Assembly (NCBI GenBank): GCA_965219955.1
Contig: OZ244799.1
Span: 832,001-896,000 of the forward strand
Direction: 5' to 3'
DNA: 64,000 bases
Source of the DNA: a bacterium
Lineage (GTDB): Bacteria > UBA8248
Below the pieces are notes generated by a model. It was not told the origin of the DNA. It was given only the letters and a program-made list of their open reading frames with translations, and made no database searches. The position numbers and the translations under genes are program-made. Below, in pieces: positions 1-64,000 of this stretch. Each line of letters opens with the position of its first letter. The stretch's first letter is position 1.

Positions 1-2547
1 ATATTCGAGACCTCCGATCATCCCGGCGATAAGCCTACCTATTATTCCCTGATGATGTTTCCCTACCCATCGGGCGATCTGCACATGGGCCACGCCTGTA
101 ACTACACGATGGGCGACGCCATCAGCCGCTACCGGAAGATGCGCGGCTTCGAGGTCTTGCACCCGATGGGCTGGGACGCCCTGGGGCTGCCGGCTGAGAA
201 CGCGGCCATCAATGCCGGCGCGCATCCCGCCGCATGGACCCAAAAAAACATCGACAACATGAGGCGCCAGCTTCGCATGGCGGGCCTCGCCTATGACTGG
301 CCGCGAGAGATTTCCACCGCGCATCCGGGCTATTACAAGTGGACGCAGTGGATTTTCCTCAAAATGCTTGAGAACGGCTTGGCGTATAAGCGAGAAGCCC
401 TCGTCAATTGGGACCCGGTGGATGGCACGGTTCTCGCGAACGAACAGATCCACGACGGTATCGCCTGGCGCAGCGGGGCCAAGGTGGAAAAACGCTGGCT
501 CAGCCAGTGGTTCCTGAAGATTACGGATTATGCGCAGCGCTTGCTCGACGATCTCGATGGCCTCGTCGGGTGGCCCGAGCACGTCAAGCAGCAACAAAGA
601 AACTGGCTGGGACGCAGCGAGGGCGCGCGAATCGATTTCAAACTCGAATCGACAGGCGAGACGCTCTCCGTGTTCACCACCAGGCCGGATACGGTATACG
701 GCGTCACCTTCATGGTCTGCGCGCCCGAGCATCCCCTGATCGATCAGTTGCTGGAGGGGAATTCGCGCGCGGATTCCATCCGCGAGGCCGTGGAAGTCAT
801 GCAGGCCCAAAGCGCCGCGGAACGCATGAGCGAGGAGAGTGAGAAGACGGGCATCGACACGGGTCATTTTATCATCAACCCTGTCAACGGAGACCGCGTA
901 CCCCTGCTCGTGGCCGATTACGCGCTGATGGAATACGGCACGGGCATCGTCATGGGCGTGCCCGCGCACGATCAGCGCGATTTCCTCTTTGCCAGGAAAT
1001 ACGGCATCCCCGTCAAGGTGGTCATCCAGCATCCCGAGGGGGGGCTGGATGGAGACACGATGGAGGAGGCATACATCGAAGACGGTGTGATGGAGAACTC
1101 CGGCCCATTCGACGGCCAGCCGAACCGCGAAGCGTATCCGAAGATGACCGATTATTTTGCAGATAATGGTTTTGGGGATAAGACCATCAACTGGCGGCTG
1201 AGAGACTGGCTCATTTCGCGTCAGCGTTATTGGGGAGTGCCTATTCCCGTTATTTATGAAGATGACGGCAGCATCACCCCGGTGCCGGACGAACATCTGC
1301 CCGTCATGCACCCGCGCGACGTCGAGTTCACGGGCCGGGGAGGAAACCCCCTGGACCAAAGCGAGGATTTCGTGAACGTCATCAGCCCGAAAACCGGCAG
1401 GCCCGCGCGCCGGGAGACGGACACGATGGACACTTTTGTGGACTCGTCCTGGTATTACCTGCGCTACGTCAGCCCCCGTGATGATGACGCCGTATTCAAG
1501 TCGGAGAACGTGAATCGCTGGCTGCCGGTGACGCAGTACATCGGGGGGGCGGAACACGCCGTCATGCACCTGCTGTACTCGCGGTTTTTCACAAAAGTGC
1601 TCTACGACCTGGGCCTCGTCTCCTTCGAGGAGCCGTTCGAGAATCTCTTCACCCAGGGAATGGTATGCAGGATGGCCTACTATGTGGCCGATGCGCGTGG
1701 CCGAGTCTGGGTGCCTTATCAGGATGTGGACGAGGAATCTCTGGTCGTTACGGCGGACGGCCCGAGCGGCAGCGGTTACGAGGCCGGACAGAAAGTGCTC
1801 CCCGAGATGGCCTCGATGAGCAAATCGAAGATGAACGGAGTCTCGATTGAAGAATGCACGGGAAAATACGGGGCGGATGCGGGCAGGCTCTATACGCTGT
1901 TCATCGGCCCTCCCGAACGCTCGAAGGAATGGCGCGACGACGGCCTGATCGGCGTGCACCGCTTCCTGCAAAGGCTTTGGGTCACGTTCTCCGAGCGGCT
2001 CGAGGGCTGGAGGGAAACGGAGGCCTATTCAGGGGATGGGGATGGACTGTCCGCTTCAGGGAGAAAACTCAGGCGCGACGCCCACGCCACTTTGAAGGCT
2101 GTGACGGAAGTTTATGAGCACTCCTTCTCTTTCAACACGGCGGTGGCGCGCATCATGGAGCTGGCCACGTCGCTTCGCGCAGAGGCCGATGCCGAAAATG
2201 CGGTGCAGCGCGAAGCGGCCGAGATTCTTCTTAGCTGCATGGCGCCCATGGCGCCCCACGTGACGGAGGAGCTCTGGGAGGCCCTGGGCACGAGTGGGGG
2301 AGAGGTGAGTATCTTCCGTGAAGCATGGCCTGAGGTGGACGAAGCGGCCATAGCCGCCGAGGAGAAGGAATTCGCCGTTCAGGTGAACGGAAAGACGAGG
2401 CGCACGTTCATGGCGCTGCCGGATGCGTCCGAGGAGGAATTGAGGGAAAAAGCGGAAGCCGTAACGGCCAGTTATATAGGCGATAAGGAGATCGTGAAGC
2501 ACATCGTCGTCCCCGGTCGTCTGGTGAACATCATTGTGAAGGGGTAG
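1..2547 (+). CDS. leuS: Leucyl-tRNA synthetase (5'-partial)
   Basis: MFPYPSG-HMGH, editing-domain FTTRPDT and GTGIVMGVPAHDQRD, DWLISRQRYWG, and a KMSKS-like SMSKS. The frame is open from base 1. Confidence 0.97.
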   Translation: MFETSDHPGDKPTYYSLMMFPYPSGDLHMGHACNYTMGDAISRYRKMRGFEVLHPMGWDALGLPAENAAINAGAHPAAWTQKNIDNMRRQLRMAGLAYDWPREISTAHPGYYKWTQWIFLKMLENGLAYKREALVNWDPVDGTVLANEQIHDGIAWRSGAKVEKRWLSQWFLKITDYAQRLLDDLDGLVGWPEHVKQQQRNWLGRSEGARIDFKLESTGETLSVFTTRPDTVYGVTFMVCAPEHPLIDQLLEGNSRADSIREAVEVMQAQSAAERMSEESEKTGIDTGHFIINPVNGDRVPLLVADYALMEYGTGIVMGVPAHDQRDFLFARKYGIPVKVVIQHPEGGLDGDTMEEAYIEDGVMENSGPFDGQPNREAYPKMTDYFADNGFGDKTINWRLRDWLISRQRYWGVPIPVIYEDDGSITPVPDEHLPVMHPRDVEFTGRGGNPLDQSEDFVNVISPKTGRPARRETDTMDTFVDSSWYYLRYVSPRDDDAVFKSENVNRWLPVTQYIGGAEHAVMHLLYSRFFTKVLYDLGLVSFEEPFENLFTQGMVCRMAYYVADARGRVWVPYQDVDEESLVVTADGPSGSGYEAGQKVLPEMASMSKSKMNGVSIEECTGKYGADAGRLYTLFIGPPERSKEWRDDGLIGVHRFLQRLWVTFSERLEGWRETEAYSGDGDGLSASGRKLRRDAHATLKAVTEVYEHSFSFNTAVARIMELATSLRAEADAENAVQREAAEILLSCMAPMAPHVTEELWEALGTSGGEVSIFREAWPEVDEAAIAAEEKEFAVQVNGKTRRTFMALPDASEEELREKAEAVTASYIGDKEIVKHIVVPGRLVNIIVKG

Positions 2548-2624
2548 ATGACTCCGGTATCATTTTTGGAGCGATATAACGGGAATGATTCATAATGTCA
2601 TGACTTCTGGAGAGGAGATGGAAA

Positions 2625-3077
2625 ATGGCCGAGCGCCCGAAAGAGATGGATGAATTTTTACAAGAACCACATATGGCGAGAATCGCCACTACCAATGCGG
2701 ATGGCTCGCCGCACGTCATCCCGCTTTTGTATCTGTTCAATCCCGAGGATGCGAGTTTCTTCATCAGCACCGGTGAAGATTCGGTCTCGGTGAAAAACCT
2801 GAAGCGCAATCCGGCCTTTGCCATTTGTATCGATGATGAAAAAGCTCCATTCCGCGCCGTTGTCGTGGAGGGTGAGGCGCAGGTTTCCGAGACGATGGGA
2901 ACGGACCACGAGGGGCTGAAAAGCGTGGTGGATCATTTCTTCGGGCCCGATATGTGGGCCAACTATGTCAATACGCCCATTGCGCAAAAAATACGCGTGC
3001 GTATCACCATGGTGCCCAAGAAGTGGAAATGGTGGGATTACCGCAGGATGTTGATGGGTTCGGTGACGGTAGACTAG
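2625..3077 (+). CDS. Pyridoxamine 5'-phosphate oxidase-like split-barrel flavin/F420-binding protein
   Basis: IATTNADGSPHVIP and KNLKRNP motifs; GAGGAG RBS. Confidence 0.8.
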   Translation: MAERPKEMDEFLQEPHMARIATTNADGSPHVIPLLYLFNPEDASFFISTGEDSVSVKNLKRNPAFAICIDDEKAPFRAVVVEGEAQVSETMGTDHEGLKSVVDHFFGPDMWANYVNTPIAQKIRVRITMVPKKWKWWDYRRMLMGSVTVD

Positions 3078-3093
3078 ATTAGCTGGCGACAGG

Positions 3094-3127
3094 AAAGCCC
3101 CGGAGAGTTATCTCCGGGGCTTTTTTT
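3094..3127. terminator. Bidirectional intrinsic terminator
   Basis: AAAGCCCCGGAGA-gtta-TCTCCGGGGCTTTTTTT between convergent genes. Confidence 0.85.
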
Positions 3128-3131
3128 CGGT

Positions 3132-3959
3132 TTATTTCCTTCTCGCCTGTTGAATCATTCGGGTGAGTTGTGCCGAGGTGAGCGCGCCCGGGAACATTTG
3201 ATCGCCGACAACAAAGGCGGGTGTGCCGCGTATTCCTAGAGAACGCGCCAAAGCGTGGTTCTTGGTAACCTGAGCCTGGATGCCGGGCGCTTGCATGTCT
3301 TTTTTCAGACGGGCCGTGTCGATGCCCACGGTGGCGGCGATTTTCATGATGCTCGCTTCATCATAAGAGATTTTGGCCTTCATAAGAGCCTTGTGAAAAA
3401 CCAGATATTTGCCCTGCGCGCGCGAGGCGAGCGCCGCCCGGGCCGCCAATACGGAATTGGGCCCCAGGACAGGGAATTCCTTGTAGACGAGGCGGATTTT
3501 CTTGTCCTTCGCGAGCGCAGCCTCCACAACAGGGGCCACCCGCTTGCAATACCCGCACCGGTAATCGAAAAACTCCACAATCGTCACGTCCCCGTTGGGG
3601 TTCCCGCCCACGGGGTCTTCGGGGTCCGCATAGATTTGTTTCCTGTTTTTCTGAATGGAAGTCCGGGCCGCAGCCAGGCGCATTGCTTCCCGCTTTGCCT
3701 GTAGGGCTCGTATGGCTTCTTCGAGCACTTCGGGGTTGTTGATGAGATATTCTCTGATAATTTTCTCGATGCGCTTTTTCTCGAGGCTTTGCGCCACGAG
3801 GGTGGGGGCGGGCGCTGCTTTCGGTTTCGCTTCCGGGGGGGTGAGTGCGACTGCGTGGTTTTTATCTTTTTGGCTGTTCGCGGATGGAAGCAGGAAAACG
3901 CCTGAGAAGATCATGGCGCCCGCAAGCAATATGGCGATGAAACCCGGTTTTTTCGACAT
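3132..3959 (-). CDS. DsbA family (ScsC/Com1-like) thiol-disulfide oxidoreductase
   Basis: Signal peptide, EYLINNPEVL helix, EFFDYRCGYC, GIRGTP cis-Pro loop. Confidence 0.9.
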   Translation of the reverse strand: MSKKPGFIAILLAGAMIFSGVFLLPSANSQKDKNHAVALTPPEAKPKAAPAPTLVAQSLEKKRIEKIIREYLINNPEVLEEAIRALQAKREAMRLAAARTSIQKNRKQIYADPEDPVGGNPNGDVTIVEFFDYRCGYCKRVAPVVEAALAKDKKIRLVYKEFPVLGPNSVLAARAALASRAQGKYLVFHKALMKAKISYDEASIMKIAATVGIDTARLKKDMQAPGIQAQVTKNHALARSLGIRGTPAFVVGDQMFPGALTSAQLTRMIQQARRK

Positions 3960-4104
3960 TCGAAAGTCCTTTCACTGGGGTATAAGCGGCTGAAGTGCAA
4001 ACGTGGACTCGCGTGCGCCAACCACGAGCGCGCATGTTATGATGGCGTTCCATTTAAGGCAAACGGATTATTTCTGCTCTGCATTCGCTTTTGGAGGGAT
4101 AGGA

Positions 4105-4614
4105 ATGGGTTGTAATGTCGCGCGGCTTGGTCACATGGGAATCCACGTGAGTGACGTGGAGCGATCCATCAGGTTTTACCGGGATGTGGTGGGTCTCAAG
4201 CTGACAGGAAAGTGGGGTCCGCCGGATTTCTTTCGTCCGATCTGTTTTATGCGCTGCGCGGAAAAACACCACACCCTGGTCCTTTTCGAGTTGCCCGAAG
4301 ACGCCGTGAAAGCGGGCCTGACGACAGGCGACTCCGAGCACCGAACGGATGTGGGTTTGCACCATATCGCTTTTGAAGTGGATGACCGTGAAAATTGGCT
4401 TCTCGCCCAGGAACACGTGAAATCCTGTGGCGTCGAGTTCGTCTCGGGCCCATACGTTCACGCGCATGAGGGCTTGGATGAGAACGGATTCATCGGTGGA
4501 AGCGGAAGCCATGCGTTCTACTTTCTGGACCCCGACGGCAACCGGATAGAAATCTATTGCTGGATGATGCGCGTCACCAAGCCGAGCGTTTCTGCTCCCA
4601 ACCCCGATCTTTAG
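4105..4614 (+). CDS. VOC/glyoxalase family protein (extradiol dioxygenase-like domain)
   Basis: LGHMGIHVSD, GLHHIAF, YFLDPDGNRIE. Start moved to the ATG after GGAGG. Confidence 0.85.
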   Translation: MGCNVARLGHMGIHVSDVERSIRFYRDVVGLKLTGKWGPPDFFRPICFMRCAEKHHTLVLFELPEDAVKAGLTTGDSEHRTDVGLHHIAFEVDDRENWLLAQEHVKSCGVEFVSGPYVHAHEGLDENGFIGGSGSHAFYFLDPDGNRIEIYCWMMRVTKPSVSAPNPDL

Positions 4615-4636
4615 GAACAGAAAGGTTTTTTCGCAC

Positions 4637-5689
4637 ATGAGTCAAAATGATGAGCGCATCGTCAACGCGGACGCTCTGCGCGATTTGATGGAGCGCATCC
4701 TGACGGCCGTGGGATGTTCGCACGAGCAATCGATGGCGACGGCCGACGTATTGATAGAAGCCGATCTCAGGGGGTATTCCACCCACGGCCTGATCCGCCT
4801 GCCCAATATGATCAGAAGAATCCAGAGCGGGATGATCAACGCCGAGGCCAAGCCTTATGTCATCCATGAGCGGGAGGGGTCCGCGCTGGTGGAGGGCGAC
4901 CGCGCCATGGGGCCCGTGGGCGCGACTTATGGCGCAAGCCTTGCGGCCAGGAAGGCGGAAAAGGCCGGCTCCTGCACCGTGGGAGTCGTGAACAGCGACC
5001 ATATCTGCATGACGGGCTATTACGCCGAGCGCATCGCCCGGGCCGGCTGCGTGGGAATCGTCGCTGGCGTCACGCAGCCGCTGGTCCATCCTTTCGGGGG
5101 CGTGGAGCGCCTGATGGGCACGAACCCTTTTTCAATTGCCGTTCCAAAGAGCGGAGATGAACCCGTACTCCTCGATTTTGCGACGAGCGCGATTCCTTAT
5201 GGGATGATCTTGAAGGCGAGCGTCACGGGTGAGCCGATTCCAGAAGGCGTGGCGGTGGGGCCGGATGGCGAACCGACGACGGACGCTAAAACGGCCGCCT
5301 CGGGTGCGGTCGCGCCTTTCGGGGGGCACAAAGGCTATGGTCTTTGCCTGTTGATTGGTCTTCTGGCGGGGCCTTTGCTCGGGGCCAAGGTGGGCAAGCC
5401 GCTCAGCCAGTCGGTGCATGAGGGACATTACGACAAGGGGGATTTGTTCATCGCCATCGACCCCTCCGCTTTCGGGGATCCGAAAGTATTCAGGGAGATG
5501 GTCGATTTCCACGTCGCCGAGGTTAAAAATATACGCAGGGCGCCCGGCGTAGAGGAGATTCGCGTGCCGGGGGAACGCAGCTTCAGGGAGAAGGAAAGAA
5601 GGCTGCGGGAAGGAATCCCGGTGGAAGATGGCGTGTGGAAGCAGGTGACGGAAATCTCGGATGAACTCAAAGTGGCGATGCCCGTCTGA
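4637..5689 (+). CDS. Ldh_2 family oxidoreductase (malate/sulfolactate/ureidoglycolate dehydrogenase-like)
   Basis: ADLRGYSTHG, GTNP, DFATS, GGHKGYGL, RVPGE. Confidence 0.9.
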   Translation: MSQNDERIVNADALRDLMERILTAVGCSHEQSMATADVLIEADLRGYSTHGLIRLPNMIRRIQSGMINAEAKPYVIHEREGSALVEGDRAMGPVGATYGASLAARKAEKAGSCTVGVVNSDHICMTGYYAERIARAGCVGIVAGVTQPLVHPFGGVERLMGTNPFSIAVPKSGDEPVLLDFATSAIPYGMILKASVTGEPIPEGVAVGPDGEPTTDAKTAASGAVAPFGGHKGYGLCLLIGLLAGPLLGAKVGKPLSQSVHEGHYDKGDLFIAIDPSAFGDPKVFREMVDFHVAEVKNIRRAPGVEEIRVPGERSFREKERRLREGIPVEDGVWKQVTEISDELKVAMPV

Positions 5690-5840
5690 TGCCGATGCCG
5701 ACTTCATGCCCCTGAAGACTCAACTCAGGAGCACATCGTTTCATTCTGAGGACCGGTGTCTACCGAAGATATTTTTCATCGCTCGCGCTTTTGCGTGGAG
5801 GCTTGGAGTCTCACATCACCAGGCATAAGGGCGGATTTTC

Positions 5841-6665
5841 GTGATGGCTGATTTTTTTGATCGCGCCGTATCGTGGGTGGAAAAGGAAAACCACAGGTTC
5901 ATCGGGATATTGCGAGGCTTGAGCGAGCAGGAGTGGCGCGCACCCACCTTTTGTCCGGATTGGTGTGTGGCCGACGTGGTGGCGCACATGACGCTGGGCG
6001 CGCGTTTTTATGCGCACGTCATACCCGCAGGCGCCGCAGGGCGCCTGGACATGCCATTCGGCGCGGCGGATCTGGAATCGTTCTGGGCGTATCGTAAAAA
6101 AGTGGGGGACGAACTCGTCGCGCTCTCTGGCGATGAGCGGATAGACGCCTTCGCCGAAGCTGTATGGCGGCTGCAGGAAGTCTTCGAGGGGGTTCAGCCC
6201 GACGCTTTGGATAAAAAAGCCTGGCATTGGCTCGCACCGTGTCCGATACGCACGTTTCCCGGACAAAGGCTCTATGAACTGATCCTCCACGACTGGGACA
6301 TCCGAAATCAGCCCGATGGCGATTTGCATGCCTCGTCCCTGCCCGTGGCGGTGGATTGTCTCCCCGAACGATTCCCCATCTTCTTCGGTGCGCGGGGAGA
6401 TAAGGATTTCAGCGGAACGGTCTGCTTCGAGACGATGGAACCCGAGCGGAAATGGGCGCTGCGCATCGAAAAAAGCGAGTCCGAAATCTTGTTTGCCGAT
6501 GATGGGGTTTGCGACGCGCGCGTCATATGCGGCGGGAGCGACCTGGTTTTACTCACCACGGGTCGGGCTATGCTGGAGGAGAAGGAAGGAGGTGGTCGCC
6601 TGCGCATCGAGGGCGACAGGGCGATGGCTGTCAAGGTGCTCGAGGTACTGAGCCGTCCCTTTTAA
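5841..6665 (+). CDS. Maleylpyruvate isomerase (MDMPI/DinB-like) family protein with SCP2-like C-terminus
   Basis: PTFCPDWCVADVVAH and ELILHDWDIR motifs. Confidence 0.8.
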   Translation: MMADFFDRAVSWVEKENHRFIGILRGLSEQEWRAPTFCPDWCVADVVAHMTLGARFYAHVIPAGAAGRLDMPFGAADLESFWAYRKKVGDELVALSGDERIDAFAEAVWRLQEVFEGVQPDALDKKAWHWLAPCPIRTFPGQRLYELILHDWDIRNQPDGDLHASSLPVAVDCLPERFPIFFGARGDKDFSGTVCFETMEPERKWALRIEKSESEILFADDGVCDARVICGGSDLVLLTTGRAMLEEKEGGGRLRIEGDRAMAVKVLEVLSRPF

Positions 6666-6671
6666 CAACCG

Positions 6672-7955
6672 CTATGCTTCAGAGGTTCCTCGTGGCGTTT
6701 CATAGACGAACAGGCACAAGAAGATGCAGAACACCAGGCCGACCGCTATCCCGACGAAGGGGATCACGTAGCTTCCCGTGTAGTCGAAAATAAAACCCGC
6801 CAAAGGTGGGCCGATGAACCCCCCCAGCCCAAAGAAAATTTCGAGCAGTCCGATGGTGGCGCCGAACGAGGGGCCTTTGAACGCATCCGCGGACATGGAT
6901 GAGTAGCATACGCTCATTCCGCCGAGGCCCATACCGTAGACGAATATGAAGACCCATCCCATCAGAAATTTCAACGATATATGAGGGATGGAAAGCAAAA
7001 TAACGATTCCGCAAATTGTCATTAAAGACGAAAGCGCCTGGGCGCGCTGCCGACCGATGATATCGCTCAGCCAGCCCATCGAAAACGTGGCGAGCATCCG
7101 GATCGCGCCCAGCATCCCGAAGAAAAAAGCCGCCAGAGCCGTGCTGTATTCGGCATCGACCAGAAAAAGCTGGAGCTGGCTCAATATGGAGTTGTTGTTC
7201 AGCCCCATGAAGAAGACGACGATGAGGAGCGTCCAGAAGTTCTTTTTCCGGCAGACCTGCCGAAACACCTTGAGCAAGGAAGGGCTGGGCGATTTTTCGC
7301 TTGCTCCGGACGGTGAATGGGCGGGAGGCCCGGGTTCTCCGTCAAGGTATTGCCCCACTTCCTCGGGGCTTCTTCGAAGCAGCAATGCAGTCAGGGGGAC
7401 GACGATGAAAAGGATGGCCAGACCAAAAATCAAATAGGTCAGGCGCCAGCCCTGGGAGGAGATGAGCCTTTCGATAAGGGGGATGAATAGCAGGATTCCC
7501 GTCCCGCTGCCCGAGAGGGCCAACCCCGTGGCGAGTCCGCGCTTTTTCTGAAACCACCGAGGCATGAGGGCGCTGTGCATCGCAAAGCCGCTCAGCGCCA
7601 TTCCGATTCCCACGAACAGACAAGGAACCAGGTAGACGTGCCATAGGTCGCTGATGAAATAGGCCAGCGTGAAGCCTACGCCTACAAACACCGAACCCCA
7701 GGGCATGACCGCCCGCGCGCCTTTTTTGTCGAACAGGTTTCCCGCGATGGGGCTCAATAGCGCGTAGCTGCCCAGCATCAGAGCGTATGCCCCGCCCAGG
7801 GCGCCGCGCCCCCAGCCGAACTCCTGGATCAGCGGAACCTGAAAGATGGAAAAAGAAAAGCGCGCCATCTGATGAAACGCCATGGCGGTGAAGGACGTGC
7901 CGACGATTACCCAACCGTAATAAATCCAGGGGCGGGTGGCTTTTCCTCCTCCCAT
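6672..7955 (-). CDS. MFS transporter
   Basis: About 12 hydrophobic segments, YYGWVIV and RWFQKKRGLATG; paralog of the adjacent gene. Confidence 0.9.
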   Translation of the reverse strand: MGGGKATRPWIYYGWVIVGTSFTAMAFHQMARFSFSIFQVPLIQEFGWGRGALGGAYALMLGSYALLSPIAGNLFDKKGARAVMPWGSVFVGVGFTLAYFISDLWHVYLVPCLFVGIGMALSGFAMHSALMPRWFQKKRGLATGLALSGSGTGILLFIPLIERLISSQGWRLTYLIFGLAILFIVVPLTALLLRRSPEEVGQYLDGEPGPPAHSPSGASEKSPSPSLLKVFRQVCRKKNFWTLLIVVFFMGLNNNSILSQLQLFLVDAEYSTALAAFFFGMLGAIRMLATFSMGWLSDIIGRQRAQALSSLMTICGIVILLSIPHISLKFLMGWVFIFVYGMGLGGMSVCYSSMSADAFKGPSFGATIGLLEIFFGLGGFIGPPLAGFIFDYTGSYVIPFVGIAVGLVFCIFLCLFVYETPRGTSEA

Positions 7956-7961
7956 GGTGGT

Positions 7962-9263
7962 CTATTTCTCGGTGCTGTAGACGAACTGACAGACGAGGAG
8001 CGCAACCGCCTGGAAAATGATCACGATGCAGAAGGGCAGAACATAGCTTCCCGTGTAGTCGAACATGAAGCCCGCCATCGGGGGGCCGACGAATCCTCCG
8101 AGACCGAAAGCAATTTCCAGCAACCCCATGATAACGGCGAACGAGCGTCCGGCGTAGGCGTCCGCGCACATGGCCGCATAGCAGGCCGACATGCCGCCGA
8201 CGCCGAAGCCGTAGATGGCGGCGAACATGAACGCGAGAACGACGCCATTGCTGAAATGTGGGACGGAAAGCAAGACGAGGACACCGAGTCCCGACAGGAA
8301 GAGGGCGATGGCCTGAGCCATTTTGCGCGCGATCCGATCGCTTGCCCAACCAAGAACTATGCTGCCCAGGATTCGGATGGCGCCGGTAAGCCCGAAAACG
8401 AAAGCACCGAACGCGGTGCTGAAATTCGCATCGACGAAGAATATCTGGAGCTGGCTCCAGATAGAATTGTTGTTCAGGCCGATGACAAAAGCGATGATCA
8501 TCAATGCCCAGAAGTTTCTCTCCCGATTTGCCGACCGGAATACCTCTCCCACTCTTTGGGAGTTGGAGGCGGGTGGTTTTGGAAACCCGGCGGCTTCTTC
8601 GTCCGTTACGCCGTCGATATTCTGCCCGACGTCGGCGGGAGCGTTTCTGATCAGGAGCAGTTTGAGTGGAAGGATGATGAGGAGTATCGAAGCGCCGAAA
8701 ATCAGGTAGGCGTAACGCCAGCCGAAGACGGCGATGAGTCTCTCGATGGTGGGCATCAGGATGAAAGAGCCGATGCCGATGCCGGAAATGGCGATGCCCG
8801 CCGCCAGCCCACGGTTTCTGAAAAACCATCGCGGCATGAGCGCGTTGAGCGTTACGAACCCGCTCAATGCAAGCCCCACGCCGATCATGACGCCGATGAA
8901 TATATACGCGTGCCAGAGAGAAGAGATGAAAAAGCCCAGCATGAGCCCTGTCCCAATCGAGACGGAGCCCCAGGGGAGCAGGGCTCTCGGGCCTTTTCTC
9001 TCTAAAATAGATCCTGCCGCGGGGCTGCAGATTGCGTAGAGACTCATGCTCAAGGCGAATGCGCCGCCCAGGGCGCCTCTGCTCCAGCCGAATTCTTCAA
9101 TGAGTGGAACTTGAAACAGGGAAAAGGAAAAGGTGGCCGCCATGTGGAAGCCCATAGTGATGAACGATACGCCTACGATCACCCATCCATAATACAAGCC
9201 GCCTGTTCGCCCGCGGCTGGCGGAGTGGCCCGAAGCCGGAGTGGAACCACCGGATTTGCTCAA
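7962..9263 (-). CDS. MFS transporter
   Basis: About 12 hydrophobic segments, YYGWVIV, RWFFRNRGLAAG, GWASDRIAR. Confidence 0.9.
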   Translation of the reverse strand: MSKSGGSTPASGHSASRGRTGGLYYGWVIVGVSFITMGFHMAATFSFSLFQVPLIEEFGWSRGALGGAFALSMSLYAICSPAAGSILERKGPRALLPWGSVSIGTGLMLGFFISSLWHAYIFIGVMIGVGLALSGFVTLNALMPRWFFRNRGLAAGIAISGIGIGSFILMPTIERLIAVFGWRYAYLIFGASILLIILPLKLLLIRNAPADVGQNIDGVTDEEAAGFPKPPASNSQRVGEVFRSANRERNFWALMIIAFVIGLNNNSIWSQLQIFFVDANFSTAFGAFVFGLTGAIRILGSIVLGWASDRIARKMAQAIALFLSGLGVLVLLSVPHFSNGVVLAFMFAAIYGFGVGGMSACYAAMCADAYAGRSFAVIMGLLEIAFGLGGFVGPPMAGFMFDYTGSYVLPFCIVIIFQAVALLVCQFVYSTEK

Positions 9264-9363
9264 GAAGTCGCCTTTCTCTTCGTTTTTTTCCGAAGCGTGG
9301 GTATAATGTGGGCGTACTCTAAAGGGTTTTCACTCATTCAGAAAGCGTCGTGAGGGTTTTCAG

Positions 9364-10809
9364 GTGGACAGCGCTGGATTCATTCAAAAGCTGACGGATG
9401 CGGTGGGGGAGGAATTTATCCATACCGATCCGGTGGCGCTCAGGACGTATGATTGCGACGGCCTCACGATTTACAAGGGCATCCCCTCGGCCGTCGTTTT
9501 GCCGGAAACCACCGAAGAAGTCAGCCAAATCGTGGGAATCTGCCGCGAGTATCGCGTACCCCTGATTGCCAGAGGAGCGGGAACGGGCCTCTCCGGTGGC
9601 GCGACGCCCCTGCCGGGCGGTGTGCTCATCGTCTTCACGCGGATGAACAAGATTCTGGAACTCGACTACGTGAACCGCCTCGCGCGCGTGCAGCCGGGGG
9701 TAGTGAACCTCCACCTCTCCCACGAGACGCTGCCGCATGGCTTTCATTACGCGCCCGATCCTTCCAGCCAGGCGGCCTGCACCATCGGCGGCAACACGGC
9801 GGAAAATGCCGGCGGCGCGCATTGCCTGAAATACGGAATGACGACGAACCACATCCTGGAAATGACCGTCGTCTTGCCGACGGGTGAGGTGGTGCACCTG
9901 GGCGCGGACGGGGAGGATTCACCGGGTCTGGATCTGCGCGGTTTCTTCGTTGGTTCGGAGGGCACCTTTGCCGTCATCACGGAACTCATCGTGCGGCTCA
10001 CGCCGAATCCCGAGAGCGTGCGCACCATGCTCGCGTGTTTCGCCCAGGTGGGGGATGCCTGCCGGACGGTGAGCGACGTCATAGCGGCAGGCGCCGTGCC
10101 CGCCGCAATGGAGTTGATGGATCGCTACACCATCGAGGCGGTCGAGACTGTGGTTCAGGCGGGTTACCCCAAAGACGCCGAGGCCGTCTTGCTGATCGAA
10201 CTCGACGGCCTGCCGTCTTCCATTAAACCGCTCGAGACTCTCATTCGCGATATAAGCGAGAAGAACAATTGTTCCTCGTTCCGGATCGCGCAGACGGAAG
10301 AAGAGCGCGAGGGCCTTTGGATGGGCCGGAAAAAGGCGTTCGGAGCCTTCGGGGTAATCGCGCCTACCTACTACTGTCTCGACGGCACGGTTCCCCGCTC
10401 GAAGCTGGCGCAGGTGCTCGAGGAGTTCGACGAGATATCCGCCCGCTATAATTTGCGCATCACCAACGTGTTTCATGCCGGAGACGGGAGCCTGCATCCC
10501 AACGTCTTGTTCGACGATCGAGTGCCCGGAGAAACGGAGCGGGCAATTGAATGCGGCTCGGAGGTGCTTCGCGCTTGCATCCGGGCCGGGGGCGTTCTTT
10601 CCGGCGAGCACGGCATCGGCATCGAGAAGATCAGAGAGATGAAGGACCAGTTCGACGAACCCACGCTCGAGATCATGGAGCGCGTGCGTGACGCCATCGA
10701 CGAAGATGGCTTGATGAACCCCGGCAAACTCATACCCGATGAGGAAAACGTGTTCCCCGTCGCTCTCGGCGGCGCCGTCGCCCGGATGGGCGGGGGAATG
10801 ACGAAGTAG
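9364..10809 (+). CDS. glcD: Glycolate oxidase subunit GlcD (FAD-linked oxidase)
   Basis: ARGAGTGLSGG, PDPSSQAACTIGGN, LSGEHGIGIEK, MNPGK. Confidence 0.92.
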   Translation: MDSAGFIQKLTDAVGEEFIHTDPVALRTYDCDGLTIYKGIPSAVVLPETTEEVSQIVGICREYRVPLIARGAGTGLSGGATPLPGGVLIVFTRMNKILELDYVNRLARVQPGVVNLHLSHETLPHGFHYAPDPSSQAACTIGGNTAENAGGAHCLKYGMTTNHILEMTVVLPTGEVVHLGADGEDSPGLDLRGFFVGSEGTFAVITELIVRLTPNPESVRTMLACFAQVGDACRTVSDVIAAGAVPAAMELMDRYTIEAVETVVQAGYPKDAEAVLLIELDGLPSSIKPLETLIRDISEKNNCSSFRIAQTEEEREGLWMGRKKAFGAFGVIAPTYYCLDGTVPRSKLAQVLEEFDEISARYNLRITNVFHAGDGSLHPNVLFDDRVPGETERAIECGSEVLRACIRAGGVLSGEHGIGIEKIREMKDQFDEPTLEIMERVRDAIDEDGLMNPGKLIPDEENVFPVALGGAVARMGGGMTK

Positions 10810-10816
10810 GAAAGCC

Positions 10817-12196
10817 ATGGCCCTCAAACTCGATTCTTTCGCCCAATCCATAGAAACAGATTTTGGCGATTCCGTTCTGTGGTCGGATGAGAGGGCGGAG
10901 TCTTTCAGGCTGGGGGGTAAAGCGCCCTCGGTCGTGGTGAGCCCCGCCGACCACGAAACCTTATGCCGCGTACTCTCGCGCGCGAATGAAGCGGGTCTGG
11001 CCGTATTCCCCTGGGGGGGAGGCACAGGCAGCGGGACGGGATATGTGCCCGAGAGGTACGACGTGGTGCTCTCTCTGGAGCGTATGTCGAAGGCGGTGGA
11101 GTTTTTGAAAGACGATCTCACCGCCGTCGTCGAGGCGGGAATGAGCGTCGAGGACCTCGATAGGTTGACGGGCGCCGAGGGCCAGACGGCGGGTCTCGAC
11201 CCCCCGCATCCAGGAACCTCCACGGTGGGGGGAACCATCATCGCGGATCGTTCAGGCCCCATGCGGGTGCGCTGGGGCAAGGCGCGCGACCGCGTGATGC
11301 GCATGAAGGTGGCGCTGGCCGATGGCGCGACTCACACCTATGGCGCGCTGGTGGTGAAAAACGTCACCGGCTACGACATGAACCGCCTCCTGTCGGGAAG
11401 CTGGGGGACGTTGGCCGTCGTTACCGAGTTGGCGATTCGTCTCTACAAGGCTCCCGAGCACATTGGAGCGAGAGCGGCTTCTTTTCCATCCACAGACGCA
11501 GCGTTCAAAGCGGCCAGGGCGCTGATGGCCTCGCCCCTCATGCCCATTTGGGCGGAAGTGCTGGACGATGCGCGCATCGCCTCGCCGGCATCGGGCGGCG
11601 ACATCGCCTTGCCCGGCCCCGTCAGCCTGGTGGCTTCTTTCGGGGATTTTGAGGAAGGGCTGAAAGATCAACTGGCCCGCTTCGAGGAAATCCTCGCGAA
11701 AGAGGGCGGAGACAATATCTTGCGCCTCGACGATGAGACAACTTCGCGCCTGGGCCGCACCCTGGCCGATCCGCCAGGAGGAGATTTCTCCGGTCCCGAA
11801 GTGCTCACTCTCAGAGCCGCGGGCCGTCTCGATCAGTTGCCCCGTTTCGCTGAGGCGGCGAGGCGCGCCGCCGAATCGGGGAAATACTGTTTCGCCATTT
11901 CAGCGCACGCGGGAAGCGGCGTTTTGCGTTGCTGGCTCGCGCCGGAGGATGAAGAATGCTCACCACTCGAGGCGTGGCGCGTTTTCAATTCTCTTTGCAG
12001 GGAAGGCAGGGATGAATCGCAAGCCCGCTCTGTTCACCTGCGCCTAGATTCCGGGCCGCACTCGCTCAAAGAGCAGATTTCCGTATGGGGTGAAGACGTG
12101 CTCGAACCCGGGGCGCTCCAGGTGATGCGCAACATCAAGAAAACCTATGACCCCAAAGGGATTTTGAGTCCCGGCCGCTTCGTGGACCGGATGTAG
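10817..12196 (+). CDS. glcE: Glycolate oxidase FAD-binding subunit GlcE
   Basis: VVKNVTGYDM, GSWGTL, YDPKGILSPGR; lies between glcD and glcF. Confidence 0.88.
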   Translation: MALKLDSFAQSIETDFGDSVLWSDERAESFRLGGKAPSVVVSPADHETLCRVLSRANEAGLAVFPWGGGTGSGTGYVPERYDVVLSLERMSKAVEFLKDDLTAVVEAGMSVEDLDRLTGAEGQTAGLDPPHPGTSTVGGTIIADRSGPMRVRWGKARDRVMRMKVALADGATHTYGALVVKNVTGYDMNRLLSGSWGTLAVVTELAIRLYKAPEHIGARAASFPSTDAAFKAARALMASPLMPIWAEVLDDARIASPASGGDIALPGPVSLVASFGDFEEGLKDQLARFEEILAKEGGDNILRLDDETTSRLGRTLADPPGGDFSGPEVLTLRAAGRLDQLPRFAEAARRAAESGKYCFAISAHAGSGVLRCWLAPEDEECSPLEAWRVFNSLCREGRDESQARSVHLRLDSGPHSLKEQISVWGEDVLEPGALQVMRNIKKTYDPKGILSPGRFVDRM

Positions 12197-12210
12197 GAGG
12201 AAAGCCCTAA

Positions 12211-13566
12211 GTGGCCACGGATCAAAAAGCAGGTTTCGCGCAGGTTTTTCCCGAATACGAAAACCCCTTCGTCGGCCCGGACGCTCCCGACAGGGAGATG
12301 ATTCAGCGTTGTATCCATTGCGGGTTCTGCGGCACGAGTTGCCCCACCTTCACGCTGCTCGGCAACGAGATGGACTCCCCGCGCGGGAGAATCTATCTCA
12401 TGCGCATGGTGACGGACGGCGAGATGGCCCCGAACGAGACGGTGATGAAACACCTCGATCGCTGCCTGGACTGCCGCGCCTGCGAGACGGCGTGCCCATC
12501 GGGCGTACCCTATGGCTCCTTGATCGAGGCGGCGCGCGAAGGACTCGAAAAAGTGCGAAAACGTCCCCTATCGGTTCGGATTTTGAGGAGAATCCTCTTC
12601 CGCTGGCTGTTGCCGAACAGGGTGTTGCTCAACCTGGCGGGCGTAGCCACCCGGCTGTACCAGACCACGTTTTTGAAAAGCATGGTGAGGGGCCTGGGTC
12701 TTTTGCCCAAAAAGCTGGCCGAACTCGAACCCATGATGCCCGAAGCCCCGCCCGTATCCTCGATGAGGGCTCTTCCTGCGGAAGTAGCGGCCATTGGCGA
12801 GGAAAAATACCGCGTCGCCTTCTTCGGCGGCTGCATTCAATCCACCCTGTTCGGCGACGTGAACAGGGCCGCCATACGCGCGTTGGCGGCGAACGGGGTG
12901 CGCGTCGTGTTTCCCGCCTCGCAGACCTGCTGCGGCGCGTTGCAGGCCCATGCCGGAGACAGGGAGGCGGCGAGAATCCTCGCGCGCGAGAACATAGACG
13001 CCATCGACGCGGGCGGGTTCGACGCCGTCGTCCTGGCCGTCTCCGGTTGCGGGGCGATGCTGCATGAATATAAGGATTTGCTCGCGGAGGATCCCGTCTA
13101 CGCGAGCCGGGCCGAGGCGTTCAGTGAGAAGGCGATGGACGTCACCGTGTTTCTCTCCAGAATCGGGGTCCGGGAAGCTGCGCACCCCGAGCCCCGGAAA
13201 ATCGCGTATCACCATCCCTGCCATCTTTTCCACGCGCTCAAGGTCCGCAAGGAGCCGCTCGAGGTTCTTTCCGCTATCCGCAACGTCGAGTCGGTGCCTC
13301 TCAAGGAGAGCGATTGGTGCTGCGGCTCCGCCGGCAGCTACAACCTCACGCAGACGGAGATTTCCATGCAGCTTCTCGACAGGAAAATGGGGCACGTGAA
13401 GGACTCCGAAGCGCCCGTAGTCTGCACGGGCAATCCTGGTTGTCAGATTCAAATCGCGTTCGGCGCTCGCGAGCGGGGCATGGACCTTCGGGTGGTGCAT
13501 CCCGTCGTCCTGCTCGACGAGGCGTATGAGGCGGAAGGCGTGTACCGGAACGCGACCCTTCCATAA
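12211..13566 (+). CDS. glcF: Glycolate oxidase Fe-S subunit GlcF
   Basis: CIHCGFC..CP, CLDCRACETACPSGV, two CCG domains. Confidence 0.92.
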   Translation: MATDQKAGFAQVFPEYENPFVGPDAPDREMIQRCIHCGFCGTSCPTFTLLGNEMDSPRGRIYLMRMVTDGEMAPNETVMKHLDRCLDCRACETACPSGVPYGSLIEAAREGLEKVRKRPLSVRILRRILFRWLLPNRVLLNLAGVATRLYQTTFLKSMVRGLGLLPKKLAELEPMMPEAPPVSSMRALPAEVAAIGEEKYRVAFFGGCIQSTLFGDVNRAAIRALAANGVRVVFPASQTCCGALQAHAGDREAARILARENIDAIDAGGFDAVVLAVSGCGAMLHEYKDLLAEDPVYASRAEAFSEKAMDVTVFLSRIGVREAAHPEPRKIAYHHPCHLFHALKVRKEPLEVLSAIRNVESVPLKESDWCCGSAGSYNLTQTEISMQLLDRKMGHVKDSEAPVVCTGNPGCQIQIAFGARERGMDLRVVHPVVLLDEAYEAEGVYRNATLP

Positions 13567-13591
13567 CCTGATACCGGCGAGGTGCTTGAAG

Positions 13592-14539
13592 ATGACCACA
13601 CATACTTCCAGAGCCGTACCCACCACTATCGTCCGTTTTGCGGAAATCATGCCCGATTGGGATTCATCGCCCGACGCCCGGGAAGAGGGGCGCCACCGGG
13701 CCGTTTATCGCTATATCGGGGGCCCTCGCGACAAGGAGCCCAAAGCGGCTCTCCCCGGCTGGGAGTTCGCCAACGGGATCGTGATGGCGCCTCCCGGAAA
13801 CGGCGCCCCGATGCACAGCCACGGGTTCGAGGAGGTTTTCATGGTGTGGCATGGCGGGTTCGAAGTTTCGTGGGTCGATCCGCGCGATGGAGAGATAAAA
13901 AACGTCGAACTCGGGCTTTACGACGCCATCCGGATGCCGCCGGGCGTCATGCGCAGTTACAGGAACTCGGGCGATGAGGATGGGTTTCTCTACTACATTC
14001 ACGGGCGAGGCGTGTACGAGCCGCCCGTGTTTCAGGGAGAAGGGGAGGGCGCGGCGAGCGAGAGTGCTTCTTTCGTCGATCCCTTTACCCAGGTGGTGCG
14101 TTATGATGACTGCCCCAAGAATTATCAGGTCTATCATGAAACCTCGCTACCGGAGGGCGTTCGGGGGATTCGCCGCTATATAGGACACGTGGGCGGTGAA
14201 CTCGAGGGCGTTGGTCCGCCTCCGTCTTTATCGGAAGGAGAGTTCTCCTTCGTCATCAACGAAAACCGGGTGGGTTCGGGCGCACCGCTGCACGATCACC
14301 CCGACCTGGAGGAGGCCTTCATTTCTCTCGAGAGCGACTGGACGGTGTTCTGGACCGATGAGAGGGGAGATTCGCATCAGGCAGTTCTCGGCCCATGGGA
14401 TATGTGCTGGGCGCCGGCGGGCGTGCAGCGCGGATTTCGCAATTCGGGCCGGGGGTGGGGCAAGCTCCACGTCATCCAGGGTCAAGGGGGCGCGCTGCCG
14501 CCCGCGTATGACCAGGATTATTCGCACCTGAAAAATTAA
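13592..14539 (+). CDS. Tandem (bi-)cupin protein
   Basis: Two homologous halves: GAPMHSH..EEVF / GAPLHDH..EEAF and PPGVMRSYRN / PAGVQRGFRN. Confidence 0.8.
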   Translation: MTTHTSRAVPTTIVRFAEIMPDWDSSPDAREEGRHRAVYRYIGGPRDKEPKAALPGWEFANGIVMAPPGNGAPMHSHGFEEVFMVWHGGFEVSWVDPRDGEIKNVELGLYDAIRMPPGVMRSYRNSGDEDGFLYYIHGRGVYEPPVFQGEGEGAASESASFVDPFTQVVRYDDCPKNYQVYHETSLPEGVRGIRRYIGHVGGELEGVGPPPSLSEGEFSFVINENRVGSGAPLHDHPDLEEAFISLESDWTVFWTDERGDSHQAVLGPWDMCWAPAGVQRGFRNSGRGWGKLHVIQGQGGALPPAYDQDYSHLKN

Positions 14540-14551
14540 GGGTATCTGGAT

Positions 14552-15565
14552 TTGAGCGCTGCCCCACGGAAGAATGTGACTCAGAAAGGAGTGGAGCGAA
14601 TCGATCACTACATCGATTCGCTCGACCCCGGCATCACTTTGCATCTGAGAGAAAAACGCCCCGAGGGCAAGAAGAAATTCGAGGATGCGGCCACGCTCCT
14701 CATGGTGCACGGGCGAATGGCGCCCGGCCCCGTGGCCTACGATCTCCCGGTTCCCGGCTATTCATGGATGGATTATATCGCTTCCCGCGGGTTCGACGTC
14801 TTCGCGCTCTCGATTCGGGGCTTTGGGGAATCGACCTGGCCGCAGGAGATGCGCGAAAGCCCCAGGGGAAAGCTTCCCGCGATACCCGGCAAGGTAGCCG
14901 TGAGGGACATCAGGGCGGCGGTTGATTATATCTGTGATCAGCGGGGAGTAAACAAGCTCAGCATCCTGGGCCGTTCCTGGGGGACGACGACGAGCCCGGC
15001 GTATGCCGCCGACAACATGAAGCAGGTGCATAAGCTCGTTCTTTATGCGCCTTATTACGCTTATGACGACCCCCGGCGTGCGAAGCAAATGGAAGACCCC
15101 CGAAAGCCCGGCGAATTCGACGAGAGGCGAGGCGCCTGGTCCTGGTGTACGGAAAAAGACGTGCACCATCGCTGGTGGGGCCATATTCCGGGGGATGCCC
15201 ATCATAAATGGCGAGAACCCAGGGTGCTCGAGACGTATTTTCAGGAACTGCTTCGCTACGATCCGGAAGGCGCCAGGCGCAAGACGCCCGCGTTCCGGCT
15301 GGCGAACGGCTCCCTGGCGGATCTGTACGACAGGGCGAGGAACATACCGCTTTATGACGCGAGCAAGATCACGTGTCCCGTTTTGCTCATCCGGGGTGAT
15401 CAGGACGGCGCCTCGGCCGACCCGGAAGCCTGGGGGCTTTACAAAGCGCTCCGCAACAGCCGGGGCAAGCGCTACGTCATCATCGACGACGGCACGCATT
15501 TCATGGAACTGGAAAAGCGCAGGATGGAGCTCTTGAGCGAGGTGCAGCTTTTCCTGGAAGGGTGA
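14552..15565 (+). CDS. Alpha/beta hydrolase
   Basis: VHG, GRSWG nucleophile elbow, RGDQD, GTHF. Confidence 0.88.
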   Translation: MSAAPRKNVTQKGVERIDHYIDSLDPGITLHLREKRPEGKKKFEDAATLLMVHGRMAPGPVAYDLPVPGYSWMDYIASRGFDVFALSIRGFGESTWPQEMRESPRGKLPAIPGKVAVRDIRAAVDYICDQRGVNKLSILGRSWGTTTSPAYAADNMKQVHKLVLYAPYYAYDDPRRAKQMEDPRKPGEFDERRGAWSWCTEKDVHHRWWGHIPGDAHHKWREPRVLETYFQELLRYDPEGARRKTPAFRLANGSLADLYDRARNIPLYDASKITCPVLLIRGDQDGASADPEAWGLYKALRNSRGKRYVIIDDGTHFMELEKRRMELLSEVQLFLEG

Positions 15566-15675
15566 ATTCTCGCCTGCGTCGGCTCCGCTCTTGCGCTCTG
15601 GGAAGTGAACGACTAGATTAGGCACCTTCGAGAGAACGGGCAATTTCATATCGTTTCCAATTCAAAGGAGCATCC

Positions 15676-16128
15676 ATGTCAGCCATATCCGCACCCACGA
15701 AACAGCGCTGGTGTCTCATCGATTCGACGGCCATCGGCGTGGACAAGAAATACGAACCGCCCCTCATCATCGCGTGGGGCGTGGACAGCAATGCCACCGG
15801 CACTCAGACCATCACGATGGGGCGCACCATCATTCCCCCCAAGGGCCGCAACCAGAGGCACTACCACGTCTGCGATGCGACGTTCTACATCGTCAAGGGC
15901 CCGATTATCGTCTGGATGGGGGAGGACAGGGAAGAGCATACGGTGCCATCGGGTACGTTCGTCTATTGCGCGGCGGGCGAGATTCACGGTCTCTACAACC
16001 CGAGCGAAACCGAGGACGCCGAACTCGTCTTCACCTATGGCAATTGCCCCAACCGGGACGCAGCCAAAACCATCTATGTGGAAAACGAGTGGATGGAAGA
16101 GGACACCAGGGACAAGATTCCCGGCTAG
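15676..16128 (+). CDS. Cupin domain protein
   Basis: RHYH and GEIHG cupin motifs; AAAGGAG RBS. Confidence 0.82.
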   Translation: MSAISAPTKQRWCLIDSTAIGVDKKYEPPLIIAWGVDSNATGTQTITMGRTIIPPKGRNQRHYHVCDATFYIVKGPIIVWMGEDREEHTVPSGTFVYCAAGEIHGLYNPSETEDAELVFTYGNCPNRDAAKTIYVENEWMEEDTRDKIPG

Positions 16129-16145
16129 GTCCCAAGCGCGAAAAA

Positions 16146-16175
16146 GAAAAGCCGGCCCACGTGGCCGGCTTTTTT
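16146..16175. terminator. Bidirectional intrinsic terminator
   Basis: AAAAGCCGGCC-cacgt-GGCCGGCTTTTTT between convergent genes. Confidence 0.85.
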
Positions 16176-16188
16176 CGTGGGTTGATTT

Positions 16189-16725
16189 CTAGTTAAGCAT
16201 CGACACCAGTTCGAGAAAATTCTTTTTCAGACCATCCACTTCGGGGGCGCGCCTGATGGCTTCGTAAATTTCGCCTTGCGCCTTGCCGTATTCTTTTTTC
16301 TGAAGGTAGATGCGTCCCAGGTTCATGTAGGGGAAATGACGCGGCTCGTACCTCGGTGCGGACTTCGCTTTTTCGAGCCATCCGGCCGCTTCGTCGAGTT
16401 CGCCCAACTGCATGAGATAACAGCCGATATCGTTGTAGGGGTTTCCGAACTCATCATCGACCTCGATGGCCATGTGGCACTCCTCAATCGCCTCCTCGAG
16501 TCGGCCCTGCTTGCTGTACATCCAGCCCAGATAGGTGTGCGCGTCCGCCGTGGGGTAGTAGGCGATGGAATCCCGGTACAACTCGATGGCCTTGTCGAGG
16601 TCTCCTTTCGCGTGGGCGGTACCGCCCTGGTTCAAAAGATCCAGGGCGCGCTTGAGGTCGGAGTTGACCTTGGATTCTTCTTTGTATTTTTCGTCGAAAC
16701 TCACGTCTTCGTTTTCTTCCGTCAT
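16189..16725 (-). CDS. Tetratricopeptide repeat protein
   Basis: Repeated TPR helices (AHTYLG, PYNDIG, PYMNLG). Confidence 0.88.
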   Translation of the reverse strand: MTEENEDVSFDEKYKEESKVNSDLKRALDLLNQGGTAHAKGDLDKAIELYRDSIAYYPTADAHTYLGWMYSKQGRLEEAIEECHMAIEVDDEFGNPYNDIGCYLMQLGELDEAAGWLEKAKSAPRYEPRHFPYMNLGRIYLQKKEYGKAQGEIYEAIRRAPEVDGLKKNFLELVSMLN

Positions 16726-16968
16726 TCGTCATCCCCCCTGCGATCAAACATCACGAGCGATTAAATTATGCCACTTTTCGTCGTCGGTTTGTCAAGGAAA
16801 TATCGGCTTTGGGCTATGGCGATGCCGCCGGATGATGTGAAAGAATAGAGGGTGGTTGCTTTGAGATGAGGACGGCGGATAAGTTCTTTTATATCAAGGC
16901 GAAGATTCGGTTCGGTGAGAATGGAAATCATCGTTTGAATTATCCTTATTTCCGGGAAGAATGGACGC

Positions 16969-17844
16969 ATGGCCGATTCGGTGCGAAAAAAATTCAGAAA
17001 AATTCTTGAACGGCCGGGGGCGACGATCATCCCCGGAGCGCATGACGCGCTGACGGCCAGGCTCATCGCCTCCAAGGGATTCGAGGCCGTGTATATGTCC
17101 GGGGCGGGCGTGGTGAACGCCCTCGCGGGGTTGCCCGACAACGGCTTGGCGTCATTCAGCGAAGTGCTCATGAACGCGAGGTATATGGCCGACGCCGTGG
17201 ACATCCCGCTTGTGGTGGACGTGGATACCGGCTACGGCAACGCGGTGAACGTCGTGCGCACGGTGCGTGATTTCGAGAGGGCGGGCGTTGCGTGCATCCA
17301 AATTGAAGATCAGGCGCTGCCGAAACGCTGCGGCCATCTGGACGGCAAGCAGGTGGTGAGCCGTGAGGAGTTTATTGGGAAAATCCGCGCCGCCGTGGAT
17401 CATCGAACGGATCCGGATTTCGCTATCATGGCTCGAATCGACGCCAAATATGTCTACGGGATGGATGAGGCCGTCGAAAGAGGCAATGCAGCGCTGGAAG
17501 CCGGAGCGGACGTCATATTCATCGAGGCGCTCGAAACGCGCGATGAGTTCACCGAGTACGCCGAGCGCTGCCCGGGTCCTCTGCTCGCCAACATGACGGA
17601 GTTCGGCAAGACGCCTCATGTCTCAAAAGCGGATTTCGGGGAGATGGGTTACAAACTCGTCCTGTTTCCGGTGAGCATCATGCGCGCGATGCTCAAGGCG
17701 GGCGAATTGCTGCTCGACGAATTAAAGGCCAAGGGCACGATGGCGGATTATCTGGGCAACATGATGACGCGCAAAGAACTTTACCGGCTCCTCGATTATG
17801 ACGCCTATCACGCGATAGAAGCAGAATATCTGCCCAGGGAATGA
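16969..17844 (+). CDS. prpB: Methylisocitrate lyase (ICL/PEP mutase family)
   Basis: DVDTGYG, EDQ..PKRCGH, LANMTEFGKTP. Confidence 0.85.
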   Translation: MADSVRKKFRKILERPGATIIPGAHDALTARLIASKGFEAVYMSGAGVVNALAGLPDNGLASFSEVLMNARYMADAVDIPLVVDVDTGYGNAVNVVRTVRDFERAGVACIQIEDQALPKRCGHLDGKQVVSREEFIGKIRAAVDHRTDPDFAIMARIDAKYVYGMDEAVERGNAALEAGADVIFIEALETRDEFTEYAERCPGPLLANMTEFGKTPHVSKADFGEMGYKLVLFPVSIMRAMLKAGELLLDELKAKGTMADYLGNMMTRKELYRLLDYDAYHAIEAEYLPRE

Positions 17845-17851
17845 GGTCAGA

Positions 17852-19216
17852 ATGAACGGCCACACGCGCGAACTCGCACGATTCATCAGCGAGACGTCCT
17901 ATGGTGATTTATCCGAGAACCTGCGCGCCTGCATGCGCAAGTATTTCCTGGACGCCGTCGGTTGCGGACTCTACGGCACGACCACCGAATCGGGACGCAT
18001 ACTGTCACGCTTCATCCAGGAACAAGGCGGAAGCGCGGAGGCCACCCTTTGGAAAAACGCCTGGCGCGGGCCGGTGGGGCCCGTGGCGCTTTGTCTGGGC
18101 ACCTGGATGCACGCGTTCGAACTCGATGATTACCACAGCGGCGCCAAGCTCCACCCGGGCGCAGTGGTCTTCGCCGCCGCATATCCGCTCGCCGAGAAGA
18201 TGAAGGTCGATGGCAGGACGTTTATTACCGCCTGCGTCGTCGGCTATGAAACGATGATCCGCGCGAGCATCGCCGCGGACTGTCTCGAGGTCCGCAGGCG
18301 GGGCTTTCATCTCACGGGCCTGTGCGGTCCCTTTGGAGCCGCTGCCGCCGCGGCGCACCTGATGAAATTAACCCCCGAGCTGACGGCCAACGCATTGGGT
18401 TTAGCGGGAACCCAGGGGGCGGGCACATGGGCCTTTCAGTGCGATGGTTCCGAGACGAAGCGTTTTCACGCGGGCCGCGCGGCCCAAAGCGGCCTCCTGG
18501 CCGCCGCTTTGGCGGAGGGGGGCTATACGGGCCCCAAGGAGATTTTCGAGTACGAAGACGGCGGGTTCATCCGGGCGTTCAGCGGCTGCGGAGACCCTGA
18601 GCCGCTGACGAGAGGCTTGGGTGATCATTGGGAGACGGAGGGTGTCTCCTTCAAGCCCTATTGCTGCTGCGGCAGCACCCACTCGACCATCGACGCCGTT
18701 CTCGCCCTGCGCAGGGAGCATGGCGTCGCGCCCGATGACGTACAGGAAATGGAGATCATGAACCACAGCGTGGTGAAACAGCAGTGTTCCTGGCGTTATG
18801 AGCCGGTGAGTTCGCTGCGCGCGCAGATGAACATCGAGTATTGCGCCGCGGTCGCGCTCACCGACGGGAAGGCGGGACCCGGGCAGTTCACGCCAGAGCG
18901 CATCGCCGACCCGGAGCTCGTAGCGCTGGCGCGCCGGGCGCGCTTCACGGTGGACCCTGAAATCGAGAAACTCTACCCCAAAACTTTTCCGGCGAAAGTA
19001 GCGATCCGAACCCATGATGGCCGTGAGTTCAATAGCCGCGTCGCCGGCCCCAAGGGCTCGCCCCAGAACCCGATGGATTTCGACATGGTGGCGGGGAAAT
19101 TCAGACAGATTACGGGCGGCGTGATTTCGTCCGCTTCTCAAGACGCTTTGGTGGAGGTTGCTTCGGGTCTCGATGATATCGAGGCGATGGGCGCCCTGGT
19201 GGCGCATCTCGCCTAG
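17852..19216 (+). CDS. MmgE/PrpD family protein
   Basis: HAFELDD, LHPG, RGFH, KRFHAG, FKPYCCC. Confidence 0.92.
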   Translation: MNGHTRELARFISETSYGDLSENLRACMRKYFLDAVGCGLYGTTTESGRILSRFIQEQGGSAEATLWKNAWRGPVGPVALCLGTWMHAFELDDYHSGAKLHPGAVVFAAAYPLAEKMKVDGRTFITACVVGYETMIRASIAADCLEVRRRGFHLTGLCGPFGAAAAAAHLMKLTPELTANALGLAGTQGAGTWAFQCDGSETKRFHAGRAAQSGLLAAALAEGGYTGPKEIFEYEDGGFIRAFSGCGDPEPLTRGLGDHWETEGVSFKPYCCCGSTHSTIDAVLALRREHGVAPDDVQEMEIMNHSVVKQQCSWRYEPVSSLRAQMNIEYCAAVALTDGKAGPGQFTPERIADPELVALARRARFTVDPEIEKLYPKTFPAKVAIRTHDGREFNSRVAGPKGSPQNPMDFDMVAGKFRQITGGVISSASQDALVEVASGLDDIEAMGALVAHLA

Positions 19217-19248
19217 GGCCGGGCCGGATTCTGGATCAGGAGAAGAAG

Positions 19249-20625
19249 ATGGAAACGATGAGCGACAAACTGGCGCGTTTCGCCGCCGGCTTATCTTACG
19301 AGGATATTCCCGGACAGGTGATCGAAAAGGCGAAGCTCCATCTTTTGGACGCCCTGGGGATAGGCCTTGCCGCAACGAGGGAGGCCTACGCCGATGCGGT
19401 GACGAAAACGGCGCGCGATTGGGGCGGCAATCCCCAGGCCACCGTATGGCGCTACGGTGACAGGCTCCCCGTCGCTCACGCCGCCATGGTGAACGGCAGC
19501 TACGTGCACGGGCTTGATTTCGACGATACGCATACGGATTCCATCACCCACATGAGCGCCTGCGTGGTGCCGACGGCGCTGGCCGCGGGCGAGGCCGCCA
19601 GCGCGAGCGGGCGGGATATCCTCGCGGCCATGGTGGCGGGCTATGAGGTCATCGCCAGAATCGGGGGCGCGGTGCCGGGTGCGTTTCACGCCGAGGGCTA
19701 TCACGCCACCCCGATATGCGGCGCCTTTGGCGCGGCGGCCATCATGGGGCGTCTGATGAACCACTCGCCCGAAGCCATCGCCAACGCCTTCGGCGTGTGC
19801 GGGAGCCAGGCGGCGGGGATTCAGGAGTTCTTGGACGATGGAAGCTGGGTGAAGCGCTTTCACCCGGGCTGGGCTTCCCATGCGGGCGTTACCGCCGCGC
19901 AGATGGCGGGCCACGGGTTCATGGGCCCCCGAAAAGTCCTGGAGGGCAGGTTCGGTCTATATGCGACGCACTTGAGCGACCCGGCCTACGACGCGGAAAT
20001 CCTGGCGGGCGGACTCGGCGAGCGCTGGGAGACGCTGCGGATTTCGTTCAAGCCCTATCCTTGCTGCCATTTCAATCACGCGGCGATGGATGCGGCGAAA
20101 AACCTGGTGCGCGAGGCGGGCATATCCATTGATGAGATCGATGAGATCGAGACCATCACGCCCGAGCCGATCCTCCACATCGTGTGCGAGCCCATCGAGC
20201 ACAAGCGAAGGCCCAACACGCAGTATGCGGCCTTGTTCAGTCTGCCCTATTGTCTGGCCGTCAACGTGGTGAAGGGCCGAGCCACGCTCGATGATTTCGA
20301 GGAAAAACATCTGGGCGACGCTCAGGTGCTCGAACTGGCCGGTAAGGTGAGGTGCACGGGCGTGGAATCGGACAGGTTCCCCAAATACCTGCATGGCGGC
20401 GTGAGGATGGCGCTCAAGGACGGCCGCGTCCTGGAGCGCGATGAGCCCGTCAACTGGGGCAATCCCGAAAACCCGATGGAATGGGCGGACGTCGAGGCGA
20501 AGTTCCGGGGGAACGCGGGCCGCGTCCTGCCGGAGCGCAAGGTCGTTTCCGCCGTGGAGGCCGTCATGGGGTTCGAGAAGGCGCCCGGCGCAGACGCCTT
20601 GATGAACGCTTGCAAGGCGGCCTGA
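19249..20625 (+). CDS. MmgE/PrpD family protein
   Basis: HGLDFDDTH, GYH, KRFHPG, FKPYPCC. Confidence 0.92.
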   Translation: METMSDKLARFAAGLSYEDIPGQVIEKAKLHLLDALGIGLAATREAYADAVTKTARDWGGNPQATVWRYGDRLPVAHAAMVNGSYVHGLDFDDTHTDSITHMSACVVPTALAAGEAASASGRDILAAMVAGYEVIARIGGAVPGAFHAEGYHATPICGAFGAAAIMGRLMNHSPEAIANAFGVCGSQAAGIQEFLDDGSWVKRFHPGWASHAGVTAAQMAGHGFMGPRKVLEGRFGLYATHLSDPAYDAEILAGGLGERWETLRISFKPYPCCHFNHAAMDAAKNLVREAGISIDEIDEIETITPEPILHIVCEPIEHKRRPNTQYAALFSLPYCLAVNVVKGRATLDDFEEKHLGDAQVLELAGKVRCTGVESDRFPKYLHGGVRMALKDGRVLERDEPVNWGNPENPMEWADVEAKFRGNAGRVLPERKVVSAVEAVMGFEKAPGADALMNACKAA

Positions 20626-21320
20626 TGACGAAAGACGCCTGGGGGGCTGAGGAGTTCGCCAAAAGCTGGGACGCGGTGAACGCCGCGCGGGACAACCCCG
20701 ACCGGGCGAATCAACTCGATATGCTCATCTCCCTCCTCGAGGGTGTAAAGCCGGACGATGGCTGGATGCTGGATTTGGGTTCAGGCTCCGGCCAGGTGGA
20801 AGCCCTTATTTTCGAACGCATACCCCATGCAAAGGTTGTGTGTCTCGACAGTTCCGGGGAGATGCTCAAACTCGCTTCAGAACGCCTGAGTGTTTATGAG
20901 GGCAGATATCAGCCGATTCTCTGCGACATGAACGACCTGAAAGAGGTCGAATTTCCCCGTGCGCCTTATGCGGCGGTATTCAGCAGCCAGGCCCTGCATG
21001 AGATTCCCCACGCGAGCAAACAAGCGGTCTACGAGAAAGTGTACGGGCTCCTGCGTCCGGGAGGCGCTTTCTATATCCTGGATCGGATCGAGCCGCGCTT
21101 CGACGACCTGCCCGATGATTATGAGCGCGTGTGGAATCGCCTGAACCGGCGAATGGATGCGCCGATGACTTTTCACGAGTATCGAGAACGCTACGGGGGG
21201 AAAGACGATTACCCCGCAAAACTGGATGAGCAACTCGGGTGGCTGGTGGCCGCAGGCTTTGCCGCCGCGCCCCTTTATCTGCACTACAACCGCGCGCTCA
21301 TCGCGGCGCGTAAGGCCTAA
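20625..21320 (+). CDS. Class I SAM-dependent methyltransferase
   Basis: LDLGSGSG motif; TGATG stop/start overlap with the upstream gene. Confidence 0.85.
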   Translation: MTKDAWGAEEFAKSWDAVNAARDNPDRANQLDMLISLLEGVKPDDGWMLDLGSGSGQVEALIFERIPHAKVVCLDSSGEMLKLASERLSVYEGRYQPILCDMNDLKEVEFPRAPYAAVFSSQALHEIPHASKQAVYEKVYGLLRPGGAFYILDRIEPRFDDLPDDYERVWNRLNRRMDAPMTFHEYRERYGGKDDYPAKLDEQLGWLVAAGFAAAPLYLHYNRALIAARKA

Positions 21321-21745
21321 CCCCCTTTTCTCAGGAGGAATTCTTCCAGGACGCTCCTGAGCGTGTGTCCGGAAATGGTCTCCAGGGCGTCCTCGGGGGA
21401 GAGCCAGACGCGCCTTCGCTCGTGGCTCTCGGGCCAGTCGTCCTCTACGACTTCGACCTCGATTTCGAAGATGTCGACTTTGCACCTGCCCGCGCCGATA
21501 TCGTATTCATAACGCGCGATGGGCTCCTCCGACGCCACGCCGCGAACACCGCTTTCCTCCCAGGTTTCGACAATGGCGGCCTCCTGGGCGGTCTGCCCCG
21601 GCTCCACGCCGCCCTGGGGCACTATCCACCAGGGATGCTCATGGTCCAGGGGTTTGTCGCGCGTGGTGATGAGGAGGATTTCCAGCCCATTCTCGGTTTT
21701 GCGCCAGGGCACGGCCCCGGCCAGGTTGAATCTGTTTCGTTTCAT
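21317..21745 (-). CDS. NUDIX hydrolase
   Basis: GGVEPGQTAQEAAIVETWEESG Nudix box; WPE..RRRVW. Confidence 0.88.
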   Translation of the reverse strand: MKRNRFNLAGAVPWRKTENGLEILLITTRDKPLDHEHPWWIVPQGGVEPGQTAQEAAIVETWEESGVRGVASEEPIARYEYDIGAGRCKVDIFEIEVEVVEDDWPESHERRRVWLSPEDALETISGHTLRSVLEEFLLRKGG

Positions 21746-21764
21746 GGTGGTGTCCCTATATCAA

Positions 21765-22847
21765 TCAAGCTGCCTGAACCCGCGCCCAGGTCTCCTCGAT
21801 CAGGCGTTCGTAATCCTCGCCCAGATACAACGGAAACTCCGACGCTTTGGTTACTTCAGGAGGCGGAAATATGGCCGGGTTGTTCCGGTACGGAGCAGAC
21901 ATTCTGGCCTTCGCCGCCGCGTTGGGGGTGGCGTACTGGATGAAATCCGCAATCGCAGCGCCGACGTCGGCCCTCAGCAGAAAATCGATGAACTTGTGCG
22001 CGTTTTCGGGGTGCGGCGCGCCTTTGGGAATACACAGGCAATCCTGCCACAAGAGTCCGCCTTCCCTGGGCACGACGTAGCCGATGTCGGCGTCTTTCTT
22101 CATGACCTGGAGAATGTCGCCGTTCCATTCCATGGCCAGATCGACTTCTCCTTTGAGCAGCAAATCCTGTCCGTTATCGTCTGCGAATACCTTGACGTGG
22201 GGCTTCTGGCGGATGAGCATCTCCTCCACCTGCTTTATCAGGGCGGGGTCTGTAGCGTTCAGGGAGTGCCCCAACAGCTTGAGGCCCATCTGAATCGCAG
22301 TGCCCTTATCGCCCATGAGTGCGATGCGGCCCGTGAATTTATCCGAGGCGAGGAGCCACTTCCAACTGTCGGGAACACCCTCGACGCGCGATTTGCGATA
22401 GCCGACGCCGGCCGTGCCCCACATGTAGGGTTGGGAATACTTGCGGCCCGGATCATAGGCGGCGTCCTGAAAAGCCGGGTCGATGTTCGCCTTGTTGGGG
22501 ATCAGGGAATGATCGAGCGGCATGAGCATCCCGGCGGCGATCATGCGCTCGACGTAGTTGTTGGTCGGCACGATCACGTCATAGCCCGGGTTGCCTTTCT
22601 GGAGTTTGGCGAACAGTTCATCGTTGTCGGCGAACTGGTCCATCTTCACGTCGATTCCGCTCGCGGCCTTGAAATCGGCCAGCGTGGTTTCGCCGATGTA
22701 GGTGTCCCAGTTGTAGAAATTCAGTTTTTTGTCTTCGGCGCTCCAGGCGCCAGGAGATGAAAACCTCAGGGCCGCCGCTGCAGCGCCTAGACTGAAGAGA
22801 AAGGTTCGGCGGGATAAGCCGGACAAAAGATTATCTTGTTTTGGCAT
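21765..22847 (-). CDS. Polyamine ABC transporter substrate-binding protein (PotD/PotF-like), Tat signal
   Basis: SRRTFL, FYNWDTYI, PYMWG, VPREG, FIDFL. Confidence 0.9.
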   Translation of the reverse strand: MPKQDNLLSGLSRRTFLFSLGAAAAALRFSSPGAWSAEDKKLNFYNWDTYIGETTLADFKAASGIDVKMDQFADNDELFAKLQKGNPGYDVIVPTNNYVERMIAAGMLMPLDHSLIPNKANIDPAFQDAAYDPGRKYSQPYMWGTAGVGYRKSRVEGVPDSWKWLLASDKFTGRIALMGDKGTAIQMGLKLLGHSLNATDPALIKQVEEMLIRQKPHVKVFADDNGQDLLLKGEVDLAMEWNGDILQVMKKDADIGYVVPREGGLLWQDCLCIPKGAPHPENAHKFIDFLLRADVGAAIADFIQYATPNAAAKARMSAPYRNNPAIFPPPEVTKASEFPLYLGEDYERLIEETWARVQAA

Positions 22848-22871
22848 CGAAGAAATTACTCGTGATTTCCA

Positions 22872-23255
22872 TCAAGAATCTTCCAGTGTGCAGAACACCT
22901 CCACGAGGTTGTCCGAGGGGTCTCTGAAGAAAAGTTGCCGTAGTCCCAGCCCGGCGTTGACGCCGTCTTTCACGTCCACGCCCGCGATTTCGAGCCTACG
23001 CTTCACGGGTTCCAGGTCCGACGCTGCGAAAGCGAAATGCGTTTCACCGGCCCCGGTGCCCGGGATGGTCGTTTGGCTCGCGCGGTCCCGGCTCCCCGTG
23101 AGATGAAGCTGGCAGGCGCCCGCCTGGAACCAGTAGCCTGGATTCGGCAGATCCGGGCGGTCGATTTCCGCGAGTTCCAGCAGGCCGGCGTAGAAATCGC
23201 GCGCTTCTTCCAGGTCATCGACGCTGATGGATATGTGGTGCATTCCCTCCAGCAT
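22872..23255 (-). CDS. VOC/glyoxalase family protein
   Basis: MHHISI, HFAF, FFRDPSDNLVE. Confidence 0.85.
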   Translation of the reverse strand: MLEGMHHISISVDDLEEARDFYAGLLELAEIDRPDLPNPGYWFQAGACQLHLTGSRDRASQTTIPGTGAGETHFAFAASDLEPVKRRLEIAGVDVKDGVNAGLGLRQLFFRDPSDNLVEVFCTLEDS

Positions 23256-23272
23256 GAATCCGCCTCCGCTTT

Positions 23273-24124
23273 TCAGTCGGTGGATGTGGCTACGAACTCC
23301 GGCTTGATTTTTTCGGGTATGATGCCCGCCTCCGCGGCGCGGTTCAACAACGTGGAGACGGCCTTTCGCCCGGCGTCGCCGTACGAGCGCGTCCATTCGT
23401 TCACGTACATGCCGACGAAAACGTCCGCCTTGTCACGCGGCAAATCCCTGGCGTAGGCCATGGCGTGGTCGAGCGCCTCGTCCCGGTTCTCGAGCGCGTA
23501 GACGATGCTCTGGTGAAGCAGGCGGCTCACTTCGCCCACGACCTCGGGGCCCAAATCTTTTCGGATGACGTTGCAGCCCAGGGGCAGGGGGCCTCCGGTT
23601 TCTCGCATCCACCATTTGCCGAGGTCTTCCACGAGATGAAAGCCCTCCTCCTCATAGGTGAGCTGGCCCTCGTGGATGAGAAGACCCGCCGGGGAGTTTC
23701 CGTTTTTCACCTCGTCCATGATGTGGTCGAAATGCACCACGCGGTGTTTCGGTTCCTCGCCCCCCATATACAGCCGGAGCGTGAGATAGGCCGTCGTCAG
23801 CAGGCCGGGGATGGCGACTTCCACGTCCCGGAGCGCATCGGGCGTCATCGGCTCGCGCGAGATGATGACGGGGCCGTAATTCTCCCCGAAACTCGCCCCG
23901 TGCGGCAAGATGGCGTAGCGATCGGCCAGATGGCAGTACGCGTGAAAGCTGATGGCGCTCACCTCGTACTTGCCCTCGAAAGCGGCCTGGTTCAGCGTCT
24001 CGATGTCGTGGAGTTCATGGATGAATTCATACGCTCCCTGGGCGATCTTCCCGTTCGCCAGGGCGTGAAACATGAAGGCATCGTCCGAATCGGGGCTATG
24101 GGCGACGCGAATTACTTTCGACAC
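23273..24124 (-). CDS. mqnD: 1,4-dihydroxy-6-naphthoate synthase (futalosine menaquinone pathway)
   Basis: HSPDSDDAFMF, DIETLN, IHEGQLTY, PLPLG, MYVN. Confidence 0.88.
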   Translation of the reverse strand: MSKVIRVAHSPDSDDAFMFHALANGKIAQGAYEFIHELHDIETLNQAAFEGKYEVSAISFHAYCHLADRYAILPHGASFGENYGPVIISREPMTPDALRDVEVAIPGLLTTAYLTLRLYMGGEEPKHRVVHFDHIMDEVKNGNSPAGLLIHEGQLTYEEEGFHLVEDLGKWWMRETGGPLPLGCNVIRKDLGPEVVGEVSRLLHQSIVYALENRDEALDHAMAYARDLPRDKADVFVGMYVNEWTRSYGDAGRKAVSTLLNRAAEAGIIPEKIKPEFVATSTD

Positions 24125-24162
24125 GGGTTTCGTTTCTCCAAAAGTGCGGTTTTCGTGAGATT

Positions 24163-25290
24163 TCAGGCATCAGAGGGCGATAGATAATCCCGCCTCAAAT
24201 CCGGCGCCCCTCCCTCGGCTGCGGAGCGCAAAAGAGCGCCGATGAGCGCCGCCATGGCTTCGAGGTCTGACTCCATGAACGTTTCCACCGGGCTGTGGGA
24301 ATAGCGCCTGGGCATATTGATCGGCACGGTGGGCAATCCGCCCGGCCGGGATTTGCTCAAGGTGGCGGAATCGAGAAACGTGCCCACGAAAACGTCTTCC
24401 TGCAAGGGGACATGGGCGTCGCTCGCCACGTCCTTCACCCACTGGATCAGCTCGGGCGGGGTGATGTAGCCGTAAAGACTCATGGGTTGGTGGTCGTACC
24501 TGCGCAATACGGGCCCGGCTCCGATTTTCGACCCACGGGCGTCGGAGCGGCCCGGGCCGTCCGAGGGCACGTTGTCGAGCACGATGGCGAGAGAGGGCGG
24601 GTCGGCTCCTTTCTCATCCACCGATAGTACCGAAGCGCCGCGCCCGCCGATTTCCTCCTGGGCGCAAAAGGCGGCGCTCAGGCGAAGCCTGTCCGAGAGG
24701 GAGCCTGCCGTGTTGATGAACGCCTCCACGCACAGGGCGCAGCCCGAGCGGTTGTCCACCGCCTTCGATTTCCAGGCTCCTCCTGGAAGCTGGATGAAGG
24801 GGCTGTGGAATACGCCAGGCGTGCCCGCCTCGATGCCGAGGGCGCGAATCGGCGCATCGTCCGAAGCGCCTAAATCTATCCACATCTCATCGACGCCGGG
24901 GTGCTCCTGGCCTTGTAAGGACTGGAGATGTCCGCTGCGCACGTTGACGACGCCCCGGTGGAGATTCCCGTCCAGCGTCAGGAGGGCGACCTCGCGGCCC
25001 GGGAAAATCGCATCAGCCACGAGCCCCACTTTTTCAAAGCGAATCGCGCCGCCCGCCTCCACGTTCGTGACGATGAGGCCGACCTCGTCCATGTGGCATT
25101 CCAGAACGATGTGAGGCGCTGACTCGTTCGCCTCGTGCCGGGCGATGAGGTTCCCGATATCGTCGCGCCGCAACTCGCTCGCGCTGTCCTTTACCATCTC
25201 CGCGATGGCGTCGCGCACGGCGCCCTCATGACCCGGCGGGCCGGGCAGGGAGCACAGCGTCTTCATTCTATCGAGCAGGACCGATGGCAT
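24163..25290 (-). CDS. M42 family metallopeptidase
   Basis: HMDE, DNRSG, QEEIG, RYSHSP ligands. Confidence 0.88.
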   Translation of the reverse strand: MPSVLLDRMKTLCSLPGPPGHEGAVRDAIAEMVKDSASELRRDDIGNLIARHEANESAPHIVLECHMDEVGLIVTNVEAGGAIRFEKVGLVADAIFPGREVALLTLDGNLHRGVVNVRSGHLQSLQGQEHPGVDEMWIDLGASDDAPIRALGIEAGTPGVFHSPFIQLPGGAWKSKAVDNRSGCALCVEAFINTAGSLSDRLRLSAAFCAQEEIGGRGASVLSVDEKGADPPSLAIVLDNVPSDGPGRSDARGSKIGAGPVLRRYDHQPMSLYGYITPPELIQWVKDVASDAHVPLQEDVFVGTFLDSATLSKSRPGGLPTVPINMPRRYSHSPVETFMESDLEAMAALIGALLRSAAEGGAPDLRRDYLSPSDA

Positions 25291-25399
25291 TTGATAATCC
25301 CGAAACTGTGAGCATTTCCGATGAAATCCCGAGCGCGGCAATACTCTCACGGAGGGCAACACTTGCCAAGCCTGAGCGCCTTTGGCGCTGAAAAACAAA

Positions 25400-25428
25400 T
25401 TGACCGTACAGGGGTGAGGATGTAGGCT
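25400..25428 (+). promoter_or_regulatory. Putative sigma70 promoter
   Basis: TTGACC-17nt-TAGGCT upstream of the glycosyltransferase gene. Confidence 0.4.
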
Positions 25429-25472
25429 TTGGCGCGATACCCTCGTAAACGAATGATGCGCCCGGCCCCCGG

Positions 25473-26192
25473 ATGGAGAGAACTGCGGTGAGCGATGACG
25501 GCCAGATGACGGATTTACTGAGCGTGGTGATGCCGTGCTACAACGAGCTGGACACGATTCGCGAAATCGTCGCCAGAGTCCAGGCGGTGGCGATGAACAT
25601 CGAGCTCATCATCGTGGACGACGGCAGCACGGACGGCACCCGGGACATCCTGGCCGAGATCGAACAAAACGGCGCGCGCGTCATCTACCGCGAGAAGAAC
25701 GAGGGCAAGGGGGCCGCCTTGTGTGACGGCTTCGCGGCGGCGAACGGGGACGTGATCGTCGTGCAGGATGCGGACCTGGAGTACGACCCCGCCGAATACG
25801 CCGATCTCTATGACCCGATACGTCGGGGGGAGGCCGACGTGGTCTACGGCACGCGCTTCGGCGGAAAACCCCAGCGCGTGCACATGTTCTGGCACAAGGT
25901 GGGAAATTGGATGCTGACCACGCTGGCGAATCTGCTTTTCAACTGCACGCTCACCGACATGGAAACCTGCTACAAGATGTTCCGCCGCGAGGTGGTGAAG
26001 GACATGAAAATCCGCGCCAGGGGGTTCGATTTCGAGCCGGAATTCACCGCGAAAATCCTGAAGCCCGCGAAATGGCGCATCTACGAGGTGCCGATATCCT
26101 ACTACGGGCGCACCTATGCGGAGGGCAAGAAGATAACGTGGCGAGACGGTTTCATCGCCGTGTGGACCCTCCTGCGCGAGCGGTTTTCCTGA
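25473..26192 (+). CDS. GT2 glycosyltransferase (polyprenol-phosphate mannosyltransferase-like)
   Basis: PCYNE, VDDGSTDGT, QDADLEYDP, DMETCYK. Confidence 0.92.
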   Translation: MERTAVSDDGQMTDLLSVVMPCYNELDTIREIVARVQAVAMNIELIIVDDGSTDGTRDILAEIEQNGARVIYREKNEGKGAALCDGFAAANGDVIVVQDADLEYDPAEYADLYDPIRRGEADVVYGTRFGGKPQRVHMFWHKVGNWMLTTLANLLFNCTLTDMETCYKMFRREVVKDMKIRARGFDFEPEFTAKILKPAKWRIYEVPISYYGRTYAEGKKITWRDGFIAVWTLLRERFS

Positions 26193-26193
26193 A

Positions 26194-27267
26194 TCATCCC
26201 CTCACGCGGGCGCACACTGCCTCGGTGATGGCCTTGGAGCCGTCGACGGCGCGCCCTTTGTTGTCCAGGCGAATCTCCCCGGCTTCGAGTGCTCCCCAGA
26301 CGCTGGTTTCTATCTGATTCGCGGCCTCGCTCTCCCCGATGTGGGCGAGCATGAGAGCAGCGGAGAGGATGAGGCTCAAGGGGTTGGCGATTCCCTGCCC
26401 GGCGATGTCGGGGGCCGAGCCGTGAACCGCCTCGAAAAAGGCGAATTTCTCCCCGATGTTCCCCGAAGGACACATGCCGAGGCCTCCCGCCGTGGCGCCG
26501 CCCAAATCGCTCAGCAAATCGCCCAGCATGTTCTCCATCACCAGCACGTCGTAATGTTCGGGGCGGATCACCAGGTTGTAGGCGCAAGCGTCCGAATACA
26601 GGGTTTCCGCCTCGATATCGGGGTAATCGGCGGCGACTTCCAAGACAATTTCCCGGAAAAACGCCAGCGAGCGAAGGACGTTGCCCTTGTCCACGCAGGT
26701 GACGCGCCGCACGCCGTCTTCGGGCGCGCCGTTTCTCTTGCGCGCGAGTTCAAAGGCGAAACGGGCGACGCGCTCCGCCCCTTTTCGGGTGATGATCAGG
26801 GTGTCGGCCACGGCTTCGGAGCCGCCGACCCCCTTGTCGCGCGAGGCGTAGAGTCCCTCGGTGTTCTCGCGGATGACGACGTAGTCGATGTCGCCGGGCT
26901 TATAGTCCGCAAGCGGACTCCGGATGCCCGGGTAGAGCTTGACGGGCCGCATGTTGGCGAAGACGTCGAGCCCCGTTCTGAGCACGCCGCCGAGAAGCCC
27001 GCCCTCGGTGCCCTCCGGCGTTCGGACAGCCGGGTCCCCCACGGGCGATTTGAGGATGCCGTCCGCCTCGCGGCAGGCCTGCATGGTTTCATCGCTGATG
27101 CGCTTTCCGTACTTGGCGTAGCGGCCCGCCCCCGCCTCGTGCTCCTCGAGGTTGAGTTTCAACGTCTCGTTCACCTCCTGTACGGCTTCGAGCACGGCGA
27201 TGGTGGATTCCATGAGTTCGGGGCCGATTCCGTCCCCCGGGATGGTGATGATTCGATATGCCATCAT
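26194..27267 (-). CDS. Isocitrate/isopropylmalate dehydrogenase family protein
   Basis: PGDGIGPE, RENTEGLY, NMLGDLLSD, FEAVHGSAPD. Confidence 0.92.
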   Translation of the reverse strand: MMAYRIITIPGDGIGPELMESTIAVLEAVQEVNETLKLNLEEHEAGAGRYAKYGKRISDETMQACREADGILKSPVGDPAVRTPEGTEGGLLGGVLRTGLDVFANMRPVKLYPGIRSPLADYKPGDIDYVVIRENTEGLYASRDKGVGGSEAVADTLIITRKGAERVARFAFELARKRNGAPEDGVRRVTCVDKGNVLRSLAFFREIVLEVAADYPDIEAETLYSDACAYNLVIRPEHYDVLVMENMLGDLLSDLGGATAGGLGMCPSGNIGEKFAFFEAVHGSAPDIAGQGIANPLSLILSAALMLAHIGESEAANQIETSVWGALEAGEIRLDNKGRAVDGSKAITEAVCARVRG

Positions 27268-27383
27268 GCTCTCTCCTGTGGTGGTGTATTTTAGGCGGCT
27301 CGCCTCTTCATTCGAGCAGGTGAGCGGGTATAATCACCTCTCAAGGGGAGCGCGTTTACATCAATATGGGAGTGTAGCGAAAA

Positions 27384-28151
27384 TTGTTTCGGTTGGAGAA
27401 CCCTCAGAGCGAATCTTTCCAGAAATTCCTGCGCGAACAGGGGCTGCTGCGGTTGCGCTTCACCGAAGCCACAGCCGAGGGGGGAGAGTCCCTCGCCATT
27501 TGGGTGGACGACCTCACTGCGCCCAAGGTGGCGGTGAGCACAGGGCGCGGCTGGCTCGCGCCGCTCGGACGTCCCGAGGCGATACTCGCAAAACTGGGAG
27601 ACATGGAGCGCCTCTCCGCGCAGATGGAAGAGAGCGACGGGTATCTCAAGTTCTCCTCCATTCCATTCGAGGTTCAAAAGGCGCTCGAGAGGCGAAGAAA
27701 ACTCATCCGGGGCTCTCCCGTGGGCATGTTCATTTTGGAGAAAAAAGATTTCAGGCCCGTCTTCAGCACCCACCAGATTGAGAGCCTGAAAACCGAAGAT
27801 GCGAAGACGCTGGCCGAGAATTCACCCTACGACCAGGGGGAGGAATACGCCCTGGCGAGAATCCGAAACACTCCCACCGCGGCGATACGCATCGAGGGCG
27901 AACTCGCCTCCTACATTGTCGTTCATGCGAACGGCTCAATCGGCATGCTGCACACGATGGATCGATTCCGGGGACAGGGGCTTGCGCGCGTGGTGGTGTC
28001 GGCCCTGGTCGAGGCGCAATTCGACAGGGGACGCGAGGTGTATTGCTATATCGTGGAAGGAAACGAGGCGTCCGAGCGCGTGTTCGAAAGCGTGGGCTTC
28101 AAGAGGGTGATGGACGTCTACTGGAGTGCTTTCGAAAGGCGCGAGGCCTGA
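27384..28151 (+). CDS. GNAT acetyltransferase (FR47-like C-terminal domain)
   Basis: FRGQGLA acetyl-CoA motif and NEAS..F...GF. Start uncertain. Confidence 0.8.
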   Translation: MFRLENPQSESFQKFLREQGLLRLRFTEATAEGGESLAIWVDDLTAPKVAVSTGRGWLAPLGRPEAILAKLGDMERLSAQMEESDGYLKFSSIPFEVQKALERRRKLIRGSPVGMFILEKKDFRPVFSTHQIESLKTEDAKTLAENSPYDQGEEYALARIRNTPTAAIRIEGELASYIVVHANGSIGMLHTMDRFRGQGLARVVVSALVEAQFDRGREVYCYIVEGNEASERVFESVGFKRVMDVYWSAFERREA

Positions 28152-28267
28152 GCCTGACTCACCAGGCGCTCGCGGCGCGAGGTGGTTCTCCTCCACAGAA
28201 TCGACAAAATTATGAAAATGGATTAGCTTTCCTTCTCGTCATTCATCTTTTCACAGGAGGTTGATAG

Positions 28268-28906
28268 ATGCAGAAAGAAGACTATATCGACAGGCCGCCT
28301 GGCCCTCTCGGGGGTTTGTGGAGCATGTGGTACCTGGACCCGTTTCTGATGATCAAGCGCGAGTTGAGCGGGTTCAGAAAGGTCCGCCACAAGGCGTTCG
28401 AGGATCAGCTGAAACCCGGCCAGCCCGCGCCTCCGGTGAAACTCCAGAGCACGTCTGGAGAAACCGTGGACCTGGCCGATTTTCGCGGGAAGAAGAACGT
28501 GGTCCTGGAGTTCGGCGCCATTACGTGACCGCCCTTCCGCCGGCAGGTGCCGGGCATGGACGAACTGCATGAGCGCTACAAGGACAAGGACGTCGAGTTC
28601 TTCGTCGTCTATTCCAAGGAACCTCACGCGCAGGAGCGCAAGTATTTCAAAAAATACACCCAGCACACCTCCTTCGAGCACAAGATGGGCTACGCAAAGG
28701 AATTGGTGGCCGAATTCGGCATGAAAATCCCCGTTCTGGTGGACGACGTCGACGAGGCGGTGGTGAACGCCTACGGGCGCATGCCGAACATGGTCTTCGT
28801 CATCGACAAGGAGGGGAACATCGCCTACAAGGCGAGCTGGACGGAGCAGCCCCGGGTCGACCGGGTGATCGATGAACTACTCGCCGAGCAGGCCGTTTCG
28901 GCTTAA
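28268..28906 (+). CDS. Iodothyronine deiodinase-like selenoprotein (Sec87 encoded by UGA 28526-28528)
   Basis: Two in-frame ORFs are joined by a single TGA, reading EFGAIT-U-PPF, with YSKEPH and AYGRMP downstream. AhpC/TSA-like N-half; SECIS-like hairpin follows the UGA. Confidence 0.9.
28529..28560 (+). promoter_or_regulatory. Bacterial SECIS-like element
   Basis: 11 nt after the UGA: CCGGC-AGGT-GCCGG hairpin with GU in the apical loop. Confidence 0.75.
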
Positions 28907-28918
28907 GCGAAGCGGAAG

Positions 28919-28952
28919 AAAAAAGGCGGCTCCTCGGGGCCGTCTTTTTTTT
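28919..28952. terminator. Bidirectional intrinsic terminator
   Basis: AAAAAAGGCGGCTC-ctcg-GGGCCGTCTTTTTTTT. Confidence 0.85.
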
Positions 28953-28963
28953 ATGGGCGCGAA

Positions 28964-30166
28964 TCAGCGGACTCTCGGCAGGAAGAGCGCGAACGCGCAG
29001 GCGGCGATGAAAAAGCCGGGCAGCGCCCAGAAGGCGTTGGCCAGGCCGTACCACTCGCCGAGAACGGACATCGGGTAGACCGAAAGGCTCGCGATGAACC
29101 ACGAGAGGCCGAGCGTGATGGAACTGGCCAGCCCCCGGTTGTGGGGCATGAGTTGCTGGGCGAAGGCCATCGTCACCCCCATCGGGAGGTAGGTGGCGAC
29201 CCCCAGCAAGGCCAGGAGCACGAAGCCCCACTCGGGCGGCGCAATCAAAAACGCGCAGACGCACAGAGCGCCCAGGCCGATGCCGCCGACGATAAGCTCT
29301 TTTTTTCCGAATCGGTCTCCCAAAAAGCCGCCCGCCAGAACACCCACCGCACCCGAGGTGAGCATGATGGCGCTGGCCGCCCCGCCGCTCCAGATGCTCA
29401 TGCCGTGTTCGGCGTAGAGCGAGGGTATGAGGCTGATGAAGTTGATGTTCACGACGGCCCGGCAAATCGTGACGCCCGAGAGCAGAAGCAGCGGCGTGCC
29501 CGCTGTACGCAGCGCTGTTACGAAATCCCAGATAGAGGCTTTCTTGTCGCCGATCGTGGGGGGCGATTGAGGTTTCGGCAGCCCGTATCTCACCGCCAGG
29601 GCCATCGCGACCGCGACCAGGGTGAACGAGCTGAGCCATTTCATGTCCCCGAGCGAGACGATGCCGATGGCGATGACGGGCCCAAGGCCGTGGCCCACGC
29701 GCCCTCCGGCGATGAAGACGCTCACCACCAGCCCCTTCCGGTTTTCCGAGAGCGCGCCCGCGCGCGACGCCATGTCCGGATGGCACAGGCCGACCATCGA
29801 ACCGCCGACGGCGGCCATGACGGTGAGGGCCGTGAAGTTGGGCGCCCAGCCGATGGAGGTGATGAAGAGCGCGCTGCCCACCATCCCCACGGCGAGCCAG
29901 GGGAGAGTGGGCCAGCGGTCCACGAGAATCGCCGTCACGGGTTGTGAGAGCGCAGCACTCATCGATACGAACGTGAGGAGCAGGCCGCCTGTTGAGAGGG
30001 AGACCTGGAACTGCTCCCGAATCAGGGGCAGGAGCGGGGCGATGAAATTCACCGTGCCGTCCACCACGAAGTGAGCGGTGAACAGGATGGCGAGCGCCCC
30101 CCAGGGGATATCCTGCGCCGGGTCTTGCGCAGCCATTCCCGTTTTGATTTCTTCCGCCCGGCTCAT
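28964..30166 (-). CDS. MFS transporter (Fsr-like)
   Basis: HFVVD, QP, HP and GGFLGDRFG motifs; ATGA overlap with the upstream MFS. Confidence 0.88.
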   Translation of the reverse strand: MSRAEEIKTGMAAQDPAQDIPWGALAILFTAHFVVDGTVNFIAPLLPLIREQFQVSLSTGGLLLTFVSMSAALSQPVTAILVDRWPTLPWLAVGMVGSALFITSIGWAPNFTALTVMAAVGGSMVGLCHPDMASRAGALSENRKGLVVSVFIAGGRVGHGLGPVIAIGIVSLGDMKWLSSFTLVAVAMALAVRYGLPKPQSPPTIGDKKASIWDFVTALRTAGTPLLLLSGVTICRAVVNINFISLIPSLYAEHGMSIWSGGAASAIMLTSGAVGVLAGGFLGDRFGKKELIVGGIGLGALCVCAFLIAPPEWGFVLLALLGVATYLPMGVTMAFAQQLMPHNRGLASSITLGLSWFIASLSVYPMSVLGEWYGLANAFWALPGFFIAACAFALFLPRVR

Positions 30167-31359
30167 GGCTTGCCCCCTTGCATCTGGGGTTGAAGGGCGC
30201 TTTCTCTGTGCAGGAAGATGGCGATGAACCCGCCGATAACGAACATCGAGGCGTAGAAGGTGAACGCCATTTGAAGCCCCATCGCTTCGGCCACGAGGCC
30301 GCCGACGAGCGGTGAGAGCGCGCTGGCCGCCTCGTTGAAGCCATAGATCATCCCCACCGAACTCGAGCGCACCCGCTCGTCCACGAGTTCCGTGCCGACG
30401 GCCAGCACCAGGGTGGGCACCGGCGTGAGGATGCAGGCGACGGCGAAAAGCGCGAGAAGCAGCGTCGTGAGGCTCGCGACCCAGGTGAGCGATGCCATCG
30501 CGGCGGCGCACATGAAGGTGAGCACGACGATGAGCCTGGTCCTGCCCGCGTAGTCCGACCACCTGCCGATGATGATGGACGTGGTCGAACCGATGAGAAA
30601 ATAGATGCTGAGCAGCCAGCCCACCCCCTTGGTGTCGAAACCGAACTGTTCCGCCAGCAGGAGCGGCAAAAAGGCCATGAACCCGCGAAAGCCCATGATC
30701 CGGAACGAGGAAAGGGTGATGAGGAGCATCAATGATTTATTACGGAACAAGGCGCCGAAAGTGGACCTCGCCGCCTGGCGGAAGGGGAGGCGCTCTCCGA
30801 GTTGATCCTGAAACCGGAACCAGATGAGCGCCGCCCAGATGACGCCTGGTATGACGTAGAACTGCGCGGCCATGCGCCAACTCGCCAGATAGACGGCGAG
30901 CCAGCCTACGATGGCGGGCGAGATGATGTTCCCCATTTCGCCCCCGCCGTTGAACAGGCCCGTGCAGAAACCGCGTCTGTCGGGCAGTTCGCGCGTGATG
31001 AGCGCAACGGCCGGCGGGTGGTAGGCCGCGCTCCCGATGCCGCCGATGAAGACGAACAGCAGCAGCAGGGAGTAGTTCGCCGCGTAGCCGTAGAGCAGAA
31101 CGGGCAGCGCCTGTGTGAGCAAAGAGAGCGCCAGTACGGTCCGCCATCTACGGGTGTAGTCCGATATGAAGGAAAGGGGGAACTGAAAGACGCTGTTCGC
31201 CACCGAGTAGGTCGTCACGATGAGGCCCGCCTGCACGTAGTTGAGTTCGAATTCCGCGACGATGAGCGGGAGTACGGGGATGAGAAGCTGCGTGTAGAAG
31301 GCGTTGACGGCGTGGCTGCCCGCAATCGCGAAAAGGTTGAATATCTTCGATGGGGACAT
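30163..31359 (-). CDS. MFS transporter (Fsr-like)
   Basis: About 12 TM segments, SAAYHP, GRWSDYAGR. The ORF-track N-terminal extension runs into a repeat element and was trimmed. Confidence 0.88.
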   Translation of the reverse strand: MSPSKIFNLFAIAGSHAVNAFYTQLLIPVLPLIVAEFELNYVQAGLIVTTYSVANSVFQFPLSFISDYTRRWRTVLALSLLTQALPVLLYGYAANYSLLLLFVFIGGIGSAAYHPPAVALITRELPDRRGFCTGLFNGGGEMGNIISPAIVGWLAVYLASWRMAAQFYVIPGVIWAALIWFRFQDQLGERLPFRQAARSTFGALFRNKSLMLLITLSSFRIMGFRGFMAFLPLLLAEQFGFDTKGVGWLLSIYFLIGSTTSIIIGRWSDYAGRTRLIVVLTFMCAAAMASLTWVASLTTLLLALFAVACILTPVPTLVLAVGTELVDERVRSSSVGMIYGFNEAASALSPLVGGLVAEAMGLQMAFTFYASMFVIGGFIAIFLHRESALQPQMQGGKP

Positions 31360-31529
31360 GGGTGGTCCATTCATGATGGGAACGCAAAAAATGCTTTCAT
31401 TAGGCTTATAGGTTCTGGAGAAAACGCGCGTCAATGGCGAAGGGCCTATACTGGAGGAAACCGGCGGGTCGCATCTATGCGTTCGGTGCGGGAAGACTGT
31501 GGGCGGTGCTGTTTGCAGGGGACGCATAC

Positions 31530-31801
31530 GGGGCTGTTGAAAAATCCCCTTTGCCCCGAGCAGCAGCTCCGTTCGCCTCACCCTGAGTAGCGGCCCCTCG
31601 ACTTCGCTCGGGGCAAGCTCCGCCGTTCCCCGACACCCCTCACCCTGAGTAGCGGCGGAGCCGCGTATCGAAGGGCGAAGTTCGCGCCTGCTGGAGAGAT
31701 ACACCCCCATCCTTCGATACGGCGCTTACGCGCCTACTCAGGATGAGGGTGTCAGGGCTTCTGCGAAGCCCGCTGCCGCAACCGGGTTCTTCAACAACCC
31801 C
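31530..31801. mobile_element. MITE-like element A (15-bp TIRs, R1 REP cargo) inserted in a GTAG-type REP
   Basis: GGGGCTGTTGAAAAA ... TTCTTCAACAACCCC. Flanks GCAGGGGACGCATAC and ACAATGCGTCCTCTAC rebuild a palindrome with AC duplicated. Confidence 0.8.
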
Positions 31802-31907
31802 ACAATGCGTCCTCTACACCGGACATCCCGTCCTTTTTTATGTTAAGAACAAATTGAATTTCATCGATTTCGACAAAAAAGGAATGCGAGGATAAAGGAA
31901 GGCGAGT

Positions 31908-32699
31908 ATGAGCCAGCCCCCCGGTTTTGATGAGAAGGCGGCCCGGCGCGTCGAGGCCGTCTACACGACGGCGGACGTGGCCGCGCAGCGCGACGCTCTC
32001 CTGGAGATTGTCGCTCCCCGTCCGGGCGAGCGCGTGCTCGACCTGGGTTCCGGCCCAGGCTTCATGACGCTGGAGGCCGGGCGCATGGTGGGGGCGGGAG
32101 GCGCCGTTTTCGGCGTGGACAAGAGCGCGCCCATGCTCGCCCTCGCCGAGAAGCGTTGCGCATCCCAGCCGCAGGTGTCGTTCCACGAGGCCGATGCGCT
32201 GAGCCTCCCTTTCGAGGATGGCGGTTTCGATGCGGCCATCGTCTCTCAGGTGTATGAATACGTCACCGACATGGAGGCCGCACTGACGGAGCTTTGCCGC
32301 GTGCTGCGGCCCGGCGGACGCGCCCTCATCATGGATACGGATTGGGGTTCGCTCGTATGGAACGCGCAGGACGCCGAGCGGGCGAAGCGGATTTTCGCCG
32401 CATGGGACGCGCATCTGGCCGACCCTCATCTGCCGAGAAGATTGTCGCCCCTGCTGCAAGGCGCAGGTTTCGAGATCATGGACTCAAGGGTTTTGCCTCT
32501 TCTCAATACGGAGTATCCTGCGGAGAACTACAGCCACGGCATGGTGAGCGTCATCGTGCCCTTCGTCATCCGCAAGGGCGGCGTGCCGAAGGAAGTGGCA
32601 AAAGCCTGGGCGGAGGATTTGAAGGCGCTGGGCGAGCGTGGGGAGTATTTCTTCAGTCTCAACCGCTACGTCTTTCTGGCGAGAAAATCAGGAGCCTAG
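31908..32699 (+). CDS. Class I SAM-dependent methyltransferase (UbiE-like)
   Basis: VLDLGSGPG, LPFEDGGFD, RVLRPGG. Confidence 0.9.
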   Translation: MSQPPGFDEKAARRVEAVYTTADVAAQRDALLEIVAPRPGERVLDLGSGPGFMTLEAGRMVGAGGAVFGVDKSAPMLALAEKRCASQPQVSFHEADALSLPFEDGGFDAAIVSQVYEYVTDMEAALTELCRVLRPGGRALIMDTDWGSLVWNAQDAERAKRIFAAWDAHLADPHLPRRLSPLLQGAGFEIMDSRVLPLLNTEYPAENYSHGMVSVIVPFVIRKGGVPKEVAKAWAEDLKALGERGEYFFSLNRYVFLARKSGA

Positions 32700-32700
32700 A

Positions 32701-33591
32701 ATGGACAGGTTCATCGACTGCCACAATCACCTGCACGGATTCAGTTTCGACGACTGGGAACTCCAGGGCATGTGCGGGATGGCGGGTTCCGTCCTCTCCT
32801 GCGGGAATCCCCACGTGCACCGCGAGATTTGGAAGCGCGCGCCCGGGCCGGAGGATGTGGAGAGGCTTTGGGAGAGCCCTCTCAGGATGGCCGAAGCCGC
32901 CGAGGCCAAACACCACATTCGAGCCATGTGCGCCGTGGGCGTGAGTTCGATGACCCGGGTGGACGGCTGGGAGCGGCTCATCGACGCGCTCCCCGGCTAT
33001 CTGGAGAACGATCGGGTGGCCGCCCTGGGGGAGGTGGGCCTGGACCCGGGGCAATATTTTGGCTTTTCCTGGGATCTGGAAGATCAGGCCAGATGCCTCG
33101 AAGCGCAGGCGCGCCTCGCGGCGGAGCTTGAAAAGCCCCTGATCCTCCACACGCCCACCTACAAGAACCCGAAGGAATTCCTGGGCGGCGTGGACACGCA
33201 GGGAGAGGTTTCGCCCGAAGAGTTCAGGCTCCATTACCTCAAGATGGACCTGGAAGTCATCGATGCCGCAGGTCTCGACCACGCACTGCTCGTGGTCGAC
33301 CACGTGGATGCGACGATAGTGGATTTCGTTCACGAAGAGACGGGCGCGTGGTGCGCGACGAGCCTCGGCAGCCGGCTTCGGCCGATTCCCCCCTCCGCCG
33401 TCGTGGAATGGGTGCGGCGTCACGGGGGAGGGCGCATGATGCTCAACTCCGACCTCATTCCCTACACGTCGAACGACCTCTACTGCATCCCCCGGGCGAT
33501 TCGCGCCATGCGCCGGGGCGGCATCGCCGAGGCGGAGATCGAAAAAGCGGCATTCGGCAACGCGAACGCGCTCTTCGGCTTCGGTCTCTAG
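32701..33591 (+). CDS. TatD-related TIM-barrel metal-dependent hydrolase
   Basis: DCHNH, GEVGLD, LHTP, VDH, NSD. Confidence 0.85.
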   Translation: MDRFIDCHNHLHGFSFDDWELQGMCGMAGSVLSCGNPHVHREIWKRAPGPEDVERLWESPLRMAEAAEAKHHIRAMCAVGVSSMTRVDGWERLIDALPGYLENDRVAALGEVGLDPGQYFGFSWDLEDQARCLEAQARLAAELEKPLILHTPTYKNPKEFLGGVDTQGEVSPEEFRLHYLKMDLEVIDAAGLDHALLVVDHVDATIVDFVHEETGAWCATSLGSRLRPIPPSAVVEWVRRHGGGRMMLNSDLIPYTSNDLYCIPRAIRAMRRGGIAEAEIEKAAFGNANALFGFGL

Positions 33592-33592
33592 A

Positions 33593-34303
33593 TCAGTCCA
33601 GCACCGCCACGGCGCGCACCGGCGAGCCCGTGGCGTCTTTCAGCTTGATGGGCAGGCACAGGAAGGTGAAGCGCTTGCCCACCAGGCGCCTGGGGATCAC
33701 CAGGTTCTCCGTGTTGAGCATCCCCCGCTCCTTGCACACCTGGTGAGAGGGATAGGGCTCTTCCGACTCGGGAAACATCTGCGTGGGGTTTTCTATCGTG
33801 AACGCCTCGCAGCCGATGTTGCGCACCCCCCGATCGGCGAGATACTCGGTGGCGGGCCGGCTCAGGCCTGCGAATTCTTTCCACCATACATCGGGATTCG
33901 GGTCCTTGAACGACTTCTCGAAATGCCCCGTGTAGTACAAGAAAGCGTCACCCTCTTCGATGGAAAGCCCGTGTTTGTCCAGTTCGCGCTCGATGTGTTC
34001 GGTTTCGATGTAGGTCCTGGGCGCGACGTCCGAGAAATCCACGCAAATCGCGCTCGAATAAAAACGCTCCAGCGGCAACTGGTCGATGGAGGGCGCGTCT
34101 CCGGGCACGTAGTGGTTCAGGGCGTCCACGTGGCTTCCGGTGTGATCCGAGAGCGTGAGCTTCATGGCCGCGAAGGAGAATTTCCCGAGAAATCTTTTGG
34201 AAGATTCCTCGTGCGTCATCATCGGCTCGATGGCCACCTTGGGGTGGAACGGACGCTCGAATCCGCCCGCCGCCACGGTTTGTGAGAGGTCGATCAATTC
34301 CAT
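33593..34303 (-). CDS. Cyclase family protein (kynurenine formamidase-like)
   Basis: IDLS, HTGSHVDA..H, ENL, GSPVRAVA. Confidence 0.92.
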   Translation of the reverse strand: MELIDLSQTVAAGGFERPFHPKVAIEPMMTHEESSKRFLGKFSFAAMKLTLSDHTGSHVDALNHYVPGDAPSIDQLPLERFYSSAICVDFSDVAPRTYIETEHIERELDKHGLSIEEGDAFLYYTGHFEKSFKDPNPDVWWKEFAGLSRPATEYLADRGVRNIGCEAFTIENPTQMFPESEEPYPSHQVCKERGMLNTENLVIPRRLVGKRFTFLCLPIKLKDATGSPVRAVAVLD

Positions 34304-34348
34304 GGAATTTTATCCTTTCCTCGTAAAACGTGAATCAAATCTCTGTCT

Positions 34349-35935
34349 TCAGGCCATCATGGTCTCGACGGGCGCCCAGAATCGTTCGATTTCCAGGTCT
34401 TCGGCGATCGCGTTCGCGCAGTTGTAACCGGGCGCTCCCGTCACCGCGCCGCCCACGTGCGAACTCGAACCGCACAGGTAGAGCTTGCCGATCGGCGTGC
34501 GGAAGTCGCTCACGTCCGGATGCGGGCGGTTGTAGCCCAACTGCTCGGGAATGTAGGCGCCCACGTGGTGGCTCGCGCGTACGAAGTTCGGGTTCATGCG
34601 CACGATGTCGAGCGGCGTGTAGAGATAGCTGCCCATAATGTTGTCGTGGTTGATGTTGGGCGCATACGGCGTCCAGGAGTCGATGAAGTGCTGGGTGTAC
34701 TCCTCGCGCCGCGCGTCCCACGCCTCGGCGCCTCCGTCTTTGAGTTCAAAGGGCGCAAACGGCCACCAGTAGCCCACGTGCGTGCCGTCCGGCGAGTAGG
34801 TCGGGTCGAAGTGGCTGTTGCTGCCGCCATTGCCCATGAGCTTGGGCAGTTCGCCGTCGTGGATCGTCTCGAAGCACGCGTCGATCTCCTCGGTCGAGTC
34901 CGCGCCCCAGAAGATGTTGAACGTCTTGTTGATGTCGGGCTCGAATTTCGCGGCCGCGAAATCGGGCGCTTCCTTGAGCGCCAGGTGGATGGTGCACAGC
35001 CCGTGGCTCGCCCACTGATACTCGAGAGCCGCCCTGGCGAGCTTGCCGCCGAAGTAATCCTCCCCGGCCAGGCGAACCGTGAGCGGCCAGTTCACCCCGC
35101 TCGCCACGAACTCGGTGGCCTCGATGCGTGTGCCGTCCTCGAGGATGACGCCGGTGGCGTCGCCGCTTTCCACCGTGATCTCGCGGACCTCCGCGTTGGT
35201 GAACACCTTGCCGCCGCCTCGAACGACCACGCGCTCGAGCGCGCGCGTGAAGTTCACCGAACCGCCGACAGGCAGGGCGAAGCTTGCGATGCGCGAGAAT
35301 ATTCTCGGGAAGAAGATGCCCGTCGTGGGCGTGTTCTCGAGAGTGAAGGAACCCAGGAAGAGCTTGAACAGCACCCGCAACCTGTCGTCTTCGAAGTGCT
35401 GGTCCACCGCATCGTACATGCTCAAGTTCGCATAGCTTAAGAACTCACGGCCCAGCGGCCCCGCGAAGCGCTCTTTGAGCTCCTCCGGCGGCAGGGGGGC
35501 GCAGTACATGAAGGAGGTGATGATGTCGAGCATACCTTCTGTGAACTTGACGTGGAGGTCCCGGTAGGTTTTCGCGTCGTTCTTGTTGATGCGCTCGATC
35601 GACTTGACGGTCTTCTCCACGTCGCGGTGGATGACGAACGCCGTGCCGTCGCTGAAGAGGGCACCTTGCTGAAATTCCGGGAAGATGAGGCTGAAGCCGT
35701 ATTCGTGGAGTTCCAGATCGCGCAGGATGGGGCTTCTCTCCAGGCCCACGTAGTAATTCGAGTGCAGGTTGTGCTTGAAGCCCGGCAGTGTGACTTCGTG
35801 CGTGGAGCAGCCCCCGCCGGCGACGTCTGCGCGTTCCAGGACGGCTACTTTTTTCCCGGCCTTCGCCAGATAGGCGGCGCATACCAGGCTGTTATGTCCG
35901 CCGCCGACGAACAATCCATCGTAAGATTCGGTCAT
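34349..35935 (-). CDS. Phytoene dehydrogenase-like FAD-dependent oxidoreductase
   Basis: GGGHNSL..AAYLA, RTPIGKLYLCG, GGAVTGAPGYN. Confidence 0.9.
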   Translation of the reverse strand: MTESYDGLFVGGGHNSLVCAAYLAKAGKKVAVLERADVAGGGCSTHEVTLPGFKHNLHSNYYVGLERSPILRDLELHEYGFSLIFPEFQQGALFSDGTAFVIHRDVEKTVKSIERINKNDAKTYRDLHVKFTEGMLDIITSFMYCAPLPPEELKERFAGPLGREFLSYANLSMYDAVDQHFEDDRLRVLFKLFLGSFTLENTPTTGIFFPRIFSRIASFALPVGGSVNFTRALERVVVRGGGKVFTNAEVREITVESGDATGVILEDGTRIEATEFVASGVNWPLTVRLAGEDYFGGKLARAALEYQWASHGLCTIHLALKEAPDFAAAKFEPDINKTFNIFWGADSTEEIDACFETIHDGELPKLMGNGGSNSHFDPTYSPDGTHVGYWWPFAPFELKDGGAEAWDARREEYTQHFIDSWTPYAPNINHDNIMGSYLYTPLDIVRMNPNFVRASHHVGAYIPEQLGYNRPHPDVSDFRTPIGKLYLCGSSSHVGGAVTGAPGYNCANAIAEDLEIERFWAPVETMMA

Positions 35936-36043
35936 GATCCCTCTCCTCTGAAAGGACTCAGCCTCGCGGGCTGCTTGCGAACTGGTTTGAATGTGTCCCT
36001 ATTCTGCCTTGTTGAGGCGCATTTCTCAATCCGCCTTTTTCTC

Positions 36044-36436
36044 TCAGGCCTCCGGGATATAGGCCGTGGCGTCGATTTCCACCAGAAAATCCTCTGAAGC
36101 CAGCCCGTCCACGATCACGCCCGTGCTCGCGGGCGCATGAGGGCCGAAGTATTCCGCGATCACCGCGTATACGGGCTTTCGGTACGCCCTGTCGGTAATG
36201 TAGTTCGTGAGCTTCACGACGTGGGAGAGGTCGCCGCCCGCCTCTTCGAGAAGCCGGCGGATGTTCTCGCACGCCTGGCGGGCCTGGGCCGCGGCGTCGC
36301 CGCGCGCGGGAGGTGTGCCGTCGAGCCCCTCTCCGGTCTGGCCCGCGAGATAGAGCGTCCTGCCCGCCAGAAGGCCCTGTGAATAGCTGCCCGCCCCGGC
36401 GGTCACCTGCGTGGTGTGGAATTTTTGGAATGACAT
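36044..36436 (-). CDS. Rid (YjgF/UK114) family protein lacking the catalytic Arg
   Basis: YSQG, LYLAGQ, PASTG (no Arg), LVEID. Confidence 0.88.
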   Translation of the reverse strand: MSFQKFHTTQVTAGAGSYSQGLLAGRTLYLAGQTGEGLDGTPPARGDAAAQARQACENIRRLLEEAGGDLSHVVKLTNYITDRAYRKPVYAVIAEYFGPHAPASTGVIVDGLASEDFLVEIDATAYIPEA

Positions 36437-36569
36437 GGCGATATCTCCAGAAATCATCGAAGAATTGGAAAAGGTAAGCGATGGCGCTTTTCTGACGCGT
36501 GTATGAGCTTCAGGGCCTGTGCATAAGGAAGTTGCGGTGGAATGCGCACCCACCCGCGCCGCGCGAGCG

Positions 36570-36965
36570 TTACTCCATATCGAACATCGCCGTGGACGCG
36601 ACCTCGATCAGGTTGTTCTCCGGGTCCCGGAAGAAGATTTGGGGATAACCGTAAGGCTCGTCGTGAAACGGGATGTCGTGCGACTTGAGCCTCTCCTTCA
36701 TGCCTGCCAGATCTTCCGTCACCATTCCGAAGTGGTGGTCCATATAGCCGTCTTCGTTGTCGCTGATGGAATGCTTCACGTGCGTGTCGCTCACCTTGGC
36801 GAGGTGAATCTGATGATCCGTACCCGCCTCGTACCAATAGCCGGGGAAGGGGAAGTGGGGCCGGGGCATCTCGGGCAGTCCCATGATTTCGTTATAAAAC
36901 TTGTGCATGGCCGGCAAATCCCGGCAATAGATGCTGAAGTGCTGCAGGAACTTGATCTTGGACAT
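36570..36965 (-). CDS. VOC/glyoxalase family protein
   Basis: LQHFSI, QIHL, HHFG, FFRDPENNLIE. Confidence 0.85.
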   Translation of the reverse strand: MSKIKFLQHFSIYCRDLPAMHKFYNEIMGLPEMPRPHFPFPGYWYEAGTDHQIHLAKVSDTHVKHSISDNEDGYMDHHFGMVTEDLAGMKERLKSHDIPFHDEPYGYPQIFFRDPENNLIEVASTAMFDME

Positions 36966-37109
36966 CGGCGTCTCTCCTCGGATTGTCGAGTTCTTTCTCA
37001 CACTAATAATGCTCTTTTCCCTCTCTGGCAAGGCGCGGCTTCCACTGGAGATACTCAAATCCGCACGTTTGTCGTATCCTGCTGAAAACACCAAACCGGA
37101 GGAATCCTC

Positions 37110-38513
37110 ATGGCGGGTCGTTTCGTGGTCGAAAACGCCTGCGTCCTCACTCAGAACGAGGCGCGTGATGTGCTCCCCCGCGCGTCGGTGCTGGTCGAGG
37201 ATGGCCGGGTCGCCGAGATCTCTGAATCCAGCATAGACGCAGGCGCGGCAGAGGTGATCGACGGCGAGGACATGGCCCTCATGCCGGGGCTGGTAAACGC
37301 CCACAGCCACATCATGTGCATTCTTTTGCGCGGCGGCCTGGGCGCGGATAGGCGGCTCATGGACTGGCGCCTGAACGTCATGGCGCCCGGCCAGGTCGCC
37401 TATACGCCCGGGGATGCGGCGCTCTCCGTCAAGCTCTTCGCGTGCGAAGCGATTCGCTCCGGCACCACGGCGGTGGTGACGAACGAGCGGGTCCCCATCC
37501 CGCTGGCCGAGGCGATGATAGAGGCCATGGACGATTCGGGCATGCGGAGCGTCTTCGCCTTATGCTTCAACGAAATGTCTCCTTCGGGAAAACTCGCCGA
37601 GCGGGCGCACTCCCACATCGCCGCCTGGGGGAAGACCTTTCCGCCGAGTCTCAAGACGAGGGATGAGGTGTTCGAGGAGACTTCCCACCTGGTGGACAAA
37701 TACCACGGTCGCTCCGGTGGCCGGGTTCTCGTCTGGCCGGGGCCGAACATCCCCGTCTACGTGAAGCCCGAGACATTCCGCGAGGTGGACGAATGGGCCG
37801 GCGAGCGCGGCCTTCGCGTCTCCACGCACGTATCGGAAGACCCCATGGAATCAGAAGTGGGCGGCCTTCCCGTGGTGCAGCACCTGGCGGCCTGGGGTCT
37901 GCTCTCGGAGCGTCTCGTCGCCGGCCACTGCATTCACTTGAGCGAGGAGGACATACGCCTCCTCAAGGAATCAGGTACGCAGGCCGTGCATCTGCCCTCT
38001 AGCAATATGTATCTGGGTTCGGGCGTCTCGCCGGTGCCGCGCATGCTGGGCTACGGCATCCCCGTGGCGCTCGGCACGGACAATGCGAACTGCAACGACC
38101 TCGTCAACATGTTCTGGGAGATAAGGCTCGCCTGCCTGCTCCACAAGGGCGTGCAGCAGGACCCCGCAGCCATCACGGCGCAGCAGGTGCTCGACATGGC
38201 CACGCGCAACGGCGCTCGCGCTCTCGGCCTGGAAGAAGAAATCGGGAGCATCGAGGTGGGCAAGCGGGCGGATATGATTCTGCTCGACATGAGCGGCCCC
38301 CACATGCACCCGAATCATCATCTGCCGTCCGTGCTCGCGTACCAGACCCACGGGACGGAAGTGCGCTGGGTCTGGGTGGAAGGCGAGCCGCTCATGGAAG
38401 CGGGACGCCTGAGCAGGATAAGCGAAGATGAGGAACGCGCGATTCGCGGGGAGGCGCAGGCGGCGTCCGCGGCTATCGTCGAGCGAGCGGGCCTGATTGT
38501 CCCCGGGACATGA
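37110..38513 (+). CDS. Amidohydrolase (MTA/SAH deaminase / triazine hydrolase-like)
   Basis: PGLVNAHSH, THVSE, GHCIH, GTD, GSIEVGKRAD. Confidence 0.9.
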   Translation: MAGRFVVENACVLTQNEARDVLPRASVLVEDGRVAEISESSIDAGAAEVIDGEDMALMPGLVNAHSHIMCILLRGGLGADRRLMDWRLNVMAPGQVAYTPGDAALSVKLFACEAIRSGTTAVVTNERVPIPLAEAMIEAMDDSGMRSVFALCFNEMSPSGKLAERAHSHIAAWGKTFPPSLKTRDEVFEETSHLVDKYHGRSGGRVLVWPGPNIPVYVKPETFREVDEWAGERGLRVSTHVSEDPMESEVGGLPVVQHLAAWGLLSERLVAGHCIHLSEEDIRLLKESGTQAVHLPSSNMYLGSGVSPVPRMLGYGIPVALGTDNANCNDLVNMFWEIRLACLLHKGVQQDPAAITAQQVLDMATRNGARALGLEEEIGSIEVGKRADMILLDMSGPHMHPNHHLPSVLAYQTHGTEVRWVWVEGEPLMEAGRLSRISEDEERAIRGEAQAASAAIVERAGLIVPGT

Positions 38514-38561
38514 AACGGCGTTCGCCCATCGAGCGCCCTTGATGAATAAGGAGACTCAATC

Positions 38562-39668
38562 GTGTTTGATACCCAGGTGGTGAAGTTTCAGATGTCGGGA
38601 CCCGAGGACGTCTCGGGTCTTGCGGAAGCGGTGGCGGAAGGCCGCATTCAGGCGGCGGACATTCAGGCCATCATCGCCAAGACCGAAGGCAACGGCCGGG
38701 TGAACGACTATTCGAGGCCATACGCGCTCCATTCCTTCGAGGATTACATGATGGAGAAGCTGGGCCTCTCCCGCGCCGAGGTGCAGGGCATGTGCGCCAT
38801 GGTGATGTCGGGTGGCTGCGAGGGGATCATGAGCCCCCACGCGGTGGCCATTTCCAAGACGGACGTGGGCGACGCCGAAGGCCCCGGCGAGAAGCGCCTC
38901 TCCATGGGGGTCGCCTTCACCAGGGAGCTTCTGCCCGAGGAGTTGGGCACGATGGCGCAGGTGGACTTGGTGGCCGAGGCGGCGGAGGAGGCGCTCGCAA
39001 AGGCGGGCGTGGATTCGCTGGATGATGTGGGCTACGTGCAGGTGAAGTGCCCGCTTTTGACGTCGGACCGCATCAACGACGCGGCCTCGCGTGGCAAGAA
39101 GGTGGTGAGTACGGACACCACGCGCTCGATGAGCCTGTCGAACGGGTGCTCGGCTCTGGGTGCTGCGGTGGGCATCGGGGAGATCGACAGGGCGTCGTTC
39201 GAGATAACCGACGTGTGCAGCCGGGGCGACCTGTATTCGGAGATGATCTCCTGCTCGGCGGGCGTGGAACTCATGCGTTCGGAAGTCGTCGTCCTGGCGA
39301 ATTCCTCCCAATCGGTGAGCCGCTACAAGATCGGCCGGGCGGTGATGCAGCACCTGATCGACGCCGACGCCGTGAGGCAGGCGCTCAAAAACGCAGGGCT
39401 CGCCTTCGAAGGCCTGCCGGGTGCGGATGATTTGAGCAGGGTTGTGCACGCGTTCGCGAAAGCCGGCGCGCCCTGGGACGGCAGGCTTCTGGGCAAGCGC
39501 GTCACGCTGCTCACGGATTCCGTTCTGGGCACGCGGCCCGTGCGCGCCGTGGCGAACGCCGTAATCGCGTCGGTGGTGCAGGACCCGGCGGTCTACGTCT
39601 CGGCCGGTCTCGTCTTCCACCAGGGTCCCGTGGGCGGAGGGGTGGTTTCCGCCATCATCGAGGCGTAG
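38562..39668 (+). CDS. Ring-opening amidohydrolase (cyanuric acid hydrolase AtzD / barbiturase family)
   Basis: KTEGNG.VND, MSGG.EG, KCPLLT, CSAG, HQGP.GGG. Confidence 0.92.
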   Translation: MFDTQVVKFQMSGPEDVSGLAEAVAEGRIQAADIQAIIAKTEGNGRVNDYSRPYALHSFEDYMMEKLGLSRAEVQGMCAMVMSGGCEGIMSPHAVAISKTDVGDAEGPGEKRLSMGVAFTRELLPEELGTMAQVDLVAEAAEEALAKAGVDSLDDVGYVQVKCPLLTSDRINDAASRGKKVVSTDTTRSMSLSNGCSALGAAVGIGEIDRASFEITDVCSRGDLYSEMISCSAGVELMRSEVVVLANSSQSVSRYKIGRAVMQHLIDADAVRQALKNAGLAFEGLPGADDLSRVVHAFAKAGAPWDGRLLGKRVTLLTDSVLGTRPVRAVANAVIASVVQDPAVYVSAGLVFHQGPVGGGVVSAIIEA

Positions 39669-39782
39669 AGACGGAGTGAAGGGCCGAATGGTCAGGGAGA
39701 AGGACGCCTGAAAAATTATGATGATAAGGTGTTGAAATATATGAGGCTGGGGTTTTCCGGCGCAATTGAGGACAAAAAAATC

Positions 39783-39811
39783 TTGACACGATTCCGGGCC
39801 TTTGCTAGGAT
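39783..39811 (+). promoter_or_regulatory. Strong sigma70 promoter
   Basis: TTGACA-17nt-TAGGAT with an extended -10 TG. Confidence 0.75.
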
Positions 39812-39850
39812 TTGAGCGTACAAATCGCAAGTAGCAAGAGGAGGGCTGTC

Positions 39851-39946
39851 ATGGTAAGAAACTTGATAGTAACCGCCTACAACACATCTCTCCGGAGGGT
39901 TCTGAAAACGGCTCACCACCGGAAGAGGGTTCTGAAAAAACCCTAA
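39851..39946 (+). CDS. Putative 31-aa basic small protein MVRNLIVTAYNTSLRRVLKTAHHRKRVLKKP
   Basis: GAGGAGG RBS a few nt before the ATG, inside its own transcription unit. Confidence 0.45.
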   Translation: MVRNLIVTAYNTSLRRVLKTAHHRKRVLKKP

Positions 39947-39998
39947 ACTGCCCCTTGGTGTTACCTGAAACGGGACATTGAGGGAAATTCAAAAACAG

Positions 39999-40031
39999 CA
40001 GGCGGCGTCGACGGGCGCCGCCTGTTTTTTT
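39999..40031 (+). terminator. Intrinsic terminator
   Basis: CAGGCGGCGTC-gacg-GGCGCCGCCTG-TTTTTTT. Confidence 0.85.
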
Positions 40032-40096
40032 GCGCGCGTTTTTGGAGGAGGGGCCGGGAGACCCCATCTTCCCCGAAAGCGTCGAAGCCCTCCCTC

Positions 40097-40300
40097 CTCA
40101 CCCTGAGTTGCGGCGGAGCCGCGTATCGAAGGTCAAACGCGATTGATGAATGAGCGTTTGCGTATTGATTTTTCCTCACCCGCAATCGCTCCTGATGCGC
40201 CCCGGCGAACCCTCCTTCATCGGTCGGGTTCGTGCCCTTGATACGGCCCTTCGGGCCTACTCGGGATGAAGAGGTTTGGCGAAGCCGCGTATCGAAGAGG
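40097..40300. repeat. R1 REP-like inverted pair without TIRs
   Basis: CTCACCCTGAGTTGCGGCGGAGCCGCGTATCGAAGG ... CCCTTGATACGGCCCTTCGGGCCTACTCGGGATGA. Confidence 0.8.
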
Positions 40301-40304
40301 GGCA

Positions 40305-40742
40305 CTACTCTCCGTGGCCGGGCGGGCGGCCACGGTTCATCTCGTCGGGTTCTTCGGCGAACTCCATGCGGTTCTTGATGGCGTCTATCGTGAAATCCTC
40401 CTTGTCACCGGCCAGCTCCGGGTTCCACATCGGGTAGAACACCTCGAGGGCCATCCCCGGCTCATCGCTCACCAATTTCAACGTATGCATCGCGCCCGCC
40501 TTGACGTGCACCACGTCGCCAGGCCCGATTCGCCGCACCTCGTCTTCGAGCGTGAACTCCCACTCGCCCGCCTGGATGTAGAAGAACTCCTCGTGGTCGG
40601 GGTGGTTGTGCAGTTTGGACGGCGTGCCGCCCGGCTCGGTGATCAGGTGCTGCATCTGGATGTTGTCGCCGAAGATGCGCCTGTGCGCGACGCCGGGGCG
40701 GTCGTGGCTCAAGGGCAGCATGTCCCAGTTGTAGAAACTCAT
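40305..40742 (-). CDS. Cupin domain protein
   Basis: LHNHPDHEE..Y...G and GAMH motifs. Confidence 0.85.
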   Translation of the reverse strand: MSFYNWDMLPLSHDRPGVAHRRIFGDNIQMQHLITEPGGTPSKLHNHPDHEEFFYIQAGEWEFTLEDEVRRIGPGDVVHVKAGAMHTLKLVSDEPGMALEVFYPMWNPELAGDKEDFTIDAIKNRMEFAEEPDEMNRGRPPGHGE

Positions 40743-40994
40743 GGTGTATTCCTTCGCGTGAGAGGGAGAAAATGATCGCTTTTGAGCATGGAGGGCTTCG
40801 TTGCGCCCGACCCGCTCGTTTTATGCCGGCAATGCCGGGCATTCTAGGGGCAGGCAGCAAGGTAAGACAATCCGCGCGCTCATCCTCATGAAAAAAGATG
40901 GGAGACCTCGAACCGCATAGCCGTGCGCGGTGCTGTGGGATACACTACGTCCATTCGATTTCCACTTTACATATTATCGGGAGAGGAGATGGTC

Positions 40995-42518
40995 ATGCGG
41001 TTCTCCGTTGTCGGCGGTGAGGGCTTCGACCAGGGGACGGACGCCCTGGTTTGCCTCATGGCGAAAGACGAGAAAAACGAGCAGTTGGAAAAGGTTCTCG
41101 GCGGCGCCCTGGCCTCCTTGCGCGCGCGCAAGGTTTTTGAGGGGAAAGAGGGGCAGGTCTCCGTTCTGCCCGTACCCGAGGGGGGTGGAGCGCCCGATTT
41201 CGTGGTTCTCGCAGGCCTGGGCGATGAGGCGTCGCCCGAATCGGTTCGCTGCTCCGGCGCTCTGGCGGCCAGGCGCGCCCGCGCCGAGGGTTTGAAGAGC
41301 ATCGCATTCTCGGCTTCTTCCGTTGTTGGCGATGACCTCGATGCGCGCGGGGCGGCCCAGGCGATTGTCGAGGGCGTGGGGCTCGGCCTCTACCGGATGG
41401 ACAAGTACAAGAGTGCGGATGATGACGAGAAGAGCGAGGTCTCGAGCGTCGTTTTGTGCGGGGGATCGGGCAGGAACCTGAGCGCGATGCGGCGCGGGGT
41501 GCGCTATGGCCGTGCTCTGTGCGAGGGGACGAATTACGCGCGCGACCTCATCAACACGCCCAGCAACGAGAAGCGCCCGCCCGCACTCGCCGAGATGGCG
41601 CGCGCGATGGCGCGGCGCGAGGGCCTTCGGTGCCGCGTGCTGGACGAGAAGCAGATGGCGAGGCAGAAGATGGGCGCGCTTCTCTCTGTAAGCCGGGGCA
41701 GCAGCGAGCCGGCTCGTATGGTCGTTCTGGAGTACAGGCCCCAGGGCGCGCGGACGAAGCCCATCGCCTTCGTCGGCAAGGGGGTGACGTTCGACACGGG
41801 CGGCATCTCCATCAAGCCGAGCGGCGGTCTCGAACTCATGACGACCGACATGAGCGGCGCCGCCGCCGTGTTGGGCGCGATGCTCGCCGTCGCGCGCGTA
41901 AAGCCCCGCGTGCCCGTGGTGGGCGTGGCCGGCCTCGTGGAGAACATGGTGGACGGCGACGCCACGCGGCCCGGCGACATCGTGCGCTCGATGAAGGGCA
42001 CGACGGTCGAAATCCACAACACCGACGCCGAGGGCCGGCTCGTCCTGGCAGACGCGCTCCATTACACGCGCGAGAAATACAAGCCCCAGTGCATGATCGA
42101 TCTGGCAACGCTCACGGGCGCCTGCATGGTGGCGCTCGGCCAGAAGGTGACAGGCATGTACGGCACGCACGATGAATTATTGGAGCGGGTACGCGACCTG
42201 GGCGAGCGCACCGGCGACCGCGTCTGGCACATGCCGCTCTTCCCGGAATACGGCGAGGCGATGAAGGGCAAGATAGCCGACATGTGCAACATCTCGGGCG
42301 CGCGCTGGGGGGGAGCAAACACCGCGGCGGCGTTTTTGCAGCACTTCGCCGACGAGACGCCCTGGGTTCATCTCGACATCGCGGGCCCCTCGCACACCGG
42401 AAAAGCCGGACCCTACCGCCCCGAGGGCGGCACCGGCGTGGGCGTGCGGATACTCGCGGAGCTTGCGATGGCCTGGAAGCGCCTCCCCGCACAGGAGGGC
42501 AAGGCCTACGGGTGTTAG
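40995..42518 (+). CDS. pepA: Leucyl aminopeptidase (M17)
   Basis: VGKGVTFDTGG, DMSG, NTDAEGRL, DLATLTGA, HLDIAG. Confidence 0.95.
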   Translation: MRFSVVGGEGFDQGTDALVCLMAKDEKNEQLEKVLGGALASLRARKVFEGKEGQVSVLPVPEGGGAPDFVVLAGLGDEASPESVRCSGALAARRARAEGLKSIAFSASSVVGDDLDARGAAQAIVEGVGLGLYRMDKYKSADDDEKSEVSSVVLCGGSGRNLSAMRRGVRYGRALCEGTNYARDLINTPSNEKRPPALAEMARAMARREGLRCRVLDEKQMARQKMGALLSVSRGSSEPARMVVLEYRPQGARTKPIAFVGKGVTFDTGGISIKPSGGLELMTTDMSGAAAVLGAMLAVARVKPRVPVVGVAGLVENMVDGDATRPGDIVRSMKGTTVEIHNTDAEGRLVLADALHYTREKYKPQCMIDLATLTGACMVALGQKVTGMYGTHDELLERVRDLGERTGDRVWHMPLFPEYGEAMKGKIADMCNISGARWGGANTAAAFLQHFADETPWVHLDIAGPSHTGKAGPYRPEGGTGVGVRILAELAMAWKRLPAQEGKAYGC

Positions 42519-42557
42519 GGGAGGCGAACCCCAGAGCGCGTCGAGCGCCCTTCGGTA

Positions 42558-42839
42558 CAAACGCTCATTTATCAATCGCGTTTTACCTTCGGCGGCTACT
42601 CAGGGTGAGGTCGATACGTCGGCTATGCAGTGCGGGATAGCCGTCATTCCGGCGAATGCCGGAATCCAGCGACTTTGCGCTTTGCTTTTGTTTTTTATGA
42701 AAAAAAGAGAATGCCACATCTTTCCACCCGATTGGTTCTGGATTCCGGCATTCGCCGGAATGACGAACGAAAAGCGGGCGGGCGCGGGACTCATCCCTAT
42801 GGAACAAACCCTCCCTCTTCGGGGTTTTTCAACAACCCC
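42558..42839. mobile_element. MITE-like element C (right TIR only; partial R1 plus R2 REP pair)
   Basis: CGTCATTCCGGCGAATGCCGGAATCCA ... inverse at 42642-42765; TTTTTCAACAACCCC at 42825-42839. Confidence 0.65.
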
Positions 42840-42863
42840 TTTTGGGCTGGGTTGCTTGTCTCG

Positions 42864-43889
42864 CTACTCCACGGCGAACGCCTTGGAGACGGGCCGGCTG
42901 GTGTTGTTCCATCCCGGGATGATGAACGAGGAAGGCCCGGGAAGTCCGCCCGCCACAAGAAGAGTGACGTCTTCCGGTTTCCGGATCATGGGCGCCATGC
43001 ACGCATCATCGTCGTGATCCACCCATCCGGGCCATTCGCTTTTTTCTTTTCCCCGGTAGCGGCCGCCGCGCTTTAGTAGCCCCACGGGCAGTCGGGCGCG
43101 CTCGGCGAGTCCCCGTTTGGCGTCGTCCCGGCTGAAGCCGTGGTCGGCGAGGAGTTGCGCGTGTTCGGGCCCCATGATCACCGTGAGGCCCACGGGCGAG
43201 TAGGCGTGGCGCGTACCCATGGTGGCGATGGTGCTTGCAATGGTGGTGAGCACGCCGTCTGCGTGATCGCTCGAATCATCGAGCGCGACGCGCGGGCCTT
43301 CCCCCGCGCAGGCGGTGACGACGTTCTCCTCCCGCCCGAATCCGCGTTCCTCGGCGAGTGAGGGCCAGGGGCTGATTTCCTCGTTCTCGCGCAGGCAGTA
43401 GGCGAACTTGCTCGGGCTGCCGAATGTGCTCATGTCGACCACGCCGGGGATCCCGCCCCCCAGGTTCAGGAGCATGAGCCTGAGCGCGCGGCCGATGGTC
43501 GCGTTGGCCCGGAAACCGGGCCCCAGGCAGCCCGTGCCGCCGTGGACCCCGATCTCGCGCGGGTAGGGGCCGTTCATGACGATGAGGGGACCGGCGGGGT
43601 TCATCGTCGCCTGAATGCCGTTCATGTTGAAGCGCCCGTCCAGAATGCACGAGAGCGCGCACGCGAGCGCGGGAAAGTATTCGGGCTTGCAGCCCGCCAT
43701 GACGGCGTGAATCGCCACTGTTTCCATGGTCGCGGGATGGTTCGCCGGCGGCACGTGGCCGATGAGGGCATCGGGCGCATGGTCTGCGAGCATTGCGGAC
43801 AGACGCTCTTCCGTCGGGACCACGACGGGCAGGCCGTCGGACCAGGGTTGCGCGAAGAAATACTCGACCGGGTCTATCGCGTCCGCCAT
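42864..43889 (-). CDS. Conserved hypothetical protein (WxDGLPVVxPT family)
   Basis: WSDGLPVVVPT, AVMAGCKPEYFP, ANATIGRA..L...N.GG; coding-like composition and operon position. Confidence 0.85.
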   Translation of the reverse strand: MADAIDPVEYFFAQPWSDGLPVVVPTEERLSAMLADHAPDALIGHVPPANHPATMETVAIHAVMAGCKPEYFPALACALSCILDGRFNMNGIQATMNPAGPLIVMNGPYPREIGVHGGTGCLGPGFRANATIGRALRLMLLNLGGGIPGVVDMSTFGSPSKFAYCLRENEEISPWPSLAEERGFGREENVVTACAGEGPRVALDDSSDHADGVLTTIASTIATMGTRHAYSPVGLTVIMGPEHAQLLADHGFSRDDAKRGLAERARLPVGLLKRGGRYRGKEKSEWPGWVDHDDDACMAPMIRKPEDVTLLVAGGLPGPSSFIIPGWNNTSRPVSKAFAVE

Positions 43890-43899
43890 ATGCTTAAGC

Positions 43900-44814
43900 C
43901 TACGCTCTTTCGGCGATGGCGCGGGCGCGGGCGAGCACGTTATCGGCGTGCTTGACCATGGCGATATCGATCATCTTGCCCTGGAAGGAAACCGCGCCTA
44001 ATCCCTGCGCCTCGCCCTCGCGGTAGGCTTGGGCCATCTCGGTGTAGTAGGAGACCTCTTCTTCGCTTGGCGAATAGACGTCGTTGAAGATCGGCACCTG
44101 TCTGGGATGGATGGCCGCCTTGCCGGTGTAGCCGAGTTTTTTGGCGAATTCCGCATCCGCCCGGCAGCCGTCGTCGTCCTGCAGGCGCATGTAGACGCCG
44201 TCGGTGGGGTGGGGCAGTCGCGCCGCCCGCGCCTCGACGAGCACCTTGCTCCGCGTGTAGAGGAGCGTCGTGCCGTCTTCCGTCCAGGTGGCCCCCAGGC
44301 TGCGGCAAAGGTCCGCATCCTCCGCACTGCCCAGGTTCACGCCCACCACGCGGTCCGCCGCCTTGCAGATGTCGTAGCAATGCACCACGCCCGGGGCGCT
44401 CTCAATCTGCGCGATGACCCCAACGCCGCCTTCTTCCAGGCCGCGCTCGCGCTCGTATTTCGAAAGCAGGGCATCGGCGGTTCGCACGTCCGCGGCGCTT
44501 TCGGGCTTGGGGAGGAAAATGCCGTCGAGTCCCTGGGTCACGATGGCGTCAATGTCTTCTTCGAGCATGCCCGATTCCACGTCGTTCACGCGCACGAGAA
44601 CCGTGGAGGGGCCGCCGGGCGCGCTGCTCGTCTCTGCGATGCCTGCGCGCACGAGTTCGCGCGCCGCTTCCTTCATCTGGGGGGCGACGGAATCCTCGAG
44701 ATCGAACAGGGCGGCGTCCGCCTCGATAGTGGGGCCTTTGCCCACCATCTTCTCGCTCGAACCGGGGATGAAGAGCATGGAGCGCAAGGGGGTGTCGATG
44801 TCTGGTCTGGCCAT
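43900..44814 (-). CDS. CitE-like CoA ester lyase (HpcH/HpaI aldolase/citrate lyase family)
   Basis: RSMLFIPG, DLEDSV, LPK, IES, GKAAIHPRQ, GKMID. Confidence 0.9.
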   Translation of the reverse strand: MARPDIDTPLRSMLFIPGSSEKMVGKGPTIEADAALFDLEDSVAPQMKEAARELVRAGIAETSSAPGGPSTVLVRVNDVESGMLEEDIDAIVTQGLDGIFLPKPESAADVRTADALLSKYERERGLEEGGVGVIAQIESAPGVVHCYDICKAADRVVGVNLGSAEDADLCRSLGATWTEDGTTLLYTRSKVLVEARAARLPHPTDGVYMRLQDDDGCRADAEFAKKLGYTGKAAIHPRQVPIFNDVYSPSEEEVSYYTEMAQAYREGEAQGLGAVSFQGKMIDIAMVKHADNVLARARAIAERA

Positions 44815-44887
44815 GGGATTTTCATACTCCTTGTTGTCTTGGTCACTTGCCGGAAGCAAAGCAACTAAGGTTACGGGATTCCAGTAT

Positions 44888-46171
44888 TCAATATTCCAAA
44901 AGGGAAAAGTCCATGTTTTCGAGAGCGGCGCGCATGTCGGAGATGAACCTGCCCGCCGCCATGCCGTCGTTCACGCGGTGGTCGAAGGTGATCGCCAGAA
45001 TCATGACGGGCCGCACCGAGACCGAGCCGGTCGGAAGGGCCACCGGGCGCGGCGCAATGGCCCCCGTGCCGATGATGGCCACCTCGGGCGGGTTGATGAT
45101 GGGGTTTCCGCCCAGCGCGCCCGAGGCGCCGAAATTGGTGAGCGTGAGCGTCCCGCCCCGGACGTCTTCGGGGCTGAGCGCGCCCTCTCTCGCGCGGGCC
45201 GCCAGATCGTCGAGCCGAATGGAAAGCTCCACCAGGTTCATCGAATCCGCCGATTTCAAGACGGGCACCACGAGGCCGCCCGGGGAGTCGACGGCGACGC
45301 CAAGATTGAGATAGCGCCTGACCGTGAGGGCGGCGTCTTCAAACGTGGCGCTGAAGCGCTCGTTGCCTTCGTTTCTGAGCGCGTGGACGAGCGCCATGAT
45401 GAAAAAGGGCGTGTAGGTGAGGTTTGCGCCGTGTTTCTCGCGAAACGCCTCTTTGTTCGCGTCGCGAAAGGCCGACACGCCGCTCATGTCGACTTCCAGC
45501 CAACTGGTGACCTGGGGAATTTCCTGTACGGAGCGGGTCAAGTTCTCTGCGATCCGCTTCCTGACCCTGCTGAGCGGTTCGACTCGCTCATCATGTCCTT
45601 CGCTGAGCGGTTTCGCCGACATCTCGATTCTGGGCGGTGCGCCGCCGCCCGCGATAAACGCCTCCACGTCGCGCGCGCTGACCCTTCCGCCCGCTCCCGT
45701 GCCTTGTATGCCGGCGATTACGTCCAGGCCGACCCCGTGTGCGGCGGCGAGGCTCTGGACGCGGGGGGAGAGCCAGGTTTTTCCCTCAGTCGATGGGCGG
45801 GACGTTTTTTCCACCCGCGCCGCGGGGATGACGGGTTTTTCCCTGGGCTGCAAGGGCGCGACCGGGGCCGCCCAGTCGCTCGCGCCCGATTCCGGCTCTT
45901 CCGGCTCGGGCGTCTCTTCGGCGACCTCGGTTTCGGTCTCCATGGTCGCGAGCACCTCGCCCACGGGCACGGTCTCCTCGGCTTCCGTCAGGATTTCCGT
46001 TATCACGCCGTCTGCGGGGGCCTCGACCTCGAACTCCACCTTGTCGCTCTCCGCGGAGAGGAGCACCTCGCCCTTCGCCACCGTGTCGCCCACCGCCTTC
46101 TTCCAGGCGACCACCGTGCTCTCGTGCACGCTGGTTCCCATGCGGGGCATTCTGATGCGCGCGGTGTACAT
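44888..46171 (-). CDS. 2-oxoacid dehydrogenase E2 (dihydrolipoamide acyltransferase)
   Basis: Lipoyl ESDKV, PSBD GTGAGGRV, PIINPPE, DHRVNDG. Confidence 0.93.
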   Translation of the reverse strand: MYTARIRMPRMGTSVHESTVVAWKKAVGDTVAKGEVLLSAESDKVEFEVEAPADGVITEILTEAEETVPVGEVLATMETETEVAEETPEPEEPESGASDWAAPVAPLQPREKPVIPAARVEKTSRPSTEGKTWLSPRVQSLAAAHGVGLDVIAGIQGTGAGGRVSARDVEAFIAGGGAPPRIEMSAKPLSEGHDERVEPLSRVRKRIAENLTRSVQEIPQVTSWLEVDMSGVSAFRDANKEAFREKHGANLTYTPFFIMALVHALRNEGNERFSATFEDAALTVRRYLNLGVAVDSPGGLVVPVLKSADSMNLVELSIRLDDLAARAREGALSPEDVRGGTLTLTNFGASGALGGNPIINPPEVAIIGTGAIAPRPVALPTGSVSVRPVMILAITFDHRVNDGMAAGRFISDMRAALENMDFSLLEY

Positions 46172-46284
46172 GGGGGCTCCTTCAAGCGTGATGGGGAAAT
46201 TCCTGGGGAGTATATACCAGAATCCGTTCCGTATTTACAAAAGCGGGGCGCGCCCGTCGTCCCGGTCTCAATCCCGGCCGATGA

Positions 46285-46659
46285 GGGGTTGTTGAAAAAG
46301 CCCTCTTCCCCAAGGGATAAAGGCAACCCCCCCTACCCCCCCTTGTCAGGGGGGTATAAAAAGGCGATGCGTTTCCACCGGGCTGAGGTGGTTTTGCTCT
46401 TTCTTACCCCCCTGACAAGGGGGGGTAGGGGGGTTGGTTTTCATGCAGGTGAGAGGGCAATCAAACCCGACCGAGGAGGCGCCGCCCCGTAGGGACAGGC
46501 CTCCGTGCCTGTCCTGACGAAGGACAATCACGGAGGGCAGGACAGGCGCCGTGCCTGCCCGATGCCCTGTTCTACAAGGGACAACCACAGGGGGTTGTCC
46601 CTACAAACGACCAGTCCATACCCCGAATCACGAAATCGGGACTATTTCAATTAAACCCC
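46285..46659. mobile_element. MITE-like element D (R4 plus R3 cargo) inside the E1b-E2 operon
   Basis: GGGGTTGTTGAAAAA ... degenerate TATTTCAATTAAACCCC. R4 pair at 46325-46435, GTAG REPs at 46489-46604. Confidence 0.72.
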
Positions 46660-46713
46660 TCATTCATCAATCGGGTTTGACCCTCAAAGAGGGAATGAAA
46701 AACCTTCGGCGGG

Positions 46714-47706
46714 TCAGAACGCGGCGAGGTCGCGCAGTTCGTTCACCACTTTCTCCGTGCTGGGCAGGTAGGCGCGCTCGAGCGGGGGGCTGAGCGGCAC
46801 GTGGGCTTCCGGCGCGCCGATGCGGCGGACGGGCGCGTCGAGATATTCAAAAACCTCCTCGCTCACGATGGCGGCCAACTCACCGCCCACGCCGCCTCGT
46901 TTTCTCGCCTCGTGCAGGAAGAGGATTTTCCCCGTCTTCTTCACACTTTCGAGGATCGCCCCTTTATCGAGCGGAACCAGGGTTCTGAGATCGATGACCT
47001 CCACCGACACCCCGTCGTTTTCGAGCACTTCCGCCGCTTCCAGGGCTTCGAGCACGGTGGTGCCGAAGGTGATGAGCGAAATGTCCTCTCCCTCGCGCAG
47101 GGTTCTCGCCTGGCCGAAGGGCACGGTGTAATCGTCATCCGGAATCCCGGGTCTCAGGACTTCGGGCAGCTCGTCCACCGGGTAGTTATAGAACTTTTTG
47201 TATTCCATGAAGATGACGGGGTTGGGATCTCTGATCGCTCCCTTGAGCATTCCCTTGGCGTCAAAAGCGGTGGTGGGAGCGACGATCTTGAGGCCGGGCG
47301 TTCCGAAAAACCATATTTCGGGGTTCTGGCTGTGGAAAGGGCCCGCGCTCACGAGCGCGGCGGCGGGCAGGCGCAGGACGATGGGCACCGGCCCCATCTG
47401 CCGGTAGTGGTTCCCGGCCGCGTAATCCACGATCATCTTGTAGGATTCGGTGACGAAATCGGCGAACTGAAACTCCACCACGGGGCGCATGCCGCAAAGC
47501 GCGGCGCCGATGGCCGCGCCTGTGAAGCCCGCCTCGCTCAGGGGGACGTCCACCACGCGGTCGCGCCCGAATTTCTCCATGAACCCTTTTGTGACGTAGA
47601 AGGCCCCGCCGCCGAGGCCGATGTCCTCCCCGAAGAGAAACACGTCCTCGTCCCGCTCCATCTCCTCCCAGAGGGCTTCGCTCAGCGCTTCGCGGTAGGT
47701 GATCAT
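46714..47706 (-). CDS. 2-oxoacid dehydrogenase E1 beta subunit
   Basis: GEDIG, PLSE, EFQFADF, PFHSQ, IDLRTL. Confidence 0.94.
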   Translation of the reverse strand: MITYREALSEALWEEMERDEDVFLFGEDIGLGGGAFYVTKGFMEKFGRDRVVDVPLSEAGFTGAAIGAALCGMRPVVEFQFADFVTESYKMIVDYAAGNHYRQMGPVPIVLRLPAAALVSAGPFHSQNPEIWFFGTPGLKIVAPTTAFDAKGMLKGAIRDPNPVIFMEYKKFYNYPVDELPEVLRPGIPDDDYTVPFGQARTLREGEDISLITFGTTVLEALEAAEVLENDGVSVEVIDLRTLVPLDKGAILESVKKTGKILFLHEARKRGGVGGELAAIVSEEVFEYLDAPVRRIGAPEAHVPLSPPLERAYLPSTEKVVNELRDLAAF

Positions 47707-48800
47707 TCGGCGAACACTCCTTCGGTCAGGCCCGCGGGGTCGGGCATCGGGCTTTTCAGCGCTTCATCGCGCGCGTCTTCGGCGTCTTTTCTCGCTTTAT
47801 CATGCGATTCGGTAACTTGTTCCTGCGTCATGACGCCGAACTCGATGAGCGCCTCGTCGAGCCGCTTGATGGGGTCGCGCTCGTTGGTCCACTTCTCGAA
47901 ATGCTCCATGTCCACGTAGTCGGCGAACTTGTCGTACACCGAATGGCCGGCGGCGCGCAGGGTGATGCTCTCGATGAGCGTGGGGCCGCCGCCCGCCCTC
48001 GCGCGCGCGAGCGCTTCTGAACACACGTGGTGCACCAGTGGCGCGTTCGTGCCGTCGATGAGAAAGCCGGGAAGCCCGTAGCCGGGCGCCTTCAGCACCA
48101 GGGCGTCGCATGCGTACTGATCGCTCAGCAGCGTCTTGTAGGCGTACTGGTTGTTGTCGATGATGATGACGAGGGGAAGCTTTCTCACGGCGGCGAAGTT
48201 CACCGCCTCGTGAAAATCGCCCGCGCTCGTGCCGCCGTCGCCGATGTAGTTGATGGTGGCCTCGCCCTTGCCGCGCGCCTTGGCCGCCCACGCCACGCCC
48301 GTCGCGATGGGCACCATGGTGCCGATGTGGCTGATCAATTGGGTGATGCGCTTGGGCCGGTAGCCCATGTGGAAATTCCCGTCGCGTCCGCCGGAGGGGC
48401 CGTCGGCGCGTCCGAAGAAATGCGACATGATGCTCCTGGGCGGATGACCCTTGGCGAGGTGCGCTCCACAGTTACGGTGCATGGGCACGAGCCATTCGTG
48501 ATCTTCGAGACACATCGCGCTCGCGACGCTCGCCCCCTCGTTCCCCCTTCCGAAAAAGGCGGTGCCGGGGATGTGGCCGGCGCGAAAGGCGGAATCGAGC
48601 GTCTCCTCGACAGCACGGGCGAGCGAGACGAGATAGTGCATCCGCTCCGCGGTTTCCTGGTCGGGGAGAATCTCTTTTTTGGTGAAACTCACCCAGCGCG
48701 CTTCCAGGCCGTCCACGGCGAGGTAGCGATCGGCGAGATCGGCATAAAAATCAAGGCCTGCCAACTCCTCGCGCGTGGCGAGGGGGTGATTCGCGTCCAT
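47703..48800 (-). CDS. 2-oxoacid dehydrogenase E1 alpha subunit
   Basis: GDG...DFHEA.N...NN TPP motif; R..GHS..D loop. Confidence 0.93.
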   Translation of the reverse strand: MDANHPLATREELAGLDFYADLADRYLAVDGLEARWVSFTKKEILPDQETAERMHYLVSLARAVEETLDSAFRAGHIPGTAFFGRGNEGASVASAMCLEDHEWLVPMHRNCGAHLAKGHPPRSIMSHFFGRADGPSGGRDGNFHMGYRPKRITQLISHIGTMVPIATGVAWAAKARGKGEATINYIGDGGTSAGDFHEAVNFAAVRKLPLVIIIDNNQYAYKTLLSDQYACDALVLKAPGYGLPGFLIDGTNAPLVHHVCSEALARARAGGGPTLIESITLRAAGHSVYDKFADYVDMEHFEKWTNERDPIKRLDEALIEFGVMTQEQVTESHDKARKDAEDARDEALKSPMPDPAGLTEGVFAE

Positions 48801-49058
48801 GCGGCTCTCCTTGCGCGTGACCGGAGAAAACGACAGACGTCGTGGTGCGTCTTCGGGGTCGTCTCCTGTTCTTCAGGCGATTAAACCATATTTCGCCCCG
48901 GAATGGATACAGCCTTTGAAACGCGCGCGCTTTGAATATAGAGTTGGCGTCCTGAGAACGAGAAGGGAATGGGCGCGCCTGCGCCGGAGCTTTCCAGCGG
49001 GGCGTGGGCGATGTCATGAGGCGGCGCAAGCCGGCCGGTATGAAAAAGTGAGGGAAAG

Positions 49059-49967
49059 ATGAGTCTTCTGGTGGTCGGTTCCATGGCGATAGATTCGGTG
49101 AAGACGCCCTTCGGCGCGCGCGAGGAGGCGGTGGGGGGGTCGGCCACCTATTTCTCGGTGGCGGCGAGCTATTTCTCGGACGTGCGGCTCGTGGCCGTGG
49201 TGGGAGCGGATTTTCCCGAAAATACACTCGAATTTCTGGAAGAGCGCAAAATCGACATATCGGGCATCGAGCGAAGCGACGGGGAGACGTTCCGCTGGCG
49301 CGGGGAGTACGGGTTCGACTTGAACACCGCCCACACGCTCGACACGCAGCTGAACGTCTTCGATAGCTTCTCGCCCAAATTGCCGGATAATTTTAAAGAC
49401 ACCGAGTTCGTCTTTCTGGCGAACATCGACCCCGAGCTTCAGGCCGAGGTCCTGGGCCAGGCGAACTCGCCCCGGCTCGTGGCGTGCGACACCATGAACT
49501 TCTGGATCGAGGGAAAGCGCGAAGAATTGCTCAAAACGCTTTCCCTGGTCGACCTGGTCGTCATCAACGATGCGGAGGCGCGCGCCCTCTCGGGTGAGGC
49601 GAACATCGCGCGCGCCGCGCGCTGTATCCGCGAAATAGGCCCAAAGACCCTGGTGGTGAAACAGGGCGAATACGGCGCGCTGCTCTTTCATGAAGGTGGC
49701 GTGTTCTCCGCCCCCGGGCTGCCGATTGAAGACGTCTGCGACCCCACGGGGGCGGGAGACAGCTTCGCCGGCGGCTTCATGGGTCATATCGCAGCCACGG
49801 GCGACCTGAGCGAGGCGGGAATGCGCCGGGCGGTCGTTTTCGGCAGCGTGATGGCGTCGTTCAACGTGGAATCGTTCAGCTACGACCGCATGCGCGCGCT
49901 CTCGGCGGAGGAGATCGACGCGCGCTACCGGGCGTTCAGCGAACTGGCCCACTTCGAGCGCCTCTGA
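49059..49967 (+). CDS. PfkB family carbohydrate/nucleoside kinase
   Basis: GGSA, NDAE, DPTGAGDSFAGG. Confidence 0.93.
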   Translation: MSLLVVGSMAIDSVKTPFGAREEAVGGSATYFSVAASYFSDVRLVAVVGADFPENTLEFLEERKIDISGIERSDGETFRWRGEYGFDLNTAHTLDTQLNVFDSFSPKLPDNFKDTEFVFLANIDPELQAEVLGQANSPRLVACDTMNFWIEGKREELLKTLSLVDLVVINDAEARALSGEANIARAARCIREIGPKTLVVKQGEYGALLFHEGGVFSAPGLPIEDVCDPTGAGDSFAGGFMGHIAATGDLSEAGMRRAVVFGSVMASFNVESFSYDRMRALSAEEIDARYRAFSELAHFERL

Positions 49968-49976
49968 GGCCGGCCG

Positions 49977-50564
49977 GTGTCGCTCAGGATCATCGGCGGC
50001 GCGGCCAGGAGCCGGAGGATCCCCTCGCCCGGGGAAGAGGGCGTGCGGCCCACGGGTGACCGCGTGCGCGAGGCGCTGTTCAACATCTGGGGAGACGCGG
50101 TCGCCGGCGCTCACGTGCTCGATTTGTGCGCGGGCTCGGGCGCGATATCGCTCGAGTCGCTCAGCCGGGGCGCGGCAGGCGTGGTTGCAATAGAGAATCG
50201 CCCGCGGCTTTGCGCGGCGATGCGCAAAAACGCCGAAACTCTCGGCCTGGCGGAAGGTTTCGATGTGCTCTGTGCGGACGTGATCCGCGAGATCGGGCGC
50301 ATCCGGGCGCAGGGCTTGCGCCGGTTCGAGTTTGCCTTCGCCGATCCGCCCTGGCGCGAAGAGGGGTTGCGGCAAGAGTTGCTCGATGCCGTCTTTTTGC
50401 CCGAACCGATTTGCGCGCAGTTGGTCATGGAAGCGCCCCGGGGCGGTGAGGCGAAAAGCGAAGTGGGCGAGGCGAGACTCGTGCGCGAGAGGCGCTACGG
50501 CGATACGTGTTTGCTCTTCTACGAGGCGGGATCGGCGTGGGTATCGGGTGATGCCGGCGAATGA
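49977..50564 (+). CDS. rsmD: 16S rRNA m2G966 methyltransferase
   Basis: RIIGG, RPTGDRVREALFN, DLCAGSG, DPPW, YGDT. Confidence 0.9.
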   Translation: MSLRIIGGAARSRRIPSPGEEGVRPTGDRVREALFNIWGDAVAGAHVLDLCAGSGAISLESLSRGAAGVVAIENRPRLCAAMRKNAETLGLAEGFDVLCADVIREIGRIRAQGLRRFEFAFADPPWREEGLRQELLDAVFLPEPICAQLVMEAPRGGEAKSEVGEARLVRERRYGDTCLLFYEAGSAWVSGDAGE

Positions 50565-50679
50565 AAATAGAAATTCTGATGGCGTGATGCAATGCGAAAT
50601 CGGGATTTCGTCGGTAAAACTTGTGCAAAAACAATGCTTAAAACGAAAACGCAAGGCTCGATGGGGCGAAAATTTAGTG

Positions 50680-50813
50680 TATGTTATTGATATCATTAGC
50701 GTTAGAAGGTTTGCCCAAAATTGTGTCAATATGTTTTAAGTGACGGAAAATAGGGGGTTTAGAGGCCCTCCCAACAGACTTATCCACAGCTTATTCACGG
50801 ATTCTGTGGGCAA
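50680..50813. promoter_or_regulatory. DnaA-box cluster with IHF-like site (DARS-like)
   Basis: TTATCCACA-gc-TTATTCACG-gattc-TGTGGGCAA at 50780-50813; TATGTTATTGATA at 50680-50692; AT-rich context. Confidence 0.65.
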
Positions 50814-50848
50814 AAATTACGGAAACTTTATGTTCAGGGGAAAGAGAA

Positions 50849-51610
50849 TTGCCACAACTATTTGATTTAAGCGGAAAGAGGGCTTTGGTCACAGGAGGCG
50901 GCACGGGACTCGGGCGCGCGATGGCCCATGCGCTGGCCGAGGCGGGGGCCGACGTCGCCCTGGCGGCGAGGCGAAAGGAAAAGCTCGAGGAGGCGGCTGA
51001 GGAGATTCGCGCCCTGGGCCGCTCGGCCCACGCCGTCGCCTGCGACCTGACGGAGCCCGGCTCCATACGCGAAGCGGCGCGCGAGGCGGAAGACGCGCTG
51101 GGGGCCATCGACGTTCTGGTGAACAACAGCGGCGTGAGCGGGGAGGGCTGGGCCACCGATCTGCCGATTGAGCGGTGGGACCAGGTGCTGGAGACGAACC
51201 TCAGGGGCGCGTTCCTGATGTGCCAGGCGGTGGCGCCCGGCATGATCGAGCGCGGCGGCGGGGCGATCGTGAACGTGGCTTCCGTCGCGGGCTTCATCGG
51301 CGTGAAGATGCTCTCCGCCTATTCGGCGAGCAAGGGCGGCCTGATCCAGCTCACCAAGACGCTCGCGCTCGAATGGGCGAAAACGGGGGTGCGCGTGAAC
51401 GCCCTGGCGCCCGGGTATTTCCTGACCGACATCAACAGCAAGTTTTTCGCGTCCGAAGCGGGGGAGAGGATGATCAAGGCCCACATCCCGATGGGAAGGA
51501 CCGGCCGGCCCGAGGAGCTCAAGGGCGCGATCCTCTTCCTGGCGAGCGACGCTTCGAGCTTCATGACGGGCGCGGCCCTGGTGGTGGACGGCGGACAGTA
51601 CGCGCAGTAA
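50849..51610 (+). CDS. SDR oxidoreductase (KduD/gluconate 5-dehydrogenase-like)
   Basis: TGGGTGLG, NNSG, YSASK, PGYF.T. Confidence 0.92.
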   Translation: MPQLFDLSGKRALVTGGGTGLGRAMAHALAEAGADVALAARRKEKLEEAAEEIRALGRSAHAVACDLTEPGSIREAAREAEDALGAIDVLVNNSGVSGEGWATDLPIERWDQVLETNLRGAFLMCQAVAPGMIERGGGAIVNVASVAGFIGVKMLSAYSASKGGLIQLTKTLALEWAKTGVRVNALAPGYFLTDINSKFFASEAGERMIKAHIPMGRTGRPEELKGAILFLASDASSFMTGAALVVDGGQYAQ

Positions 51611-51802
51611 GGGTTGTTGAAAAATCCTATCCGCCTCATCCTGAGTAGCGGCGGAGCCGCGTATCGAAGGATGCCCTCTCGCCAAGCCCGAGGCGTTCGC
51701 CCCCCCCGCCCTTCGATACGCCGCCTTCGGCGGCTACTCAGGGTGAGGAAATAGGTGTTGACGGTTTGCGGGGGTTGCAGACGGGGCTTTTTCGACAACC
51801 CC
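51610..51802. mobile_element. MITE-like element E (R1 cargo)
   Basis: AGGGTTGTTGAAAAA ... TTTTTCGACAACCCC directly at the SDR stop codon; internal R1 inverted pair. Confidence 0.78.
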
Positions 51803-52170
51803 GATTCATGTGAGATTCAGTCTTGGTGTTGGGGGCGTTGATCCCGGAAATCGAAAAAAACGAAAAAAGGGACTTGACCTCGTCGCGCGCTTGACCCATA
51901 AGATCGGTGTTGCTTTTGCGGGGACTTGCGTGATCTCCGCCCATAGAGTCACGCAATCTCGCGTCTGATGGATCGATATGGAGTATTGATTCGATGAGGC
52001 ATCAGGATCGCAGGAGGTCCTGGGGCGTGTTCAAGACGCCCCGCCATCCACTGGCTTCTTAGGAAACCAGCGCGTTCACCCGTCTTGCGCGCAAGCGCCC
52101 CATCACTCCCTAAAACCCGGCGTTCCGCTCAAGGCGCACATTCACGAAAACATAGAAATTCCTGAGGAGC

Positions 52171-53814
52171 ATGGAACCCATGGCGAGACAAGCCACGGCA
52201 GTACGAAAGAAACCATCCAGAGGCAGGGCCTCGAACAGAATCCGTATTTTCGACACCACGCTCAGGGACGGGGAGCAGTCGCCCGGCTGCAGCATGGACC
52301 ATTTCCAGAAGGTGCAGATGGCGCTTCAGCTCGAAAAACTGGGCGTGGACATCATCGAAGCCGGTTTTCCCATCGCGTCGAACGACGAGTTCGAATCGGT
52401 GCGCGACGTGGCCAAGGCGGTTACGAAGACAAGCGTCGCAGGCCTTTCGCGCTCGGCGCGCGAGGACATCGACCGCTGCTGGGAGGCGGTGCGCCACGCG
52501 AAAAAACCCAGAATCCACACCTTCATCGCCACGTCGGACATTCACCTCAAGCACAAGCTCAAGATGACGCGCGCGGCGCTCCTGAAGGAGATCGCCGCCT
52601 CGGTGCGCCATGCGCGAAAACTCTGCAAGGACGTGGAGTGGAGTGCTGAGGACGCGACGCGCTCGGATTGGGATTTCCTGGCCGAGACGGTGAAGATAGC
52701 CATCGAGGAGGGGGCGACGACCATCAACCTCCCCGACACGGTGGGCTACATCATCCCGAGCGAGTTCAAGCGCTTCTGGGAGCACATCTTCGAAAAGGTG
52801 CCGAGCTATGACGAGGTGGTCTTCAGCGCGCACTGCCACGACGATCTGGGCCTCGCGGTGGCGAACAGCATCGTGGCTATCGAATCCGGCGTGCGGCAGG
52901 TGGAGTGCACCATCAACGGCATCGGCGAGCGGGCGGGCAACGCCTCGCTCGAGGAGTTCGTGATGGCCATCGCCACGCGCAAGGATGAGCTCAACTACAA
53001 ATCGGGTATCAAGACGCGCGAGATCTACCCCACGAGCAGGCTCCTGACCTCCATGACGGGCGTGCCCGTACAGCCCAACAAGGCGGTGGTGGGCAAGAAC
53101 GCCTTCGCGCACGAGGCGGGCATCCACCAGCACGGGGTGATCTCGAAGGCCATCACGTATGAGATCATGACGCCAAAGTCGGTGGGCAGGCCCTCGAACA
53201 CGCTCGTTCTCGGCAAGCACTCGGGGCGCGCGGGCTTGAGGAAGCGCTACGAGCAGCTGGGCTTCAAGATGTCGCGCGAGGACATCACGGCCATCTACCC
53301 GCGCTTCATCGACCTGGCCGACAAGAAAAAAGAGGTCTACGACGAGGACTTGATCGCGCTCTTGCAGCAAAACCGCGCCGAGGGCGGGGAGAACTACTAC
53401 AGCATCGAGTTCCTGCAGGTCACCTCCTCCACGGGCACGCAGCCGGCCTCCACGGCCACGGTGCGGATCCGCCAGGGCGAGGAGGAGTTCTCCGAAGTGA
53501 GCCAGGGCAACGGCCCCGTGGACGCGGCCATCAACGCCATCTGCCGTGTGGTGGGCATCGAATGCCGCCTGGCGGATTTCTCGGTCAACGCCGTCACGCG
53601 GGGTCGCGACGCGCTCGCCGAGGTGAACATCATGGTGGAGTTCGAGGGCGACTTGCAGATAGCGGGCCACGCCACGAGCCCCGACACGGTCGAGGCGGGC
53701 GCCAAGGCCTTCGTGAACGCGGTGAACAAGTTCAAGCTCACCGAAGACATGCGCAAACCCAAGGGCAGGGGGCGCAAGGCGAAAGCGCCCGCCGAGCGCC
53801 CGCGCGGCATTTGA
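52171..53814 (+). CDS. leuA: 2-isopropylmalate synthase
   Basis: FDTTLRDGEQ, HCHDD, GERAGN, AHEAGIHQ, GKHSG, regulatory GNGPVDA. Confidence 0.95.
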   Translation: MEPMARQATAVRKKPSRGRASNRIRIFDTTLRDGEQSPGCSMDHFQKVQMALQLEKLGVDIIEAGFPIASNDEFESVRDVAKAVTKTSVAGLSRSAREDIDRCWEAVRHAKKPRIHTFIATSDIHLKHKLKMTRAALLKEIAASVRHARKLCKDVEWSAEDATRSDWDFLAETVKIAIEEGATTINLPDTVGYIIPSEFKRFWEHIFEKVPSYDEVVFSAHCHDDLGLAVANSIVAIESGVRQVECTINGIGERAGNASLEEFVMAIATRKDELNYKSGIKTREIYPTSRLLTSMTGVPVQPNKAVVGKNAFAHEAGIHQHGVISKAITYEIMTPKSVGRPSNTLVLGKHSGRAGLRKRYEQLGFKMSREDITAIYPRFIDLADKKKEVYDEDLIALLQQNRAEGGENYYSIEFLQVTSSTGTQPASTATVRIRQGEEEFSEVSQGNGPVDAAINAICRVVGIECRLADFSVNAVTRGRDALAEVNIMVEFEGDLQIAGHATSPDTVEAGAKAFVNAVNKFKLTEDMRKPKGRGRKAKAPAERPRGI

Positions 53815-53823
53815 CTTAGAATC

Positions 53824-53860
53824 GGGGCGGTCCTCTCCGGGGGGCCGCCCCGCGATTTTT
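53824..53860 (+). terminator. Probable terminator
   Basis: GGGGCGGTCCTC-tccg-GGGGGCCGCCCC followed by a T-run. Confidence 0.55.
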
Positions 53861-53883
53861 GCGCGAGGCGGCATAGTCGTGAT

Positions 53884-53981
53884 GTAGGGGCGGACCGATG
53901 TGTCCGCCCGCAGCAAGTCTGTATGGTTGAATTACATGCCGGGCGAACACGCAGGCGGCGGGCATATATGCCCGACCCTGC
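53884..53981. repeat. GTAG-type REP composite
   Basis: GTAGGGGCGGACCGATGTGTCCGCCC ... GGGCGAACAC ... CGGGCATATATGCCCG. Confidence 0.6.
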
Positions 53982-54027
53982 GGAACCATACGCTCCCTTG
54001 TCCACCAGCCATCAAGGAGATTCCTCC

Positions 54028-55401
54028 ATGACATATCCGGCCACAAGAGAGCTGGCGAAACGAATCGCGGCGGTTCACGCCTCGGATATCGGCGATGCGG
54101 CCCGCGCTGGGGCGCGAAACGCCGTTCTCGACACGCTGGGCGTGATTCTGGCGGGCCGGGAGGATGATTGCGCGCGGCTGGCGCATCGGCTGGCGGCGTC
54201 TGAGGGCGGCGCTCCCGTCGCTCGCCTGATCGGCACGGAGGAGCGCACGAGCGCCTCCTGGGCCGCCTTCGTGAACGGAACGGCGGGCCATGCGCTCGAT
54301 TACGACGACGTGGATTTCGTGATGCTGGGCCACCCGAGCGTCACCCTGGTTCCCGCCCTCATCGCGCTGGCCGAGGAGCGCGGCATCGGCGGCGCGCGGG
54401 TTCTGGAAGCCTATACGGTCGGTTTCGAACTCTTGCACGTTCTGGGCCGCGCGGTGAACCCCCGCCACTACCGCCGGGGCTTTCACGCCACGGCCACGTT
54501 GGGATCCGTCGGCGTGGCGGGCGCCTGCGCGTATCTGCTGGGACTGGACGAGGAGCAGACGCGGAACGCCCTGAGCCTGGGCGCCAGCGGCTCGGCGGGA
54601 CTGGTGTCGAACTTCGGCACGATGACGAAGCCCTTGCACGCGGGCCAGTCCGCGCGGGCGGGCCTCGTGGCGGCGAAACTCGCCGAGGACGGCTTCACGG
54701 CGGCTGAGGATACGCTGGAGACGGGCTTCACGGCGGCCATGGCGGCGGAGGAAATCGGCCCCACGGCGTATGAGTTCGCGGACTGGGAGGGCGCGGTCGC
54801 TCCCTGGGGGCGGCCCTGGGACATCGAGGAGGGCGTCTGCGTGAAGATCCACCCCTGCTGCGCGATGACGCATCCGGGCATCGACGCCATGCTCGACCTG
54901 GTGAATGAAGAAGACATCGCGGTCGCCGACGTGGCGGCCCTCGGCGCGCGCGCCTCGACCATGACGCTGAAAGTCCTGCGCTACAAGGAGGCGACCACGG
55001 GTCTCGAGGGAAAATTCTCCATGCCGTTCTGCATTGCCTCGGCCTTGGTGGACCGCAAGGTCGGCATCCGCCAGTTCGAGGAAGACAGCGTGCAGCGGCC
55101 CGAGATAGCCGCCCTGCAGAAGCGCGTGGCGTTCGAGCTGGATGAGGAGATGGCGCGCGAGGACCCGGAAACAGAGGCGGCCCAAGTCTGGGTCAAGCTC
55201 AACGACGGCCGCGAACTCACTCGCTTTTTCCCCCGCGCGCGCGGCCACGTCGAAAACCCCCTGACCGAACTCGAGCTCCAGGAAAAGTTTTTAGAGTGCG
55301 CCGCAGGCCTCACCGAAGGGAAGGCACGCGCCGCCTGGGACGCCTGGCGTCGGCTCGACGAGGCGGAGGATATCACCCGTCTCACCGCCATGCTCTCATA
55401 G
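54028..55401 (+). CDS. MmgE/PrpD family protein
   Basis: GHALDYDD, GHPS, RGFH, TKPLHAG, KIHPCC; AAGGAG RBS. Confidence 0.92.
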   Translation: MTYPATRELAKRIAAVHASDIGDAARAGARNAVLDTLGVILAGREDDCARLAHRLAASEGGAPVARLIGTEERTSASWAAFVNGTAGHALDYDDVDFVMLGHPSVTLVPALIALAEERGIGGARVLEAYTVGFELLHVLGRAVNPRHYRRGFHATATLGSVGVAGACAYLLGLDEEQTRNALSLGASGSAGLVSNFGTMTKPLHAGQSARAGLVAAKLAEDGFTAAEDTLETGFTAAMAAEEIGPTAYEFADWEGAVAPWGRPWDIEEGVCVKIHPCCAMTHPGIDAMLDLVNEEDIAVADVAALGARASTMTLKVLRYKEATTGLEGKFSMPFCIASALVDRKVGIRQFEEDSVQRPEIAALQKRVAFELDEEMAREDPETEAAQVWVKLNDGRELTRFFPRARGHVENPLTELELQEKFLECAAGLTEGKARAAWDAWRRLDEAEDITRLTAMLS

Positions 55402-55433
55402 GGGTTGATTGAGTTTAGCGGACTGGTCCGTAG

Positions 55434-55804
55434 GGCGCTGTTGAAAAAGCCGTCCTTGGTTGGAATTGACCACCGCCGTCATTCCGGCGAAAGCCGGAAT
55501 CCATTTTCAAGCAGAATGACAATACGCCGGCTTTTCATCTCCTCGTCATCGGCGCGAATCGATCAGAAAAGAAAAAACAAAGGCAAAACGAATGGATTCC
55601 GGCTTTCGCCGGAATGACGAACAAAACCGCACCCCCTCATCCTGAGTAGCGGCCCCTCGACTTCGCTCGGGGCAGGCTCCGCCCCCCCCACCTTCCTATC
55701 CTGAGTAGCCGCCGAAGGCGGCGTATCGAAGGGCGCATGTCCGTCCCTCGATACGGCGCGCAAGCGCGCCTACTCGGGATGAGGAGGGCTTTTTCAACAC
55801 CCCC
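55434..55804. mobile_element. MITE-like element F (R2 plus R1 cargo), GTAG target duplication
   Basis: GTAG|GGCGCTGTTGAAAAA ... TTTTTCAACACCCCC|GTAG; adjoins the REP GTAGGGGCGGTTCGCCAACCGCCCCTAC. Confidence 0.82.
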
Positions 55805-55832
55805 GTAGGGGCGGTTCGCCAACCGCCCCTAC
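55805..55832. repeat. GTAG-type REP hairpin
   Basis: GTAGGGGCGGTT-cgcc-AACCGCCCCTAC, a perfect stem. Confidence 0.8.
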
Positions 55833-56023
55833 AATCTCGATTCCCCCTGTAGCCTGCTTTGCAGTTGCTCGTCGTTCCGGTCTGCGCCGGAGCGGCGGTG
55901 ACGTTTGCCGCATGGGTCGAGACAAAGCCTCATTCTCCGGAGGGGACTCACAACCTTGCAGCCGGGTGGCGCGGGTAATAGAATCATCACGCCGCCGAAG
56001 AACGCACTCTCAGGAGACCGATT

Positions 56024-57340
56024 ATGAAACGCAGGGATTTTCTTCTGGCGTTGGCGGCGACGGCGCTGGCCCCCGCGAGCGGATGGGCGGCGCCCGCAGG
56101 TTTCCGTCTCAAGGCCGAGCCCGTCACCGCCCGTCTCCTGCCTGAGGGGCAAGGGGTGACGCGGATGCTCGGGTTCAACGGGTCGACGCCGGGCCCCGAA
56201 ATCCGCGCCCGCCAGGGCGGCCGGATAGCCGTCGCCTTCGAGAACGGAATCGACAGCGCTTCCGCCATCCACTGGCACGGCATCCATATCGACAACGCGA
56301 TGGACGGGGTGCCGGGCCTCACCCAGGCGGCGGTCGAGCCGGGCGAAATGTTCGACTACGCCTTCGACGTATCCCATCCCGGCACCTACTGGTACCACTC
56401 GCACGAGCGCTCCTGGGAGCAGGTGGCGAAGGGACTCTACGGCCCTCTGATCATCGAGGAGCGCGACCCCCCGCGCGTCGACCGCGACATCATGGTGATT
56501 ATCGACGACTGGCGCCTCACGCGCGGCGGCGAATTGCGCGCAAACTTCGGCAACCGGCACGACTTCTCCCATGACGGGCGGATCGGCAACTTCGCGCGCG
56601 CGCTCGTCTCGCGCGAAGCGGTAAGGCGCGGCGACCGGGTTCGCCTGCGGCTGATCAACACGGCGACGGCCCGGATTTTCCCGGTGCGGATCTCGGGCGG
56701 CGCGGGCAAGGTCGTGGCGCATGACGGCATGCCGCTCGCGACGCCCGAGCCGCTCGGCGAACTCGTCCTCGCCCCCGCGCAGCGGACCGACGTCATCCTC
56801 GACGTGGCGGAGCCCGTCACCTTCGCCATGTTGATTCGGGAGGGAGCCTACGAACTCGGCAAAATAGAGGCGGAAGGCGCGAACCCCGCGCCCGTCAAAA
56901 CCCCGATCGCGCCGCTTCCGCCGCACGCCGCCCCGGCGCCCGATCGCAAAAGGGCGCGGCGGCTGACGCTCGCCATGCAGGGCGGCGCGATGAGCCGGAT
57001 GGGCATGACGGGCATGATGCGCGGCGGGGATTTCTGGGCCTTCAACGGCCGCTCCGGCTTGCCGCGCGCGCCCTGGCAGCGCTTCGAGCGCGGCGAGACG
57101 GCGCTGATCACGATGCGCAACGACACCGCTTTCCCGCACGGCATCCACATCCACGGCCACCACTTCCACGAACTCGACGAGAACGGCGCGCCCGGCCATT
57201 ACCGCGACACCACCCTGGTCGACCCGCGCCGGCGGCGGGACGTCCTCTGCGTGTTCGACAACCCCGGCAAGTGGCTGATCCACTGCCACACGCTGGCCCA
57301 CCAGGCGTCGGGCATGAAGACCTGGGTCGAGGTCGTTTGA
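56024..57340 (+). CDS. Multicopper oxidase, Tat-exported
   Basis: KRRDFL, HWHG, WYHSH, HGIHIHGH, HCHTLAH...GM. Confidence 0.95.
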   Translation: MKRRDFLLALAATALAPASGWAAPAGFRLKAEPVTARLLPEGQGVTRMLGFNGSTPGPEIRARQGGRIAVAFENGIDSASAIHWHGIHIDNAMDGVPGLTQAAVEPGEMFDYAFDVSHPGTYWYHSHERSWEQVAKGLYGPLIIEERDPPRVDRDIMVIIDDWRLTRGGELRANFGNRHDFSHDGRIGNFARALVSREAVRRGDRVRLRLINTATARIFPVRISGGAGKVVAHDGMPLATPEPLGELVLAPAQRTDVILDVAEPVTFAMLIREGAYELGKIEAEGANPAPVKTPIAPLPPHAAPAPDRKRARRLTLAMQGGAMSRMGMTGMMRGGDFWAFNGRSGLPRAPWQRFERGETALITMRNDTAFPHGIHIHGHHFHELDENGAPGHYRDTTLVDPRRRRDVLCVFDNPGKWLIHCHTLAHQASGMKTWVEVV

Positions 57341-57489
57341 CGCGGATACCGCCGGCAATAGCGTTCGCCGCGGAATCGAGTCATTCCGGCCTGCGCCGGA
57401 TGAGGGTGAACTCACCGCATTGCCAGCGGAGCCGGGCGCGGAAAGCGAGTCCCGCGTAGGTATTTCAGCGTGGGGACGAACCCCTCCTC

Positions 57490-57650
57490 CAGGTCGTTGA
57501 AAAAGCCCCTGCAAGGGGGTGGGATGTGTGGGGGTCGCATACATGCGACCCTGATTTTTTGCGCCTCCCGCGAACGGGCCGCATGTATGCGGCCCCTGCA
57601 TATGCCCTCGAACGGCGACCGTAGGGGGACAGGTCGCGACCTGTCCCTAC
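57490..57650. mobile_element. Left TIR plus GTAG-type REP array (partial or nested MITE)
   Basis: CAGGTCGTTGAAAAA, GGGTCGCATACATGCGACCC, GGGCCGCATGTATGCGGCCC, GTAGGGGGACAGGTCGCGACCTGTCCCTAC. Confidence 0.6.
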
Positions 57651-57697
57651 ACCCTTCTCGGAAGAATCCTTCTTCGGGCAGCAAACTCTCCCTCATC

Positions 57698-57902
57698 GGA
57701 CTTGTTGAAAAACTCCTATCCGACCTTCGAGATTGTTCGCCGTAGGGACAGGCCTCTGTGCCTGTCCGAGACCTTTTACGGGCATGGACATTCCCGATAC
57801 GGGCGGGCACGGAGGCCCGCCCCTACGGTTGAAATTTTCATCTGTGGCGATCACGGGCATAATTCGCCGTTCCTCGTTCATCGAGGTTTTTTCAACAACC
57901 CT
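57698..57902. mobile_element. MITE-like element G (R3 cargo), CATC target duplication
   Basis: CATC|GGACTTGTTGAAAAA ... TTTTTCAACAACCCT|CATC; GTAG REP doublet at 57742-57826. Confidence 0.78.
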
Positions 57903-57929
57903 CATCGGTCGAGTTTGCCTCCCGCATTC

Positions 57930-57959
57930 TTGACATACCGCCCTCACGATACCTAGCAT
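57930..57959 (+). promoter_or_regulatory. Putative sigma70 promoter
   Basis: TTGACA-18nt-TAGCAT upstream of the SDR gene. Confidence 0.45.
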
Positions 57960-58027
57960 GGGGCATACGGAATCTTCTCTCACGCCTGCGGGACGCTCGT
58001 CGTGATCCCCCATTCGGACGCCATATT

Positions 58028-58813
58028 ATGAAACCCTCGGAACTTTTCGATGTCAGCGGACGCTCCGCGCTGGTAACGGGCGCGTCGGGCGCGTTCGGGG
58101 CGGTCGCCGCACGGACGCTGGCCGGAGCCGGCTGCCGCCTCACGCTGGCTTCCGGCAACGCGGACGCCTTAAATGCCATCGCGGGCGAGTGCCGCGAACT
58201 TGGGGCCGAGGTCGCGGCGGTGAACGCGCGCCCCGAAACCGAAGCCGTGGCCGACGCCATGGTGAGAAAAGCCGTGGAGGACTATGGCCGACTCGACATT
58301 CTGGTGGTGGCGTCGGGGATCAACAGGGTAGGGATGATCGATGAGATGGCGCCCGACGCGTTCGCAGACGTCATGGACGCCAACGTCACGCAGTCGTGGC
58401 TGTTGGCGCGCGCCGCGACGCGGCAGATGAAGGCGCAGGGGGACGGCGGCAAGATCGTCCTCGTCTCCTCGACGCGCGGGATTCTCGGCCACCCGGCGGG
58501 CTACACCGCCTATTGTGCATCGAAGGCGGCGGTCGACGGCATCACGAAGGCGCTCGCCTGCGAGTTGGGGCCGACGGGGATCACGGTGAACGCGGTCGGG
58601 CCGACCGTCTTCCGCTCGGTGCTCACGGACTGGATGTTCACCGACGCGCCCAAAGCTGTGAAGACCCGAGAGAACATCGTGAACCGGGTTCCGAAAGGCC
58701 GATTGGGCGAGCCCGAGGACCTCGCGGGGCCGCTGCTGTTCCTCGCATCGCGCGCGTCCGATTTCTACACCGGCCACATTCTCTACGCCGACGGCGGCTA
58801 TACGGCGGGATAG
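58028..58813 (+). CDS. SDR oxidoreductase
   Basis: TGASGAFG, YCASK, ADGG. Confidence 0.92.
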   Translation: MKPSELFDVSGRSALVTGASGAFGAVAARTLAGAGCRLTLASGNADALNAIAGECRELGAEVAAVNARPETEAVADAMVRKAVEDYGRLDILVVASGINRVGMIDEMAPDAFADVMDANVTQSWLLARAATRQMKAQGDGGKIVLVSSTRGILGHPAGYTAYCASKAAVDGITKALACELGPTGITVNAVGPTVFRSVLTDWMFTDAPKAVKTRENIVNRVPKGRLGEPEDLAGPLLFLASRASDFYTGHILYADGGYTAG

Positions 58814-58981
58814 GGCGAAAGTATCTGCCGACAGGGCATTTGAGGAAGCAACAGCCTCATATGGACCAAAACGTGAACCCGGGGAGAAAACCCGAGCCGA
58901 CGAACGCGAACGAAGCGCACGGCGGGAGCCGCGACGGCGGCCTGGCCGGCCCTTTCTAGAAACCCCCTTCGAGGAGAAATC

Positions 58982-60253
58982 ATGAAGCGCGTGATCGTTC
59001 CACCGGACTGCCCGGCCTCCCCGAAAGCGCAGTCAGAGGCCATCGAGACCGAACACCTGCTGTTCTTCGCCGGACAGATGGCGACGGACTACGCCACCGG
59101 CGTCGCCCCCGAGGCGGCCGTGGACCCCGACAACCCGTTCGGCGGCCCGCCGCCGATGGCGCGGCAGACCCACGTCATCCTCCGGCGGATGGGGAAAATC
59201 CTCGAATCAGCGGGCCTCGGTTTCGAGGACGTGATCCGCATCGAGCAGTTCATCACCGGCCGCGAGGAGGCCGCGTGGTATTCCGCGACGAGGCAGGCCT
59301 ACATGTCCCAGGCGCACCCGACCAGCACGCGGGTGGTGGCGCAGGCGCTGGAGGTGCCCGGTGCGCTCATCGTGTGCGACGGCTTCGCGCTCAAGCCCGG
59401 TTCGGGATGGGAGAAGCGGACGCACGACCTCGAACTCGTGCCCAAATCCCTCACGGGCTACCCGGCGGCGCAGTCCGCAGGCCCTTTCGTGCTCATGCCG
59501 GGCATGATCGCCACCGACTACGCGACCGGGATTCACCCCGACGCCCGCGTCGACCCGACTTTCTGGCACCAGTCCGCCATCAAGCGCCAGACCGAGTACA
59601 TCCTCCGCACCAAGCGGAAAGTCCTGAACGAGCTGGACCTCGACTTGAGCGATATCGTCCAGACTTCCGTCTACCTCACCCACATGGAGGACCTCCCGGC
59701 GGTGGACCTCGTGTGGCGCGAGTTCTTCGGCGACGCTCCGCCCGCGCGCAGCGTCATCCCCTGCGACGATCTGGCCATCGGCGGCGCGCGCATCGAGGTC
59801 AGCTCCATCTCCCTGCGCCCGGACGGCGGGCTTGCGCGCCAAACGATTCACTCGCCCGACGCCCCGCCATCCCCCTTCCATGAGCCGCACGCCGTCAAGA
59901 CGGGGCCGTATCTCTGGCTTTCGACGCAGATCGCAGCAGATGAAAACGGCCTCGCGCCCGAGGTTCGCGTGAACCCGGGCCTCCCCTGGCATTCCTCGCC
60001 CGTCAAGCGCCAGACCGAATACATTCTTAAGAACGCCGACGCCATCTGCCGCGCGGCGGGCGGGAGCCTCGCCGACGTCGTGAGAAGCCAGACCGTGTTC
60101 TGCGACATGAACGATCTGCACGGCGCGTTCGAAGTCTGGGGCGGCGCATTCACCGACGCGCCGCCGGTGAACATGAGCGCGCAGACCACCACCCCCATGC
60201 CCGTGCCCGGATGCCGTATCCTGGCGTCGCTCGTGGCCTACATCCCGGATTGA
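58982..60253 (+). CDS. Triple-domain Rid (YjgF/UK114) protein
   Basis: Three homologous repeats (GQMATD / GMIATD / TQIAAD; RQTHVIL / RQTEYIL / RQTEYIL). Confidence 0.88.
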   Translation: MKRVIVPPDCPASPKAQSEAIETEHLLFFAGQMATDYATGVAPEAAVDPDNPFGGPPPMARQTHVILRRMGKILESAGLGFEDVIRIEQFITGREEAAWYSATRQAYMSQAHPTSTRVVAQALEVPGALIVCDGFALKPGSGWEKRTHDLELVPKSLTGYPAAQSAGPFVLMPGMIATDYATGIHPDARVDPTFWHQSAIKRQTEYILRTKRKVLNELDLDLSDIVQTSVYLTHMEDLPAVDLVWREFFGDAPPARSVIPCDDLAIGGARIEVSSISLRPDGGLARQTIHSPDAPPSPFHEPHAVKTGPYLWLSTQIAADENGLAPEVRVNPGLPWHSSPVKRQTEYILKNADAICRAAGGSLADVVRSQTVFCDMNDLHGAFEVWGGAFTDAPPVNMSAQTTTPMPVPGCRILASLVAYIPD

Positions 60254-60311
60254 GGGGAGGGGCTTGGCCCTTTTCGGGGATGGAGGAGACGCCCCGCTCG
60301 ACTCAAAAACC

Positions 60312-60421
60312 AACCCCCCCTACCCCCCCTTGACAGGGGGGTAAAAAAAGGCGACGCCTGCCGCCGGTAGAGGGGTTTTTGATTTTTCTTGCCCCCCTGA
60401 CAAGGGGGGGTAGGGGGGGTT
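60312..60421. repeat. R4 C/G-rich inverted pair
   Basis: AACCCCCCCTACCCCCCCTTGACAGGGGGG ... CCCCCCTGACAAGGGGGGGTAGGGGGGGTT; same family as 46325-46435. Confidence 0.85.
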
Positions 60422-60488
60422 GCCTTTCAAGCAAAGGCCTTTGGGCGACTCCTCGAAGGTCGGGCTTTCCTCCTCGGACGAGGTTCAA

Positions 60489-60517
60489 ATTCACTCCCCC
60501 TCAAGGGGGGAGTGAAT
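60489..60517. repeat. R5 palindrome (uninterrupted version of the element J target)
   Basis: ATTCACTCCCCC-tcaag-GGGGGAGTGAAT. Confidence 0.8.
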
Positions 60518-60549
60518 CTCTTCTCTACTCGGTCGACAACTACCCGCAA

Positions 60550-60713
60550 GGGGCTGCCCCAAAAACCCCGGTTGGGGAGGGAGTCCCGATCATCGAAGTG
60601 TTCACCGTAGGGACAGGCCTCCGTGCCTGTCCGAAACCCTGACAAAGGACAACCACGGAGGGTTGTCCCTACATCCGCAACACCGACCAACGGGGGCTTT
60701 TTCAACATCCCCC
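60550..60713. mobile_element. MITE-like element H (R3 cargo, degenerate left TIR)
   Basis: GGGGCTGCCCCAAAAA ... TTTTTCAACATCCCC; GTAG doublet at 60607-60672; possible CAAG duplication. Confidence 0.65.
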
Positions 60714-60956
60714 CAAGCCAAGATTTTAAGGGTCAGGCCCCTCGCGCGTGGTTTAACCCGCGTATATATTATGCTAGTGTCAGTTACATACAGAAAATAA
60801 AGTGCGCTTGAGATTGCGGGCGGGCGATGCGGAATCGGGGCGGGACCACGATTTTCACGTCGTTTTTGCTTCACGCGATACAGCCCCGTTTCCCCGTCGT
60901 CTCTTCGCGGTCCGTGTCCGCCGGGCTCCGGCCCGGCCAGGAGAGGGAGTGGATAC

Positions 60957-62312
60957 ATGGAACAGGCGGCGGGCATGTCCGAACATCTAGAGAAGGTCTT
61001 CGCGGCGATCGACAAGGGGCGCCTCAAGAAGCTGGGAATGGACCTGGTCGACATCTGGAGCCCCACGGGGGAGGAAGAGGAGATCGCCCGCTTCCTCGGC
61101 GAGCGCTATGAGTCCATCGGGCTCGCCTCGCGCCTCCAGGAGTTCGAGACGGACAGGTTCAACGCGCTGGGGACGCTTCAGGGCGACGGCACGGGCATCG
61201 AGTTCCTCTTCTGCGGACATATCGACACCTCCTACTCGGGCAAGGAGCCCGGCCTCCCCAAGCTCCCCGCCTACCAGCCGAACGCCTGGAGCGAGACGGA
61301 CCCCGCCACGGGCGAGGAGTGGATATACGGCCTGGGCATCTACAACATGAAGGGCGCGATCGCCTGCTACGTTGAGGCGCTGAACGCCATCCAGGACGCG
61401 GGCGTCAAGCTCAAGGGGAACGCCACCGTCGGGGCGGTGGGCGGCGAGATCGAGATGGGCGCGATCGACCAGTACCAGGGCAAGCACTACCGGGGCGGCG
61501 GCTGCGGGGCCTGCTATCTGGCCACCCACGGCGGCACCGCCGACATGGCGGTCATCGGCGAGCCGTCCGAGATGCGGGTGGTCCTCGGCCACATGGGCTA
61601 CGTCTACCACAAGATCACCGTCTACGGGACGCCGGCCCACACGACCTACGCGCACAACGCGGTCAACGCCATCCTGAAGATGAAGAAAATCCTCGACGCC
61701 CTGGAGCGCTGGGCGCCCAAGTACCGCGAAGCGCATCCCTACGGCAACTCGAACGCCAACGTGAACATTGCGGCCATCGAGGGCGGCTGGCCCTGGCGGT
61801 GCAGCCGCACCCCCGTCTTCTGCAACCTCTATCTGGATACGCGCCTCCTGCCCAGGCAGCACCCCCTGGAGATCAAGCGCGAGATTCAGGACATCATCGA
61901 GGAGATCGTGGCGGGAGACCCCGACCTCAAGGTGGACCTCGAGATGTACATGTCCAACCCGGGGGCCGAGATCGAGGATGACGAATACATCTACGGCGCC
62001 ATCAAGCGCGCCCACAAGTCGGTGCACGGCCAGGACCCGGAAACGGTGACGGAGGGCTGGATATCGGACGCATCACACATCACGCGCTACGGCATTCCCA
62101 CCCTCAACTACGGACCCTCCGGCAGGACGCGCTCGGGCGTGCCGGGGTGGGACCCGAACATCGGCGAGCACGTGAGCCTCGAGGACCTCTACCACACCAC
62201 CAAGGTCTATGCGAGCCTGCTGCTCGACGTTTGCGGCAGGCCGAGGGAGGAAATCCTCCCCCACATCAAGCGGAAGATCGAACAGCAGCGCCACAGCACG
62301 GTCACGCTCTGA
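60957..62312 (+). CDS. M20 family amidohydrolase (ArgE/DapE-like) with atypical metal ligands
   Basis: SPTGEE, GHIDT, GLGIYNMKG, GEP, AHNAVNAI, SDA, YGP. Confidence 0.88.
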   Translation: MEQAAGMSEHLEKVFAAIDKGRLKKLGMDLVDIWSPTGEEEEIARFLGERYESIGLASRLQEFETDRFNALGTLQGDGTGIEFLFCGHIDTSYSGKEPGLPKLPAYQPNAWSETDPATGEEWIYGLGIYNMKGAIACYVEALNAIQDAGVKLKGNATVGAVGGEIEMGAIDQYQGKHYRGGGCGACYLATHGGTADMAVIGEPSEMRVVLGHMGYVYHKITVYGTPAHTTYAHNAVNAILKMKKILDALERWAPKYREAHPYGNSNANVNIAAIEGGWPWRCSRTPVFCNLYLDTRLLPRQHPLEIKREIQDIIEEIVAGDPDLKVDLEMYMSNPGAEIEDDEYIYGAIKRAHKSVHGQDPETVTEGWISDASHITRYGIPTLNYGPSGRTRSGVPGWDPNIGEHVSLEDLYHTTKVYASLLLDVCGRPREEILPHIKRKIEQQRHSTVTL

Positions 62313-62342
62313 ACCGCGGGAGGAGGAAGGCGGCGGATAGCC

Positions 62343-62551
62343 GGGGTTGCTGAAAAAGACCCTGTGTCGGGGTTGGCGGCATAGAGGTTCACGCGGCGCA
62401 GGCGCGATGGTTTTGTAGGGACAGGCCTCCGTGCCTGTCCTCACGAAGGACAACCACGGAGGGCAGGACAGGCACGGAGGCCTGTCCCTACGGTGAACAA
62501 TTCGATGCCCGGGATTCCCTCCCTCCCCAGGGGGACTTTTTCAACAACCCC
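62343..62551. mobile_element. MITE-like element I (R3 cargo)
   Basis: GGGGTTGCTGAAAAA ... TTTTTCAACAACCCC; GTAG doublet at 62415-62491. Confidence 0.82.
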
Positions 62552-62658
62552 GATAAGGGAGTAGGGGGGTACTGCCCCGGATGATTGGAACCTGGACGTT
62601 TGAGGAAGTTCCTGAAGAAGTTCGCTTTTCGAGGCAATCACTACAGGGAGGTTGAGCT

Positions 62659-63648
62659 ATGCGTCACACGGCAAACAGGATGTTCGGATTCGTGCTGATT
62701 CTACTGGTAGCGTTCGCCCTGGCTGCGGCCGTTCCCGCAGAAGCGGCGCCCAAGAAGTCCTCGTACACCTATCTCATCGGCTCCACGCCCCAGTTCGCGC
62801 CGATGGTGACGGCGGTTCACAAGGGGTTCTACAAGAAGCTGGGGCTCAACGTGAAACTCAAGCACTTCACCTCGGGCGGCGTCGCCGCGCAGTCGTTCAT
62901 CGCGGGACGCGGGGACTTCGTGAACACGGGAGACTGGCCCGCCGTGCGCACCTGGCTCCAGACCAAGGGCAAGATCGTCGGGCTCCACCCCTCCGCGCAC
63001 TACACCGAGCTTTCGGTGGTGGTCGCCAAGAAATCGATCAAGAGCGCCAAGGATTTCATCGGCAAGACGATGGGCGTATGGCTGGGGACGACGTCGGAGT
63101 TCTTCGCGGCCAAGTATCTCGACGCGAACGGCGTCAAGCTCTCCGACGTGAAGTACAAGAACGTCAAGCCGGCCGAGATGGTCGTCGCCCTGGACGGGGG
63201 CGACCTGGACGGCTTCACCATCTGGCAGCCCTTCGGCTGGCGGTCGGTCGAGGTGTCGGGCGCGAACAAGGTGCACATCCTGAGCACGGGCAAGGGTTTC
63301 TTCACGGAGTACATGGTCACGTCCGTCCGCAAGGACCTCATCGACAACGACTTCGACGCCGTGACGGCGCTCATCAAGGGAACGATCCAGGGCGCCGAAT
63401 TCTCCGCGAAGAACGTCGACGAAGCGGCGAAGATCGTGGGCAAGGAGTTCAAGGTCCCCGCGGACAAGGCAAAGCGGATGATCGCGGTCATGAACATGGA
63501 CGTGGCCTATACGCAGCAATTCCGAAAAGACATGGACGGCCTCAACAACTTCATGATCTCGAAGGGCAAGTCCAAGGCCAAGGTGGACTGGGGCAAGCTC
63601 TTCGACACGCGGGGCCTGAAGTCGGTGAGTTCCAAGCTCATCAAGTAG
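62659..63648 (+). CDS. ABC transporter substrate-binding protein (SsuA/TauA/NMT1-like)
   Basis: Signal peptide, KGFYKKLGLNV, FTSG, KDFIGKT, GDLDG..WQP. Confidence 0.88.
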   Translation: MRHTANRMFGFVLILLVAFALAAAVPAEAAPKKSSYTYLIGSTPQFAPMVTAVHKGFYKKLGLNVKLKHFTSGGVAAQSFIAGRGDFVNTGDWPAVRTWLQTKGKIVGLHPSAHYTELSVVVAKKSIKSAKDFIGKTMGVWLGTTSEFFAAKYLDANGVKLSDVKYKNVKPAEMVVALDGGDLDGFTIWQPFGWRSVEVSGANKVHILSTGKGFFTEYMVTSVRKDLIDNDFDAVTALIKGTIQGAEFSAKNVDEAAKIVGKEFKVPADKAKRMIAVMNMDVAYTQQFRKDMDGLNNFMISKGKSKAKVDWGKLFDTRGLKSVSSKLIK

Positions 63649-63741
63649 GCAAGGGACGAAAACGCGGTTCGGGCCAGTTGAAAGAGTCCAGTGAACGATT
63701 TTGGTTGAGCGCAAGTTTTTGAATTTCATTCCCCCCTTGAG

Positions 63742-63957
63742 GGGGTTGTTGAAAAAGCCTGTTTCGGGGTCGGCGGCATGGAGGTTCACGCGGCGCAGGC
63801 GCGATGGTTTTGTAGGGACAGGCCTCCGTGCCTGTCCTCACGAAGGACAACCACGAAAGGCAGGACAGGCACGGAGGCCTGTCCCTACGGGCGAATGCAG
63901 TTTTGATCGTCATTCCGGTAATCAATGCCGACCGAGGAGGGGTTTTTCAACAGCCCC
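63742..63957. mobile_element. MITE-like element J (R3 cargo), TTGAG duplication inside an R5 palindrome
   Basis: TTGAG|GGGGTTGTTGAAAAA ... TTTTTCAACAGCCCC|TTGAG; the flanks rebuild R5. Confidence 0.88.
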
Positions 63958-63991
63958 TTGAGTGGGAGTGAATCTGAAAACCCACGGGGGA

Positions 63992-64000
63992 GGGGCTGTT
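63992..64000 (+). mobile_element. Possible start of another TIR at the window edge
   Basis: GGGGCTGTT truncated by the window end. Confidence 0.35.

Follow-up and report, generated by a model that had tools for sequence, protein, structure and literature searches.

A predicted deiodinase-like selenoprotein without cysteine in a bacterium of the lineage UBA8248

The window, a 64-kb stretch of DNA (64,000 nucleotides; contig OZ244799.1, positions 832,001 to 896,000) from a bacterium of the GTDB lineage UBA8248, contains a plus-strand frame of 212 codons at 28268–28906 whose sole in-frame TGA, codon 87 (28526–28528), lies in the context EFGAIT-stop-PPF. A listing of open reading frames under table 11 splits this frame into 28268–28528 and 28547–28906. 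Translation of 28268–28906 as a whole agreed with the sequence-only reading, in which the two listed frames were one, broken by the TGA at 28526. The gene and its features are as follows.

28201..28229, + strand: candidate sigma-70-like promoter, TCGACA - 17 nt - TAGCTT (8/12 consensus, under the scanner's threshold)
28255..28260, + strand: ribosome-binding site AGGAGG, 7 nt before the ATG
28268..28906, + strand: coding sequence of a predicted 212-aa deiodinase-like selenoprotein of thioredoxin fold (PF00837, AlphaFold2 model), ending in TAA
28268..28408, + strand: clade-specific N-terminal extension, aa 1-47, with an RPPGP motif, short aromatic helices and a basic amphipathic helix
28517..28537, + strand: active-site motif A84-I85-T86-U87-P88-P89-F90, equivalent to mouse Dio3 S167-C168-T169-U170-P-P-F
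28526..28528, + strand: in-frame TGA, predicted to be read as selenocysteine U87
28540..28553, + strand: bacterial SECIS hairpin CCGGC-AGGT-GCCGG, with its loop 16 nt after the UGA, frozen synonymous sites and a passing model
28610..28666, + strand: deiodinase insertion (omega loop) Y115, E118, H120 ... Q132, H133, equivalent to Dio3 Y197, E200, H202, Q218, H219
28781..28792, + strand: M172-P173-N174-M175 loop, with Asn in place of Dio3 Glu259 and of the catalytic Arg of peroxiredoxins
28838..28840, + strand: W191, at Dio3 Arg275 (carboxylate clamp) in the profile alignment
28917..28952, + strand: intrinsic terminator hairpin of 16 bp, with an A-run before and a T-run after, facing a convergent MFS gene

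The gene stands alone, with its own putative promoter and terminator and without catabolic neighbours. T-GACA and TA---T are invariant across 17 aligned upstream regions, in which the spacer varies, and the element at 28201–28229 may act as the promoter. The ribosome-binding site and the terminator that the sequence-only reading had assigned to the gene are both present. A GGAG-type motif lies 5′ of most relatives too, and the terminator hairpin has a fold z-score of −2.47 (2/200 shuffles were equally good) and keeps its pairing across relatives (95.4% of 108 cells paired); it is absent from the list of the consensus scanner.

To compare the TGA site across genomes, we scanned GTDB genomes once, using patterns taken from the C-terminal half, and obtained 67 loci. 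The site is covered by 71 distinct related genes from 48 genomes, the window gene and a duplicated HSP in L066 being excluded. TGA occupies it in 68 of these, TGT, TGC and TGG in one each (2 Cys, 1 Trp). All 56 genes of more than 50% identity, the window's included, carry TGA (56/56, down to 56% identity), whereas Cys predominates among 149 more distant representatives (120 of the 136 that cover the site). Over 17 orthologs, dN/dS is 0.053 before the TGA and 0.077 after it, indicating that both halves of the gene are under purifying selection. Because 16/72 genes use TGA as their terminal stop, a code in which TGA means Trp or Gly is ruled out. TGA is Gly in translation table 25 and Trp in table 4, and the Gly and Trp seen at the site in two single-sequence database proteins (P0002 and P0004, respectively) are probably gene-caller readings.

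A hairpin starts 11 nt past the TGA, as the sequence-only reading had pointed out. In place of that reading's comparison with E. coli fdhF, we took the published bSECIS consensus (PMC13188914) as the standard and applied it as an approximation of the published model, not as bSECISearch: a loop of 3–9 nt with G in its two initial positions, a stem of at least 4 bp, a distance of 16–37 nt from the UGA and an MFE of −7.5 or below. The window hairpin passes at −8.3 kcal/mol and 16 nt. By itself it is weak evidence: folding z-scores of the region are unremarkable (+0.4 to +1.3), and 159/1826 TGA triplets in the window pass the same approximate model, 20 of them with a loop at 16–18 nt. Its conservation is what convinces. 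Among 63 conserved four- or six-fold columns, the five lowest values of synonymous divergence (0.04–0.08, against a median of 0.53) fall on codons 89, 91, 92, 94 and 96, and the Gln93 codon is CAG in 56/56 genes. The model is passed by 60/68 TGA genes against 6.6 expected after synonymous recoding, a ratio that overstates the odds because related genes are not independent. Both Cys genes fail it, and the TGG gene passes. Distant genes have other stem sequences at the same position; because the pairing register shifts from one subgroup to another, a pair count in a single register gives a mixed result (65.7% paired).

ARAGORN and Rfam detected no Sec machinery within the window, and 60 of the 67 loci likewise gave no tRNA-Sec with ARAGORN. 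Searches covering part of 389 ORF families showed no sel gene among 55 window and 68 locus ORFs (NCBIfam, best five families) or among 70 further ORFs (Pfam). The lineage itself is represented in BSepDB, whose Table 2 credits FO_M_Nitrospinota_01 (GTDB UBA8248) with 54 selenoprotein genes and which restricted its screening to genomes having two or more of selA/selB/selD (PMC13326102). Two of our loci, L017 and L051, come from that genome, and L017 holds a 76%-identical ortholog with the same neighbours; the closest relatives of the window gene are 93–98% identical. The window probably comes from the same lineage as FO_M_Nitrospinota_01, one of the richest in selenoproteins, which suggests that Sec here need not signal special chemistry. 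The 76% ortholog may already be in BSepDB; neither the term 'deiodinase' nor any of six isolate names has a match in the part of its supplement consulted, a part without the family table. Judged by eye, 357 read-through candidates in the window and flanks included no other convincing selenoprotein. One ORF considered, at window 3132-3959 (-), encodes a DsbA/DsbG-like protein with kinship to a (seleno)lipoprotein family; as a selenoprotein it was rejected, since it is the Cys form with CxxC and has no TGA.

These data leave a chance close to negligible that the gene is not a selenoprotein, being instead a pseudogene, two separate genes or a frame in which TGA means Trp or Gly. Such a reading can draw on the TGG paralog (L067:4044), on the residues in P0002 and P0004 and on the failure to find sel genes in the window or the flanks examined. 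It has to contend with a TGA kept throughout the clade, selection on both halves, the dominance of Cys homologs, the genes that end on TGA and the loss of the SECIS from both Cys genes. The sequence-only reading of a selenoprotein is therefore upheld by the conserved TGA set against Cys homologs, by selection on both halves and by conservation of the SECIS, and UGA87 is almost certainly recoded to selenocysteine through this bacterial element.

The protein matched PF00837 with an E-value of 2.3e-20 (73.4 bits against a gathering cut-off of 27) and has both the T-U/C-P motif and the YxxExH insertion, which together confirm its earlier placement in the deiodinase-like family. The best NCBIfam match, the deiodinase family protein NF038285 (E 7e-32), spans positions 179-325 of the 347-position model and at 111 bits lies under the cut-off of 250; 105/106 aligned relatives match the same model. 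NF002854, our test for TlpA/ResA, gave 63.7 bits against 170. A search with a 106-sequence profile ranked mouse Dio3 (1e-32) and Dio2 (1e-25) ahead of the next, TlpA-type, match (3e-18), while the top single-sequence matches are ResA/TlpA proteins and Foldseek ranks ResA first. An AlphaFold2 model (mean pLDDT 93, pTM 0.91) matched Dio2 at Z 18.9 and Dio3 at Z 18.1, both over 162 residues, and thiol-disulfide oxidoreductases at Z 17-18 over 135-149 residues, which amounts to a tie. The model thus predicts a thioredoxin/peroxiredoxin-type fold with a deiodinase insertion and a single redox residue. In a 202-row tree built by a quick method the clade is supported (11 rows, SH-aLRT 97); because this tree holds no animal sequences and its deep forks are open, we make no claim on the origin of animal deiodinases.

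The gene is a further member of a family known since 2005. Bacterial deiodinase-like selenoproteins were described by Zhang et al. (PMC1088965) and appear in later accounts (PMC9312934, PMC13188914), the latter of which, a 2026 review, calls such proteins largely uncharacterised. Our literature searches, which left most subscription papers outside their scope, returned no assay of a bacterial family member. The window protein shares with the family PF00837, the motif T-U-P-P-F-R-x-Q with its UGA, a downstream bacterial SECIS and YxxExH. The founding members from the Sargasso Sea read SYT-U-PPFRxQ (PMC1088965 supplement), and those shown there likewise have no Cys at −2 or +3 (PMC1088965). The window protein differs from the family in having Ala rather than Ser at −3, Ser116, the RPPGP extension and no Cys, and in keeping His133. 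Reviews tabulate the family motif as UxxC (PMC9312934, PMC13188914), a motif found neither in the window protein (UPPF) nor in the Sargasso members shown; because the founding members also lack it, UxxC does not define the family.

The animal enzymes DIO1-3 (Dio3 4TR3/4TR4, Dio2 9H48) share fold and insertion with the model (Z 18-19, 162 residues, rmsd ~3), together with the Sec position, at 24-27% identity in structural alignments. With Dio3 numbering checked against PMC11592359 and PMC12025243, Dio3 Thr169, Sec170, Tyr197, Glu200, His202 and His219 are kept as T86, U87, Y115, E118, H120 and H133, so that all proton-relay residues of deiodinases (Thr, Tyr, Glu, His, His) are present; the residues of the insertion are invariant in the clade. 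Unlike the animal enzymes, the window protein has no transmembrane anchor and no proximal or distal Cys, and its SECIS lies within the coding region. Ser167 and Cys168 of Dio3 are replaced by Ala84 and Ile85, Cys239 has no counterpart, Phe258-Glu259 become Pro173-Asn174 and Arg275 becomes Trp191; with Asn174 and Trp191, thyronine side-chain binding by Glu259 and Arg275/Lys241 has no equivalent here. Glu259 and Arg275 of the animal enzymes are proposed to bind thyronine by its amino and carboxyl groups (PMC12025243, PMC11592359). Among 147 relatives with Glu118, Asn174 is found in 126, Trp191 in 121 and His133 in 76, and the thyronine clamp appears to be missing family-wide. More distant representatives have N at the Asn174 position in 65 matches and R, the peroxiredoxin type, in 36. 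To judge by these alignments, the catalytic core is deiodinase-like and the thyronine clamp is not.

The sequence-only reading had noted that Ala-Ile precedes Sec, that the protein has no Cys and that no internal resolving thiol is available, and this is correct throughout: Cys is absent from the whole protein, as it is from 52/56 clade genes. The trait is family-wide (Cys at −2 in 2/147; Tyr there in the 2005 members), and the missing neighbouring Cys is not new to this gene, because the 2005 Sargasso members also lack one. Published work on animal enzymes gives some measure of these changes. The serine at −3 of DIO1 is dispensable: S123A, which is the Ala84 state, lowered activity without abolishing it, whereas T125A and H174Q were dead (PMC9141512). 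According to the same source, DIO1 without its proximal Cys could no longer be recycled by glutathione but could be by DTT (PMC9141512). Dio2, also without a proximal Cys, may make very few turnovers. Across relatives, Ala84 (28517-28519) accompanies Ser116 (28613-28615) in 18/22 against 6/125; Ser116 may thereby restore, from the neighbouring strand, the hydroxyl of the active site, though relatedness confounds the correlation.

A peroxiredoxin signature comprises a PxxxT/SxxC motif and a catalytic Arg. The window protein has L80-E-F-G-A84-I-T-U87 in place of the motif and Asn174 in place of the Arg, and U-P-P-F/Y is present in all clade genes, none of which has CxxC. It shares the core fold with 1-Cys peroxiredoxins (AhpE, Bcp; Z 16-18), as well as a lone redox residue where helix 1 begins, and shares the core fold also with TlpA/ResA oxidoreductases (Z 16-18). 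These proteins in turn lack the deiodinase insertion.

Fourteen positions of the N-terminal extension are at least 98% invariant across the 56 clade genes (R9, P10, P11, G12, P13, G16, W18, S19, Y22, D24, G35, R37, R40 and F44), and its helices are predicted at pLDDT 67-92. The extension could form a lid, a dimer interface or a peripheral membrane patch; in animal deiodinases, whose activity requires a homodimer, a linker stabilises the active dimer. The sequence-only reading called the protein soluble. In support of this, it has no transmembrane helix (best 19-residue hydropathy 0.86), and solubility is likely, though tempered by the conserved aromatic and basic helices of residues 13-47.

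Neighbourhoods are conserved among genes of at least 70% identity (n=24), with a GNAT gene upstream in 21 and the convergent MFS gene downstream in 23; clade neighbours overall are GNAT, dehydrogenase and MFS transporter genes. The ORFs scanned include no clade-linked gene for a dehalogenase, for ring cleavage, for a reductant or for a regulator, and no plasmid matched at E 1e-12. A second paralog of ~62% identity is located elsewhere, at least two copies are retained in 19/36 clade genomes, and each paralog group has its own conserved promoter-like motif and terminator. After the second paralog, at L032:11552-13372 and in 19 loci like it, come genes for an SsuD-like flavin monooxygenase (331 bits, below the cut-off of 510) and a flavin reductase-like protein. 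We considered an operon of paralog and monooxygenase at these 20 loci but dropped it, since a conserved terminator hairpin stands between the two. The fusion partners of distant members are EF-hand, LTXXQ, HMA, DoxX, Trx, esterase or methyltransferase domains, and the 54 longer representatives scanned contain no dehalogenation domain.

Several single loci deserve record. At L067:2890-7475, three deiodinase-like paralogs lie within 7.5 kb, in UxxC, UPPF and TGG (Trp) forms, the TGG paralog retaining a SECIS-like hairpin, with a C-terminal fragment and a GST-like fragment between paralogs. A glutathione S-transferase gene begins 28 nt past a distant Sec member at L066:10762-11382; with the fragment in L067 this makes two loci only, and glutathione S-transferase is a possible thiol partner. 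L045:10001-11489 and L054:10001-11483 carry tandem Sec paralogs whose identities to the window protein are 62% and 38%; the latter gene is extended at both its N- and C-terminus. A MerR-family regulator lies directly 5′ of a distant Sec member at L056:9387-9821, with a 4Fe-4S protein directly 3′. Mu-crystallin binds thyroid hormone in mammals, and an ornithine cyclodeaminase/mu-crystallin gene lies near a distant member at L057:11244-12380, in one locus and probably by chance. L033:15557-16525 encodes a retron-type reverse transcriptase (best NF038233, under cut-off). Elsewhere in the window are a glcD/E/F-like glycolate oxidase cluster (9364-13566), a PrpB-like lyase followed by two MmgE/PrpD-family genes (16969-20625), and a TRZ/ATZ-family amidohydrolase adjoining a cyanuric acid amidohydrolase (AtzD, 398.7 bits against 360; 37110-39668), two enzymes that may together open triazine or barbiturate rings. 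Multicopper oxidases include some of the bacterial iodide oxidases; the multicopper oxidase at 56024-57340 is 27 kb away from the gene.

What reaction does such a protein catalyse? Our leading explanation, held tentatively and at somewhat under an even chance, is that the protein reduces a small electrophilic oxidant with its single selenol and depends on an outside thiol for recycling. This general or housekeeping detoxifying reductase would run a deiodinase-like half-reaction. The selenolate would attack a small oxidant at its electrophilic atom, the oxidant being a peroxide or a reactive halogen species (for example HOX, I2 or an N-halo compound); protonation of the leaving group would fall to the Thr86-Glu118-His133 network, supported by Tyr115 and His120, and the oxidised selenium would be re-reduced by a thiol or dithiol partner, which has to come from outside because the protein has no Cys. 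We infer the chemistry, the substrate class and the outside reductant alike. A general role is consistent with the separate promoter-like motifs and terminators of both paralog groups, with the GNAT, dehydrogenase and MFS neighbours, with fusions free of dehalogenation domains and with the absent thyronine clamp; the discoverers, too, expected a function distinct from deiodination of thyroid hormone, possibly redox (PMC1088965). Other observations sit less well with it. The protein is not a canonical peroxidase, since it lacks the signature of peroxiredoxins (Leu80 and Ala84 replace Pro and Thr/Ser, and Asn174 replaces Arg); every residue essential in DIO1 is kept, including His133, which only 76/147 relatives have; no partner gene is linked within the clade; and the effect of proximal-Cys loss on glutathione recycling in DIO1 suggests that a simple outside monothiol may fall short.

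The sequence-only reading inferred a reductive dehalogenase of halogenated aromatics, which we consider rather unlikely. Here the selenolate would take I+ or Br+ from the aromatic through a halogen bond, with ring protonation by the relay. A halophenol or halogenated diphenyl ether would serve as substrate, rather than a halo-amino acid, and the N-terminal helices would be a lid or dimer interface. Relay and insertion are invariant in the clade, the DIO1 mutants show the loss of Ser to be tolerated and those of Thr and His not (PMC9141512), the longest structural matches are Dio2 and Dio3, neither the peroxiredoxin nor the CxxC signature fits, and several relatives' records point to marine water. 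But the structural lead over TlpA/ResA is a tie, the Glu259 and Arg275 equivalents are missing, and Tyr, Glu and His, being family-wide, may be structural anchors of the loop (PMC9141512). The Asn and Trp at the clamp positions argue specifically against iodo- or bromo-tyrosines. Aryl-Br and aryl-Cl bonds are described as poor substrates for selenolate mimics (PMC12025243), and a Dictyostelium null mutant of a deiodinase homolog is reported to keep normal DIF dechlorinase activity (PMC3205185). The clade has no catabolic neighbours or regulator, and with no dehalogenation or aromatic-catabolism gene linked to it, genomic context lends the claim no support; it stands as a lead only. A monothiol protein oxidoreductase, in the manner of monothiol glutaredoxins or TlpA variants, would clear mixed disulfides or sulfenic modifications from a target held by the extension. 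The ResA/TlpA matches, the relatives fused to Trx, HMA and DoxX domains and the UxxC form at L067:2890 fit this idea, which is nevertheless distinctly unlikely given the absence of CxxC, a 19-residue insertion that borders the active site as in deiodinases and suggests a small-molecule pocket, and a profile search that favours Dio2/3 by 7 to 14 orders of magnitude. Very unlikely is a stoichiometric scavenger or sensor whose selenol binds a soft metal or electrophile in a single turnover, as proposed for Dio2: the near-absence of Cys from the clade, the few turnovers of Dio2 and the MerR-family gene at L056 would suit it, but strong conservation of the relay, a MerR link confined to one locus and the lack of a stress regulator in the clade speak against it.

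The gain for annotation is real but modest: gene callers cut the clade's genes in two, and 53/111 hits of one search are C-terminal halves. As a test case the protein has several merits, with 212 aa, no transmembrane helix, no competing Cys, an intact relay and retained paralogs. One extended form of the dehalogenase reading, which we regard as unlikely, is a bacterial selenium dehalogenase for natural marine phenols or diphenyl ethers that are halogenated. It would combine the relay with an N-terminal helical lid where the animal enzymes have membrane anchor and linker, and would draw its resolving thiol from a separate protein. If true, it would give bacterial deiodinase-like proteins their first function and would provide a small soluble model for the origin of thyroid-hormone deiodinases.
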